Positions 1-64,000 of a DNA stretch of 64,000 bases are shown piece by piece. The first letter of the stretch is position 1. Each line of letters starts with the position of its first letter. Source of the stretch: Girardia tigrina (lineage: Eukaryota); assembly GCA_001938485.1 (NCBI GenBank), contig MQRK01246274.1:1-64000 (forward strand), given 5' to 3'. Made by a program: the position numbers and the translations under genes. The notes under the pieces were generated by a model. That model searched no databases and was not told the origin of the DNA. It worked only from the letters and a program-made list of their open reading frames with translations.

Positions 1-104
1 ATACAAATTATTCATTTGTCTACAGCTTTTTTAATAACATATTATCATTTTGTGCACTTAATGTGTAGAAAATGTGAAAGTCAACAGACTTTTGTCCACA
101 GCTG
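1..104. mobile_element. Tc1-like transposon terminus
   Basis: Ends ACTTTTGTCCACAGCTG|TA, the reverse complement of a CAG-start Tc1-type TIR followed by a TA target. Confidence 0.45.
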
Positions 105-409
105 TATATATATAATATTTGTCTAAAAAGTGTGTTCGTTTGTCAGTCACACTTTTCAATGTGAAATTGCGGAGGAAACAGAGTGAATCCATTTAAGAAC
201 GTGGTCAAAATGGATAAACCGCATTTGGACAATTCTGTTGGTGCAGCGCCGTCACTGAATGACACTGTGGGCCGACTTTATTGACCGATTGTTAAATCAA
301 CACAGAATTCGAAGCAATAAATTATAATAATTACGATTTAAAAATTTAAACAGAAACTTTCAAAGACAAAAATGCGACTCACCCGTCATATATTACGGTT
401 TTTTACTAG
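105..409 (+). mobile_element. Non-autonomous Helitron-like element
   Basis: (TA)n 5' start; 3' hairpin CCGT-catatatt-ACGG (383-398) followed after 7 nt by CTAG|T (406-410). Confidence 0.5.
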
Positions 410-1994
410 TTTGATACATGAAACTCTTTTTAGGGAATGTAAGTAGCCTTCTGTTGGAGTCAATATTTAAATCTTTATTATTTTAATTAGGATTTAGAAT
501 AGAAACCGCAATAATAAATACGAAACAAGAACATATATTTTATTCTTCCTATTATCATCAATTTGTTGGAATGTGCTTCTCAAGTTTCCCATCTTTAAAT
601 TGTCATATCTAATCGATATAAATAACTCTAAAAGTAAACATAACGGGTACAAAGTAAACAGGGAAAAGCAGTTAGGCCATGGAGTACAGTTAAAGTAGTA
701 TAACTCCTTTGATGACCTATTTTATTGACCCCTCTTGAGGTGTGATCTTTTTTTAATTATTATTTTGATAAGTATTTTTTAAACTGCTGAACTATGTATT
801 GTTCCCCCTTAAAATGAAAACTATAGTGTTACCATTATAACTTGTTTGCCTGATCAAGGAGGTTGTATTTGGTACCTAATTTCGGACTGAAACATAATTA
901 AATAGTTTTTAATGATTATACACTAGTGAGGTAAAGTTTTTAATGATTTTATACGATTTTCTTGCATTAATCAATTTTTTATAAATTAAAATTTAATTAC
1001 TTCATGCAAATCAAGAATTAAAATTCCTTAAAATTAATCATTTTATTATTTATGATTAAAATTTAGTATTATAATTAAATACATATATGTTTACTAATGA
1101 TTAAATTAAATCATTTAAATTAACAAAAAATTAATTAATTTTATTTAATCAAAAAATGTTTTAATTACCTAAAATAAATATTTTTTATGAAAAAAAGTCT
1201 TCATTTAAATTAAAATAATATATTATCTGTTTCATTTATTTGACAATAGAAAAAAAATATTGAAAAAAATTTTTTTTAATTATATTAATGGATATTTTAT
1301 GAATGGAGAGGTTTTTTTTAAAAAAATTCAAATTGTTAAAATTTTTTCCCTTTTGTGAGTAATGTATTTATGTTTCGTTAAATTATTTAAATTTAAATTA
1401 AAAAAACACGGTCTATTATTAAAACAATGAAATATTGAAAATATATCAACATTATAATAATAAAATAAAATAATTTCTTTGTTTCATTTAAACAATAAAA
1501 CTTATTTTCTTATTTTTTTTCATGTGCCTCTTTAAAAGTTAAAAAAAATTAATATATTTTGTGAAAAAAATTTCAAAATTTTTTTTTCAAAATAATAATT
1601 AATTAATTTATTAAATTAGTAAAATTAAATAAAAATATATTTTTATATTTTTATTAACCGTTCTAGGAGCGCCAAATCGTTCGTCAAACCGGTTTTCGAA
1701 CTCTGTCAATCATCGATATTTATTCACTGTTACATGTGATAATATAAACAAAACATATTAAAATGATTTATATGAATACGATTAAAACAATAAAATCCTT
1801 ATCGATTGTTCATTAATTATTCAATGACAGTCGAATAATTCTCGACAAATTATACAAAAAAATGTTTGATTTCTAATACTTTTATAATGTTTTAATTAAT
1901 AAAAAATATATAAGAATTATTATTATTAATAAACTTGAAAAAAGATGGCAATTTTTTATTATAAACAAATAAACGCCATTTAAAAATATATTTT

Positions 1995-2037
1995 ATGATA
2001 ATATATTTAGACGGTTTAACCGTCATCATCAGATCAC
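1995..2037 (-). ncRNA. Hammerhead copy in inverted pLTR, core mutated (GAAA>TAAA)
   Basis: Minus strand reads gtgat-CTGATGA-tGACGGttaaaCCGTC-TAAA-tata-TT-atcat. Confidence 0.65.
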
Positions 2038-2669
2038 TGATTATGTTCTTTTTTATTGCTTTTATATAAGAAATGAATGATTATGCAATCACTTACGTAA
2101 GGCTAATCGAAAACTCTTAACAAATTAGTTGAGAGTGCTGTTTGAACATTGATTTTTGGATCACATGATCTTATCAACAATGCTTCACATGACACTTCAA
2201 GAATTCGATCTTGAAATCAACAAATAACATTTTAAATTTAAAAATTATTTCTCAATCATTTAAAGTTGAGAATATGTTTTGCAATAAATCCTTTAGGATT
2301 ATGTTCGGACATTGTTTATCAATACACATGTAATGGGTGCAATACCACATACATCCGAGAGACTGTCCGTTATCTCTGCAAACGAGTCCAAGAACACAGT
2401 CAAAAAGGGGGAAAGAGAAATATTGCTGAGCATAAAAAAACGTGTAAATGTAAAATAAGCATAAATGATTTGAAGATTTTGTGCAAGCATTTTCAAAATT
2501 ATTGGGAGAGAGTGTCATGTGAAGCATTGTTGATAAGATCATATGATCCTAAAATCAATGTTCAAACAGCACTCTCAACTAATTTGTTAAGAGTTTTTGA
2601 TTAGACTTACGTAAGTGATTACATAATCATTCATTTCTTATATAGAAGCAATAAAAAAGAACATAATCA

Positions 2670-2712
2670 GTGATCTGATGATGACGGTTAAACCGTCGAA
2701 ATTTATTATCCT
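2670..2712 (+). ncRNA. Minimal hammerhead ribozyme (PLE type)
   Basis: gtgat-CTGATGA-tGACGG ttaaa CCGTC-GAAA-ttta-TT-atc: conserved core boxes, 5-bp stem II, short stem I. Confidence 0.75.
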
Positions 2713-3306
2713 AAAATATATTTTTAAATGGCGTTTATTTGTTAATTATTATTTTGAGGAATATTTTAAACTGTGTATGAATGGAGTGCGTTTATTTGAG
2801 TGTGTGGAAATAGGAAAAGTGTACTTTATTGTATTTGCGATCACTGATCATTTGAACAGAATTTACATTTATAAAATTATTAAAAATTTAATAATCCAAT
2901 AAAATTTAGATTTATAAATAATAAAAATAATTTTAAATATAAATAATCTTTTTCAAAAAATTATATGAACACATTTAGCATATTAATTACATTTTAAGAT
3001 ATTTTAGAGGTTCGAAATAATTTTACAATTAATTTTAATTATTTTTTATAATTTAATGAAATATTTTTGAAATAAATTGAAGCATAAAAAAAAGTAATTT
3101 TTTGTTATCTAATTGTATTTAAAAATACTTTTTCATGGTGAATTTTAAATGAAATTTAAATAAAATAATTTTTAAGTTACAAACACAAAGTTAATTAATT
3201 TTATCATGGTCATATAATTATTTTAAATTAAATAAATAATAAATGTTACTGAGAAATAAGAAGATATTTTTGAATAATCATTATTAAAAATCGAGAAATA
3301 ACACTA

Positions 3307-3517
3307 CCCGTTTTACTTGAATATGAGACCACCCTAAATATGACAATTTTTGTCATTTTTTTCGTTACTTGCAAACTTGAATATAAGACCATAGTTTTAT
3401 ATTGAAGAACAAATTAAGAAAACAAGCAAATTTAATTATTAAAAATATACACTCAAAAATCAAAAAAAATTACAAAATGGTAATATTTAGGGTGGTCTTT
3501 TATTCGAGAAACACCGG
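3307..3517. mobile_element. pogo/Tc2-like MITE
   Basis: Imperfect TIRs (ta|cccgttttacttgaatatgagaccaccctaaatat ... atatttagggtggtcttttattcgagaaacaccgg|ta) with TA flanks. Confidence 0.55.
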
Positions 3518-4515
3518 TAATTTGAATGATGACAAATGGTGAAAGATCTTCCAAGAAGTCTGAGGGAGATGGCTCTAATTATGATGATAATTGATGGTTT
3601 AATAATAATTGTGTCAGTGCTTTTTAATTATTTTTTGTTTTCGTAAAGAAAAAATAAGAATAATTAAAAGGAAAAAAATATTTTTTTCCTTTAAAGGTAG
3701 GTAAAAATAAATAATACAGTTAATAAAAAACACATATTATTCATATACAATTTGTTTATCTTATTTGTTTTTATCAATACATCAATTTCAATGAGAGATA
3801 GGAATAAAAATAAATAAAAAATAAAAATAATAAATATATAAATAAATAAAACAACAATTAATTTAATTTCTTTAAAAAAATTGATTAGAAAATAGAAAAG
3901 TTTTTTATCATTTTTATTTCGTGAGTTTAAGATAAAAATACGTTTTCTATATTTTTTAAAAAGCATTTTAAAATGCTCAAAAAGTTTTCTAAATATCGTT
4001 AATTTAAAAGATTAAATGAGAAAATTAAAAGAAAATAATTGTACTAACTTAACTGACTTTTGAAAAGATAAAAATAAAAGGAAAATTAATTCTTCTGTCA
4101 CTAAAAAATGTAAAAGAAAAAATAAAAATTAGAAAAAATTACTTTTGATAAATTTTAAATGATTTCGTATTTCTTGTTTTCTATTTTCTAATAAATAGTT
4201 TTATTATAACCTGATTTTAGTACAATTATAATTAATTTATTTTTTTTAAAAAAAAATTAGGTGGAATTATTTTATTTTCTAAATTTTTTTCCATATATTT
4301 TCCACTTCAGTGAAATCCAATTTTTTTTTCTTTAAGAAGACAAAAATGAATTTTGCAATCTAATTTTATTTTAGTTAAGATATTTCATTGAATAAATTAT
4401 AAATTATAATTCAATTTCGAGAATTTTCAATTAATTTTGGAGACTAATATTTTCCAAAATATTTTAAACTCTATGAAATTTATATTTTTAGTAATAAACA
4501 AACTAAGTAATAATA

Positions 4516-5792
4516 TTAGGTGTACAACTAATTAATTTCGTATTTGTTACGAAATAACCTTATATTTGTATTTGTTACCTCATTTCGAATTTGTTACTAA
4601 ACTCATATCTATTTATGTAGTCAATAGTCAATTTTATTGAATTTTAGTAAACACACAATTTTTTTTTATTACAGTCAAAATGTCAAATTACGTTCCAACA
4701 AAACAGCATTTGCGGGGAGGTTTGCTTTTGTTCTTTAATTTAAGGAAAAGTGCAACAGAAGCACATCGTTTACTCTCAGAAGCTTATCCTGAATATGCTT
4801 CAGAGGTTAGAGTATGTCAGCAGTAATTTGCACGACTTAAAAGTGGCGATTTTGACACAGAAGACAAAGAGCGATCAGGTCCATCAAAAAAGTTTGAAGA
4901 CAAAGAATTGGAGGCCTTACTCGATCAAGATCCATGTCAAACTCAAGAAGAACTTGGAAAAACATTGGAAGTCACTCAACAAGCCATTTCTAAACGTTTA
5001 AAAGCAGCAGGATACATTCAGAAACAAGGAAATTGGGGCCACACGAATTGAAGCCGAGAGACGTTGAGAGACGACTTTGCATGTCTGAAATGCTGCTTAA
5101 TCGCCACAAAAAGAAACCGTTTTTACATCTTATTGTCACTGGCGATGAAAAGTGGATTTATTACGACAACCCAAAGCGTAAAAGATCATATGTGAAGCCA
5201 GGTCAACCAGCCAAATCGACACCAAAGCCGAATATTCATGGTTTGAAGGTAATGCTCTGTATTTGGTGGGATCAGAAGGGTGTACTGTACTATGAGCTGT
5301 TAAAATCGGGTCAGACGATCACGGGAGAGCTATACAGGCAACAATTGATACGTTTGAAGCAAGCAATAGCCGAAAAACGACCAGAATGGGCGACCAGACA
5401 CGAGAAATTGGTTTTCCATCATGACAATGCTCGGCCACATGTTGCAGTACCGGTCAAAAATTATTTGGAAAATGCTGGATGGGAAATTCTACCTCAACCG
5501 CCTTATAGCCCAGACATAGCTCCTTCTGATTACCACTTGTTTCGGTCGATGCAGAATCACCTGTCTGGAATACGGTTCACCAATATTGAAGGTATTAAAA
5601 AATGGCTTGATGACTTTCTCGGCGCAAAAGATGAGAAGTTTTTTTGGGATGGAATCCATAAATTGCCTGACAGATGGGAAAAAGTTGCCGCTTCCGATGG
5701 ACAATATTTTGAATAAAATATTTTTTCACTTTTATACTTAAATAAATGGTTTTTTAACAAAAAAATACGAAATTAATTAGTTGTACACCCAA
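4516..5792 (+). mobile_element. Full-length mariner (DD34D, Mos1/mauritiana-like), 1277 bp
   Basis: 30-bp TIRs TTAGGTGTACAACTAATTAATTTCGTATTT with 1 mismatch; TA TSDs at 4514-15 and 5793-94. Confidence 0.96.
4680..5716 (+). pseudogene. mariner transposase with one stop and one frameshift
   Basis: Begins MSNYVPTKQHLR. Stop TAA at 4824; 1-nt deletion in the WVPHEL motif (~5037). TGDEKW, HDNARPH and YSPDIAPSDY are intact. Confidence 0.93.
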
Positions 5793-6285
5793 TAATTAAA
5801 AATTATTGTTGTGATTATAATTAAAAATAAAATTATTATTATTGTTATTTATTATTTTATTATCAAAATATAAAATAAAATAAAAATTAATTGCAAAATA
5901 AGTAATAATTTTTTTATTTATTTTCAAATCATTGCCACTAAATATTTATTTATTAATATTTTTATTTTATATTTTTGGCGATGATTTTGTTGAATATTTA
6001 ATTATATTTTTGCTCAAAATTTAAACAAAATTGAAATCCTTTTTGTTTGAATGATGTCTCAGAAAAATAATCTGCGTGCATCCATTCAATTATTAGATAA
6101 AACTATTTAGTTATTCTGTCAATTATAACAATAAAAATAACACAGCTGTCATATCAAGAGTATTAAGTAACGAAAACTGAGTCAAAAAAGTCACAAATTG
6201 TATATTTGATATATTACTAATGCCTACAAATATTAAATATCGTGAAATATTATTTATATTTTATAATAAAATCATCATAACTAAC

Positions 6286-6504
6286 ATCTTCTGTTAATTT
6301 ATCACAGTCCATACTCTTTGGCCAAGTGAATCCGTACGTATTCATTACGGGAGAACATCCCTTACGGGCACTTTCGCAGACTGACCGACATGCGTAAATT
6401 CGTTTTGGCCAATTCGGTAGACAAATCGGGGCGTACAAACTGCATAGAAATAGTTGCAGATTCTTCGAACAACCAATTTCGACTAAAGGATAAAACTGGT
6501 GAAC
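6286..6504 (-). CDS. fzd5/8: Frizzled (Fz5/8-like) coding exon 2: rest of the CRD
   Basis: Acceptor tttcAG at 6505, then 73 codons VHQFYPLVEIGCSKNLQLFLCSLYAPICLPNWPKRIYACRSVCESARKGCSPVMNTYGFTWPKSMDCDKLTED, then donor GTTAGT. Joins exon 1 in phase 0 and completes the 10-Cys CRD. Confidence 0.93.
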
Positions 6505-6589
6505 CTGAAAGATAAAAATAATGAAAACATTTTTTTAAAAAATGTTGTTTATCATTTTTAATTTAATTTTTGTTAAACTGTTTCATTAC

Positions 6590-7702
6590 ACACGCAATGC
6601 TTTCAACAGGTAACCGACCTAAAGCAAAAAAAATGATATGGCAAATTTTAGTTTTTTTTGTGTTTGATTAAATAAATTAATGTTTTAATTTCAGTAATTG
6701 TTTTATTTTTTCAATGCATTAAAATTTTTTTTGCGAAATTTTGAATTTTTGTCACTGCGGTGATTTTAGACATCGAATATCGCAGCGTTATCAAGTTCAT
6801 TTTGTAACAGAAGAAGACGAGCAGTGAAATCTAACATCTTTTGCATTTAAATTACCTATATGATTCCCCATCTCAGACTACTGTAAAATATTGGATTAGA
6901 GAGTTTGAAGGTGGTCGCATCTCCGCTTTTAATCAAGACAAATATGATTAGTGAAAAGAAATTTTTGACACAGTAATAGAAAAATTAGAGAATATGGTCC
7001 AAAAAGAGAGTCAAATAACCTTGAAAATGCTGCCTTGAAAGCCCCCACCAAATTTAAATCAATGGGTATCGGAAAACTGTGCTCCAGATTCGTACTCCTC
7101 TTCTTCAATAGTGAAATAATGCGAAACAGCTTGAAGTACAGTTAGAATAATTTGAACTGGTCGAACCAGCATGGGAGACTGTCACGACAAATTTAATTAC
7201 AAAACCCCACTTTGTATTGGAATAAGCCATGAATTTCGTGGATAATGGCATCACCTATTATAGCTAAGTCGTGGCAACCGCCAGAAAGGTTAGCAAAAGC
7301 AGAACACCCAAAAATGGTTTCTCTGCAACTATGTGCCAGTACACACAGCTTCCTAAACTCGGGCTACAATTGAAGTTGCTCATAGATCATCCGTTGTACA
7401 GCTCAAATGTATCACCGACTGATTTTTACCCCTTCAGACACCAAAAAAAGCATTTCAGAGACATCTTATTTGAATCTAAAGACGATTTGAAGGTTGCCTT
7501 TGAAAATTTCCTCCCCTATATCCATCAGAACGTTTTAAAAGGTATTTTCAGAGTTGATTATTCGTTGGTGGAAGTGTGAAGAATGAAATGGACATTATGT
7601 TTCAAAATGATACCGACAAACGTTCAACTTGTTGTGTTATAAAAATTGCCCTTCTGGAATTTGTTCTCTTTGCCAGGCCAGGTACTTATTGAACACGCCA
7701 CA
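6590..7702 (+). mobile_element. Degenerate mariner (irritans/mellifera-like)
   Basis: Remnants DIEYRSVIKF, TTVKYWIREFEGGR and HPLYSSNVSPTDFYPF; 3' TIR-like ggccaggtacttattgaacacgccaca|ta. Left end is approximate. Confidence 0.7.
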
Positions 7703-9046
7703 TAGATAATTCAGTTTTTCAAATATAAAAAACACAAAAGTATTAAAACAGTTAAACAATAAAAAAATACAATGTAAAAGTTAACATTTTATTTATTTCA
7801 AGTTAGTTTATTTTCCCGATTTCTGCCCATGTAACTAGAGCTAGTTTAAAGATCATATTTACTTGGAGTAAAAATTGACAATTAAAAAGTTCAGGAATGT
7901 TTTTTAAAAACTTTCAACCTTCCAAGACCTTTCATGAAAGAAAAAGCCTTTTTATAAAATGTAGAGAGAAGTTTTCGGACACCTTGGACTGTGCTTTTTT
8001 AAAAAATAATGACGTGAGACATCGACAGATTAGAACTACTCAATACTTAACAAGATGTACCTCCTACAAATTAAGTGCCTTTTAAAAAATATAAAAGCCA
8101 CATTCTCTATTTGATTATATTAGTTTAAAAGTATCTATTTTAACTATTTAAATTATCGAAAACCAAGATCAGTCAATTCTATTTTGTCTTTTGATAGCAT
8201 CAGTAAATTATTGAATAAATTGTTAATTAAATATATTTTACGAAAAGGCTTCGTTAAGGTTTAGTGTAAATAGATAAAAAATCCATCAGAGAAAGAGAGA
8301 GGATGGAGCAAAACGTGTATTAAATTTAGTGTGAAAACCAAAAAAAATAAAAATAGCTTTGCTTAGAGCTATCTCGTCACAAGTAAAGTTTGAATCCTTT
8401 TTAAAATGTTTATTAGAACAAGGGTTCAGGGGTCCACAAGGTCGTCCAGGATTGAAAGTATTGAATTTTATAATCAAACAAATTTACAAGTAAAACATTT
8501 GTTCTGTCCAATGAAAATGTAAACTTTAATTTTATAAAATATTATTTAGGGAAAGTGATTATTATTATTATTATTATTATTATGTTTTACAAAAGAGAAT
8601 TCAAAACCGCTATAAATAATGGTGAATAGAGATTGAACGGACCAGGAAATGTTTTATAAAACGGAAAGCTTTAAAATGATTTTTTAACACATTTATTGTA
8701 CTTAAATGATTTATTGATTAAACAAAATATAGCACAAACATTGTTTGTTTGAATGAACATTGAGCACATCTTATGTTAAGTTAAAATAGATCTACAAAGT
8801 ATTGTAACGTTACCAAACCTTTTAGAGATCTGCAAGTCATTTTGAGTGATGAGTTAACACTTTCAGATGATTTATATAAAAGTATCTGAAATTACATTGC
8901 TGATACATAAAATGTTCATCTTAAAGGGTCTCGGAAAGACAATATTGACAGCTGTTGACTCTATCAATATGGTTAAAATAAATATAAAATGTAAAATAAC
9001 ACGCTGTAACATCGCTTCTGCTAGCGCGACAGGTATTGATAATGAA

Positions 9047-9088
<42 letters not shown>

Positions 9089-9110
9089 TATAATTATAAT
9101 AAAATTATAA
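9047..9110. repeat. (AAT)n microsatellite
   Basis: Direct trinucleotide run; it explains the poly-N and poly-I ORFs in the track. Confidence 0.95.
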
Positions 9111-12100
9111 TAAAATCTGGTGTGGAAGTTGTTTCCAGTACGACCCCCCAGTGATAGGGTAGGCGGGGTAATTAATGACACATTGCTGTGGTTATATTTC
9201 TATGCCAAAAAACAGGGACACTTGTTCCTGCATATTACAAACATAAATTTCCTTTCAAGTGGGAATCAAATTTGTCAACATTTTGTAAAATTAGGAATTA
9301 TAACTATGTTTTATAACTTTTTCTTATTTTTTTGTATCCTAAAACGTTCCAAATTATAAGATGACCACTTTGAATATTGGGATTAAAATATAAAAAATAA
9401 AAATATTGTAATTTAAAAATTTATTATTTGATTGAGAATATTGTGATTGAGACTACTTGCCAATATATTATAGCAATTATATTTAACTATTATTTTAATT
9501 AATTATTTTCTATTTATCATTTTAAAAGAATTAATTATCCTCATTGTATTTTTAAAATTGTCATAATCTAGAGCGAATCTCGGAACGGAATTAATTGATA
9601 ACGAAAACGAAAAATAATATATAATTTCAATTATATTTTTTTAATTAAATTCTTCAATATCGACAATCAAATAATGAATGTTTGAAGCAAAATCCAAACG
9701 AATAAAAAGTTCATTGTCTGAACAGAGAACGTTTCCGGGTCGTAGATTCCTTTCCACACGTCCCCTATTTCTGTTGTCATTTTATTTTGTTTTTATTTAT
9801 ATTTTATTGTTTTACCAAGTGCAATGGGTCGTGAAATGTGACACGAGAGAAGCGCACATTCGATTATTAACATTCAAATTTTACTAATGGTTCTAAAGTT
9901 TGATTGATGGCCGTTTTTATGTCTTACTCATCCGGGAAAAATGTCACTAATGTAAATAATAAGGAAATCTTTTAGTGCCCAAAATTCAATCAGTGTGACA
10001 TTGGAGGATTTGCGAAGTATTTATAACTCGAATGACATTTTCGTCGAGCCGTATTTCGTGTCATGTAATTTGTTTTGATGTAATTTTCGTTCAGTTGATT
10101 ATTAACATCCAACGGAATGAATGAAGAATTTCGGAATTTAGAGACATTTTTCGTTTGGTTTTATTTGTGTTAGAATTTGATTCTATCAAGTCTGAAGATT
10201 TAATCATAATTATTACTTTATTTATATTTTATTGTATCGGGTAATTAAGACAAGTAAAACGAAGTTTCGAAGCATGCTACTAATATATATTTAAGCCTGT
10301 TATAGGCAACTCAAATTTATCTTTTAAGAAAATGTTAAAACCTTTAAAACACTACAAGGAGATTCTCATAAACTTTTTACTTTAATATAAGCATATATAC
10401 ATATCATACTTATAAAATGAATTTATTTTAGAGATCGCTTTTAAAATAGTTTTAATCTCCTTTAAAATACACAAGTGTAGAAATGTTTTTACAGTGAAAG
10501 CCGCATATAGTGACCACCCAAAGTCAAAATCAGCATCGGAGCATGCATTAAAAGTTACTACAAATACTGTGCTACATCAAGGCGGCCACTCTTAATAGTT
10601 ATTATATATAAATATTCTGTAAAATTAATATGCTCTAAAGGCTTTGATAAGTACTAAAGCTAAAATATATGTTTCAATCCATGAATAAAGTTGTTTTCAT
10701 TTTAACAATCTTGTAACATGGATATAAACAAACTAATAATAAAGCAAGAATTTAACGTTACAAGCTTAATTATATATAATATAGCTGTGAAAGATACATA
10801 ATGTAAGTAAATACTATACTGAAAACTACAGTCTTTCCTCAAGTGAAGATATGGCCTCGATCACTCTGATTCTAAAGAGTCATAACAGAGTTTGAAGATT
10901 TGAACGTCTTTTCAAACAGATAAGATATTCTTGTTGGTTATTTATTTTAGTTTGATGATTTCTTAGTTGAATATTTTAGAACTTCTGTCCTTCAAGTGCA
11001 TGAACTTCGTTGAATCACCTTCCTAATAATGGTAAATGGTATTTAATCTTTATCAATTCTTTTATTTTTATCTCATTGAAAGGTTCTATGGAGTCCAACA
11101 TAATTAGTTAGAACAATAAAATTCTTCTTGTTTTTCTTTTTCTTGTAATATAAACTATACAATTAGAATAAATGGAAACTAAAAATAGTGTTTCGGTTAG
11201 CATATTTTCCAACATTCACCACGGCCATGTATTAATCTACTCCCCAAATGAAATAATTTTACACAAAACAGACTAGCTTGATAAAAAGTATTACAGTTAT
11301 AATTACAAGGATAGTGTATCGGAGTCACATTTATTTACGGTTTTATAAGTGATTGTGAGATAATGGAACGTTTAAATATGGGCAGTGTAAAGTAAATACA
11401 CCCTCTGATACATTGTTTTCGGGAACTTCGAGCTTTACGGGTATTAGGTTCGTGATTAAAATTGGAATTCATAATTCGTAAACTTTATTTATACTACAAT
11501 TTTCATTATTGAAACAAATTTATGAGGAACTATTTCGATTACGTAATCCAGATCTAAAAAATTCTAAATATGCATAATAATATCGATAAATAAATAAATA
11601 TGTTATTTTATTCAATTTTGCATAAATTTAGATCTTTAAAAATATTTTCAAAATTCAATTTAAACATAGTGATTATTAATAATTTAAACTATAAATTATT
11701 TCTCTTTAATAAAACATTTTATTTGTTTTTAACAAAAATTTGCAAAAAAAATTTACAACTTTAAGATACAATGCACAAATTTCAAATACAGAAAATATTA
11801 TTTTTATTTTTGAAATACAAATCACGATTTTTTTAAAATACACAAATATTAATCACTATTTAAATTTATTATTATTTAATAGAGATTTTAATTATAAAAT
11901 TTNNNNNNNNNNNNNNNNNNNNNNNNNNNNNNNNNNNNNNNNNNNNNNNNNNTATATATCTATATTTTATCAATTATTTATGGAATTAACTTTTTAAAAT
12001 TAATTAAGATATTTTTTTTCTTATAACTGTTTAAAAACTTTTGGTTTTAAATATTTATTTTAGAGATTATTAATAACAATTAATTATTTTCAAATTTTAA

Positions 12101-12678
12101 AAGAATGCGTCTGTTCTTTTCTTTTTAAGAATTTAAAAAGATTTTTATTTTAGAGAACTATTTCATTTTAATTAATCGAATATTATTTTTGATTTATTTA
12201 AAATATAAATATGATTTTTTAAAAATATCGAAAATTTAAAAATATCAAAAATTTAAAGATCACCAAAAAGAACCCCGACAACGGGAATGTTGACGAACCT
12301 AAAGAATTATCTCTTGGTTTTCCTATGCTCAAACTATAATCAGTTAAGATAAAACATTTTCATTGATGATATTTAAAATGACTTATTATTTTAAAACCTT
12401 AGAAGTGTATCAATCATTATTTTATTAAAATATAATTAGAACATAAAGTAAAAGATGATTTCTGAAGAGGCCTGAAGAATACCGATTCTCACTTGAAATA
12501 TATATTTTTGATACGTATATATATTTATAAAAAATATTATTTGATATTTTACAGCTTATATATGAGAAATGAGAGATTAAATCAGCTATTATTTAAAAAT
12601 AATCAGTGTTTTATTACTCTTACCACCTGTATGAATGAGCGTTTTGATCGGTTGTCGGATATGGTTGACAGTCTATCT

Positions 12679-13298
12679 CCGGGGTGGCCTACCTGCAGCC
12701 TACGGGCCACATGATGCTCTCTTTAAACATTTTTACGGCTGCAAGATTCATCACAATTTTACAAAATATATTATAAAATATTTTTGTTGACTTACAATTC
12801 AATATTGAATTAAAACACATTTTTGAAACTTCAGAATGAAAAATATATCTTTATAATATTTTTCAAATTTGATAAACTTGCATAAAAAGTTGATAGCGCT
12901 TTTGATTGAACTTACACCTGCAATCGTTCGAAAATGAAAATGACTAAACACAAAACACGGTCAAACATAACGGACGCTAACATCCAAGCCCAATTACGAT
13001 ATGCAAATACCCAAATAGAAATCGATTTGCAATAGCTAAGTGGGAAACAAATATCGCACTATTAAAATAAATATGTTTTAATGACTTTATTTATATTTAT
13101 ATATTTTTTTTACAATATGCGTTATTATTATATTATCTATGTTACTGTATCGGAATATTATGCTTCATTTTCACACTCCAAAAAATTTCTATAGTGGATT
13201 AAAATATAATATGATAATATATAATTTTAAATGTGGCCCGCTGAGTTATGATGGTTTTCCAAAGTGGTCCCTAAGATCATTTCAGTTGGTCACCCCTG
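12679..13298 (+). mobile_element. Internally deleted hAT (Charlie/Buster-like)
   Basis: TIRs ccggggtggcctac / gttggtcacccctg; (g)tctatct duplicated on both flanks; internal hATC-type remnant TYTCNRSKMKMTKHKTRSNITDANIQAQLR (~12910-13000). Confidence 0.75.
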
Positions 13299-16200
13299 TC
13301 TATCTAATATGTATGGTATTAGACCCTATGTACAAACACTGACTCAAAAAAGGTTCAATGTTTCTAGAAAATATATTCTGATCTTGAAATGAATAAAATA
13401 TAATTTCATGCATTTATAAATTATTTTAAATAAAATAAAACTTCCGATATTTTTCATTACTTCTTTTATCATAACTAATCAATTAATTTAAACAAAAAAA
13501 GATCTCAAACATCTTTACTCAAATTAATCAAACAAAAAAAATATTTTGTCAATCAAACCTAAAACAATATTAACAAAAACAAATAGTAAAACAAAAATAA
13601 TGACAAATATCATCGAATAACATTAATAATAAATTCAAATAAATAAATAAAAAATAAATAATAAAAAAGTACAAACAATGATTAATAAAAATTAATTTAC
13701 GTTATTTTTTTAGTTTTTTTTTGTCTTTCGTTCTTTTTTCTTTTCTCCTAAATCTCATTTGCACTTTCACACAAAACAAACTTGATTGTTATAATTTTGA
13801 GTTTGCTTAAATCAGGTAAACTGGTTGCTCGAACAAAAGTTTATCGAAGGAATAATTAATTAATAATTTACCAACATATCTTGTAAATATTGAAGCTCGG
13901 GAAACCAGAGATGGATTCGCAATGGAAATGACCGCTTATTTATGTAGTTTGTTTGTTGAAGCTGGGTAATGGTATCGTTTTTGGTACGAGTTAATTATAA
14001 TGATTACTTGAAGCTAACCAATGTTTAGTCAATGTGATTAATTTTTTTTTCATTTCATATCGCTTTCAGAGATTTATAATTTATTAATTAAACAAAAATC
14101 TAATACAACTAAAACACAATGTCTTAAAGTTCCTCACATTATTTTTTTTGTTTTTTTTTTCAAAGAAAAGAAACTTTTTTTAGAATAATATAATGTATTA
14201 TAAAATATTTAAATTATTAAATATTATATTTTATTATATTATATTTTTAAATACTATATTTAATGATATTAAATTTTTTTAATATTATTTTTTATTATAT
14301 TATATTTTATTGTATAATATTCAAAAATATTATTTTTTATTGAATTAGGAATAAAGAAAAAAAGGTCATTTTTTCTGAAATTTTTATATTTTATTAATTA
14401 TGTGTGATTTTATTGGGATTTTTAAAATTTAAATAATAATAACTATAATAATCGAAAACGCAATTCCGGTGTGAAAAGTTTTTAAATTTAAAATTTCCCT
14501 TTTTTCGTGATTTATCTCTGTAAATTATTTACGATCTTGAGGCATAATTTTGAAGTGCCTTAATAAATTGTGAAAATAAAATCAACTTAATAAAATAATA
14601 AAATCAACTTATTCAATAGCTAATTACATAGTTTCAACAAAGTGGAAGAGAGGTTTGTTTGAATATTAATTAATGCCTTAAGGGATTCTATCAATAATAC
14701 CTCACAAGCGACATTCTCCCAATATTTTTTAAAATTACTACACAGTTTAAGGGGGATTTACCCCTTCAACGATTATGAGCGCTAACAGATTTAATGACGG
14801 TTATAGGCGCAGCGTAATGCGATATTGACACTTTGTTCTACCGCACAATGATTCAGATAAAGTGTGTTTTATTTTATTTTTGACAAATCAATTAAAGTCA
14901 CATACAACTAACAAGCGAAATTGAGTATCCGAAAGATCTCATCGCTTAGCGTCATGCCAAGTGAGTTCTTCACAACAATAATTTTCATTTTCATGTACTG
15001 AGCAGAAAGTTTAAATCAAAATTTAGATTTTTCTTCAACTTTTCAGAACATTTCGTCATACATCCTTCTGCCGATTCACTTTCAATGATACAAAATTTAA
15101 ATTTTCATATAGAGAGAAATCAGTTAAGGGTTTTGAAAAAAAAATCAGTTTTCTATGGATATCATTGACCACATCATGCACTTGATCTGATTTCTCCACT
15201 TATAGAGATAGACAAGTCCTTTCACGGTTGAATAACCTTTTTGATAGTATGCAATTCAGATATACATGGTGGACTGTTGTCTTTTTCGATGAAAATAATA
15301 TCTAAAAGATAAAGATTGATAGGTGCCACTGCACAATGCGATAATGATAAATCATGCAGAAGCACGTAAAAACTATCTGAATGATGGATGATCAATGGAA
15401 CCATTCGTTTAAATATCTATCTTGATGCTATATCATGGTTGAAGACGCATTGAAGTAATGTGACTTGCCAAAACAAGAGTCTTCAACATTTTTATATATT
15501 TAGATCTGTTGCAGATGGAACTAAATGATATTTTCGATAGATGGTGTCAGTTTTATTTCTCAACGTTTGGACGATCTGAATACAACTACAATTGAATTTA
15601 CTGACAAAAAAAACTTTCCTTTTTCCAGCGGCGTATAATTTGCTTCAGTTTAAAAAGCTTCATTTTTTAATTGTAACATCCATTTAGAGCGTAAAAAAAT
15701 GTTGTAGGGTGGTGACCTAAGAAGATATGTTACATGCTTTCTCGTGGTCACTGGTATTGAAAAAAACCTCCTTGGCAAATAAAAATCTCGTAAAATTTTT
15801 ACGCAGCTTTAGCTACCACACGTTTTATTCAAAGGAGAATATTTAATAAATATCAAATTGGTATAAATGAATTTTTTTATATTAAAAATATAAAAAAATC
15901 CTAAGAATCATTACTATTTATCATGATTGTTTTTTTAAATATCACTAAATTCTTTTCTTTTTACTTTCAAAATATTTTGTTAAAAAAAAATTCAAGTTAA
16001 AAATAACAATTTCCACAAAACCACTTCTTCAATTTCGTCTCCCTGAATGAACTCAAGTACAAGAATGAACTCGTAAATCGTACATTTCCTGACATTTCAA
16101 CCGAGACGTAATAAGATTTGGCAGAGAAAAAAAAACAGACAGAACGATTTGTGAAATGATGAATTAATATATTAGTAAAAAAAATTATTTATCTGATTTG

Positions 16201-16931
16201 AAATGGCACTTAATCAAATCACAAAGTCAAATAACAGATTGTTTTTTCCTCAAAAAATCCAAAATTTGGTTTGATAAAATTCAATCTACCATTTTTGATG
16301 ACACAAAAATACAACATTTTCTGTCTGGATTCGAAAAGAGAACATAAATATATTTGCCCGTCAATCAACCGGCAATGGGGAATTTGCGATTGACTTCACA
16401 ATTTATAATTATGGGGAAAACGGATCAAGGAAATCTTTGGGTTAATAGTCGAAATACAAAATTAAATAATATACAAGAAAAATATTTATATTTACACTCT
16501 ATCATTTTTCGACGCGATCGGTTCCTGAAAGTCGTTGCGTAAATAAATACAAATTTATTGCGAATATAGGCTTACGAAATGACATAGATGCAACAAATAA
16601 TTTCCATTTTTTTTAATATATGAACACTAAAATATCAAAAATATAAAATACAAGATGAAATAAAGTTTGAAATTCAAAATTATCTTATTCAGGTGTAAAT
16701 ATTTTTATTTATAACAAACAATTTTGTTTTGATGGGTACCCGTATCTAAAAATAATGACAGGATACGAGTACGTTATTAATCGGACAGAGTTGGAAAGGG
16801 ATAGCGAGTATCCAGTGGATAATTTGGGGGAGTAATATCCAACATTATCATCAAAATAAACGAAGAGAAATATTAATTTATACATTTTAGTTAACTATAA
16901 CTTATACATTAAAACAAATTTTAATTATCAC

Positions 16932-17387
16932 TATTAACAACATCACAATTTGAATGCAAACATTTATTGACAACACAAACAGATTCTTCACAACAATTCT
17001 CATTGATCATCTTTCTTTGATTGATATAGTTTTTTGTTAATATATTCAAATCTAAAAAAACAATGAATGGGAACCATTAATAATAAATTTTAATTTCTCA
17101 TAATTTTTATTGGATAAAAGTCATTACATATTTTTTTAAATAAACATTAATTTTTAAAATATATTACATTTAATAAGTTAAAATCATTTAGTGAAAATAT
17201 TATTAAAATTCATAATTATCAAACTTTAATTAATTAGTACTTAAAATTAATATCATTAAATTAATTTCCTTAGATTCAAATAATCAATCAATAAACATAT
17301 CAATCTCATCTGAGTAGGAGAGTCACAAATCTAAACAGCATACAAACAACAAACTTACAACATTCACAATTATCCCTCACAATCACA
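16932..17387 (-). repeat. Unclassified dispersed repeat family X, copy a
   Basis: Near-identical reverse complement of 28200-28648. Confidence 0.9.
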
Positions 17388-17569
17388 AATAATTAATCGT
17401 TGTCACTGTCTTACTTGTGTTGACTGATCCATAAGTGGTCTCTAATTTTGCATATTATATTCTATAAAACGTCATTGTTTGTATATTTTTGTCCCATTTA
17501 TTCTTTATGAAGTTCTTTGTATTTTAGCATACATAGTTGCAAATCGTTTTGAAACTGTCTGACACGCTG

Positions 17570-18130
17570 TGAATCAGTATAGTGTTCCAGAAAAAATTTC
17601 CAGTTTTTTTGTAATTTCAATCATTCATTAATCATTTCCACGGTCATTTATAAGACAACAACATCATTGTCGCCACTAGGTTCAGGCTGTTTTTGATCTT
17701 CCCCTACTTTAATTAAGTCTTCGTCATCTAGCAATCGGTTAAAAAAATTCGTTAAGATCTTCCCGTATCATATCAGAAAAAAGCTTTTGAGCATATTTCC
17801 GTAGCATATGCCAAATGAAGGATCTTGAAATAGTTGACTGAATCATTAAATTTATCTTTTGAAATACACTTCGGTCAAAGGTTTTTCCAGCATGCTTTCA
17901 AAGTGGAAGTCTTATTTCCGAAGGTTTAACTCTTTATTTTGTTCAAGCTGTTTTAAAAGGCATATGGAGATTCCTTGAAGAAGTACATTTTAAAAGCGAA
18001 TATAATTCCTTGGTCCGGAGGTTGAATAATAGATTCAGGGAAAATGTTTTTTTCTAAAATAGCGTTAAAGTAAAAAAACACGCGTAAAAATATTTTATGC
18101 TGCAATAAAAAACCACGTAAAAGCAAAATA
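17570..18130 (-). mobile_element. Degenerate pogo/Tigger transposase fragment
   Basis: SIIQPPDQGIIFAFKMYF (compare QPxDQGII..FK.YY) and STLKACWKNL. Confidence 0.65.
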
Positions 18131-20635
18131 GCAACTTGTTGACGGATAAGTTTTCTTTGAAATAAATTTTTTCTTGTCATAATCAAAAAGATAAAGTAAT
18201 TTTTTAAAAAAAAATCTTAGAATTTATTTATATTTTTTGTTTTAATTGAATAAATGTCTTCTTGTTTTGTAAGGTTTACTTTCAATAAAAAAATATATAA
18301 AATATAATATTTATATTACTATTTTCTACTTGTTTTCCTTGCGAAACTAATGGTTTTATTTCATTTATAATTGGATTTTAAACATTCAAACAAAAGCAGA
18401 CTCACTCAAATAAAATAATAAAATAATTAATTGACAAAAACTGGAATATTTTAATTCATTATAATTTATTCTCAATTTCAGTAGAACTTGAATAAAAAAA
18501 TTATTTCATTTTTTGTTCAAAGATAAAATATTTTTTATAAATATTACATTAATAATAAATTTAAAAACACTAGAAAAAATTTTTTTAAAAATTTTGTTTT
18601 ACTCTATTGAATAATATTATGAAAAAAAATATTTAATAAAATGAATAATGTTTAATTATTTATACAATTTAAATGGGAAAAAAAGTTTTAAGATATTTTT
18701 TCTATCAATTAATTTAATTAATGAATAAAATATTTTTCATTTTTAAAACCGTCAAAATGAAACAGTCAAAAATTGGGTCAAAAGTTTACTATATATTTTT
18801 AAAAATAATTAATATTTTTTTCCGTTTTTTTACATTAATATTCTTTAATTAAAAGAAATTAAATTAAAATTTTGAGAATTCAAAAATTTTTTGAAAAAAA
18901 AATATAATTTTTTCATCTTTAAAATGGAGATTTGAATATTTTTTATTAAATTAATTTATATTTTTATATCGTTTAGAGAAGCAATTGAGACTGATTTAAT
19001 GATGAATGTCTACACGATTTGTAAACACAAATGTTGTACCATTGTATACAATATTTCCTGATTTTGCTTTTAGTGTTTCAATTAAATTAAAGATTTTTAG
19101 TGTTCCAATTTTGGGAAAAATCGAATTTTTGTTCTTCTTAAAATTGAACTTTTTGATCTAGTTTCAAGATTCAAATGTACCAAAAGAATAGGAAAATCGT
19201 TGTCTTCTTGAAATGGGGAACAGTCTAATTATGTGATCTGATTAATAAAATGTGCTGTACATGGATCACTCGATTTCGTTACTTCGATCAAGTTTAGAAG
19301 AAGTCAAACAATTTTCTTTGATTCCGACAAAGAAAAAATTGCTTTTAGTTTTTTTTCCTCTGATTGTTAAATTTGCAAAAGTAAGAATACGCAAAATGTA
19401 AATTGAAATATTACTACAATCAATGCCAAGTTTTGGTAATTGATTAAAAAGTTGCCGCTTCCTTTCCTCCACACCACATGGCTTTGTAAATCAGCGCTTC
19501 TTGGGAGGAGATGAAGGAGAAAAAAATAGATTCACCGACGGATAAAAGGACCGATGAAATGTTGTTTGCTTCTAAAAAAAATACATCAAAACAATCCGGC
19601 GTCCTGAGCTTAAAAGTTAAAGTAAAGACATTTCTATAAGCATCCTGCAAATCGAAAACGTTTCAAAAATACAGTTATAGAAAAGAATGATAATTTAGTT
19701 TTCATTTAACCAATTTTTTCTTTACCAGAATATTAATAACAATATGCTTGTCATTCATATCTTCATCTATACCGAATTTAGTATTGAGGTTTGGTGGGTC
19801 TTTGCGAAAAGTTCGCTGCCTAATATTGGCCGATTTCAATAAGAACTTCTTTAGAACAACTGGCATATTTATGGAATGATGTTGAATATTTGATTTTTGG
19901 TCGATGGGGTTCGATATTTCATTTGTTAACCACAAAAAATTAACAAAACAAATCTTTTTAATACATGAAAACATAAACCTGTAGACGAAGTAACTAAATA
20001 ATAAGATAAAATGTACATTTAAATTGTTGAACAATTGTACGAGACGTTTTACACATTCGAAAAGTGATGTAAGTCTGCTACACAGTAATTAATATTATTA
20101 TACTTAATATATTTGCATTAAAAATTATAAATCCACAAGATTTTGTAACACTTTTGATATACAAAATTTACACAAATAATTTTCAGTAAAATTTACAATT
20201 TAAATAGAAATTGTTGAAACACAACACCTACCAAAGCTTTTTTTCTTTTCTTTTTTCCCTTTTCTTTTCTTTAGGCATCCAATTTTACTATGCCATTTAT
20301 ATATGATGGGTATTTATTATCATAAAAATAGACTTTCCTTTTTCTTGCTATAAAGAAAGTCTTTTTTAATACAGCTTCACTATATAATAAGTTTCATGTT
20401 AACATTTATCTGCCCTTGTTTCTTTCCAATAATTATAATATTCATGCATTTTTTAATAATGATAACTATTTGTAGGAATGGATTATTAGTTTTCGAAATA
20501 TGTTCCTTGAAAATCTATCATTCTATGAAATATTATTTAACACATTGACTGCTGTTGACATCATGCACCGAACGTCTGCTACGCGCGCTACGCGTGGGAC
20601 AAAAAAGTTTACTGCCGCGCCTTTTTAGCATTTAA

Positions 20636-20771
20636 CACATTGAATGCTGAGTACGACATATCTCGTACTTAGCGTCTTAGTAATGTAAGCCAAAGTACGA
20701 GATATCTCGTACTTAGCGTCTAACTAATGAATATTGAAGTACGAGATATCTCGTACTCAGCATTCAATGTG
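20636..20771. mobile_element. piggyBac-like MITE, 136 bp
   Basis: TTAA on both sides; ~35-bp TIR CACATTGAATGCTGAGTACGA(C/G)ATATCTCGTACTT; three copies of the palindrome AGTACGAGATATCTCGTACT. Confidence 0.85.
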
Positions 20772-21032
20772 TTAAGATTAAGAGACTTGATTTTAATTTT
20801 GAGATTATGTTTAGCTTTTAACAAAGGATGATCACAAGAAGCAACAAATTATGTGACATTTTTGTCTAAATTCAAAGCATTTATTTTCCAAAAATCTATA
20901 ATTTCCACAAAAAAACCTCATTAGAATAATCCAAATATCATTATTTATTAGGAGAATTTTCATTACTTGAATATGAATATGCATCAGTTTCTAAATCTGA
21001 AGAGATGATCACATATTATTTCAGAATAGATT

Positions 21033-21150
21033 GACATCCTATCTCTTTCGAATGGTATTGAGTCTCTAGGCTCTTTAGAGAGTCAACCCAAACTAAATCA
21101 CTAACAGCCCCCCTTGATAGGCCTCCTAAGGGCTCGAATAGCTTCGGTCT
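21033..21150. repeat. GC-rich structured element Y, copy 2
   Basis: Aligns by eye with 35589-35702 (aatggtattgag..ggctctttagag..acccaaactaaa..gataggcctccta). Confidence 0.8.
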
Positions 21151-24100
21151 CCAAGATTTATATCATCCATTATATTTTAGTAAGGATAATAAGAAAGAAG
21201 TTATAAAGTCTCATTTGAACAAAGAATATGTATTGGAAAAATGAAACTTTCAGGATGAAGAGATGGATGAGGAGAATAACTAATAATGATAATTTCAGTA
21301 GACCAAGTTTGCCACTAAACTGAAATTGGCTTTTTTGTAAATATTTAAGCAAAAGATAGAACGAACTGATGAATGGAATTGAGAGAAGTGGTTGCAACAT
21401 CAATATCAGAATTCATTTTTTAACACCACAATTTATTAATATCACAACAATTCACATCTTTAAACAAATTTTTCTGTTAATTTAATTATCTCGCCACAAA
21501 TTAATCTATTAAATTCTTTTCGATTCAATTTTTAAAATCTTGCAAATTTATTAAATAATTTCACATTAAAACTAAAAATTTATTTTAAAATTTATTTAAA
21601 ATTGTTTTATAACTTTTATTAAAATATATAAATTTTTATGACTGTAAAAATATTTTTATTTATAAATAAATATTTAATATTTAATGGTTTTCTTATCATT
21701 TTTAATTTTAAGATATTTAATAGATACATTAAAAAGATATTTTTTATTTTTAAATAGATATTTAATTTTTTTATGATTATCTTTTATTATATCATTTTTA
21801 ATTTTTAAAATATTTAAAAAACACATTAAAAACATATTTTATTTTTAAATACGTGTTTGATTTTTTTAATAGTTGCTTTATTAATTATTTATAATTTTTA
21901 AATATTTAATAAGCATATTAACATTAAAATATTTTATCTTTTAAATTAAAAAAATAATAAATTATTCTGGTGAGATGCAAATTTAAATTAACCCCTCATA
22001 GGAATGTTACTTAATTGATGAGTATTATCAAATATATGCTATTTTAGATGAAAAAAATCAAGATGAGAAAGAAGCGCGCAAAGGTACAGACATATGCGTA
22101 ACCGGTCCCGAAAGGGTTCATAATATTATAAAAGAAAACAAGTGATCTAATAAAATTGATAAATAAATATTATTTTATATAATATTAATTTATGATTTCA
22201 TACATATTTGTTCAATGATATTTAATATTTTACTTTTATACCGTGAAATAATTAATTTTTATTTTTATATATAATTAGTGGATTTTTATCATTTTAATTA
22301 CTGTTTTCTGGAATTTCAAAATTGAGACAGGAAATTTTTCTGTTTAGTAGAGGCACGTAGATTTGCAGATTTGAGACTCACTTCCTATTGAAATGGTTTT
22401 CCCGTAAAATTGACTTCGTCGAGAAACATTGTTGAAAAATAAAACGTATAAAACTGTATCAAATCGTATAATCAGTTGGAAAAACGGTAGGTTTTTGTTC
22501 TTTGCTAATTGATGTGAAGTGGTATAAAAGTTTTTTTCGACTGAGTATGTGGATCAAATAAAAAATGAAAGTATTAAAAAAATAAAATTAAAAAAATTAA
22601 TCTTTATTAAAATAATTAAAGAATATTTGTTCTTAACATTAATGAAAAATAAATTTTATTGCTTTAAAATAAAGAAAATACGGATAGTGCAACAGGAAAT
22701 CCTCGTATTTATAACTTTAAGAAGAAGAAATAAAACGGGAATATTATTAGATTACTAAATTTATGGCTTTTAATTGAGTTTTCTTGGTTCTTTTTGCTGC
22801 GCAAAAAGTAGAATTTGTGGCGATGCCAAAAGTATAAAAACGATCAAACACATTTTTGATTGATATAAGATTAAATCGATTGCTGCAATATTGTCATACA
22901 ACGGAGGAGAATCTTCTGGCACCAAAATAATATTTATTATTTTAATACACTGAATTTATTTTGTCATTCATTATTTCAAGAACGAAATCCACATTAAACA
23001 CCTTTAATATTCATTTAAATCCTTTTAAGGAAATAATTTTTATTTGTTATTTAAGGTAATGCTGAAATAATTATTTTTTATAATAATATTTATTTATTAA
23101 GGATCAAAACGTAGAGGATTAAATAAAACTCACCTTTAACCCCATGATTAAATCTATAAAAATTACATCTCATTCTTAGAAAATATATCTTTTAATAATA
23201 ATAAGGAAACTTGAATTTATAAAAAAAAACGATCCGAACAATATGAAAAGGGTTCAAAGATCAAGTTGTAATGATGAAATATATGATAAACATTGTTTAT
23301 TAAATCAAATAAATCACATAAAATTTAATACAATCTCATATTCAAATAGACAAATATTTTAACGAAATAAGAAAAAAATAAAAAAAAATAAATATTAATC
23401 ATATTCTAAAAATAACAGAAACTTGATGAAATATTTCAATCAAATCTTCGAAAAAATATTCAAAAACACAGAAAGAAAAATAATTAAATATAATTATAAT
23501 AGAAAATTATATAATAAAAAATATTTTAAAAAATGTGTTATTTTTTGAAAATTTAATCCTCATTATCTCTAATTTGGAATTATTTGAAATTTAAATATTT
23601 AAAATCTAGAATTTGTTCTCTAAAAATCAATCTTGCAATCTTTTTTTGTGAAATCCCACCATTTAATGAGAATTATTTCCTAAAATTTCTTGTCTTTAAT
23701 CGTCTATGAATTCATTCTCAATATCAAGTAATTTTTAAACAATAAATTTATTTTTTAAAAAATAATAATAATAAGTTATTATGTTGACTAATTTATTTGA
23801 AAAGGTTTTAAAAGGAACTTTTAAAAAATTAGATGATAATGATGGAAGGTCTTCCAGATGGTAACTTAATATTATTTAGAAATATTTTTTAAGGCAGCTT
23901 TATAACATTATATTATTTCTAAGATAATTCTTTAAATATAATATTTTGAAATATATATCCACCTTTAAATCTACTTTTTATATTCTAGTTACAATATTTC
24001 TAGAAACCAAAACATTTAAATCAATATTCAAATATTTTTTTATTATATATATATATATATATATATATATNNNNNNNNNNNNNNNNNNNNNNNNNNNNNN

Positions 24101-24751
24101 NNNNNNNNNNNNNNNNNNNNATATATATATATATATATATCCTAATATTTATTAATCAACAATTTAAATTATTTTTTCTAATTAATTAATTCATATTTTT
24201 TCATTAGTTGTTCTTTTTAAAAATAAATAATTTTAATTAACATTTACCACAAAAAAAACATTTTGTTTTTTAATTTTCCAAATTGAAAATTATAAAACAA
24301 AAACCAATTTTAGTTTGTAATTTTTCAATTTTATTTATTTATTTATTTTTGACAAAGAAAAAAAAACGTCTATTGAAATTAATTTATTTAATTATCGGTA
24401 TTTTAGTCTCGTTTTAATAAACGTAGAACTAATTTCTTTTCTCCAAGAGAAATGTTTGATGCTCCATTCGAAAAAAAAGAGTGTGAAAGGAAGCAAAAGA
24501 GTGAGTCAAAGTTAGCAAATTTTGCTGATTCATTCGGAGAAAAAATATAACGATCGTAGAAGAAAGTGAGGCAGACGACAGCTGGAGAATGGAATTTGTC
24601 ATAATTTTAGAACTTTTATTAATAATAATATTATCATTATCATTATTACAAGAATAATTATAATATATCATCATTCAATAATAACTAATCTATTTCTCAT
24701 AATAATATTATTTATATAAATAATGATATAAAAATAAAAATAAAACCGCAC

Positions 24752-25024
24752 GACTAATCCAGCCTCCTCCTGGGACTCGTGGTGGAACTCGTTCGGCATA
24801 TAAGTCAAATTATATCCGATATCTTTACACATTGGAATCGCAATGGGAACGCACTTATTCGGCCGAAAGTTCTCCCGGTTTGATCGGTCGGCACTCGCTC
24901 GATCAATTGCGATCTGATTGTTCGCCAAATGTTTGGAAGCCGAGCTCAACTTATCGTCACCGATTTGTGATCCATAGGAAATGAGCAAAAGATACGGTGA
25001 AAGTAAAATAGAAATGGAAATCAT
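24752..25024 (-). CDS. fzd5/8: Frizzled (Fz5/8-like) coding exon 1: signal peptide and start of the CRD
   Basis: 91 codons: [18 protein letters not shown] (hydrophobic signal) ... [34 protein letters not shown]. Followed by donor GTGCGG (24751-24746). Matches the Fz5/8 CRD pattern CxxIxIPxCxxIGYNxTxMPNxFxHxxQxEAGL. Confidence 0.93.
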
Positions 25025-25299
25025 TTTTTGCGTTCAGAAATAATTGTTTTTTTTGTATTGAAGAAAAAGTGATTTTCTTTTTCTCCTCCCGAACTTTTAT
25101 TGTTTTTTTTGTTTTATAATGACATTGTTCGCTTGTTTTTTTTGGAGAATGAGAGAGTAGAAGTGAATGAGAGAGAATCAATGGAAACCAATATGGCACT
25201 TTTTTCCTATGTAGAATTGAGATTATTTAATAATTATAATAATGATAATGATAATTCTAGTCGAATATCGAACAGAAATGATAATTCTGTAACGGGCAT

Positions 25300-25590
25300 C
25301 TTAGTCGTTCTATTATAAACATATCGGTGTGTATGCAGGTAAATTGAGCTGCTGCATACCCGTTGCAATTTTTCTTCACTGCCAATGCCTTAATGAGCAC
25401 GTATTTCACTGAGAGACACATACACACACAATGTTCCAGATAACACTGCAAACACACACACACACCCGTATCTAGTGTGTATCGCGATTTATCTTCTAAA
25501 AATGATAGACAGCCAATCCATCTGGCATGACTCTTAGTGCAGGTGTGTTTCTCTAATAATATTTTACTAAATTCTGATTGGTGGAAAAAC
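25300..25590 (-). promoter_or_regulatory. Putative frizzled promoter region
   Basis: Lies upstream of exon 1; locally GC-richer; CCAAT boxes (agccaatc ~25511, ctgattgg ~25574); (CA)n tracts at 25418-25465. Confidence 0.4.
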
Positions 25591-26939
25591 TTGTTCTCAA
25601 TTTCTTCTAAAAATGCATTTCTCCTGTCACTTTACGATATACCTTTCAATAATAATTAGCAATTTAAGAAAAGAAAATGTCTAGAAAATATAACTAAACA
25701 TTTTTTTATAAGTAATCTAATTATTTATAACTGAAATAAAATAAGAATACTGATAATAAATAATAATAAAAATAAATTATAATTTTTTTTTAAATAATAT
25801 TTTTCTATTTATTTTTTTATTATTTTCTTTTGTTTCTTTATTTTTTTTGTTTTGTTTTTGAAAATGTAGTTTCCATTCTATTTCAATTAGTGTCATGCAG
25901 ACATAAAATTGCAGTCAGAAATTGGGAAATTTAATTCAATTAAATCATCTTTGATCTTCATCCGTCAGATAACCATGGAAATAAAATTTATAATTAAAAT
26001 GTTTTGTTTTTTTTATTTTTTTTAATTTATTTTTGAAAAAAAAATACAAAATTTACTCGGAAAATGATGTAAAAGAAATTTAATTAATTGTATTAAATTG
26101 ATTGGTCTGTAAAAAAACGAAAAGATTATGTTTATTTTCACATTTTAGAATTTTTTTCCTGGTAGGGTGGGTGATGGATGTTTATTATAATTTTATAAAA
26201 TAATTTGTAAAAAATGATTGGTGGAAATTTTCGATACAATAAAATAATGTACATAATTATTTTAAAAATTATTAAAACGTTTATTAAAAAATTATAAAAT
26301 AAAAATATCATTATTGTCATCATGCTGAAAATTTAATCATCATTAACTTCTTAAAGTGTTAATATTTTTTTAAAAAAGATATGATCGCCATACTTATTAA
26401 GATCATATTTCTAATATCATTTTCAGCAACGATAAATTTGCATAAATTATTTAAAAAATATTAATAAAATTATAAATATTATTTGTTAAACAGTCATTTT
26501 TTAATTTAAGATTTTTGGTGTTGAATTATAATTAATGACTGTTTGGACTGTCTTATCGATCTAGATTCACAGAACTGCCGCTTGTATAAGCTTATAAATT
26601 ATAAAGTTAATAAATTATGAAAATACCTCATAAACTTACATAGTAAGTGAAGAACTTAGCTGAAAAAGAGCAAAACAAGGTCACTATTTTGACCCTTCAA
26701 CAACTGCGAATAGAAATATAAAACATGGACAAAGTAAATTTTACCGTGAAGTAATGACAACAAAATAAATATTTTTGTTAAACATGTCAAACATTATTGA
26801 GGTTAGCTCAGTGGAAGCGAGTAAAATTAAACTTTGAATAATATTTCGTCTCTGACACTTTTAACCATTCCGGGACCTAATGCTGCCGCAGAGGATTTGG
26901 CAATTATACACTTCTCCTTAATTCTTCTGATTTACCTGG

Positions 26940-27400
26940 TAAGTTAAGTCGTCAAAAGTAAAACTGGATCACATTTATAACGAGAAAGCCTCCTAACGCT
27001 TTTGTTTTTGCTTTTCATTCAACTCATATAGAATCTACTTGCGTTCCAAAACGACCCTGAGAATCATTATTGAGGTTAAAATTACCTGAACTAATTTAAG
27101 ACTATCTGCTACGTAGTAGCATTGATGTGAATATCGTATTGGTGTTTCACATGGTTTCTGATGCTGAAGTTTCACGTAAGAACTCGTACTTCATAATACT
27201 TCGAATTTTTGTCTTTTCTATTTTGTAAAATATTAAAACAAGCTATCAATAATTTTATTTAATTTTTATTCATGTGTTCAATATTCAAGATATGCAGCAA
27301 TCAAACAAAAAACTTAGCAACAAAATGATAAGCCGTTGTCAATTATAACTATTTGAATCTATAGTAATCAGGTCTACGAATGACATACTTGACAATCTGA
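26940..27400 (-). mobile_element. Deleted mariner, same family as 40372-41215
   Basis: TIR ta|tcagattgtcaagtatg; remnants IMKYEFL and YELNEKQKQK are shared with the 40.4-kb copy. Confidence 0.75.
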
Positions 27401-28199
27401 TAGATTAATCTATAATATCAAATTTTTAAAAATGTTAAACTAAATATAAGTTTTGACTAGATTTATTTACTTAATAAAATAAACGTCAAGATTCTGTTAG
27501 TTTGGTTACTCTCAGTAGGATATGCTTCATAAGTATCGTCTTAAAGTGTCTCTAAAACTGAATCCTATAGGATAAAAAAGACTGATGTTTGAAAAAAGTA
27601 TTACAATAAATTTTAAGATACATGATCCGGTGTTAAATATGATCAACTCAACATTTCAACAGGTTAACACAGATTCACTTGCTAAATCAAAATTTAAGTA
27701 TTAATTAATATAAAATATCTTAAATTATTTTTTGTTTACCTTTTCGTAAAAGTATTGTACATATTTTTTACTTATTCTTAGTTCATATAAGAATTATAAA
27801 TCAATTAAAACAACCCAACATTTCCCATACTTTTTTTTCATTTATTTTTAATTACATTCTTTTCCTTATTTACAAAATGCAAAATTAGATGTATGAAAAA
27901 TAATTAGTAAAGATATATAACAATTTTATCATAAAATTTAATAATAATTTTTAAATTCATTTTTAATTAATTATTTCATTATTCGTATTTTCAAAATTAT
28001 TATTGTTATAATTATTTAATTTTGATGAAAATATGATTAAAAGTTTTCAAATATCTTTTATTAAAAATAAGATAATTATATTTCTCAAATATTAAAAAAA
28101 ATTTTTGATTTTTCAAAATCCTCATCAAAATTGAAACTTTTCACCTTAAACATATCTTTTCACCATTAGCTGGACGGTTTTAACTTGAATTATTAGTTT

Positions 28200-28648
28200 T
28201 GTGAGGGATAATTGTGAATGTTGTAAGTTTGTTGTTTGTATGCTGTTTAGATTGGTGACTCTCCTACTCAGATTGGATTGATATGTTATTGATTAATTAC
28301 TTAAATCTAATGAAATTAATTTAATGATATTAATTTTAAGTACTAATTAATTAAAGTTGGATAATTATGAATTTTAATAATATTTTCAGAAAAATGATTT
28401 TAACTTATTAAGTGTAATATATTTTAAAAATTAATGTTTATTTAAAAAATTATGTAATGACTTTTATCCAATAAAAATTCTGAGAAATTAAAATTTATTA
28501 TTAATCTTTCCCATTCATTGTTTTTTAGATTTGAATATATTAACAAAAAACTATATCAATCAAAGAAAGATGATCAATGAGAATTGTTGTGAAGAATCTG
28601 TTTGTGTTGTCAATAAATGTTTGCATTCAAATTGTGATGTTGTTAATA
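28200..28648 (+). repeat. Repeat family X, copy b
   Basis: Starts TGTGAGGGATAATTGTGAATG. GTAAGT at 28223, ttttttAG at 28528, ATG at 28570 giving MINENCCEESVCVVNKCLHSNCDVVN. Confidence 0.9.
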
Positions 28649-28840
28649 TGGTTACTATTATTCAAATTTTTTTTGAAAAAAAATTGTAAAAGCTTTTTAA
28701 GAAATTGATTATTGTAAATGTTTCGGAACGGTAGCCGGACAGTTGTCCACACGGAAATTTGCCCACAGTTGTTTTTTATGCTGAATTTTATAATTTCCGA
28801 ATTCATGAAATTGGCAAAAATATTTTCATAGAATATTTTC

Positions 28841-28965
28841 AAAAAATTCAATTTAACAAGAAAAATTGTGAATTTAATATGAAAAATTGTGAATTTAATG
28901 CGAAAAATTCTCAATTCAATATTGTAAATTCTGAATTTAATATGAAAAATTTTCAATTTAATAAT
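28841..28965. repeat. 21-bp minisatellite, about 6 units
   Basis: AAAAATTGTGAATTTAATATG-like units; they explain the periodic ORFs 28627-28956 and 28759-29106. Confidence 0.8.
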
Positions 28966-30708
28966 TTAAAAATATTAAACAAAATTTTGCGAGATCAGAA
29001 CTTTTTAGCGACGTCGTTTTTGCTCCGGGGTTTTTTTGGCGAAGCTTTTTTTTGGAAATTTAAGTTTTTATTTTTATTTAATTTTGTACTTAATTCCAAT
29101 AAATAAAAGTTTTATAATTCCTAAAAATGCCTTAACAAAATTATTTTTCTAAAATATTAAATTAGAGTCCACGAGACTCAATAATATATATTCTTAAGAT
29201 TTGTTAATTTTTTATTTTATGAGGATTTCGAATTTTTTTCTTGAATGCTTTCACTGTTTCAGGAGGGATTTGAAGTCTACGTAGGTTAGAATCAAGAAGA
29301 CACGATGATTAATGATGTATTTCCACGTGTTGAGCACAATTAAATGACATTTTAACTTGCTGAACAATCTCAGCGTGTTCATTGAACAAGTGGGTTGATC
29401 CATGTGGGCTTGCGGTCGACATCGCCGATGCCGCTACGTAGTACAAATTCTTAGCAACATTCATGAAATAAAGACAATTCATTTAACAAAATTAAGTTTT
29501 TGTTAATATCAAATTACAATGCGGAGTTACTGCTTTCTTTTCAAATTTCAACTGAATTCAAAAAAACATTCTTAAAACAAAAACAAATATTTTCCCATAT
29601 ATACAGCTAAATATATTTATATATTTGGGTTCTTGATCAAAAGACGTCATTAACACAAAACTTTATTTCTACCACAATTTGAGTTTTTTTAAAGAAATAT
29701 TTCCGAGGAACTTTTGCACTTTCTTTTTACACAGACCATTAGAAATAAGAATTGATATAAATATAAATATGGTTATTGTATTTTTTTCGAATTAAAATTC
29801 TGTACTTTTTTTAATAAAAAATTATAAAGTGCATTAAAATTTTGTCACAAAGATTTTGTTTCGCCTTTTATTATATTTCAATTTTATTGTACCTTGAAAT
29901 TTACCTGTTTCTCAATTAAATTTCCCAATTCTATACAATAGCATTTTTCATTTCGTTTTCATAATACATTTAAAAATTACTTTGGATTTAATAATATTTG
30001 AAAATAGAATTTAAAATCACAATTTCGTTTAATTTTATATTTTTTAAATTACTCCTTTTTTACATAAAAAATAAAATTATATTTCCATTAATAATTACGT
30101 TTTCCAAAATAAAATTAAAACCGCAGTTTCATTTAAGTCGATTTAATTGTTTTACAATTATATTTTGATTTCAATTAAAATTTCAAAAAAATAAGGTGAC
30201 ATTTTTAATTTACTTCGATTTAATCGTGGAAAATAAAAGAAAGTTACAAAAATATTTTAGTTTACTTTCATTTCGCAAATAAAATATTAAACTTTATATT
30301 ACTTTTGATTTTATTTCACTTAAATATTTTCATGAAATTTGAAATTAACTTTTTTACTTTATAATAAATCTTTTAATAAACGTACCGTAAAATTTATTTT
30401 ATTTCTTACATGAATTAATTTTTTACATTAAATTTCTGAAAATCTTATTTTAACATATCTATAACAATATTTTACGGAATGTAATTGTTTAATTATTAAT
30501 TTGATAAGATTGTAACTTCAAAAATTTTATGAACGCTCCCAACAATATATAAACATATACACTTATATATATACATATATATTTTAAAAAATTTTTTTAA
30601 TTATTTTTTTTTGTTTTTGGTCCGACTCCGGAATAACATCCTGCAGACCCAAAACAGTTATACTTATTATTTTGAAGAGAGAAATACGAATAGATTATAT
30701 CAAAAATA

Positions 30709-31545
30709 TTAGGTTGGTCGAAAAATAATGACGGTTTGGGGACACAAACTTCAAAGACGTGCAAATTCACAGAAACAAAAGTTTATTAACCAAAGTATGA
30801 ACCGTTCGCATCAATACATTTTTGCCAACGAGAAACAAGTTGTTTTATTCCATCAGCATAAAATGCATCGGTTCTCGAAGCCACGAATTCTTGGAAGGCA
30901 TTTTGAGCATCATTTTGGTTTTTGAANNNNNNNNNNNNNNNNNNNNNNNNNNNNNNNNNNNNNNNNNNNNNNNNNNNNNNNNNNNNNNNNNNNNNNNNNN
31001 NNNNNNNNNNNNNNNNNNNNNNNNNNNNNNNNNNNNNNNNNNNNNNNNNNNNNNNNNNNNNNNNNNNNNNNNNNNNGAGGTCTAGCGTTATCATGAAGAA
31101 GGATGGGACTTTTTCGATTGACCAATCCCGGACAAAGGGTTTTCAATTTTTTATGCATTTCATCAATTTCATGACAGTACCTCTCCGCTCTGATTTTTTC
31201 ACCTGGATTCAAGAAACTATAGTGGATGATTCCAGCATCACACCACCAAACTGTCACCATAATCTTACGGTGTGTTAGTTTCGGTTTTGGAAAGTGTTTC
31301 GGTACTTCATCTTTGTCCAACCACCGTGCAGATCGACGTCGGTTATCATACAGGATCCATTTCTCATCGCAGGTAGCAATACGATCAAGAAATGGATCGA
31401 TTTTATTGCGAAGATGATTGGCAGAACAAATTTCATAGCTTTGGTTCTTTTGATTTTCATTCAAATCATGTGGAACCCATTTATCAAGTTTCTTGATTTT
31501 TCCAAGTTGTTTTAAATGATCCAGGACTGTTGAATGACTAATTGG
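30709..31545 (-). mobile_element. 5'-truncated mariner (cecropia-like) containing an N gap
   Basis: WVPHDL, TCDEKWILYDNRRRS, LHDNARP and RWQKCIDANGSYF; TIR ta|ttaggttggtcgaaaaataatgacggttt. Confidence 0.9.
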
Positions 31546-31599
31546 TTAAGAAAGGACTAAAGGAAGAAAACATTGAAGGACACAAACAAATAAGGATAC

Positions 31600-31985
31600 C
31601 TTAATACCTTATAATACCTTATTTAAAAGGATTTAAAGAATTTAAGAAGAATATTTACAAGAATATAAATTGTGTCAAAGTTGTTTCAAAGACATTCAAA
31701 GTTCAAAGATTTCTCTCAAATAAATCGAAAATGTTTGTGAATTTTAAGCTTATCTGGAGGGACAAATCGTCATTTCAAAGCCATGATTAATGAGCATTCA
31801 CAATCGAGTAAGATTCTTGACAATTAGTTACATTGTAAAAATAGAATCTCTTCTATTTCAAAGTGTTTTTTTCCAGAAGAGCTTTGATTTACATTAAGAG
31901 AAAGTTCTGCAAATCTTTATTGATAAGACACTACAACCAATTAATTAATTCAAAATGTGCAAAGTAAAACCTTCTCAATTCTTAA
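31600..31985 (+). mobile_element. Degenerate PLE GIY-YIG fragment
   Basis: IPYLKGFKEFKKNIY..KVVSKTFKVQRFLSNKS, GGTNRHFKAMINEH and LIKTLQP parallel the 38.9-39.3-kb PLE. Confidence 0.6.
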
Positions 31986-34900
31986 AATCTTCAATTAAAA
32001 AAATATAAACGTTTTCCATTAATATCCAATTTTTAAACAATTATTAGAAACTTTTAACTCAAAAATGATTTTATTCTTTTCTAAAAGAAATATTAAATAT
32101 ACATTGATATACTCAGTTATCTTTCTGGATCCTCAAAGGTGTAATTGTGGTAAATCCTTTTTAGGCAACTTTTTAGATACATAATAAAATGTTACGTATA
32201 ATAAATAAAATAGTTTTATACGACAATCTTTACAAATCTGAATTTAATAGTAATTTAAATATATTTAATTTTTCGTAAATATTGTTCACTTTATTTTCTT
32301 TATATAGAAAGCAGGTAATATTGCATTAAATATAAATTATAATTATTCATTTATTTTTTATATTTTACAAAATATTTTTTAAAAAACTTTGGTAGTGATA
32401 TTAAAATTTCTCCCTGACATTCACTTAAATATCTTAAAACTTTAATTTCGTTTCCAAGAATGTGAATGAACTTACATGATTATATTTATTTATTTATATT
32501 TTTGATGTGGCTGCTAGTTTATTATGTTGTAATAATAGTTTATGATTCTTATAAAAATAAAAAAATTATTTATATAACATGACAAATATTATCATTGCTT
32601 AACGTAGAACCTCACAACAATATTTATTTAATTCAAATTAAAATCTTGACAACGAAAATAATAATTATATCTTAAACAAAAATTTTTAATGAAATTCAAA
32701 AATATTTGATGAAAATAAATTATAGTTTTATTAGATTACACATAAAATTACGAAAGACGAATTATATAAACATACGAACAGAATAACTGCAAAATTTCAT
32801 AAAGATAATGGTGGTCAATGGCGCATCCATGGGGTAAGCAAAGAAGATTGTTTTGGAGATATATCAAAGAGTTAGCAGAAAAATTTCAATGGAAGCAGCT
32901 AATTTTTAATCCGTCCAAGCTCATCTCATGTTTAGCGATGACCATGTTTTGTCAATGAGATCGACGCAATGATAAGTCGCACTTAGTTTACCAATATCTC
33001 ATAACACCAAATGTTAGGTACAATCCACAGGTTTCCCCACAGACACAGTGGATTTGAAGATCGGGTATTTTGTGCTGCACTCATTTTTAAATATTATTCA
33101 TACTGATCATCATTGGGCTCAAGTGAAAGTTTTTTTGTAGTTAATATCATATCAAATCAAAAGAACTTAAAGTTCTATCACAAATGTTGTTTATTTATAG
33201 CCCTGAACAAAATTCAAATCTTTTCACGGCCACAATTTTATAAAGAACCTCCAATCATTTCACAATTATAATTTCGTAAAAACTCAAATTGTTTCAAAAC
33301 GTGCGTAGAACGCGCTATGATGATAACGCACTATTTTTAGAAGTAAGTAACAATTTTCGAATTGAGTAAATTCTAGTCAACCATAAACGAATACAGGTAA
33401 CATGTTGACTGTTGAATGTTGATCACGAATCATTCGAATTTTTAAATGTTTGTTTTTCTGTCAACTCTCGTTGCTAGCGTGCTAATATTTGTAGATTTGT
33501 AACACAATACTACAATACATTTACCTTTTATCGTGGGGCTCCCAAGCATTTGCCTACTTTGACAAATGGTCAATATGGAATTGGACAGGAAGATATTTGA
33601 AATATAAATAACAATAACGAAATATAAGTAGATAGTAATGTCTAAATTTAAATTCCGAACACCAAATATAAATTGCATTGTCATCATCTAATCTGCAATT
33701 ATAAGAAGAATTGATCACTTGCTTGACCTAAAAAATTATGTTGGTTAATTTTGATTTATGACTTACATTATTTAATACAACTACTTCTGGAGTGAGGCGA
33801 AAAGCAATTTTAGAAACACACAAAAAGATAAAAGTATATAGCAATCATTTTTCAACATAACTCACATTTCTACCATGACACTCTTCTGCTAACGAGTCAC
33901 CAAATTTAAAAATTGTCGTTCAAGACATCAGAGGACACTGATCAAAAACATATAGACAGTAAACATTTCAGTTAATTTCAGCGGAACGTTTTTCTCTCGT
34001 TAGTGCATATTGAGGTATCTGAATATTCAACATTTAGTCAGTACTAAATCTGGACTATTTGACTATTGATCCCATAGATATAGCTTTATTTGTTTTCTTC
34101 TTTTGTACCTAGCGGAAATCATAATCCCGCATTAGCCAATTGTCACTGTCAAAGTCTTCAAAAACGACTTTTTTCCAAAAATACCCATTCAAATGACTCC
34201 TGGTGGTCTTCAGGAAAGAAAATTTTGCGTGGTGTTTCATCTCGAAAATTAAATTTGCCAGTAAATTCTCCCTTATTTTTTGACAATTTTTCATTCCCTT
34301 TTGCATCACTTCTGAAGCACTATACATTCAATTTGGTGGAGACTATACAGGAACTAAGACTTAAATTGGTTACTAGCGACGTTTTTAAAATTTCTTTAAA
34401 ACAGTCTTCTCTTTTATCATGCAAAAAAGATATGTATACAACTTTAAACTATCTCACACAATTTGTCGCAGTATTCAGGAATGTGGTATTGTCCAAATAT
34501 GAAGAATGTAGAGGTTGTAAGACTTTCCTTCTGTAAAACTGAGATTTGGTGACACTGCAAAACTGGACCTCTGAAATTGTGATTTAGACTTCAATTCAAA
34601 TTCTTACTGAAATATATTTACTACAGATTGATAAAGTAAAATAAAAGCAATATGTAAAACTTCTTGATAATGAAGTGCTCTAAAAGACTCTACTAAAGGT
34701 TTAAAGAATTTTAAATATAAATATTCACATAATCATTAGGAGTTGCAAAAAATATCTACTATAAAATGGCTACTGTATCTTGTTTCGTACGCAGTGATAG
34801 AGAAAACAATTGATCGATTTGTCAATGATTGATTAATGAGAATGGGATTGATCTAAACTTGTGTGCTTTGTATTAAGTTTTCATTTAAATTTTAATTAAC

Positions 34901-35025
34901 GCTTAATAGTTTCGTAAATTATTTATATTTCAATATAAACGCAAAAAAATAATGAAAATAATAAAAACGAGAATAGTAATTTCTAAAACTTGAAATTCTC
35001 AGACCCAAAAATGTTATTTTATATG

Positions 35026-35074
<49 letters not shown>

Positions 35075-35588
35075 TTTCTAATTCCCTAATTTCTCTTTCA
35101 TTTCAAAAATCTCTAATTCTTTGAATTTTCTTTTGTATTAACAAAAAGTATTTTAAGTCCATATTAAATGAAACATTTTAATCTGCAATAAAATTTTATA
35201 TTTCTAATTGAAAATGCAATTTCCATCTCTCGAGAGAATCTGTAAGTTTTACTTGATTGAATTAAAGTTTAATTAATATTCATACAAACCAATTAATGAA
35301 AACAAAAGAAATGTAATTATTTTTAAAATTTAGATCAAAATTCCCATGCTAATAATTAAAATAAAAGAATACATCCCATTAATTTATTGAAGTAATGGAT
35401 ACATTGAATCAACGAGGACCTCGAGCTTTTATTGGCAAAATGAACGATACATCTGGATCAGCGTTATTTTATCAAGATTAATAAAGGATCATATAGGGGA
35501 AATCATAGAAGTTGAATGAAGATTAAGATATAAATATTGTAATAACTTGATTTTATTACTCGACGTTAAGATTGTATAACTTGTGAGT

Positions 35589-36332
35589 GGGCCTCCCATC
35601 TCTGTAATGGTATTGAGCCTAAGGCTCTTTAGAGGGTCCACCCAAACTAAAGTCCTTAAGGGCCCCCCGATAGGCCTCCTACGGGGTCAGTGGCCTTCCG
35701 CCNNNNNNNNNNNNNNNNNNNNNNNNNNNNNNNNNNNNNNNNNNNNNNNNNNNNNNNNNNNNNNNNNNNNNNNNNNNNNNNNNNNNNNNNNNNNNNNNNN
35801 NNNNNNNNNNNNNNNNNNNNNNNNNNNNNNNNNNNNNNNNNNNNNNNNNNNNNNNNNNNNNNNNNNNNNNNNNNNNNNNNNNNNNNNNNNNNNNNNNNNN
35901 NNNNNNNNNNNNNNNNNNNNNNNNNNNNNNNNNNNNNNNNNNNNNNNNNNNNNNNNNNNNNNNNNNNNNNNNNNNNNNNNNNNNNNNNNNNNNNNNNNNN
36001 NNNNNNNNNNNNNNNNNNNNNNNNNNNNNNNNNNNNNNNNNNNNNNNNNNNNNNNNNNNNNNNNNNNNNNNNNNNNNNNNNNNNNNNNNNNNNNNNNNNN
36101 NNNNNNNNNNNNNNNNNNNNNNNNNNNNNNNNNNNNNNNNNNNNNNNNNNNNNNNNNNNNNNNNNNNNNNNNNNNNNNNNNNNNNNNNNNNNNNNNNNNN
36201 NNNNNNNNNNNNNNNNTCGATCTTTCCATCCATCTTCAGTAAGTTTTCCTGCAGAACGTCTCTTTTAAATTCACCGAAACTGTACTCGGCTCCAAAGAGC
36301 CAGTGAGCATCCACTCTGAGACATTCTACCAG
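35589..36332. mobile_element. Insertion Y (GC-rich structured end, internal N gap) flanked by a 13-bp direct repeat
   Basis: ATAACTTGTGAGT occurs at 35576-35588 and at 36333-36345; the empty-site junction is seen in the inverted copy at 36982-37004. Confidence 0.7.
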
Positions 36333-37243
36333 ATAACTTGTGAGTACAATTTCCATCACTATTAAGAACATTTAAACAAGTCTCGTTTAAATCTTTATAA
36401 CAATTACATTTAGAGTCATTACAACTTTCAGAAGGTCTTTCATCTTTTGTCATCGTTCTAATTGGTTTTCTTATTTTCAGTTTTTAATCATGATTATTCG
36501 AACAATTTTTCTATGTTATCTTTTAAAATATTTAACCTCTAAAAAATATTAATTAAAAAATATTAATTTTTACCATTTCTCAATAAATCTCAAAATAATA
36601 AAAATGACATCAAATTATTAAAAATGCATTTTTTTAGTAAAATTTTATAAGTTCATATCTTTAATTTCAGAATTAAAATTAAGTTTAATAATTTTAGTAA
36701 AATTTAAATTAAATGCATTTTTAATAATTTGATGACATTTTTATTATTTTGGGATTTATTGAGAAATGGTAAAAATTAATATTTTTTAGAGGTTAAATAT
36801 TTTAAAAAATAATTTAGAAAAATTGTTCGAATAATCATCATTAAAAACAGAAATAAGAAAACCAAATAGAAGGATGACAAACGATGAAAGACCTTCTGAG
36901 AGTCTTAATGACTCTAAATGTGATTGCAATAAAGATTTAAACGAGACTTGTTTAAATTTTCTTAATAATGATGGAAATTGTACTCACCAGTTATACAATC
37001 TTAAATAATTTGATGTCATTTTTAATTTAAATTTTACTAAAAATTATTAAACTTAATTTTAATTCTGAAATTAAAGATATGAACTTATAAAATGATTATT
37101 TTAATTATGTTCGAACTTAATAAAAAAATACCAATTTCCATCTGGTGGGAGAATCACCATTCTAAATTCAACATACTTAAATCAACATACGGCATCACTA
37201 CATTTACACATTCAAACAATTTAAAATATTCCTCACAATCACA
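36333..37243 (-). repeat. Divergent family X copy e with internal inverted duplication
   Basis: 5' TGTGATTGTGAGGAATA and the motif gtgattctcccaccagatgg; Cys-rich start MTKDERPSESCNDSKCNC. 36333-36631 is inverted to 36711-36994, and 36642-36713 is inverted to 37021-37093. Confidence 0.75.
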
Positions 37244-37904
37244 ATTGGAAAAGATATTTGTTAGAAGAGCGAAATTATCTGAACCCTTTACATATTTTTG
37301 TTGTTTCTTAATGCAGGAAGTCATCGAGGTAGTTCAGCAAATCAGCCTTTCACTTACGTTCACTCGCGATGGGAGATGTAATCAAGGATTCTTCCTGATG
37401 GTAAAACTACCATTGACGCAATTTTGACTTTCTTGAGGTGAAGTGAAGGAATAATCCAGTCATAATATTTTTGCTTACATTTTTAGATCTTTTTTAATGA
37501 TCCAGTTTTCCTATTTCGTTCTTTTCCGTAATAAGAAGCATGAAATTCACTTATTTCAGCTTAATGTTTTTTTTAATTGTTTTGGTGCTCAAGATTAAAA
37601 ATCTTCCTTAGGAATTAAAATCTGATAATTTTCGACAAAAGTACATGAAAAGAGTACGATTTTCAACTCAATTTATTGTAAAATATTTATTGTAAAACAA
37701 AGCCCCCCTCAGTGGCATTTAAGTACTTTCAAAACAGATTAGTCATTTCAATTATAAAAATTTATGATAAGAATTTCAGTATTGTAGTAACTATAATGAC
37801 ATTGTTAAACTCATTATAATAATAATCTATTTATATTTATAAAACATATTATTAAAGATAATGGGGAGTCAAAGAAACATTAAGACATTTGAAAATTTGA
37901 CTCA

Positions 37905-39317
37905 ACTCAACCAGCCAAACTTTATGCACTTCCAACAGTTCATAAAAATGGCCTTCCTTTGCGTCCCGTATTATCTATGGTTAATACATCTCAATATGAA
38001 GTAGCGAAATATCTTGATGGTAAATTAAAGCCCCTTCTAAAAAAGGATTTTAATTGTTTTGATAGTTTTGAATTTTTTGAATTTATTTCAAATTATAAGA
38101 TTAGTAACAAAAATGAAATTATGGTTTCTTTTGATGTTGTTAGTCTTTTCACCAATGTTCCTCTGGAGGAAACGTTTGATTTATGTTGCAATCTTTGGAA
38201 AGATAATGTTGGAGAACACCATCTTATCGATGAAGTTGCATTTCGTGAATTGTTATGTTTTGCCACTTCTAATATTCATTTTCTTTTTAATAATGAGTGG
38301 CATAAACAGGTTGATGGTGTTGCAATGGGTTCTCCATTAGCTCCAACGCTGGCTTCAATACTTTGGTCAAGTATTGAAGATAAGATCGATTTGTTTCCGG
38401 GTCAAAAACCTTTAGTGTATAAACGCTATGTTGATGACATTTTTCTTATTTTCGATAATCAAATTGATATAGATCCATTTTTAGGATACTTAAATTCTTT
38501 GCATCCGAATATTAAGTTTACAACAGAGAATAATGGTAAATTATCTTTCCTAGATTTACTGATTGAAAGGAAAAGAGATGTTTATGAGACTGAGATTCAC
38601 AGAAAGACAACTGATATTGGGCTATATACAACGCCAAAAAGTTTTTGTGAATCTCGATACAAATATAATATGATTAGAGGACTAATTTTTCGATCTTAGT
38701 CATTATCATCAACTTATACAAAAAGTTGTGATAGCATTTACCAATTAACTAAATTATTGAATAAAAATGGTTATTCAAAATCAATTGTAAAGAAATTGAC
38801 CAAAGAAACAATTGATATATTAATTAATAAACCGATTAAAAATGATAAAGAAGACTCAACAACTTTAAAATACGTTTTAAGCATTCCATATTCAGAGGGA
38901 TTTGGTCAATTTAAACGTTCAATTTTAAAATGCGTAAATAATGCCTTTAATTTAAAAATAATATCACAAACATATAAAATTCAAAATGTATTTTGTAATA
39001 AATCTCCAACCCCATTTGGATTATGTTCGGATGTCTTCTATAAATTTACATGTAATGGGTGTAATGCCGCATATATTGCAGAGACGTCCAGACATCTTTG
39101 TAGGAGAATCCAAGAACATGGTCGGAATGTAGATGGGAGTAATATTGCAGAACACAGAAAGGGTTGTAAGTCGAATGAAAACATAAACATAAAAGATTTT
39201 AAAATTATGTGTTCTCGTTTTGAAAACTATTGGGAGAGGGTGGCCTGTGAAGCACTTTATATCAGATCTTTAGATCCTAAGATTAATGTGCAAACGGGTC
39301 TCACGAAAACCCTATAG
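37905..39317 (+). pseudogene. PLE reverse transcriptase / GIY-YIG endonuclease
   Basis: LYALPTVHK..LRPVLS, SFDVVSLFTNVP, QVDGVAMGSPLAP, RYVDD, FLDL, then VFYKFTCNGCNAAYIAETSRHL..RIQEH. A single in-frame TAG at 38697 separates the two listed ORFs. Confidence 0.93.
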
Positions 39318-39397
39318 AGCGTGTTTAGATAACATAATAATCAATTGATGATATAATCACTGCTTGCATATATAGCAGATTTTAAATTAATTTTTTC

Positions 39398-39444
39398 TTG
39401 AGACCTGACGATGACGGTTATATCGTCGAAATTAATTGTCTTAA
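39398..39444 (+). ncRNA. Minimal hammerhead ribozyme
   Basis: ttgagac-CTGACGA-tGACGG ttata TCGTC-GAAA-ttaa-TT-gtcttaa: 7-bp stem I, palindromic stem III. Confidence 0.85.
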
Positions 39445-40371
39445 AAATAAATGTTTATTTAATAAATGGCGTATTTTTACCTTTAAAAATAAGTTTCCAT
39501 CATTTTTTAATTTTTTGAATATTTCATTATATTAAAAATTTTTAAACACAAATATATTATAAAAACTCTTGAAAATTTTATAAACTTATAGAAATATCTT
39601 TTAATTAAAATATTTTAAATATCACTATTATTAAATAATTTTCTATTTAAAAATAGTTATATTAAAATTGATTTTAATTGTTACTTAAAAAATTAACAAT
39701 GAGAAGGTACAATATGTCCTGATTAAGGTCCATCCTTATTAATCAAGAAAAACACCCAAAATAACCAAAACAAATTCCCTTTTCGTCTTTGACCAAAGTA
39801 TCTAAATTCAAAACTTCTTGTAATTATAATTTTGAATAATTAAAATTTAAATATTTACAAAATGTTATTAATTTTAACATAATGCTTCTTTTTTGTTTCA
39901 ATGAATAATCAAATATTATTTGTTTTAATCATATTGTTTGCTATGATGATTTTTTTAGATTGTTTTCTTTCATCACATTAATGAAAAGAAAGATATAAAA
40001 TAGATAACGGCTTATATGTATATATTGTTTTATAATTTGCCTCGGGAAATTTTGAGAGTAAAAAAAATAATAAATTTTTATCTTTAAAAAAGTTTGAATA
40101 TTGCTAAAATAATAATAAAATAATGATAAAGGAGGGACATGGTTGAGAGAAACATGAGATAAAATGGGAAATGATTAACGAGACAGTCGGATTTGCTTCT
40201 TTCTGAAATATTATTTTTAATTAAGGATTAAATTGATGTGTTTTTGAAAAATATTTTATATCTTTTGCAGAATAATATATTTTTAACAATTTTATGCATA
40301 TTACATAATGATAATTATTGTTATTATAGTTATAATAATAATAATAATAATAATAATTATTATTATTATTA

Positions 40372-41215
40372 TCAGGTTGTCAAGTATGAAATTTTTAGGC
40401 ATGATTACAATAAATTCAAAGCGTTATAATTTGACAATGATTTAACGTTTGGTTTCTCAGATTTTTTATTCCTTGGCTATTGAACGCATCAAAAAATTTT
40501 AATTTAAATTATTGTTAACTTGTTTCAATAATTAGTATTTAAAAATGGAAAGGGCGGAAATTCGAACTATTATGAAGTACGAGTTCCTAGGTGGAACCTG
40601 AGAATCAGAAATCATGCAAAACACATGACTACGCAGCAGACAGTCTCAAATTGGTTCAGGAAATTCGTGATAAGTAATTTTAATCTCAAAAATGAATCTT
40701 GGGTCGCCAAGGAACGCAGGTAGGCAACGACGAACTGAAGATAATCGTGGAGTCGAATCCATCACTAAGTGCTCATTATTTATGTCCTAAATTTATTGTT
40801 ATGGAGCAAAAAATATTGAATCACTTGACTTAAATTGATAAAATAAAAAATTTTGATAAATGGATTTCACATGAGCTGAATGAAAAGCAGAAACAAAAGC
40901 ATTTAGAGGATTGTTTGATAATGCTTTCTCGAAATAAATGTGATTAATGTTTTAATAAAATCGTCGATTTTGATGAACATTTGATACAATATGATAATCG
41001 CAAACGTTGAGCAAGCAGAGTGGACACAAATGAAGCACCAAAAAATAGTCCAAAGCACAACATTCATCAAAAACAGCTGATAGTGAGTACTTGGTAGTCT
41101 GTCGCATGTGTAATCTATTATGACTTCACGAAACCTGGTTCGTCACAGCAGATGTCTACTGCAACCAGTTTTAAGAGATGATGCCGAAACTCCAAGATAA
41201 AAAGATGCGTTTGGT
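40372..41215 (+). mobile_element. Degenerate mariner (cecropia-like), 3'-truncated
   Basis: TIR ta|tcaggttgtcaagtatgaa; MERAEIRTIMKYEFLGG at 40545; DKWISHELNEKQKQK; many stops. Confidence 0.8.
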
Positions 41216-42826
41216 GTTGATTCTAATTTTCTATATCTACTATTTTTTTAAATTAAAATTCATATCCCTTAGGGATATTGATTATGTTTTTAATTGTCTA
41301 ATATAATAATAATAGTTTGAGCGGAAATTAATCGGTTTGACCGAACTTTTGCAGTTTTAAGGAAAATAAATAAATTGAATTAAATATATAATTAATAAAT
41401 TAACTTAAATAAGTAATTAAAAATTAAAATTAAAAACTTAAATAATACAATAAAATTTTGATGTTTTCCAAATTTTTATATTTTTAAGGAGAAATAGTAG
41501 AAAAGAATCCGAGTCATCCGATTATGTTACAAACATGGAAGTCAGTTATCTTCCTTGAGTTATCTCAAGTGGGATATATTTACCCCATGTCTCATTACAG
41601 AAAAATTCTAAAGACATTATTCTAAGTTCTTTAAATTGTTATTTATTAAAATTAGTTATTTAATTTTTTGTTTTTTGCTGTTGGATAAATAATTATTCCT
41701 GTGTGTCCCATTTTATTTCGTGTATATTTATTTCTGATTGTTTCATGATGATTTTTTGTTATGTGATATTAAAGAATGTGGATTAGGAGAATTATGTAAG
41801 ATTGGAAGTTTCATAGAATTTTAGTTTTTCCTCCTTTTGTTTCCCTATCGGAATTAATAACTGTAATTATATATAATTCTGTATGATTGTAATTATGTAT
41901 AACTGTATAATTATGTAATTCTGTGGTTTAAATTTAAAATAAAGTAATCAATGAAATATAATATGCTTACCGACAGAAATAATCTATACGAATTTTTTTC
42001 TTATAACCTGATTGCTGTAGTTTTGTTTTTTCGTGAATCATCAGATACTGTACAAAAGAAGAAAACAAGTCCTGTACTATCGCCATATTACGACACAATT
42101 TAATTCAATTACATAACAGAGAAATCCTGCTCAAATATTATCGAGATGAATCGTATAAAAATCAGCCTTAACATTAGACAATTGAATAGAATGGTGATCC
42201 TAGTAACCATTTCGCTCTCAGCATCGTTATTGCAGACAAGAAAGTAACATTATTAGCTATTTTTTGCAATTTCTGTAACCATTACACGGTTATTCGTTAT
42301 ATAATTATTTGTGTATTGTGTGATTTGACTAATTACATTCGTATTTACACTATAAGTTTCATTATATAATTTTTTGATCTATTTATTAGAGTTTTATTTT
42401 TGTTTAACCCTAGGTTCACGAAATTAAACGTTTTGGTTAACTTAGTATCTAATTTAGACGTTAAAATAACTGATCCTCGTCAGTTTAGTAAATCAGTTAT
42501 TTTATATTAATAAGTATTTATATGTGTTTTGCTAATAATGACAACAGTTATGTAATTTTGATCCCGTGTTTTCGACCCCTGGAAGTTTGGACAAACGGAT
42601 AAATTGAATACATTGTTTAACCCAAATTTTTAATATTCTAGTTATAATTACTTTTATAATAGTATTATTTACAATGCATTGTAAAAAAGACATTTAATTC
42701 TAAGTTATATTTTTTTGAAAATAATTAATATTTTACTGAAACAATACTTATATTATATTTTTATAAAAATAATGAATAAATATTGGTTTAAAATTATAGC
42801 ATTATTTATAATATTATTTTTATTTA

Positions 42827-42878
<52 letters not shown>

Positions 42879-44700
42879 NNNNNNNNNNNNNNNNNNNNNN
42901 NNNNNNNNNNNNNNNNNNNNNNNNNNNNATATATATATATATATATATATATAATTAATAAAAATATGATTATTTGAAAAACAGTTATTTAAATTGATTC
43001 GTATAAAATATATAAAATATAAAAATCATTAAATAGTTTAAAAAATAAAAATTATAAATTTAAAAAAATTAAAATAAAAAATTAACATAAAAAATCTGTC
43101 TCTCTTTCATATTAATTTTCAGTTAATATTTTTGACCAACAAATAAAAACAAATTTATGTTTTAATGGAATAATTAAATAAATATTTTCCGTTTTAAATT
43201 TTTGTTTTTATTTTTTTTCTTTAGTGAAATGAAATGAAAAATTCAATAAATTCCCATAAAAATCGATAAATTGATTTTTATTGTTTTTTCGTAATCTAAA
43301 ATTAAATAATTCCATAAATTTATTTTACGAAAAAAAGTTATTTATTTATTTATTTTTTTGGAACTGAAATTTTATTTTAATCAATGAATAATTAATTATG
43401 CATAGAATTTTTGTTTTAATTGAATAAATTGTTTTTTCAATAAATTTCACTGGGTTTTTTTTACCTATTTTAACTCAAAAAAAAGAAAAAAAGCACTTAA
43501 AAAATAGTTGTTGAAAATGTAGTTTCAGTTGTTTAAATTGTCGAAAAGATTTATTTGTTTGAATAATTCGAAATTTATAATATTTCTATAACTCTCCCCA
43601 CACCAGTTTTTACGTAGATTTTTCGAAACTTTTTTTATAATTTTTAAAATTTTATTAAAATTTTTGGGTGATTTTAGAACGGGCATATTATCCCATAATT
43701 CCAAATCAATTATATCTATCATTTCTTAAACAAGAATCTAATTTATTTACAGAAACATTGACTGATTGAAATAATTTGAGATGTCCATTTATATTCCTTG
43801 ACTCAAACTGGGAAATAAATTAAAAACCTCAGCCAAAAGATAAATATCAAATATCAATCATTCCCTTCTTTCATATGGTTATTTATACCGATTATTGAAG
43901 ACAAACAGTTGACTTTAATTTATTGTTTTAATGCCTCAATATTATCTTTTTCTTGTCAAAATAGGACTTCATACTGATAATTCTCCAATTTACTTACATG
44001 TTCTTTTCTTCCTCCTTTTGTCTCTTATCGGCATTTTTGTTGGATGTTGTTTGGAAGAGGATTTTGGAAAATGACGTTTGGCATTTGATCAGAAGAAAGA
44101 TTGCTAGAAGTGTTTCTTTACAAAATTAATCGACATTTATGAAAATTAATTTTAAATGGGTTATAAATTTTGACAGAACATCATTAATTAATGTTTTTCA
44201 GACGAAAATTTGACAAGGGAAAGAAGTATTAGACAATCCGAAAACAATTATTTAATCATTTTAATACTTTAGGAAGAGAGAGGAGAAAGAAAACGTCACA
44301 TTTTAATCCGATTGATGTCGAATGTTATTGCCAAATGATCGCAATTCGGAGATGGGTATCCAAAATTATAAGAACTCACATATTTGTTATTACTTTTATG
44401 AGACATACAATTAAGATCATCCTTTGGACAAACCGTAGTCGATCTTTCATTCGTAGACATTGTTCTTGATTCAAATTAAAAATATTTTTTTCTAAATCTT
44501 TTTCATTCGAACAAATATTTACGAGGATTTTAATTTAAATTTAATGATAAATATTTTCTTCAAGTTATTAAATTTGATGATGTAAATAATTATTAATCTT
44601 ACAACATTTAAAATTTTATCTTTACTTAAATATTGATAAAACGAAGTCCGGATGAAAGTTTTCTTTTAATAACCAAACTCGTCCATTAAAAAATATATTT

Positions 44701-44748
44701 TACGACAATATATTTCGACGGATCTACCGTCATCTTTAACTCACTAAT
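44701..44748 (-). ncRNA. Hammerhead copy in inverted pLTR, CUGA box mutated
   Basis: Minus strand reads tgag-TTAAAGA-tGACGGtagatCCGTC-GAAA-tata-TT-gtcgta. Confidence 0.6.
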
Positions 44749-45173
44749 TAATAATCAATTCACCTGCATATAAATACAAAAATGATGATTATGTAATCGA
44801 TTGCATGAAATAATGCTAATCAAAAATTCTCAATAAGCTGGTTGAGTGTGATGTGTGATGATGTCTATCAATAATTTTGATAGTTTAAATAAAAGTAAAT
44901 TTGCTACACAGAATAAGAAATTAAATAATTTAAGAAAATTATTTGGAGTTTTTAAATTTGATGTTAAAAATACTATTATTAATTTGAGTAATGTAAATTT
45001 ATTGGAAGAGAGTGTCGTGTGAAGCATTGTTAATTAGGTCACGTTGCCCTAAAATCAATGTTCAATCGGCAGTCTCAACAAGCTTATTGAGAATTTTATG
45101 ATTAACATGATTTCATGCAATCGATTACATAATCATCATTTTTGTATTTATATACAAGTGAATCGATTATTAA

Positions 45174-45220
45174 TTAGTGACCTGAAGATGACGGTAGATC
45201 TGTCGAAATATATTGTATTA
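45174..45220 (+). ncRNA. Minimal hammerhead ribozyme
   Basis: ttagtgac-CTGAAGA-tGACGG tagat CTGTC-GAAA-tata-TT-gtatta. Confidence 0.72.
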
Positions 45221-45794
45221 AAATATATCTACTTAAATAGTTAGTCAAATTTGTTGATCATAAACCATTGAAAAATATCAATCAACCTTCTGGTAGTAGA
45301 GACACAATACTAAAAATAACATCAAATTATATACAAAATACAACACATGTTATACCATTCAAAATATTCCTCGTGTATTCCTCTGGAAACAGTTTATTAA
45401 ATACCATTATATTCCCATAAAAAGAGTTTTAATTTCTTGCTGAATATTTAACAATATAAAAGTCAATATAAAAAAGAGTGTTTGTGGTCTATAAAACTTT
45501 GTTAATTTAATTACGTAAAAGTCACTTACGAAATCTTTTAAATCACAATTTAAATAATACTTGTTTACGATGAAAATGTTTTCAAAGAACATAAATGTTT
45601 TAAAAGAACTTAAAAGTAAATAAATAAGTTGAACCTGGAATAAAATACAATAAAATGAGGATAATTTTATTGAATTTCTATTTCTTCCATGAAAATGTTT
45701 TCAGAAACTTCTAAATTATACACCAATGAAAGGTAATTGATGTGCTCAAATGTTTAGTCGAATAAAAATAATTTTCCAATGTGACCTTTATAAC

Positions 45795-46160
45795 TGTGAG
45801 GGATAATTTGGAATGTTGTAAGTTTGTTGTTTGTATGCTGTTTAGATTTGTGACTCTCCTACTCAGATGGGATTGATATGTTTATTGATTGATTATTTGA
45901 ATCTAATGAAATTAATTTAATGATATTAATTTTTAAATACTAATTAATTAAAAGTTTTATAATTATAAATTATTAATAATATTTTTACTAAACGATTTTA
46001 ACTTATTAAATTTAATATATTTTAAAAATTACTTAAAATTTTATCCAATAAAATTTTGAGAAATTGAAAGTTAATATTAAACTTGTCCCATTAATTAATT
46101 TTTAGATTTGAAAAAAACAAAAAATATATCAATCAAAAAAAGATGCTCACTGATAATGGT
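45795..46160 (+). repeat. Repeat family X, copy c
   Basis: Same TGTGAGGGATAAT start as copy b and aligns with it up to just past the ATG. Confidence 0.88.
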
Positions 46161-47639
46161 TAAAAAAGAAATAAATCGTAATCGTGAAAACACAATTTAG
46201 AAAAGATCGAATCGAATAATTAAAACAGTAAATCACAAAAATATTGATTTACAAAAAAATAGAAAAAAATCATAACTCTGACAAAACTGATTAATTATTG
46301 AAATTATAATTTCGAATACTGTTGTTTCATCCACTCACTTTGATTGACTAGCCAATTGGAGCGAGTCGAACCACTCAATCAAACTTCCAATCGAGACACA
46401 AACACCAACGACTTTTTTTTCTAATACACTACAGGGTTTTTTTAAGAAAAATTCACTAGGGGCACAAGCAATCTGGAATGGTCATGGGCCGAAATAAAGC
46501 AACTTTTTTGTTACGGATGAAAATAGTTATTTTTCTTTGTTTTTCTAGTGGTCTTTACTATTCTAAACAGTTTGTTCATCAAGTGTTAAAGACGTTTTAA
46601 TCGGGGTAGTATAATATAAATCGCCTGTTGGGTTCTTGGTCAAGATTAGAATTCATGAACACAAAACATTATTTATATTACAAGAACAATTATTCAAACT
46701 TTGGCGAGTGCAATTTGCACCACCAACTTCCGTCGTTGGAACGGGAAGAAATAAGACACGACTGGAATATAAAATTTATTTATGTATAGAACGAATACAT
46801 GACCCGAATCGACACAATAATTGGCATAGATCCACGAGTCTCGTCTGGGCATAGTTGGGATGACGATTGACAGTCCGTTGAGCATATTGATTGCGATTCT
46901 GGTTGGTGTTCTTGTGGATTCGTGTGTTTTTGAGTTTTTCGCCAATTTTTGATTAGTAAAACAAAACATTATTATTTTTGTTTCTTCTGTTAATTTTTGA
47001 ATTTTAATTTAAATTGTTTTTTGTGTTTTTTTTGAACACCACACAAACAATTTTTCATGAGGAACTTTTCTTTAGTTTTCTTTTGACAAGATTAATCATA
47101 CATAAAAATACTGAATTATAAATACTGATAAGTTATTTATTAAAACGTTATTTTAAAAGTTGAATTTATTATTTTTTCATTTCTTTAATTTATAGATTAA
47201 CATTTTAATATTTTATAGAAATTTTTTAAAATACATTATAAAATCTACATAATTTACTGTTTTATTTTGTATCATTTTTAAAACACATTTTAGTTAAATT
47301 ACAACGATTTCTATTAATTTAAAATACATTGATGTTGTTAATTCAATATTATTTATTTAAAAACCATTTAACTTAAATATAATTTTAGATCTTTAAAATA
47401 TTTAAATGGTACACCTACTGTTAAAATAAAATTTCTAAATATTTTTTATTCTTCGTTAATTTTTAAAACATTCAATTATAATTATTTTTTAATACAAATT
47501 TCGGGTTACAGTTAACTGCAATAAAACATTATGATTTTTTATTTTACAACTTAATTTTATTTACAATGTTTGTTACTCAGAACTATTTATTTCCAAAAAA
47601 AGTCTTGTCCAATAAATTAAAAATTTTGTTTTGAATTAT

Positions 47640-48032
47640 GTGTTAATATTGTGCATGTTGTATGTTGAATCGTATTGTGCCTCTCCTGCACAGATGGATG
47701 ATTGATATTTTCTTTGATTCTTACTAATTATAAATAATTTAATTTAATTTTAAAGTAAAAGGATTTAAAATAATTTTTGAATGTATTATTTATTTTTTAA
47801 TGTAATTTAAAATTTTAATATATTAAATTACTATGTACTTTTTTTAAAATGTTTAGATTTAATTTGAACCAATTAGAATCTTTATAATTATTAATTTTTA
47901 TTATAATGTTTTCATTTATTAAAAATATATAGTATGAATTCAGAAATATATTGATCAAGAGAGATGTCAAATAGTGAATGCGTTTGTGATATTAATAAAT
48001 GTTGTAATACTCATATTGATGTTGTCAATACA
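47640..48032 (+). repeat. Divergent family X copy d
   Basis: attgtgcatgttGTATGT..ttgtgcctctcctgcacagatgg; ATG at 47964 giving MSNSECVCDINKCCNTHIDVVN. Confidence 0.7.
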
Positions 48033-49149
48033 ATTTTTATTATTAATCCGAAATATTTATTTTTAAAAAAGTTTTATATGTAATAAATTAAAAATTTAAT
48101 TACAATTTTAGTAATCCGAAATAGTTATTTTTTTTAAAAACTTATATAAATAAATGATTTTAACTTATTTAATTATAAATATGATATTACAAATTAATTA
48201 TTCAAAAATTTAAGTCACCAAAAAAACCCCTTACATCGCCTTTAACAATATGTACTTTTGAATTCTAATTATTTGGTTCAAGGTAGGAATAAAAAAATTT
48301 AAAATGTCTTTTTTAATGAACTATTGATAATTATATCAAACAAAACTTGTTACAAGGAAGGATAAAAAGAAGTATATATATCACGAATAAAAAGGAGAGT
48401 TAGAGTATGTAGATGTAATTAAACTAACGAAAAATTACTGTTTATCAACTTATGTATGACAGTAGATCAATAATGATTCACTTTCGAATGTTCACAAAGA
48501 TTCTTTACTTACTTTCGTCTTCTCTAATTTTGTCTTTTTGATTCAGTTATCAGCAGCTAGTGAATTGTGTTTAAAAAATGTTGTACGTTATTTTTGATGA
48601 GGTTTTCTTTGATTCTGTTTTTTTGTATTCAAAAAATTTTCTTGCAACAATTAACGGAATTACAATGCTTAATTTTTATTTTATGCCTTAATGGCAACAT
48701 CAATTTGCTCTTAAATTTAATTTTTAAATCAATATTTGATTATAATTATTATTTGCATAAATATAATATGATTTAAATAAAATATAATTTCGGACTTGAG
48801 CTTCTTTCCTTCTTTTCTATTATTGGTTTTTCTTGTTTTTTTTCCTTTTTTCAAATCCTGTGACTTGGATGAATAAAATTAAAAAATGAATATAAAAATA
48901 AAAAATTGGTACACAATACGTCAACTTAACATTTACATTGACTCACATCAAAAAAGGAAAATAAAATTATAAAGTATTAAGAAATAACGAAAACAAAAGG
49001 TGAAAAATAAAAAAAATGAAACACAAAAATAAATCGGAATTAATAAGAATGAAGGGTTCTACATCAAGTATTCTCAGATTTAGAAGAAGAAAATACACAA
49101 GTGATCCGTCCCATAACATTTTACTAACAGCCCAACCCGAGCTATATTA

Positions 49150-51420
49150 CCAAACATTTCAAAATCTGTTACTTTTATAAAAAAGAATTTACAACAAATT
49201 CTCCTTCTGAATAAATACTAAGGATTTGTTTCCTTTTTCGTCTTTCTTTCACCCATTAGAACTCTGCCCCAACACTGCAAGGATCAAATTTGTCATTTAT
49301 TGCGATCATAATGCAAAAGTAGGCTGTCTCAGTTGAGTTGTTCATGCGATGGACTGAAACGATCAAGTTGTATAATGAAAAAAGCCTCTCTGGAAGCTTA
49401 TTGTGAGGAGTTATTGTTACCGATTACAAACTTACTTTCAAAAGTACGCCACTGCAGCGCTGAAGAAAAGTTTTCAACGTCCATGAGGGTGAAACATTTT
49501 TAGACTTTCAATTATTGGATATTGCTTACCAGAGTTATCAGCAAATCGCTGGATTTCTACTGGAAACAAACATTGTGTTAGTTTTACTCCTGCCAGTTTT
49601 TCAGTTCTGCTGTTTATAAAACAGCTAACATGTCATGGACTAGTTCTTCTTGATTCCCATCAAATCACTTAACCAATTCTGTGTCAATTGTACACTTTTG
49701 AGGTGTACCGCATCATGATTTCTTGTGGTTAACAAATTTATGTTAACAGCTATTAATGTGAAGACTCTGTTTCCTGTAGGCTATAGTTTCTCTTCCTCTC
49801 AACCAGAATAGATGGCCCTGGATAAAAGGTCTAATTTACGAAGTGCCCTGTTGCTTATTACCTCTGGTATAATCAGGTAGTCAAGCTGTACCTGTTTTTG
49901 CAAATAATGAAATATTTTCAAAAAATAAACCATGAAACCGGTAAGCCAAACTCGCAGCAATTCATTTACCAATTTCTTCAAATATCCCCGTGCTGTTGCT
50001 CTCTCTGTTTTCGATTTGTCTTCCACTTCTAGAAACTTCCAAACATTCTTACAGCCATAAAGATTATGAAGAATACACGTTAAAAGATTAACTATGTGCA
50101 CTGTAAATCGAACTTTTATAATGAGTAGGGAAATGTTTTGCTATCAGCTAAAATTGATGTTGGAGTTTCGTTGTCCTTTTAGACGTTCTGTAGATGATAG
50201 CTAAAATATTTGGCATTTGTAATCCAGATACACTTTTAAAAGTTAGATGACTTCTTTGAACAACACACCAGAACGTAAATCGATCACGTTGCAAGAATTT
50301 CTTCATAAGCTCCAATTGTATTAGAGCTTTCATCATCTGTTGAAACACCAATTAGATTGGATGTTAGTGCGACCATGGTATAAGGGCATTTTGAGTGGCT
50401 TCCAGTAGTGCAAGTGTTTCAATCTGTTGAGGTTCGTTAAAGGCTTTAAAGACGTTCTTTATTTCATACTCTTTTGTTACTATTTCGCAGAGACGTACTT
50501 GTAATCCACCATTTGCTGATTGACGCTGCTACCAACTTGTAGTGCGTAAGCAACACAATCCTGTAGCTCACAAGTTAGTTTCTTCTGAACTTCTTCAGCA
50601 ACAATGAGTATAATTTCTTGATAGCAATTTGGGTCTCTGTAATGCAATGTTGATGAGGGAGGTTGAAATTTCTCCAATAGATAAATCATTCTGTTCTCGC
50701 GAATGGTGTTAATAATTTGAGGCTTATGTACCTGAGCTAGAGACCTGATGGCCAGCTTTTGGCCGAAAGAGTACGTATCAGATTATAGTTATAAACGTCC
50801 ACGGTGAGTATGATAAGAAACTCCACAACTTCCGCATGGTACTTTTGCAAACATTTCAGCCAAGAGTGAGGAGAGTACTGGATTTTTCACAACAATCATA
50901 AATCTTCATGTCGCACTGCTTCCTTATGGGAGATTGAGTCAAGGTGTCAATGACAGCCTTCACTTTTACAGTTTTATTTGCACAGCAGCAAAAGGCTAAG
51001 TAAACAATGTCATTGCGAGCAAACTTACAAGCTACACTCTCAAATTTTTCAAACGTTCTACATTTCACATTTTGTCTTCTACGCTGCCTTTCTGCTGGTG
51101 CAAACATATATGCTTCCAAGGAGTCATTACTATTTTCAACTTACCATTTTACATTCACTTTTCTGCTCTTGTACCATTCCATAGTATCGTGAGAAGTATT
51201 GATAATGGATTCTTCTGTTGCGAAGGAGCCAAGGCTTGCATTTCTGGTTGAGTCTTTTGTTGGAACAACGAAGGTAAAATCTTTTGTTGTTGCAAAAACA
51301 TCAGGTTATGATCACGAAAAATCGAAAGGTAGTTTTGAATATCTGTTCGAATTTTTGATTATTTCTAAGTTGCCCCACAGTCAATATGTTCAAAAAGGCA
51401 CTGATTCACTGTGACATGTA
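49150..51420 (-). mobile_element. Degenerate hAT-like transposase (ZNF862-like)
   Basis: Fragmented ORFs with YALQV(G)SSV, FWCVVQRSHL and a C-terminal ER(G)FS-like motif (~49390); many stops and frameshifts. Confidence 0.55.
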
Positions 51421-52429
51421 CATTCTGGCAATCGACTCGATTAAATTGAAATTGACTCGATGAGTAATTATTTTAAAAAAAAGCGAAGGTCTTTGTTTTT
51501 TTAAATGAAAAAAAAATTAAATTGAAATTATTTTTTAATGTTATTTTTAACACTTTTTGATTTTAATTTTAATTTCCTTTTATTTATTTCCTTATTATCT
51601 TATTAAAATATTTTTAGGTTTAAGCAAAAGCAAAAAGAACAGCAGAATAAAAGAAATACCATCGATTGTCACTTCGAAGTACAAAAAAAGGTTCAAATAC
51701 CTCTTCCTCGCTTAGAACTTTTTTCCATTGCCCTCAGTGAAGAAGCTTAATCTGTCCATAAAGGTCATTTTTTATTTATTAAAATATCTACTTTTATATT
51801 TCTTTTAATGAATAATATTTTAATTTTACTTCACCAAATTAACTTGGTTATAGAAAGAAATGTACTTAAAACTTTGTTTCATTTGTCAAAACAGTTTTTA
51901 TTGTGAAAGATCATCATTGTGGAAATAAATTTTTGTTTGAATGAGACTGATGAATTTAAGTGATTTTAAACAAGCCAAATTCTACTTGAAGATTCAATTC
52001 GTTTGCTAAAATTTCCTATGTGAAATAAAACTATTGCAACAATTATTTTAATATAAGATTTCGATTTTCTATAATAAATGTGTTAAAATTGTTTTAACTC
52101 TCTAAAAGATGTTTTTGGCTTTGATTCTCATGAAATAGTTCGCTATTCTGCAATAATTTTTAGAAATATTTTGATAAAACGTCGAAAATAAATAACATAA
52201 GCACTGTTCGAAGAATGTTTTCCCTCTTTAGTACTAGAACCATCATGAAGAATAATCAGACCTTTTAGATATTTTTAGAGGTTCGTATTTTATTTATCTG
52301 TATTTCTTTTTTCTAGTTTCATCTAAAATAAAAAAGAAGAGGCTTATAGATTGCATTCTAATCTGGTGTATAATTTTAATTATCATTGGCGTAAAAACTC
52401 GTACTTCGGAAAAAGAGACTTGATATATT

Positions 52430-52950
52430 GGTAATCTGTGTGAGCCAGCCGGGCAAACTTCCATGTATTATCCCTTGGAAACTAAATGGGTTTGAGTCCG
52501 TATCTCTGGGAAAGTGTCAGAAAGCTAGCCGAAATATTTGTTCTGAAATGCTGGCAGTAATTTCGTAATTCAAAGCAAGCTACTATTTAGGATGTGAAGG
52601 TCGCTGGGATGACCGGGAGTACTCTTTAGGACAGCTATGAAGAATGGTAAATTCAATCGTTTAAGTTGAGTAATGTTGCAATGAAACCTGTTTTCAGGCA
52701 GACCAATTTATGAGGATATCCGTTGAGTTCAGTCTTACGGATAGATCTATATGAATGCAATATCAGCGTCCAAAGATCATTCATTAAAAAGCCTCTGACT
52801 TAATACACAATAGGATGCAAGGATAGGACATTAGAGTCTAATTTTGTCTAATTTTTCTTTCTTATAATGGTCTGACCTACTCATAAATAATTTTCTGATT
52901 CCATTCGGGTATTGTGTAATATGTACTGATGTTAGGTTCATGATAATTCG
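52430..52950 (-). mobile_element. Possible degenerate CR1/L2-type LINE 3' fragment
   Basis: Weak remnants EEKLDKIRL and NGYPHKL (compare YEERL..L and RGHPxKL). Confidence 0.3.
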
Positions 52951-53060
52951 TATTAGAAAGATCAGAAATTGACATTTTGAAAACTTTTATTAAATACAAC
53001 AAAATAACATTTTCAAACAGGTTTTTTGAATAAATTTCCGAGGAACACTTTTTAAAAAGA

Positions 53061-53102
<42 letters not shown>

Positions 53103-56100
53103 AATGGAAAGAGAAATTTGGTGTATTTTCCTCTTCCATTAACTTTATTAAATAATCAGATATAGAGATGAGGAATATTTATTAATCAGAACAATAAACA
53201 TACGGTTGTTATAGTCAATTATTAAATCATTCAGTGATGAAAAATAGATTGAGACTCGGATTTCCCGAACACACAATAAGTATGGTTCTGGCCAAGTCCA
53301 AATGAGTGAACAGAAATAGTCATATGAGATATATTTTACAACTCATGATTTCCTTGTTTAACATTCTACTAAACATTCGTCGGGTGATCTTGCAATGCAA
53401 GTGGATTAGGTGCCTGTACAGTGATGGAAATTCGTTGGTAAGAGTGATCAATTAAACGAATTTCCAGTTATCGCTAGTCCAGGAAACACAGAAAATGATT
53501 AGTAATCCGGTTGGATTTGGCACAGAAAAAAAATGAGCGGACTTCGACTCGTTTAGAATTCTTGTATCGAGTTTCGTAAGCTGGATTGACTATTTTCATT
53601 AACGGAAAGCTACAAGAACCGTTTTTTGCCATGAAAGACGAATTGAAATACGAATTAAATTATTCCATCCATTTTGACGTGGAAAAGGTGGAAAAAAATG
53701 GCATATAATTTCAGCTGTCTGCTAGAGTTCTCCAATTCTGCATATAAATTTTTTTATTGATTATACAATATTTATTCAATCAATATTATTTAAGTAATCA
53801 ATATTTATTTAATATTTTTTCCATATATATATATATATAGTAGCAAGCCTACTATAATATGTATCTATGGAATTTAGAAACCTATTTTTGAAGTCTTTTT
53901 ACTCAATCACTTTTCTTCAAACTTTGAACACTTAATCATTTTCGTTGACAATAAATGATCATGTGAAAATTTGATCAAAAAAACTTTCTAAGGTCCCAGA
54001 ATGGGGAAAAATGGTCAAATCGGTTCCTGAACAGTATATGAATAAAAAGATCTACTTATAAATTATGAGTAGTGTGTTTACGCAAAAAAGTAAAAATAAA
54101 ATAGTAAATATAATAGTAATTTTCCCTTCTCAAAAGATAACAAAAATAATTCTCATGGCCAAGTAGAGTTCTGTCAGCATAAAGAATGAATATAAAAAAT
54201 TTTTTGATTTATTAGTTTAGTTCAAATATTATTAAAGTCTTACATTATAAAATTTGTAATCAAACTATATTATTTCAAATTTTATTACACATATTTTATT
54301 CTAAACTTATTCAGTTTATTTTGATTTCAAAAGTGTTTTAGTTAAATTTATTAACCATTTTTAATTTAAATTATTTTATAATAAATTTCCATTTTTTAAT
54401 TTAAAAATGTATATTAAATTATTTTATTTTAGTCGTAAAATTCTTTATATTTAAATTTATAATGTTTTTGAAATTAATTTTTTTTAGATTTATTTCTTAA
54501 TTTCGTACGAGTTTCCCAAAATCCTTACAATTGATTTCAAATTTAAATAATATTATTAAATATGGATATGTCCAAGTTTATGTCCTAAAGTAATCATGTC
54601 CTTTGGTATAATTATGGTCGTAATAGTAAATAAAGATTATCCAAGAAAATTAATGATTAAAAGATCATTATATATCTTTAAAAAATAATAATAATATAAT
54701 ATAAATAGAAGTATACAACATGTAATAGTATTATATTCGCTCTACATTCGGCCACAGTTTCGCCTACGGAATTGTATTACACTAACATTACAATATTTTA
54801 CAAAATACATCGATCTTTTTATTCTTACTATTTCGTTTTATTTATATTTTCAAGTAGCGATAAATGTGAATATCTAAAACGAAAATAAACACAAAATGAT
54901 CTTTTATTTGTTATCTTTTTTTATAATTTCTTTCTTTTTCTTGGACAACATAAAACCTTTTTGAAAACTAATTCTTATAATTTGTTTTAAATAAAACTTG
55001 TTTTTGTTTCGTAATTTGTCAATTACAACAGAAATTTATAACCATGAAATATTTTCTCTGTACTTTTTTGAAGGCAAATAGAATAGATTAAAACTTAGTT
55101 ATCATATTAAACCTAATTGACGGAACGTCTGTCTTGGGTATTTGTTTTTTCCCTTTCTCATTTCTTCAAAAATTAACTCAAATTGAGGCTGCGGTCGGTG
55201 GCGGATAAGTTGATAACGTGTGAGAAACAAATCAAAACAATTTGGTTCAATTAGACATTTTCATCGTTTTCTCTTTCGTTCTCTCTCTCTCGATTTACAT
55301 CCTTCTTTTTTTCTGTCAAAAAGAAAATTGAACAGGATTTACTAATTGAGTTGTTTTATTATTATTCCAAGTCTAATTTTGTTATAATATGAGTTGGGAC
55401 AAGTGGAATTAAAGATCTCGTACATTTTCGTTTGCTGATTTCTCACTTCATTTGTCAGTCCCAGGAATATCGAGTTAAAATGCTCCCTGGTCGTCAATTC
55501 CAAATTTACTTTTTACCAAAACCTTCTCTCAACGATTTGATAATTAAATCTAGGACCAATTTTTAATTTAAAATAAATTTCTTTTTATTTTTATCATTGA
55601 AAAATGTGTTATTTTAAAGTTTTTTCTGTTGTTTAAGATAATATAAATTAAAAATTAATCATTAATTTATGATAAGAAATTTTAAGAAAATAATATTCTT
55701 AAATATCCATTATTTGACTTTGTCCAGGTTACCAAAGACATCGGTATCAATGATATCTAGCTTTGTGTTTGGTTAAAATTAAGGTTATTTAAGGGTTTTT
55801 TATCTAGACTAAAAAATGTAACCTCAACATTTTGACAGATGTGAAAAAAATTGTATCCAAAACTCCTTTACCTATACTCTTATTCGATGGAAGGATGAAA
55901 TCCCACACCATCATTTCTAAAAGACAAATGTTCCGTCCGATCTCCAGGTTAACCCGAAAACTGAACGGTAGTGGTAGTAGAGTGGCAGTTGCAGAGTTCA
56001 AGCTTGGGCATTTCGAGTTTGTACTGGACTTATTTCATTGTAGAAATAAATGTTTGTTTATCGGATAAAATGTCTTATAATTCATTCAGTAAATTTGTGT

Positions 56101-56643
56101 ATCAGATTAAGTAAAATTCTTAATACAAAATTTAAAAATCAGTCTGAAAAATCAATCGTAATTTTGAATTCAAATAATAGTTCGATATTAAAATCACACT
56201 AATCAAACGCTCATATCTCACATTGTTTCACATAAACTCACAATCGTAAACATTTCGGACGAAAATTTCCAAATCATTAAGTGTTTCAATAATTCTCAAA
56301 AAAGTCGTTTAAAATATCGTGATTATAACAATTGTAATATTTATCGAAATATTTCTCAAATTATCTTTATGAATAAATTATAGCAATATTTCTCTTCATA
56401 AAAGAGCTCTATTACAACCAAATTTAAACTAGAGTTGACAAATAATTCAGAATTGAAAATCGTAAATTAAAAAATTAGAGAGAAAGAAATGTTTGGCTCA
56501 AGGCTCGCTCTGATTAGTTGACCAATCAGAGGGAGGTATTTTATTCACAATAGACTCGATTTCCCGATACGAAATCGACACACACACTTCAGAAAAATGC
56601 AAGATTACTCGGGAAAATGAATTATGGAGTCATATGACTTATA

Positions 56644-57934
56644 CAGGGTGATCATAAAGTAACTATCGGGTTTTCAACTTCATTAACTTTTTTTGGCAAA
56701 ACATTATGAAAAAATGGTTTTAAATAACAAAAATGCATTTATTAAAATTTAATAATATTCAACAGAATAGCCATCTTCATTAATACAATGTTTAAGGCGT
56801 CCATGAAAAGACTTAATTGCATTTTGGCACATTTCACCATCTATTTTTACCGCTTCTTGACAAATAAAATCTTTAAGTTGCTGAATTGTTTCTGGTTTTC
56901 TCTTATACACTTCATTCTTCAAATACCCCCACACAAAAAAATCGAGTGGTGTCAAATCAGATGACCTAGTCAGTCATACATATGGACCACATCGTCTCAG
57001 CCAACGTTGTGGAAACGCTTCATCCATAAATTGTCGCACAATCAGTGAATAATGGCAGATGCTCCATCTTCCTGGAACACAGCTTTCCGTTTGCATGTTC
57101 TTGATAACGATGGCATAAAGCAACTTTTTGACATATCCGCCGCTGTTATGTTTCCTTCAATAAAAAAGGGCCATAAACACAAGTTGAAGACAACCCAATC
57201 CAAACATCAACTTTTTTACAAGCCTGTGACCACTGATATGTTTCGGTTGGTGTTTTAGTGCCCCAAATGCGACAGTTATGTCTGTTTACAATGTCGTTAA
57301 GATGGAAAGTTGACTCATCAGAGAATATCAGGTTACTAAAAAATTTTTCATCGATTGAATTAACGTTTCACACATAACACGTCTAAGAGCGCAATCATCT
57401 TCATACAAAAGTTGCGTAACTTGAATTCTGTAGGGGAACATTTTTCAGTCGTTTCGTAATACTTTTTGAACAGTTCCATAAGAGTAATTCAGAGTTGACA
57501 ACAATTTCCTGATAGAAGACTGGGGTTCTTGCTTAAAATGTTCTGCAATCTCATTTTTCTTTTCATCATCAATTGGTGGTCTTCCAGATTTTGGGGCATT
57601 TAAAACGCTTCCTGTTTCTTCAAACTTTTTGATGATGTTTCTAATACTTTTTTCGGTTGGAATATTTTTCCATATAAGTCAATGAAGTTCTCTTCTTAAT
57701 AAAGTCACTGACTCATACTTCGCAAATAAAATAACAATTCTTACACGCTGATTTACATCCATTTTGAATCTTACGCTTAAAACAATAACAACAATTAATA
57801 CATTTAAGCAAAATGTACTTTTAATTAAATTTTAAAGAATAAGCTTCAAGATACCTTTATAATTAAAAAGAAATGCAATTTAATTCAAAAGTTATGGCAG
57901 TTTGAAACCCGGTAGTTACTTTATGATCACCCTG
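56644..57934 (-). mobile_element. Full-length rosa/DD41D-like Tc1/mariner element, 1291 bp, pseudogenised
   Basis: TIR CAGGGTGATCATAAAGTAACTA(T/C)CGGGTTT with TA TSDs. ATG at 57762; FSDESTFHLNDIVNRHNCRIWG, FQEDGA and SDLTPLDFFVWGYLKNEVY; stop at 56749. Confidence 0.9.
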
Positions 57935-57989
57935 TATATATATTGTGAATAAATTGAAATAATATTGGCAAATTATCAAATAAAAAATT

Positions 57990-58460
57990 CTTAAGCCAAT
58001 CAAAGTTTATTAATTTCGACGGTTTAACCGTCATCGTCAGAACAAATGATTTTTCAAACGAAATTTACTTATATAGCGCAGTTAATGATTGTGCAATCAA
58101 TACGTAATCAGTACATCATTTAAAAACTCTCAAAAAGTTGTAGAGAATGCAGTTTGAACGTTAATTTTAGGATCCAAAGATCTTATATATAACGCTTCAC
58201 ATGTCACTCTCTCCCAATAATTTTTAAATTGAGTGCACAGAATTTTAAAATTTTGTGAATTTATATCTCCTTTAAAATTTCTTCTATGTCCTGCAATGTT
58301 ACTTCCACCTTCATTGCGACTGTGTTCCTGGATTCTCTTACAGCGATGACGTGAAATCTCTCTAATGTATGTGGCGTTACACCCATTACATGTATATTGG
58401 TAAATGAGATCCGAACACAATCCTAATGGTGTTGGAGATTTATTGCCAAACATGCTTTAA
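57990..58460 (-). mobile_element. PLE 3' fragment (GIY-YIG plus pLTR)
   Basis: ORF 58130-58453: LIYQYTCNGCNATYIREISRH..RIQEH..CEALYIRSLDPKIN. Confidence 0.9.
57999..58050 (-). ncRNA. Minimal hammerhead ribozyme
   Basis: atcatttgtt-CTGACGA-tGACGG ttaaa CCGTC-GAAA-ttaa-TA-aactttgat. Confidence 0.8.
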
Positions 58461-59645
58461 ACTTTCTGGAATTTTCAATCCACATTACTTTCGATATAAA
58501 AGACTTAAGCTACTCTATATTTCTGATAGAAATTCTTTCATGCTCTAACTGAAGCTCAGAACTTCTTTTTTGTCTGGTTTAGCAGTTTTGCAGATTCTTT
58601 GAGTCGGCTAGAATCTTTGGTTACATTATCCCTTTTTATCATTACTTTATCTTCAATTTCAAAAGTTCTCATTGAGCCATAATTTGATTTTGTTTAATGT
58701 TCAGTATTTAATGAACTTGTTTTGCTTATGAAATTCTCAGGTTTTTTTCACCCATGTTTTATCTGTATGCTATAAATTATCTCCCCGGTCACTTATTTAT
58801 CGTCCCCTGACCAGTAGAATTTAATTTAAATTCAATTTCGCACAAAATTTATGAAATGGAAGTCTAAGACGCATAAACGTTTAAAGAAGGTAAGTCGTTG
58901 AAAAGCACCAGTAGTTTAAGATTTTTTTTAAGTTTAATTTTTAAAACTCAATATAAATTCTATTAGTATGTTTAATTTCTTTTTGTTTCTTAAAATATAA
59001 AGTCTATATTTTATATGACACTTCAACTCTTCATTCTGTATCTTTAAACAATGTAAAATATTTTAGAAACGGAATCCGGAAAGGAAGCTAGGAATCTTAA
59101 ATTGAAATAGACATTCCAAAATTTTCAATTACTTTATTTCAAAAAGAAACAAGTTAATAAAAAGTCTAGTGACAATTTAAGCGCAATTTCCTTATGTTAT
59201 TCGGTGCCCAAATATTAAAACGTTTATATCAGTATTTGACTATGATTATTTTTTTGTGACCGAACGAAAGCATATTTTTGAAAACTTTCTTCGGCAATAT
59301 TGTTCTAAATTATTACAGGAATCGATTGGTAAATGTTTCAAGTCGCTATATAAAATTAATTAAAATTAATTAATTAATCCATATGAAATTNNNNNNNNNN
59401 NNNNNNNNNNNNNNNNNNNNNNNNNNNNNNNNNNNNNNNNNNNNNNNNNNNNNNNNNNNNNNNNNNNNNNNNNNNNNNNNNNNNNNNNNNNNNNNNNNNN
59501 NNNNNNNNNNNNNNNNNNNNNNNNNNNNNNNNNNNNNNNNNNNNNNNNNNNNNNNNNNNNNNNNNNNNNNNNNNNNNNNNNNNNNNNNNNNNNNNNNNNN
59601 NNNNNNNNNNNNNNNNNNNNNNNNNNNNNNNNNNNNNNNNNNNNN

Positions 59646-59730
59646 CGTTGAGGAGGAGATACGACTTAAAGCTGCGGACACACATCCATCCATCCATCCA
59701 TCCACACAGAAATAACCAATTAATAATCGC
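59646..59730 (-). mobile_element. Possible Helentron/DINE-like end with (GGAT)n, cut by an N gap
   Basis: (GGAT)n microsatellite followed by gtgtgtccgc..tatctcctcc, the layout typical of non-autonomous Helentrons. Confidence 0.35.
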
Positions 59731-60869
59731 AATTGTCAGTATGGAAATTGCGCTAAAAATTATTAATAAAACGAAATAAAATGTTGAGTTTTATCTCTCT
59801 ATAACCCCTTATAACCTTTAAGTTCTCATCGACCCCTCGGAAGGAATATTGAATTTTTTGATAAACCATTATTCAGACGATACATTATTTAATCATATTT
59901 CTCTTTTTATATTTAAGATTTATAAATTAAATTATAAAAATAAAATATTATTATTTGAACAAAAAATATTCTTTACTGTTTTTTCCTTATATTATCTCTG
60001 ATATGTATTCCAAACTACCAACTTCTTTATGAAATATTATAATTATGATTTTCTCATTTTATTTATTTATATATTTTTATATTTAACTATTTTTAAGATT
60101 TAAAATTATATAAAATTATTTGAAAAGAAGAAAGTTTTCTTTACATATCAATCAAGTGTGAAATTAATTATAGAAAAAGGTTCTAATTATGATTGAAAAG
60201 AACTAGTTGGACCTAACTTTCTAAAGAGCATTTCAAGTGGACTGCTGTCAGAAATGGTTGACCGGTGGACATTCTGTCCGTCACTGCATTGTTAGAACGG
60301 TCAATTGTCAATCAAATTTATGTCAATTGAAGAGCTACTCAATTTTCAATTAAAAAAATATATATGACATTTTCTAAATCTTGGCATTTACGGTTACTTT
60401 TTTTCGATTTTGAAAAAAAAATTTTTTCATTTACTATTAGCATTTTTTTTAATATTTGTTGATGTATTTTCATAATGTTTTTCTTTGCAAAAAAAATATC
60501 GTTATGATATTTAAATTTATTTTAGTAAATATATTTTTTTAATAATTCTTTAAAATCAGGACGTCATTTTTTTTGTAATTTATTATTAATGGGGCCTCAC
60601 ACGTTCCTCTCTTTCACTTATTTTTAAATCGATTACACAGAATTCGAAAATCGTTTTCTGCAGTATTCTTTCTTCAATTTCAAATGTAATCAGTAATATT
60701 TCTTCTATTATTCAATCGACTACGATGTTTGATCCGTTTGCAGAGATCCCAGACGGAAATCTCTCCAATGAGTGAGACCAGTGGCACAATGTTTTCAGGC
60801 TAGGGATGGGCAATCTCTCAGTTGTTGCATGAGCATTTTCCAAAGTCTGTCTGAGTTAATATGAATTTT

Positions 60870-63800
60870 TGTCCAAAGTCTCTCACAGATAGTATGATTT
60901 TTCCAGTCTCGAAAATAGTATGGATGTTTTCAAACTCTAAGGCACCAAGTCTGTGCTTACGTGGTATGAATGTGGTAATGTGATGTTTTCCTTAAAAGCA
61001 CTTTCAAGGAAAAGACATATTTTACGGAAAAGAGATATATTGTATTGGTAACATAATATTTTAAACATGTACATGACAAAGTTTATGTACACCCCTTGGT
61101 GAGACAAAATCAATTGTCTTCTCGAATGATGAATGAATGACCGAGGTTACGGAAGGCGTTGATTGCGAGCTTCATATTTGTCATGGAGATTGCACTTGGT
61201 AGATTATTCAGTACAAATAGCTGATTCTTCAAATGATTAACATTTACATCGTTGGAGTAGTGTGCCCCTATCGTTTTCATATTTTGCTCGCTTAGATGTT
61301 CCCCTCGAAACGCTCCAAGGATAAGGCTGTCCATAGCTTAAACAACGAGGGACCCCTAGCCAGTGAAACGAGATTCCATTGAAGAAATTGCCTGGTCAAG
61401 AACTTCCCAGTACTACATTCGATAGTGTTTGTAATGTCAATGTTTAACTTCCAGATATATATTTTTTATTTACTCAAATTTGCCATATATTTATTTATTT
61501 AATAACATTATTGTTTTTATTTTTTTTAGTGTGATGAGTTAGATTATTATTTTTTAGTATCTCATTTGAGTAACGTGTCATAAATGTACTTTTGTCTTTA
61601 AATTGTTTTTTGATTATTTGTGTTAAAAAGAAAATAAGGAAGTAGATTTATTTTATTTGTGGAAAAAATCGAAAAGAAATGAGGATCAGAATGTTTTTAA
61701 TTAGTAATTGGAATAATTCCACCAAAATGAAAATTATAAATTTAAAATTAAAAAAAAATCAATGAGAATTTAAAATTTACTTAGATGCATAAATTAATAT
61801 TAATACATGATAAAAAAATACTCCTCAATTTTTGGTAATTCGTCAAATTTTTGTTACTATTTTGATTGAATTGTGGAGACTGAACGTTGCTGTTAATTGC
61901 CATTCATTACACTGTTGGAAATAAAGATTATTGTCGTCCTTATGGTGATCCTTCAATTGGTTAATTTATTCCGGCCGAAGAAATTATAAAAAGAAAAATA
62001 ATTATATTTAAAAGAAATAAAAGTATTACCCCTGATAATTATTCGAAAAAAAAGTAAAGAAAAAATTTTACGAAGAGAAAATCGAAAGCAAATAAGTATT
62101 TAATTTATTATTTGTTTCTAAACCATCTCTTTTAAAGAATTAATTTTTGTGTGAATTGATTTAACGGTTAATTTATTATTTTATTTTGATTACCCGTTTA
62201 ATAATTCATCTTTAATATATAAAGCTTATTCCTTAAAATTAGTAGTGCTCTTTATTCTATTATGTATATATCAATCGAGATTTGATTCATTAATATAGAC
62301 AAAAATTTTATTTTTGTCATTATCACTTAATCAAATTTATAACCTTTTTCTCAAGTCATGTAGCTTGGTATGTTGAAGCAGGACCATTGAAGTGAGCTGG
62401 AATCTGTCTTCGGCTTGGTAGAGAAGGTCCCGCAGTCCCCAGCTTCTTCTGCAGGTGAAAAGCTTCATTCCAAACATTGCTGAAGTGTTTTTCTTTTCTG
62501 TAAGCTCCAAAAACATTAAGATTGAAGCTTGCAGCTTCTTTTCCTTGTCCTGAACAGAGTGTCGTTGTTTGGAGAAGCCTGCCGAGCTTTGTTGTGTGCT
62601 TAAACAGTTATATTAATACTATAAGCCAAAACAAAAAGTCAAACGTTGTCATAACGGAGCTGAATCCTGAAGTTTTGGTACACACTTTTCCTTCCATTCT
62701 ACTTTCTTCTGATAATTCTTTCAGAAGTTTCATCAGTGGTTGAGCAAACTATTTAATGGACACCAGTGAACGTAAACGTAAAAGCCAACGGGTAGGACAA
62801 ATTGGCGGAGTTTGGAATTTTCCATTTCTAAATTGAAAGAGATGTTCCGGAAATGAACCAGACGTTTATCTGAGGAGCAGAAAAAGTTGATTAAATCTTT
62901 GATTAGATTCATTAAATAATTTAGGTCTTTCACTGTACTGGCGGCGTCTTTAAAAACCAAGTTCAGGCAGTGAGCTTTACAATTAAGAAAAAGCGCACTT
63001 GGCTAAATATGCTGAAACTTTGCTACGACGCCGTTGATGGCCCCTTTCATTGTTGAAGCGCCATCATAGCATTGTTTACGAAGCTTGTCAAGAGGCAGTG
63101 AGCTCCTTAATAAAATATCCTTGATGATGGAGAAGATGGATGTGGAATCACATTTTTCCATTGCATTAATGCTCAGGGTGTCGTCTGAAACTTGAATATC
63201 GTTATTGAAATGGCGAATAACTATCACTAATTGCTCAGTGCGACTGACATCTGAGGTTTCATCAGATAGGATGAAATAGGATCGATTTCTTGGTAATGTG
63301 AGGGCTGTTCGCAGGATTTCCAAACTCATTCTTTCCAGTACTTCATTTTGGATACTCCATTCTGTCCAAGAAGTTTTCCTCTGCAACCATTCGTACATCA
63401 GTCATGAATCACGAGCACGAAGTAGTAAAAGCCTTCTTAAATTCACATCCGCTTGATTATTCAAATCATGAACTGCAAGGCCTTGTCAAGCGAGATATAT
63501 CAACGAAAAGAAGATAATCTTTAGATAAGACAGAGCATTTTACTTATCTTTGTCTTTATTTTCAATTATTTTGTCCATCATTATGTTGTTCTTCATCCGA
63601 CAATTATGGATCCGGATGGCACGATGGGAAGATATGCTGTTTCCATGTTCCTAAAAACCTCAACAGCCGTTTTTCAGTTATGAAACCCATTTTCTGTAAA
63701 TGCTGATTTCACAGCTTGTACATTGTAGTGCCGTTCAGCACAGGTGTAACAAAGCGGAAAGCGGCATCTAGTTATTCATCATATTCTAACCTGGTAGGAA

Positions 63801-63960
63801 AATCATCGTACCACTTTGATAGGAAGCAACGTTGGCGTTGTCCTATGGTTGTCTTTGGAAAATGTTTGAGGAATGGCTGTCGAATGCTTTGCAAAATAGC
63901 TGATGACAATGTACAATCAATAGAAGCTACTGAAACATCACTTTGGTCTGAGAATTCCAT
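60870..63960 (-). pseudogene. hAT transposase (ZMYM1/DUF4371-type), degenerate and interrupted
   Basis: TTF-zinc-finger-like RCFLSKWYDDFPTRLEY; SDETSDVSRTEQLVIVIR; QCYDGASTMKG; HCLNL. The C-terminal part at 60870-61440 is separated by AT-rich sequence at ~61440-62330. Confidence 0.85.
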
Positions 63961-64000
63961 AATGAATGTAGACGACTCCGATTCAGAAGTGGCTGCAGGA

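Follow-up and report, generated by a model that had tools for sequence, protein, structure and literature searches.

In R2, the fingers are N-terminal and the restriction-like endonuclease (RLE) is C-terminal, Ingi/Vingi elements are of the APE-RT type with C-terminal C2H2 fingers and with a 5′ HDV-like ribozyme in L1Tc, and Tx1L is a member of the L1 group with two open reading frames (ORFs). Tx1L of Xenopus laevis was reported to insert in Tx1D (PMC1950540) and is one of the TE-targeting LINEs already known (PMC1950540, PMC8869645), and most reported target-specific LINEs were described as members of early-branching RLE clades or of the Tx1 and R1 clades (PMC4640811). RTE elements used for gene insertion were reported to integrate broadly, and Vingi-1 was listed as random in its insertion (PMC13708176). 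A split insertion signature was described for LINEs of the RTE clade, namely the plant Au-related RTEs and Bov-B (PMC6007223, PMC13295347), and an HDV-like ribozyme was reported at the 5′ junction of RTE (PMC3774820), as is predicted for the element described here.

The window, i.e. the whole stretch of 64,000 nucleotides of Girardia tigrina DNA that was analysed (contig MQRK01246274.1), was found to contain an insertion, Y, which is most probably a truncated copy of a tail-less APE-RT LINE that uses RGTG-N10-T^AC sites and has its main landing place at one base of the GIY-YIG endonuclease gene of Penelope-like elements. Like elements of the RTE clade, this LINE was found to contain a single APE-RT ORF, target-site duplications (TSDs), an RNA 3′ end matching the first target bases and a recognition element upstream of a cut at T, at a distance of about one helical turn, whereas a fixed GTG box was present instead of a T-stretch, together with three C-terminal C2H2 fingers and no microsatellite tail. 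RTE-1_MD was listed as random (PMC13708176), whereas more than half of the copies of the LINE were found at one base of another element.

Like Tx1L, the LINE is an APE-type element found at a fixed base of another transposable element (PMC1950540). Tx1L was described as stringent, whereas the LINE was found to contain one ORF and an RTE-like RT and to be relaxed in its specificity, with a motif that can be read from its off-target sites; in several host families it inserts at the catalytic motif of an endonuclease encoded by a retroelement. Zinc fingers, a 5′ HDV-like ribozyme (predicted here), possible co-transcription with a repeated host and stacking at one site are shared with R2 and other RLE site-specific elements, but the LINE has an N-terminal APE endonuclease and C-terminal fingers. 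The single ORF and the C-terminal fingers resemble those of Ingi/Vingi by description, whereas the nearest relatives of the LINE contain RTE-type thumb motifs. In the literature searched, with Repbase and Dfam outside its scope, both TE-targeting LINEs and the split signature in RTEs were known but the combination seen here was not found, nor was any RTE-type LINE with Penelope endonuclease genes as its target; a description of the family may exist in Repbase or Dfam. The 'inserted into Penelope' passage in PMC3846280 was found to concern Asn-rich segments.

Structure of the locus

The following features were assigned at the locus and at a second, related fragment of the window.

35576..35588, minus strand: 3′ TSD copy, 13 bp (ACTCACAAGTTAT in element sense)
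35589..35655, minus strand: 3′ UTR of the LINE, 67 nt, ending in ..GGGAGGCCC without a poly(A) or microsatellite tail
35656..36332, minus strand: C-terminal part of the ORF, from residue 889 of 1145 (end of the RT thumb) to the stop
35703..36216, no strand: assembly gap of 514 N, under-sized, as 607-612 nt are present there in the ungapped copies (n=10)
36333..36345, minus strand: 5′ TSD copy at the 5′ truncation point
36346..36360, minus strand: upstream target half, with the A-GTG box at 36360-36357 (-15..-12) and T at -1 (36346)
36360..36631, no strand: arm 1 of repeat X, the end of a high-copy non-coding dispersed repeat; not the target family
36642..37004, no strand: arm 2, a local inverted duplicate of the end of X plus about 37 bp of flank, containing the empty site (36982-36994)
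37021..37240, no strand: rest of repeat X, in normal orientation
21033..21155, minus strand: decayed 3′ fragment of a sister LINE family, Y2

The 13-bp direct repeat ATAACTTGTGAGT was found to be exact at 35576 and 36333, with no third occurrence within the window, and the inverted arm was found to carry the site without the insert at 36982-36994 with one mismatch, so that the repeat and the empty site noticed in an earlier, sequence-only reading of this DNA were both recovered. That reading had also proposed target-primed reverse transcription, and the repeat was found to be a true TSD: the direct repeats, when compared between loci, were locus-specific and varied in length, mostly measuring 10-13 bp, with 10-15 bp in 11 new sites. 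The 3′ end of the plus strand at 35588 (..GT) would have been the primer for reverse transcription.

The stretch 36333-36994 was found to be an imperfect palindrome (84.6% over 688 columns). An 18-mer spanning the insertion site was found twice in the 1.43-Gb assembly (26% GC, fragmented and with haplotype duplicates), both times in the window, and the empty site is therefore a local fold-back duplicate. Over 253 columns compared with other X copies, 9 and 6 private changes were found in the two arms, with 1 shared change. As the arms have thus diverged separately, the fold-back duplicate is likely to predate the insertion of Y and so to preserve the pre-insertion site.

Anatomy of the LINE

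Y had been left unclassified and was read as a possible non-autonomous retroelement of 744 bp (35589-36332) with only one other copy. It was found to be the 5′-truncated 3′ end, on the minus strand, of an autonomous LINE of about 3.85 kb, and its own length, when corrected for the gap, came to about 840 bp. Hundreds of copies exist: a 29-mer from the 3′ end of Y was found 691 times in the genome, each an exact 3′ end, and 167 exact 5′ ends of the LINE were found. The left 114 nt of Y matched at 100% in 40 of the 40 candidates scored, out of 1522 in the genome. The copies were found to contain a fixed 3′ end, a variable 5′ end (truncation) and TSDs of variable length, and in the longer ones the minus strand goes on to encode RT and APE.

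The LINE was found to contain a single ORF with APE, RT and three C2H2 fingers, preceded by a 5′ HDV-like ribozyme fold and followed by no tail. The protein (P0001, 1145 aa) encoded by full-length copies matched RVT_1 (4e-33) and Exo_endo_phos_2 (1.5e-6), contained three spaced C2H2 finger patterns, and was 95% identical to that of locus L128, several family members being 1145 aa long. Its nearest solved relative was LINE-1 ORF2p (2e-24). In the window copy the three fingers fall inside the assembly gap, and their sequence was taken from other copies. About 260 nt separate the 5′ end from the APE start motif in L135, i.e. a short 5′ UTR without ORF1. A SINE was considered for Y and rejected, the full-length copies being coding with several members of 1145 aa. 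By its sequence, the window copy is an ordinary truncated product of this autonomous LINE, about 840 bp long and starting at residue 889.

In all of the 80 loci, the 3′ end ..GGGAGGCCC adjoined the TSD with nothing in between, and in 78 of the 80 the junction then began with AC. The 3′ UTR was found to fold no better than its shuffles (z -1.06). The 5′ end matched HDV_ribozyme RF00094 (E 0.0026) and RF02682 (E 0.005) in Rfam, both below the gathering score. It folds like an HDV-like ribozyme, with a nested double pseudoknot, a G-U at the cleavage site, and the P1 and P3 pairings present in 42 and 46 of 47 5′ ends, respectively, and self-cleavage is predicted. The first G of the predicted ribozyme was the exact start in 8 of the 11 full-length loci chosen without a 5′ pattern. 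An AlphaFold2 model built on a 6-row alignment had a mean pLDDT of 42.5 and was not used, and a search of the ESM Atlas with residues 780-1145 gave generic C2H2 clusters only. An internal stretch resembling the target TSD was seen about 870 nt from the 3′ end of the LINE (e.g. L089, L331); 5′ truncation junctions sometimes lie near it, which suggests microhomology-guided 5′ joining.

In an RT tree of 16 rows, the multi-finger proteins (6 rows) were found to form one branch with a support of 100/100. In a larger RT tree of 156 rows, the multi-finger branch contained 38 rows (SH-like 96), 35 of which had at least two fingers. RT identity was 29-35% with plain RTE-like proteins and 27-28% with two more distant rows. 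The single ORF without ORF1 and the short 5′ UTR are features of RTE elements (for their single-protein design see PMC13708176), and the split geometry and the T at -1 were also present, whereas microsatellite-like 3′ repeats and the T-stretch were missing. The LINE is accordingly called RTE-like, and is not filed in the RTE clade, because the trees contained no named RTE references and the tail and T-stretch of RTE were missing.

The split insertion signature

In the first set of sites outside Penelope, 9 of 9 sites of the family of Y (Y1), the window site included, were found to contain GTG at -14..-12 and T at -1, and two further sites of this set fitted the signature after a 2-nt shift only. 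With the prediction fixed beforehand, 129 ends outside the standard Penelope junction were listed, 40 new ones were fetched and 14 were resolved; three of these were then left out, being a duplicate, a false internal match and a degenerate Penelope site. Among the 11 sites kept, two of which belong to the same repeat, GTG was found at -14..-12 in 9 and T at -1 in all 11, an excess of GTG with p 5e-18 against a background of 0.0077 (0.8%). A matrix from 18 non-Penelope sites was found to read RGTG-N10-T^AC, with an A-rich spacer and a box of G17/18, T18/18 and G18/18; its +3 column is biased, the out-of-sample pattern having excluded A at +3. The loci L039, L134 and L354 fitted the signature only with a shift of 1-2 nt, and L318 (Y2) was off by one. 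Among the full-length 5′ ends outside Penelope, the strict motif was found within 3-22 nt in 10 of 24, against a null of 1.3%; stacked sites make up 4 of these 24.

By its motif, the window copy is a motif-bearing landing outside Penelope, and the locus is valuable as an off-Penelope landing that exposes the recognition motif. The filled arm was found to read GTG and the empty arm ATG (36968-36970), a single case in which the change may postdate the insertion. A second recurrent target was found in an unassigned repeat with short internal repeats, which contained 13 insertions at a fixed site behind an AAAGTG box; the site fitted the signature in 2 of 3 resolved cases. That this second repeat is hit at a motif-like site argues that the motif, and not Penelope as such, is read. 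The insertions in question are those of L006, L021, L072, L272, L283, L299, L348, L350, L358, L360, L364, L376 and L383.

In Penelope, the GTG box was found to lie in the second Cys codon (TGT) of CxxC and T^AC in the Tyr codon (TAC), and Penelope is the main landing place, probably because these conserved codons spell the signature. The most-hit Penelope family scored 14.3 bits with the matrix, and two rarely hit families 9.6 and 4.9. About 6,800 strict Penelope sites were counted, and about 1.8e5 sites with the minimal signature, the latter by crude extrapolation from 8 matches in the window. Penelope sites are thus at most a few percent of the minimal-motif sites yet take more than half of the insertions, so that a longer preference or pairing of the RNA flank must add to the motif.

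Proposed mechanism

The LINE would be co-transcribed from host promoters, followed by the release of the 5′ end of its RNA from the co-transcript by the HDV-like ribozyme. The GTG/CAC box and the cut are about one and a quarter helical turns apart; the LINE protein would bind the box, and APE would nick the opposite strand at GT^A. The 3′ end of the RNA (..GGCCC-AC) would pair with the freed GT, reverse transcription would start there, and the TSD would result from a second nick at a distance of 10-13 bp. In the window copy, reverse transcription would have halted after about 840 nt. In Penelope, the insertion splits the YIG motif, so that the copy hit would be inactivated; the target would be kept intact at the 5′ junction of the insert, and this would account for the stacks.

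The zinc fingers are the domain most likely to bind the GTG box, at roughly even chances, with APE as the alternative. The sub-mechanism in which recognition of cut site and box alike falls to the APE domain by itself, as was proposed for the RTE T-stretch, and the fingers bind RNA or hold the complex, is plausible and is put forward tentatively. In finger-less elements of the RTE clade the signature was reported to be split, with about one helical turn between its distal part and the cut (PMC6007223), and the endonuclease domains of Tx1L and R1Bm were reported to be specific by themselves (PMC1950540); however, the box of the LINE is G-rich, nearly invariant and 12-14 bp away from the cut, and its branch has kept two or more C-terminal fingers in almost all of its proteins, as counted above.

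Pairing between RNA and DNA is a rather unlikely source of the extra preference for Penelope, as a self-reinforcing addition to the protein-read signature, in which tail-less transcripts from Penelope-resident copies would read through into ACAUCGGAGAG.. and this flank would anneal to the nicked target. The lack of a tail, the AC start of nearly all the junctions and, at the hot spot, the identical orientation of the LINE and its host are in its favour, as are the extra AC/ACA of L039 and L134, absent from the 5′ TSD copy, and restarts such as ACGCCC-ACATCGG at L236. Pairing of an RNA 3′ end with the target was also described for R1Bm, the I factor and R2Ol (PMC6007223). Against this, the junctions outside Penelope were found to contain no Penelope letters past +2 or +3, and L024 and L218 differ in the opposite direction.

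A compact single-ORF APE-RT with a split signature of about 13 bits would allow a direct test of distal DNA recognition coupled to an APE nick, with a natural series of on- and off-target insertions already in hand. More speculatively, and with less than even confidence, sequence-specific integration could have arisen here a third, independent time among APE-type LINEs. In this reading, the C-terminal fingers of a deep branch related to RTE would recognise a distal GTG box and be tuned to codons in which Penelope has no freedom to vary (CxxC and the catalytic YIG tyrosine), so that the LINE would home on and disable its rival in many Penelope families and might then be co-transcribed, and even copied, by Penelope.

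The Penelope hot spot

Many 3′ flanks of the family were found to translate to IGETNRHLKTRISEH, matching the endonuclease of the Penelope-like elements of the window (tblastn with the endonuclease of the element at 37893-39314, E down to 1e-35). This element was found to contain RVT_1 (1e-10), a weak RE_Eco29kI match (0.001) and CxxC..YIG, followed by the presence of a hammerhead-like core downstream. The cut was found at one base (Y^IGE) of the GIY-YIG endonuclease gene, where the YIG tyrosine is split from the upstream codons. The homologous base was found to be used in several divergent Penelope families, and several inserting families stack at it.

An identical 22-nt Penelope flank was found at 145 of the 691 exact 3′ ends. 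In the Penelope family with this flank, 283 exact sites were filled and 672 were empty, i.e. one retroelement fills about 30% of them at the catalytic motif, an interference between transposable elements large enough to bear on Penelope activity. Among the first 100 listed 3′ ends (80 fetched flanks and 20 from the exact-junction list), 50 were found directly at Penelope and 9 at a Penelope TSD before another stacked element. The remaining 41 were assigned to other places, with a few cases of degenerate Penelope or of other stacks included, so that the LINE lacks the concentration of nearly all copies at the target that marks a Tx1L-like LINE. Among the distinct full-length 5′ ends, 41 of 65 were found to follow the upstream half of Penelope (40 by script and L225 by eye), with junction lengths of 4-21 nt. 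The family preferentially lands in Penelope, with many truncation points and TSD lengths, and its insertion specificity is relaxed, about 40% of the Y1 copies and most of the sampled Y2 ends being outside Penelope.

Of 71 loci with a Penelope junction, 33 had no readable 5′ end. In the 38 left, Penelope was found on both sides in 22, with inserts of about 220 to 4060 nt, a target deletion was found in 3 more (by eye), and no upstream Penelope was found in 13. It is improbable that amplification produced most of the hot spot, with a few insertions in Penelope copied as composites by the Penelope machinery, and as a main cause this is largely refuted: the shared orientation of LINE and host and the 13 loci made up of a 5′-truncated LINE and a Penelope tail without upstream host, several of them ending in (TA)n, would suit it, but at least 22 of the 38 loci have both host halves with differing insert lengths, the full-length copies have different 5′ junctions, the base is shared by several families of host as well as several of inserting element, and sites outside Penelope bear the same signature. 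A distal flank was shared by 0 pairs among 19 loci, and no TSD enclosing LINE and Penelope tail together, as 3′ transduction would leave, was found in the 16 loci searched for one. The 13 loci without upstream Penelope could have arisen by deletion, by misassembly or as composites that Penelope spread; up to 13 of the 38 copies may thus be secondary, and the independent share would then fall towards 40%.

A truncated LINE with a complete Penelope tail, often with a (TA)n end and no upstream Penelope, was seen in L056, L128, L327, L332, L334 and others, and hitch-hiking of the LINE on Penelope transposition is possible there. In the contigs of four runs, presumed to be RNA and carrying no strand, end or read-through information, LINE and Penelope parts were covered and the empty site was present.

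Other short or related elements were seen stacked at the same sites in L002, L003, L017, L026, L071, L074, L082, L280, L288 and L298. These stacked elements have different HDV-like 5′ ends, and L017 contains one of about 310 bp with its own TSD. The Penelope-like elements of the window were found at 37893-39460 (plus), 2242-2760 (plus), 58456-58009 (minus) and 44683-45270; three of them contain a hammerhead-like core behind the ORF and two contain empty lower-scoring targets (2337 and 58382).

Repeat X and the sister family Y2

Repeat X, which the sequence-only reading had proposed as the target of Y, was found to be non-coding, with at least 2000 candidate loci in the genome. The cut lies in unique DNA beside X, 14 bp outside it: in all of the 19 other X loci, or about 13 once haplotype-like duplicates are removed, X was found to stop at about 36360, followed by a different flank. 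The proposal of a parasite of another transposable element held in so far as the family prefers to land in one, but the host is the Penelope-like elements and not X; the copies sit mostly in unrelated flanks with respect to X, and not with respect to Penelope. The other option of that reading, that Y belongs inside a longer X and was deleted from it, is excluded by the unrelated flanks of Y genome-wide and by the lack of the site in the X copies. The end of X is fuzzy and may have supplied the upstream GTG box at the window site, since about 3 of 13 independent X loci likewise run on with AGTG.

Taken whole, both versions of that reading (a non-autonomous retroelement with X as its target, or a microhomology deletion that removed Y from within X) are scarcely credible: the TSD and the empty site are real and the GTG box abuts an end of X that may continue with AGTG, but the family of Y is coding and autonomous, the 18-mer across the site was found in the window alone, X sequence was absent from the 80 sampled 3′ flanks (by eye), and the second supposed X segment, at 21395-21450, is not X, as four comparisons with shuffled sequences gave p 0.11-0.81 and tblastx gave E>1.

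The fragment at 21033 had been taken as a copy of Y and was found to be nearer to the sister family Y2 (score 119 vs 104), with 21037-21135 being 82% like the end of Y. Y2 was found to have 1177 exact 3′ ends in the genome, and about 3 of the 29 sampled were found directly at Penelope, plus a few stacked (read by eye). A Kolobok/piggyBac-like foldback with TTAA ends was considered for X and is unlikely, the other copies being single-armed and in one orientation. A search for a Penelope pLTR in X gave no hammerhead motif and no Rfam hit, and its tblastx matches were of low complexity only. Within 36333-37240, the fold-back duplication of X was seen to extend about 37 bp beyond the end of X into unique flank.

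Other features of the window

An Rfam search of the window gave (TA)n-driven miRNA matches only. A Frizzled-domain gene was found on the minus strand with two exons, 25033-24674 and 6534-6253, 18 kb apart (Fz E 7e-6 and 9e-21, respectively), and Y lies about 10.5 kb upstream of the first of them. Remnants of mariner-type transposases and a fragment of DUF4371, a hAT-associated domain, were found at 4994-5713 (plus), 31545-30913 (minus) and 63401-63006 (minus). Three copies of another dispersed repeat, 84-94% alike, were found at 16911-17394, 28188-28674 and 45787-46161.
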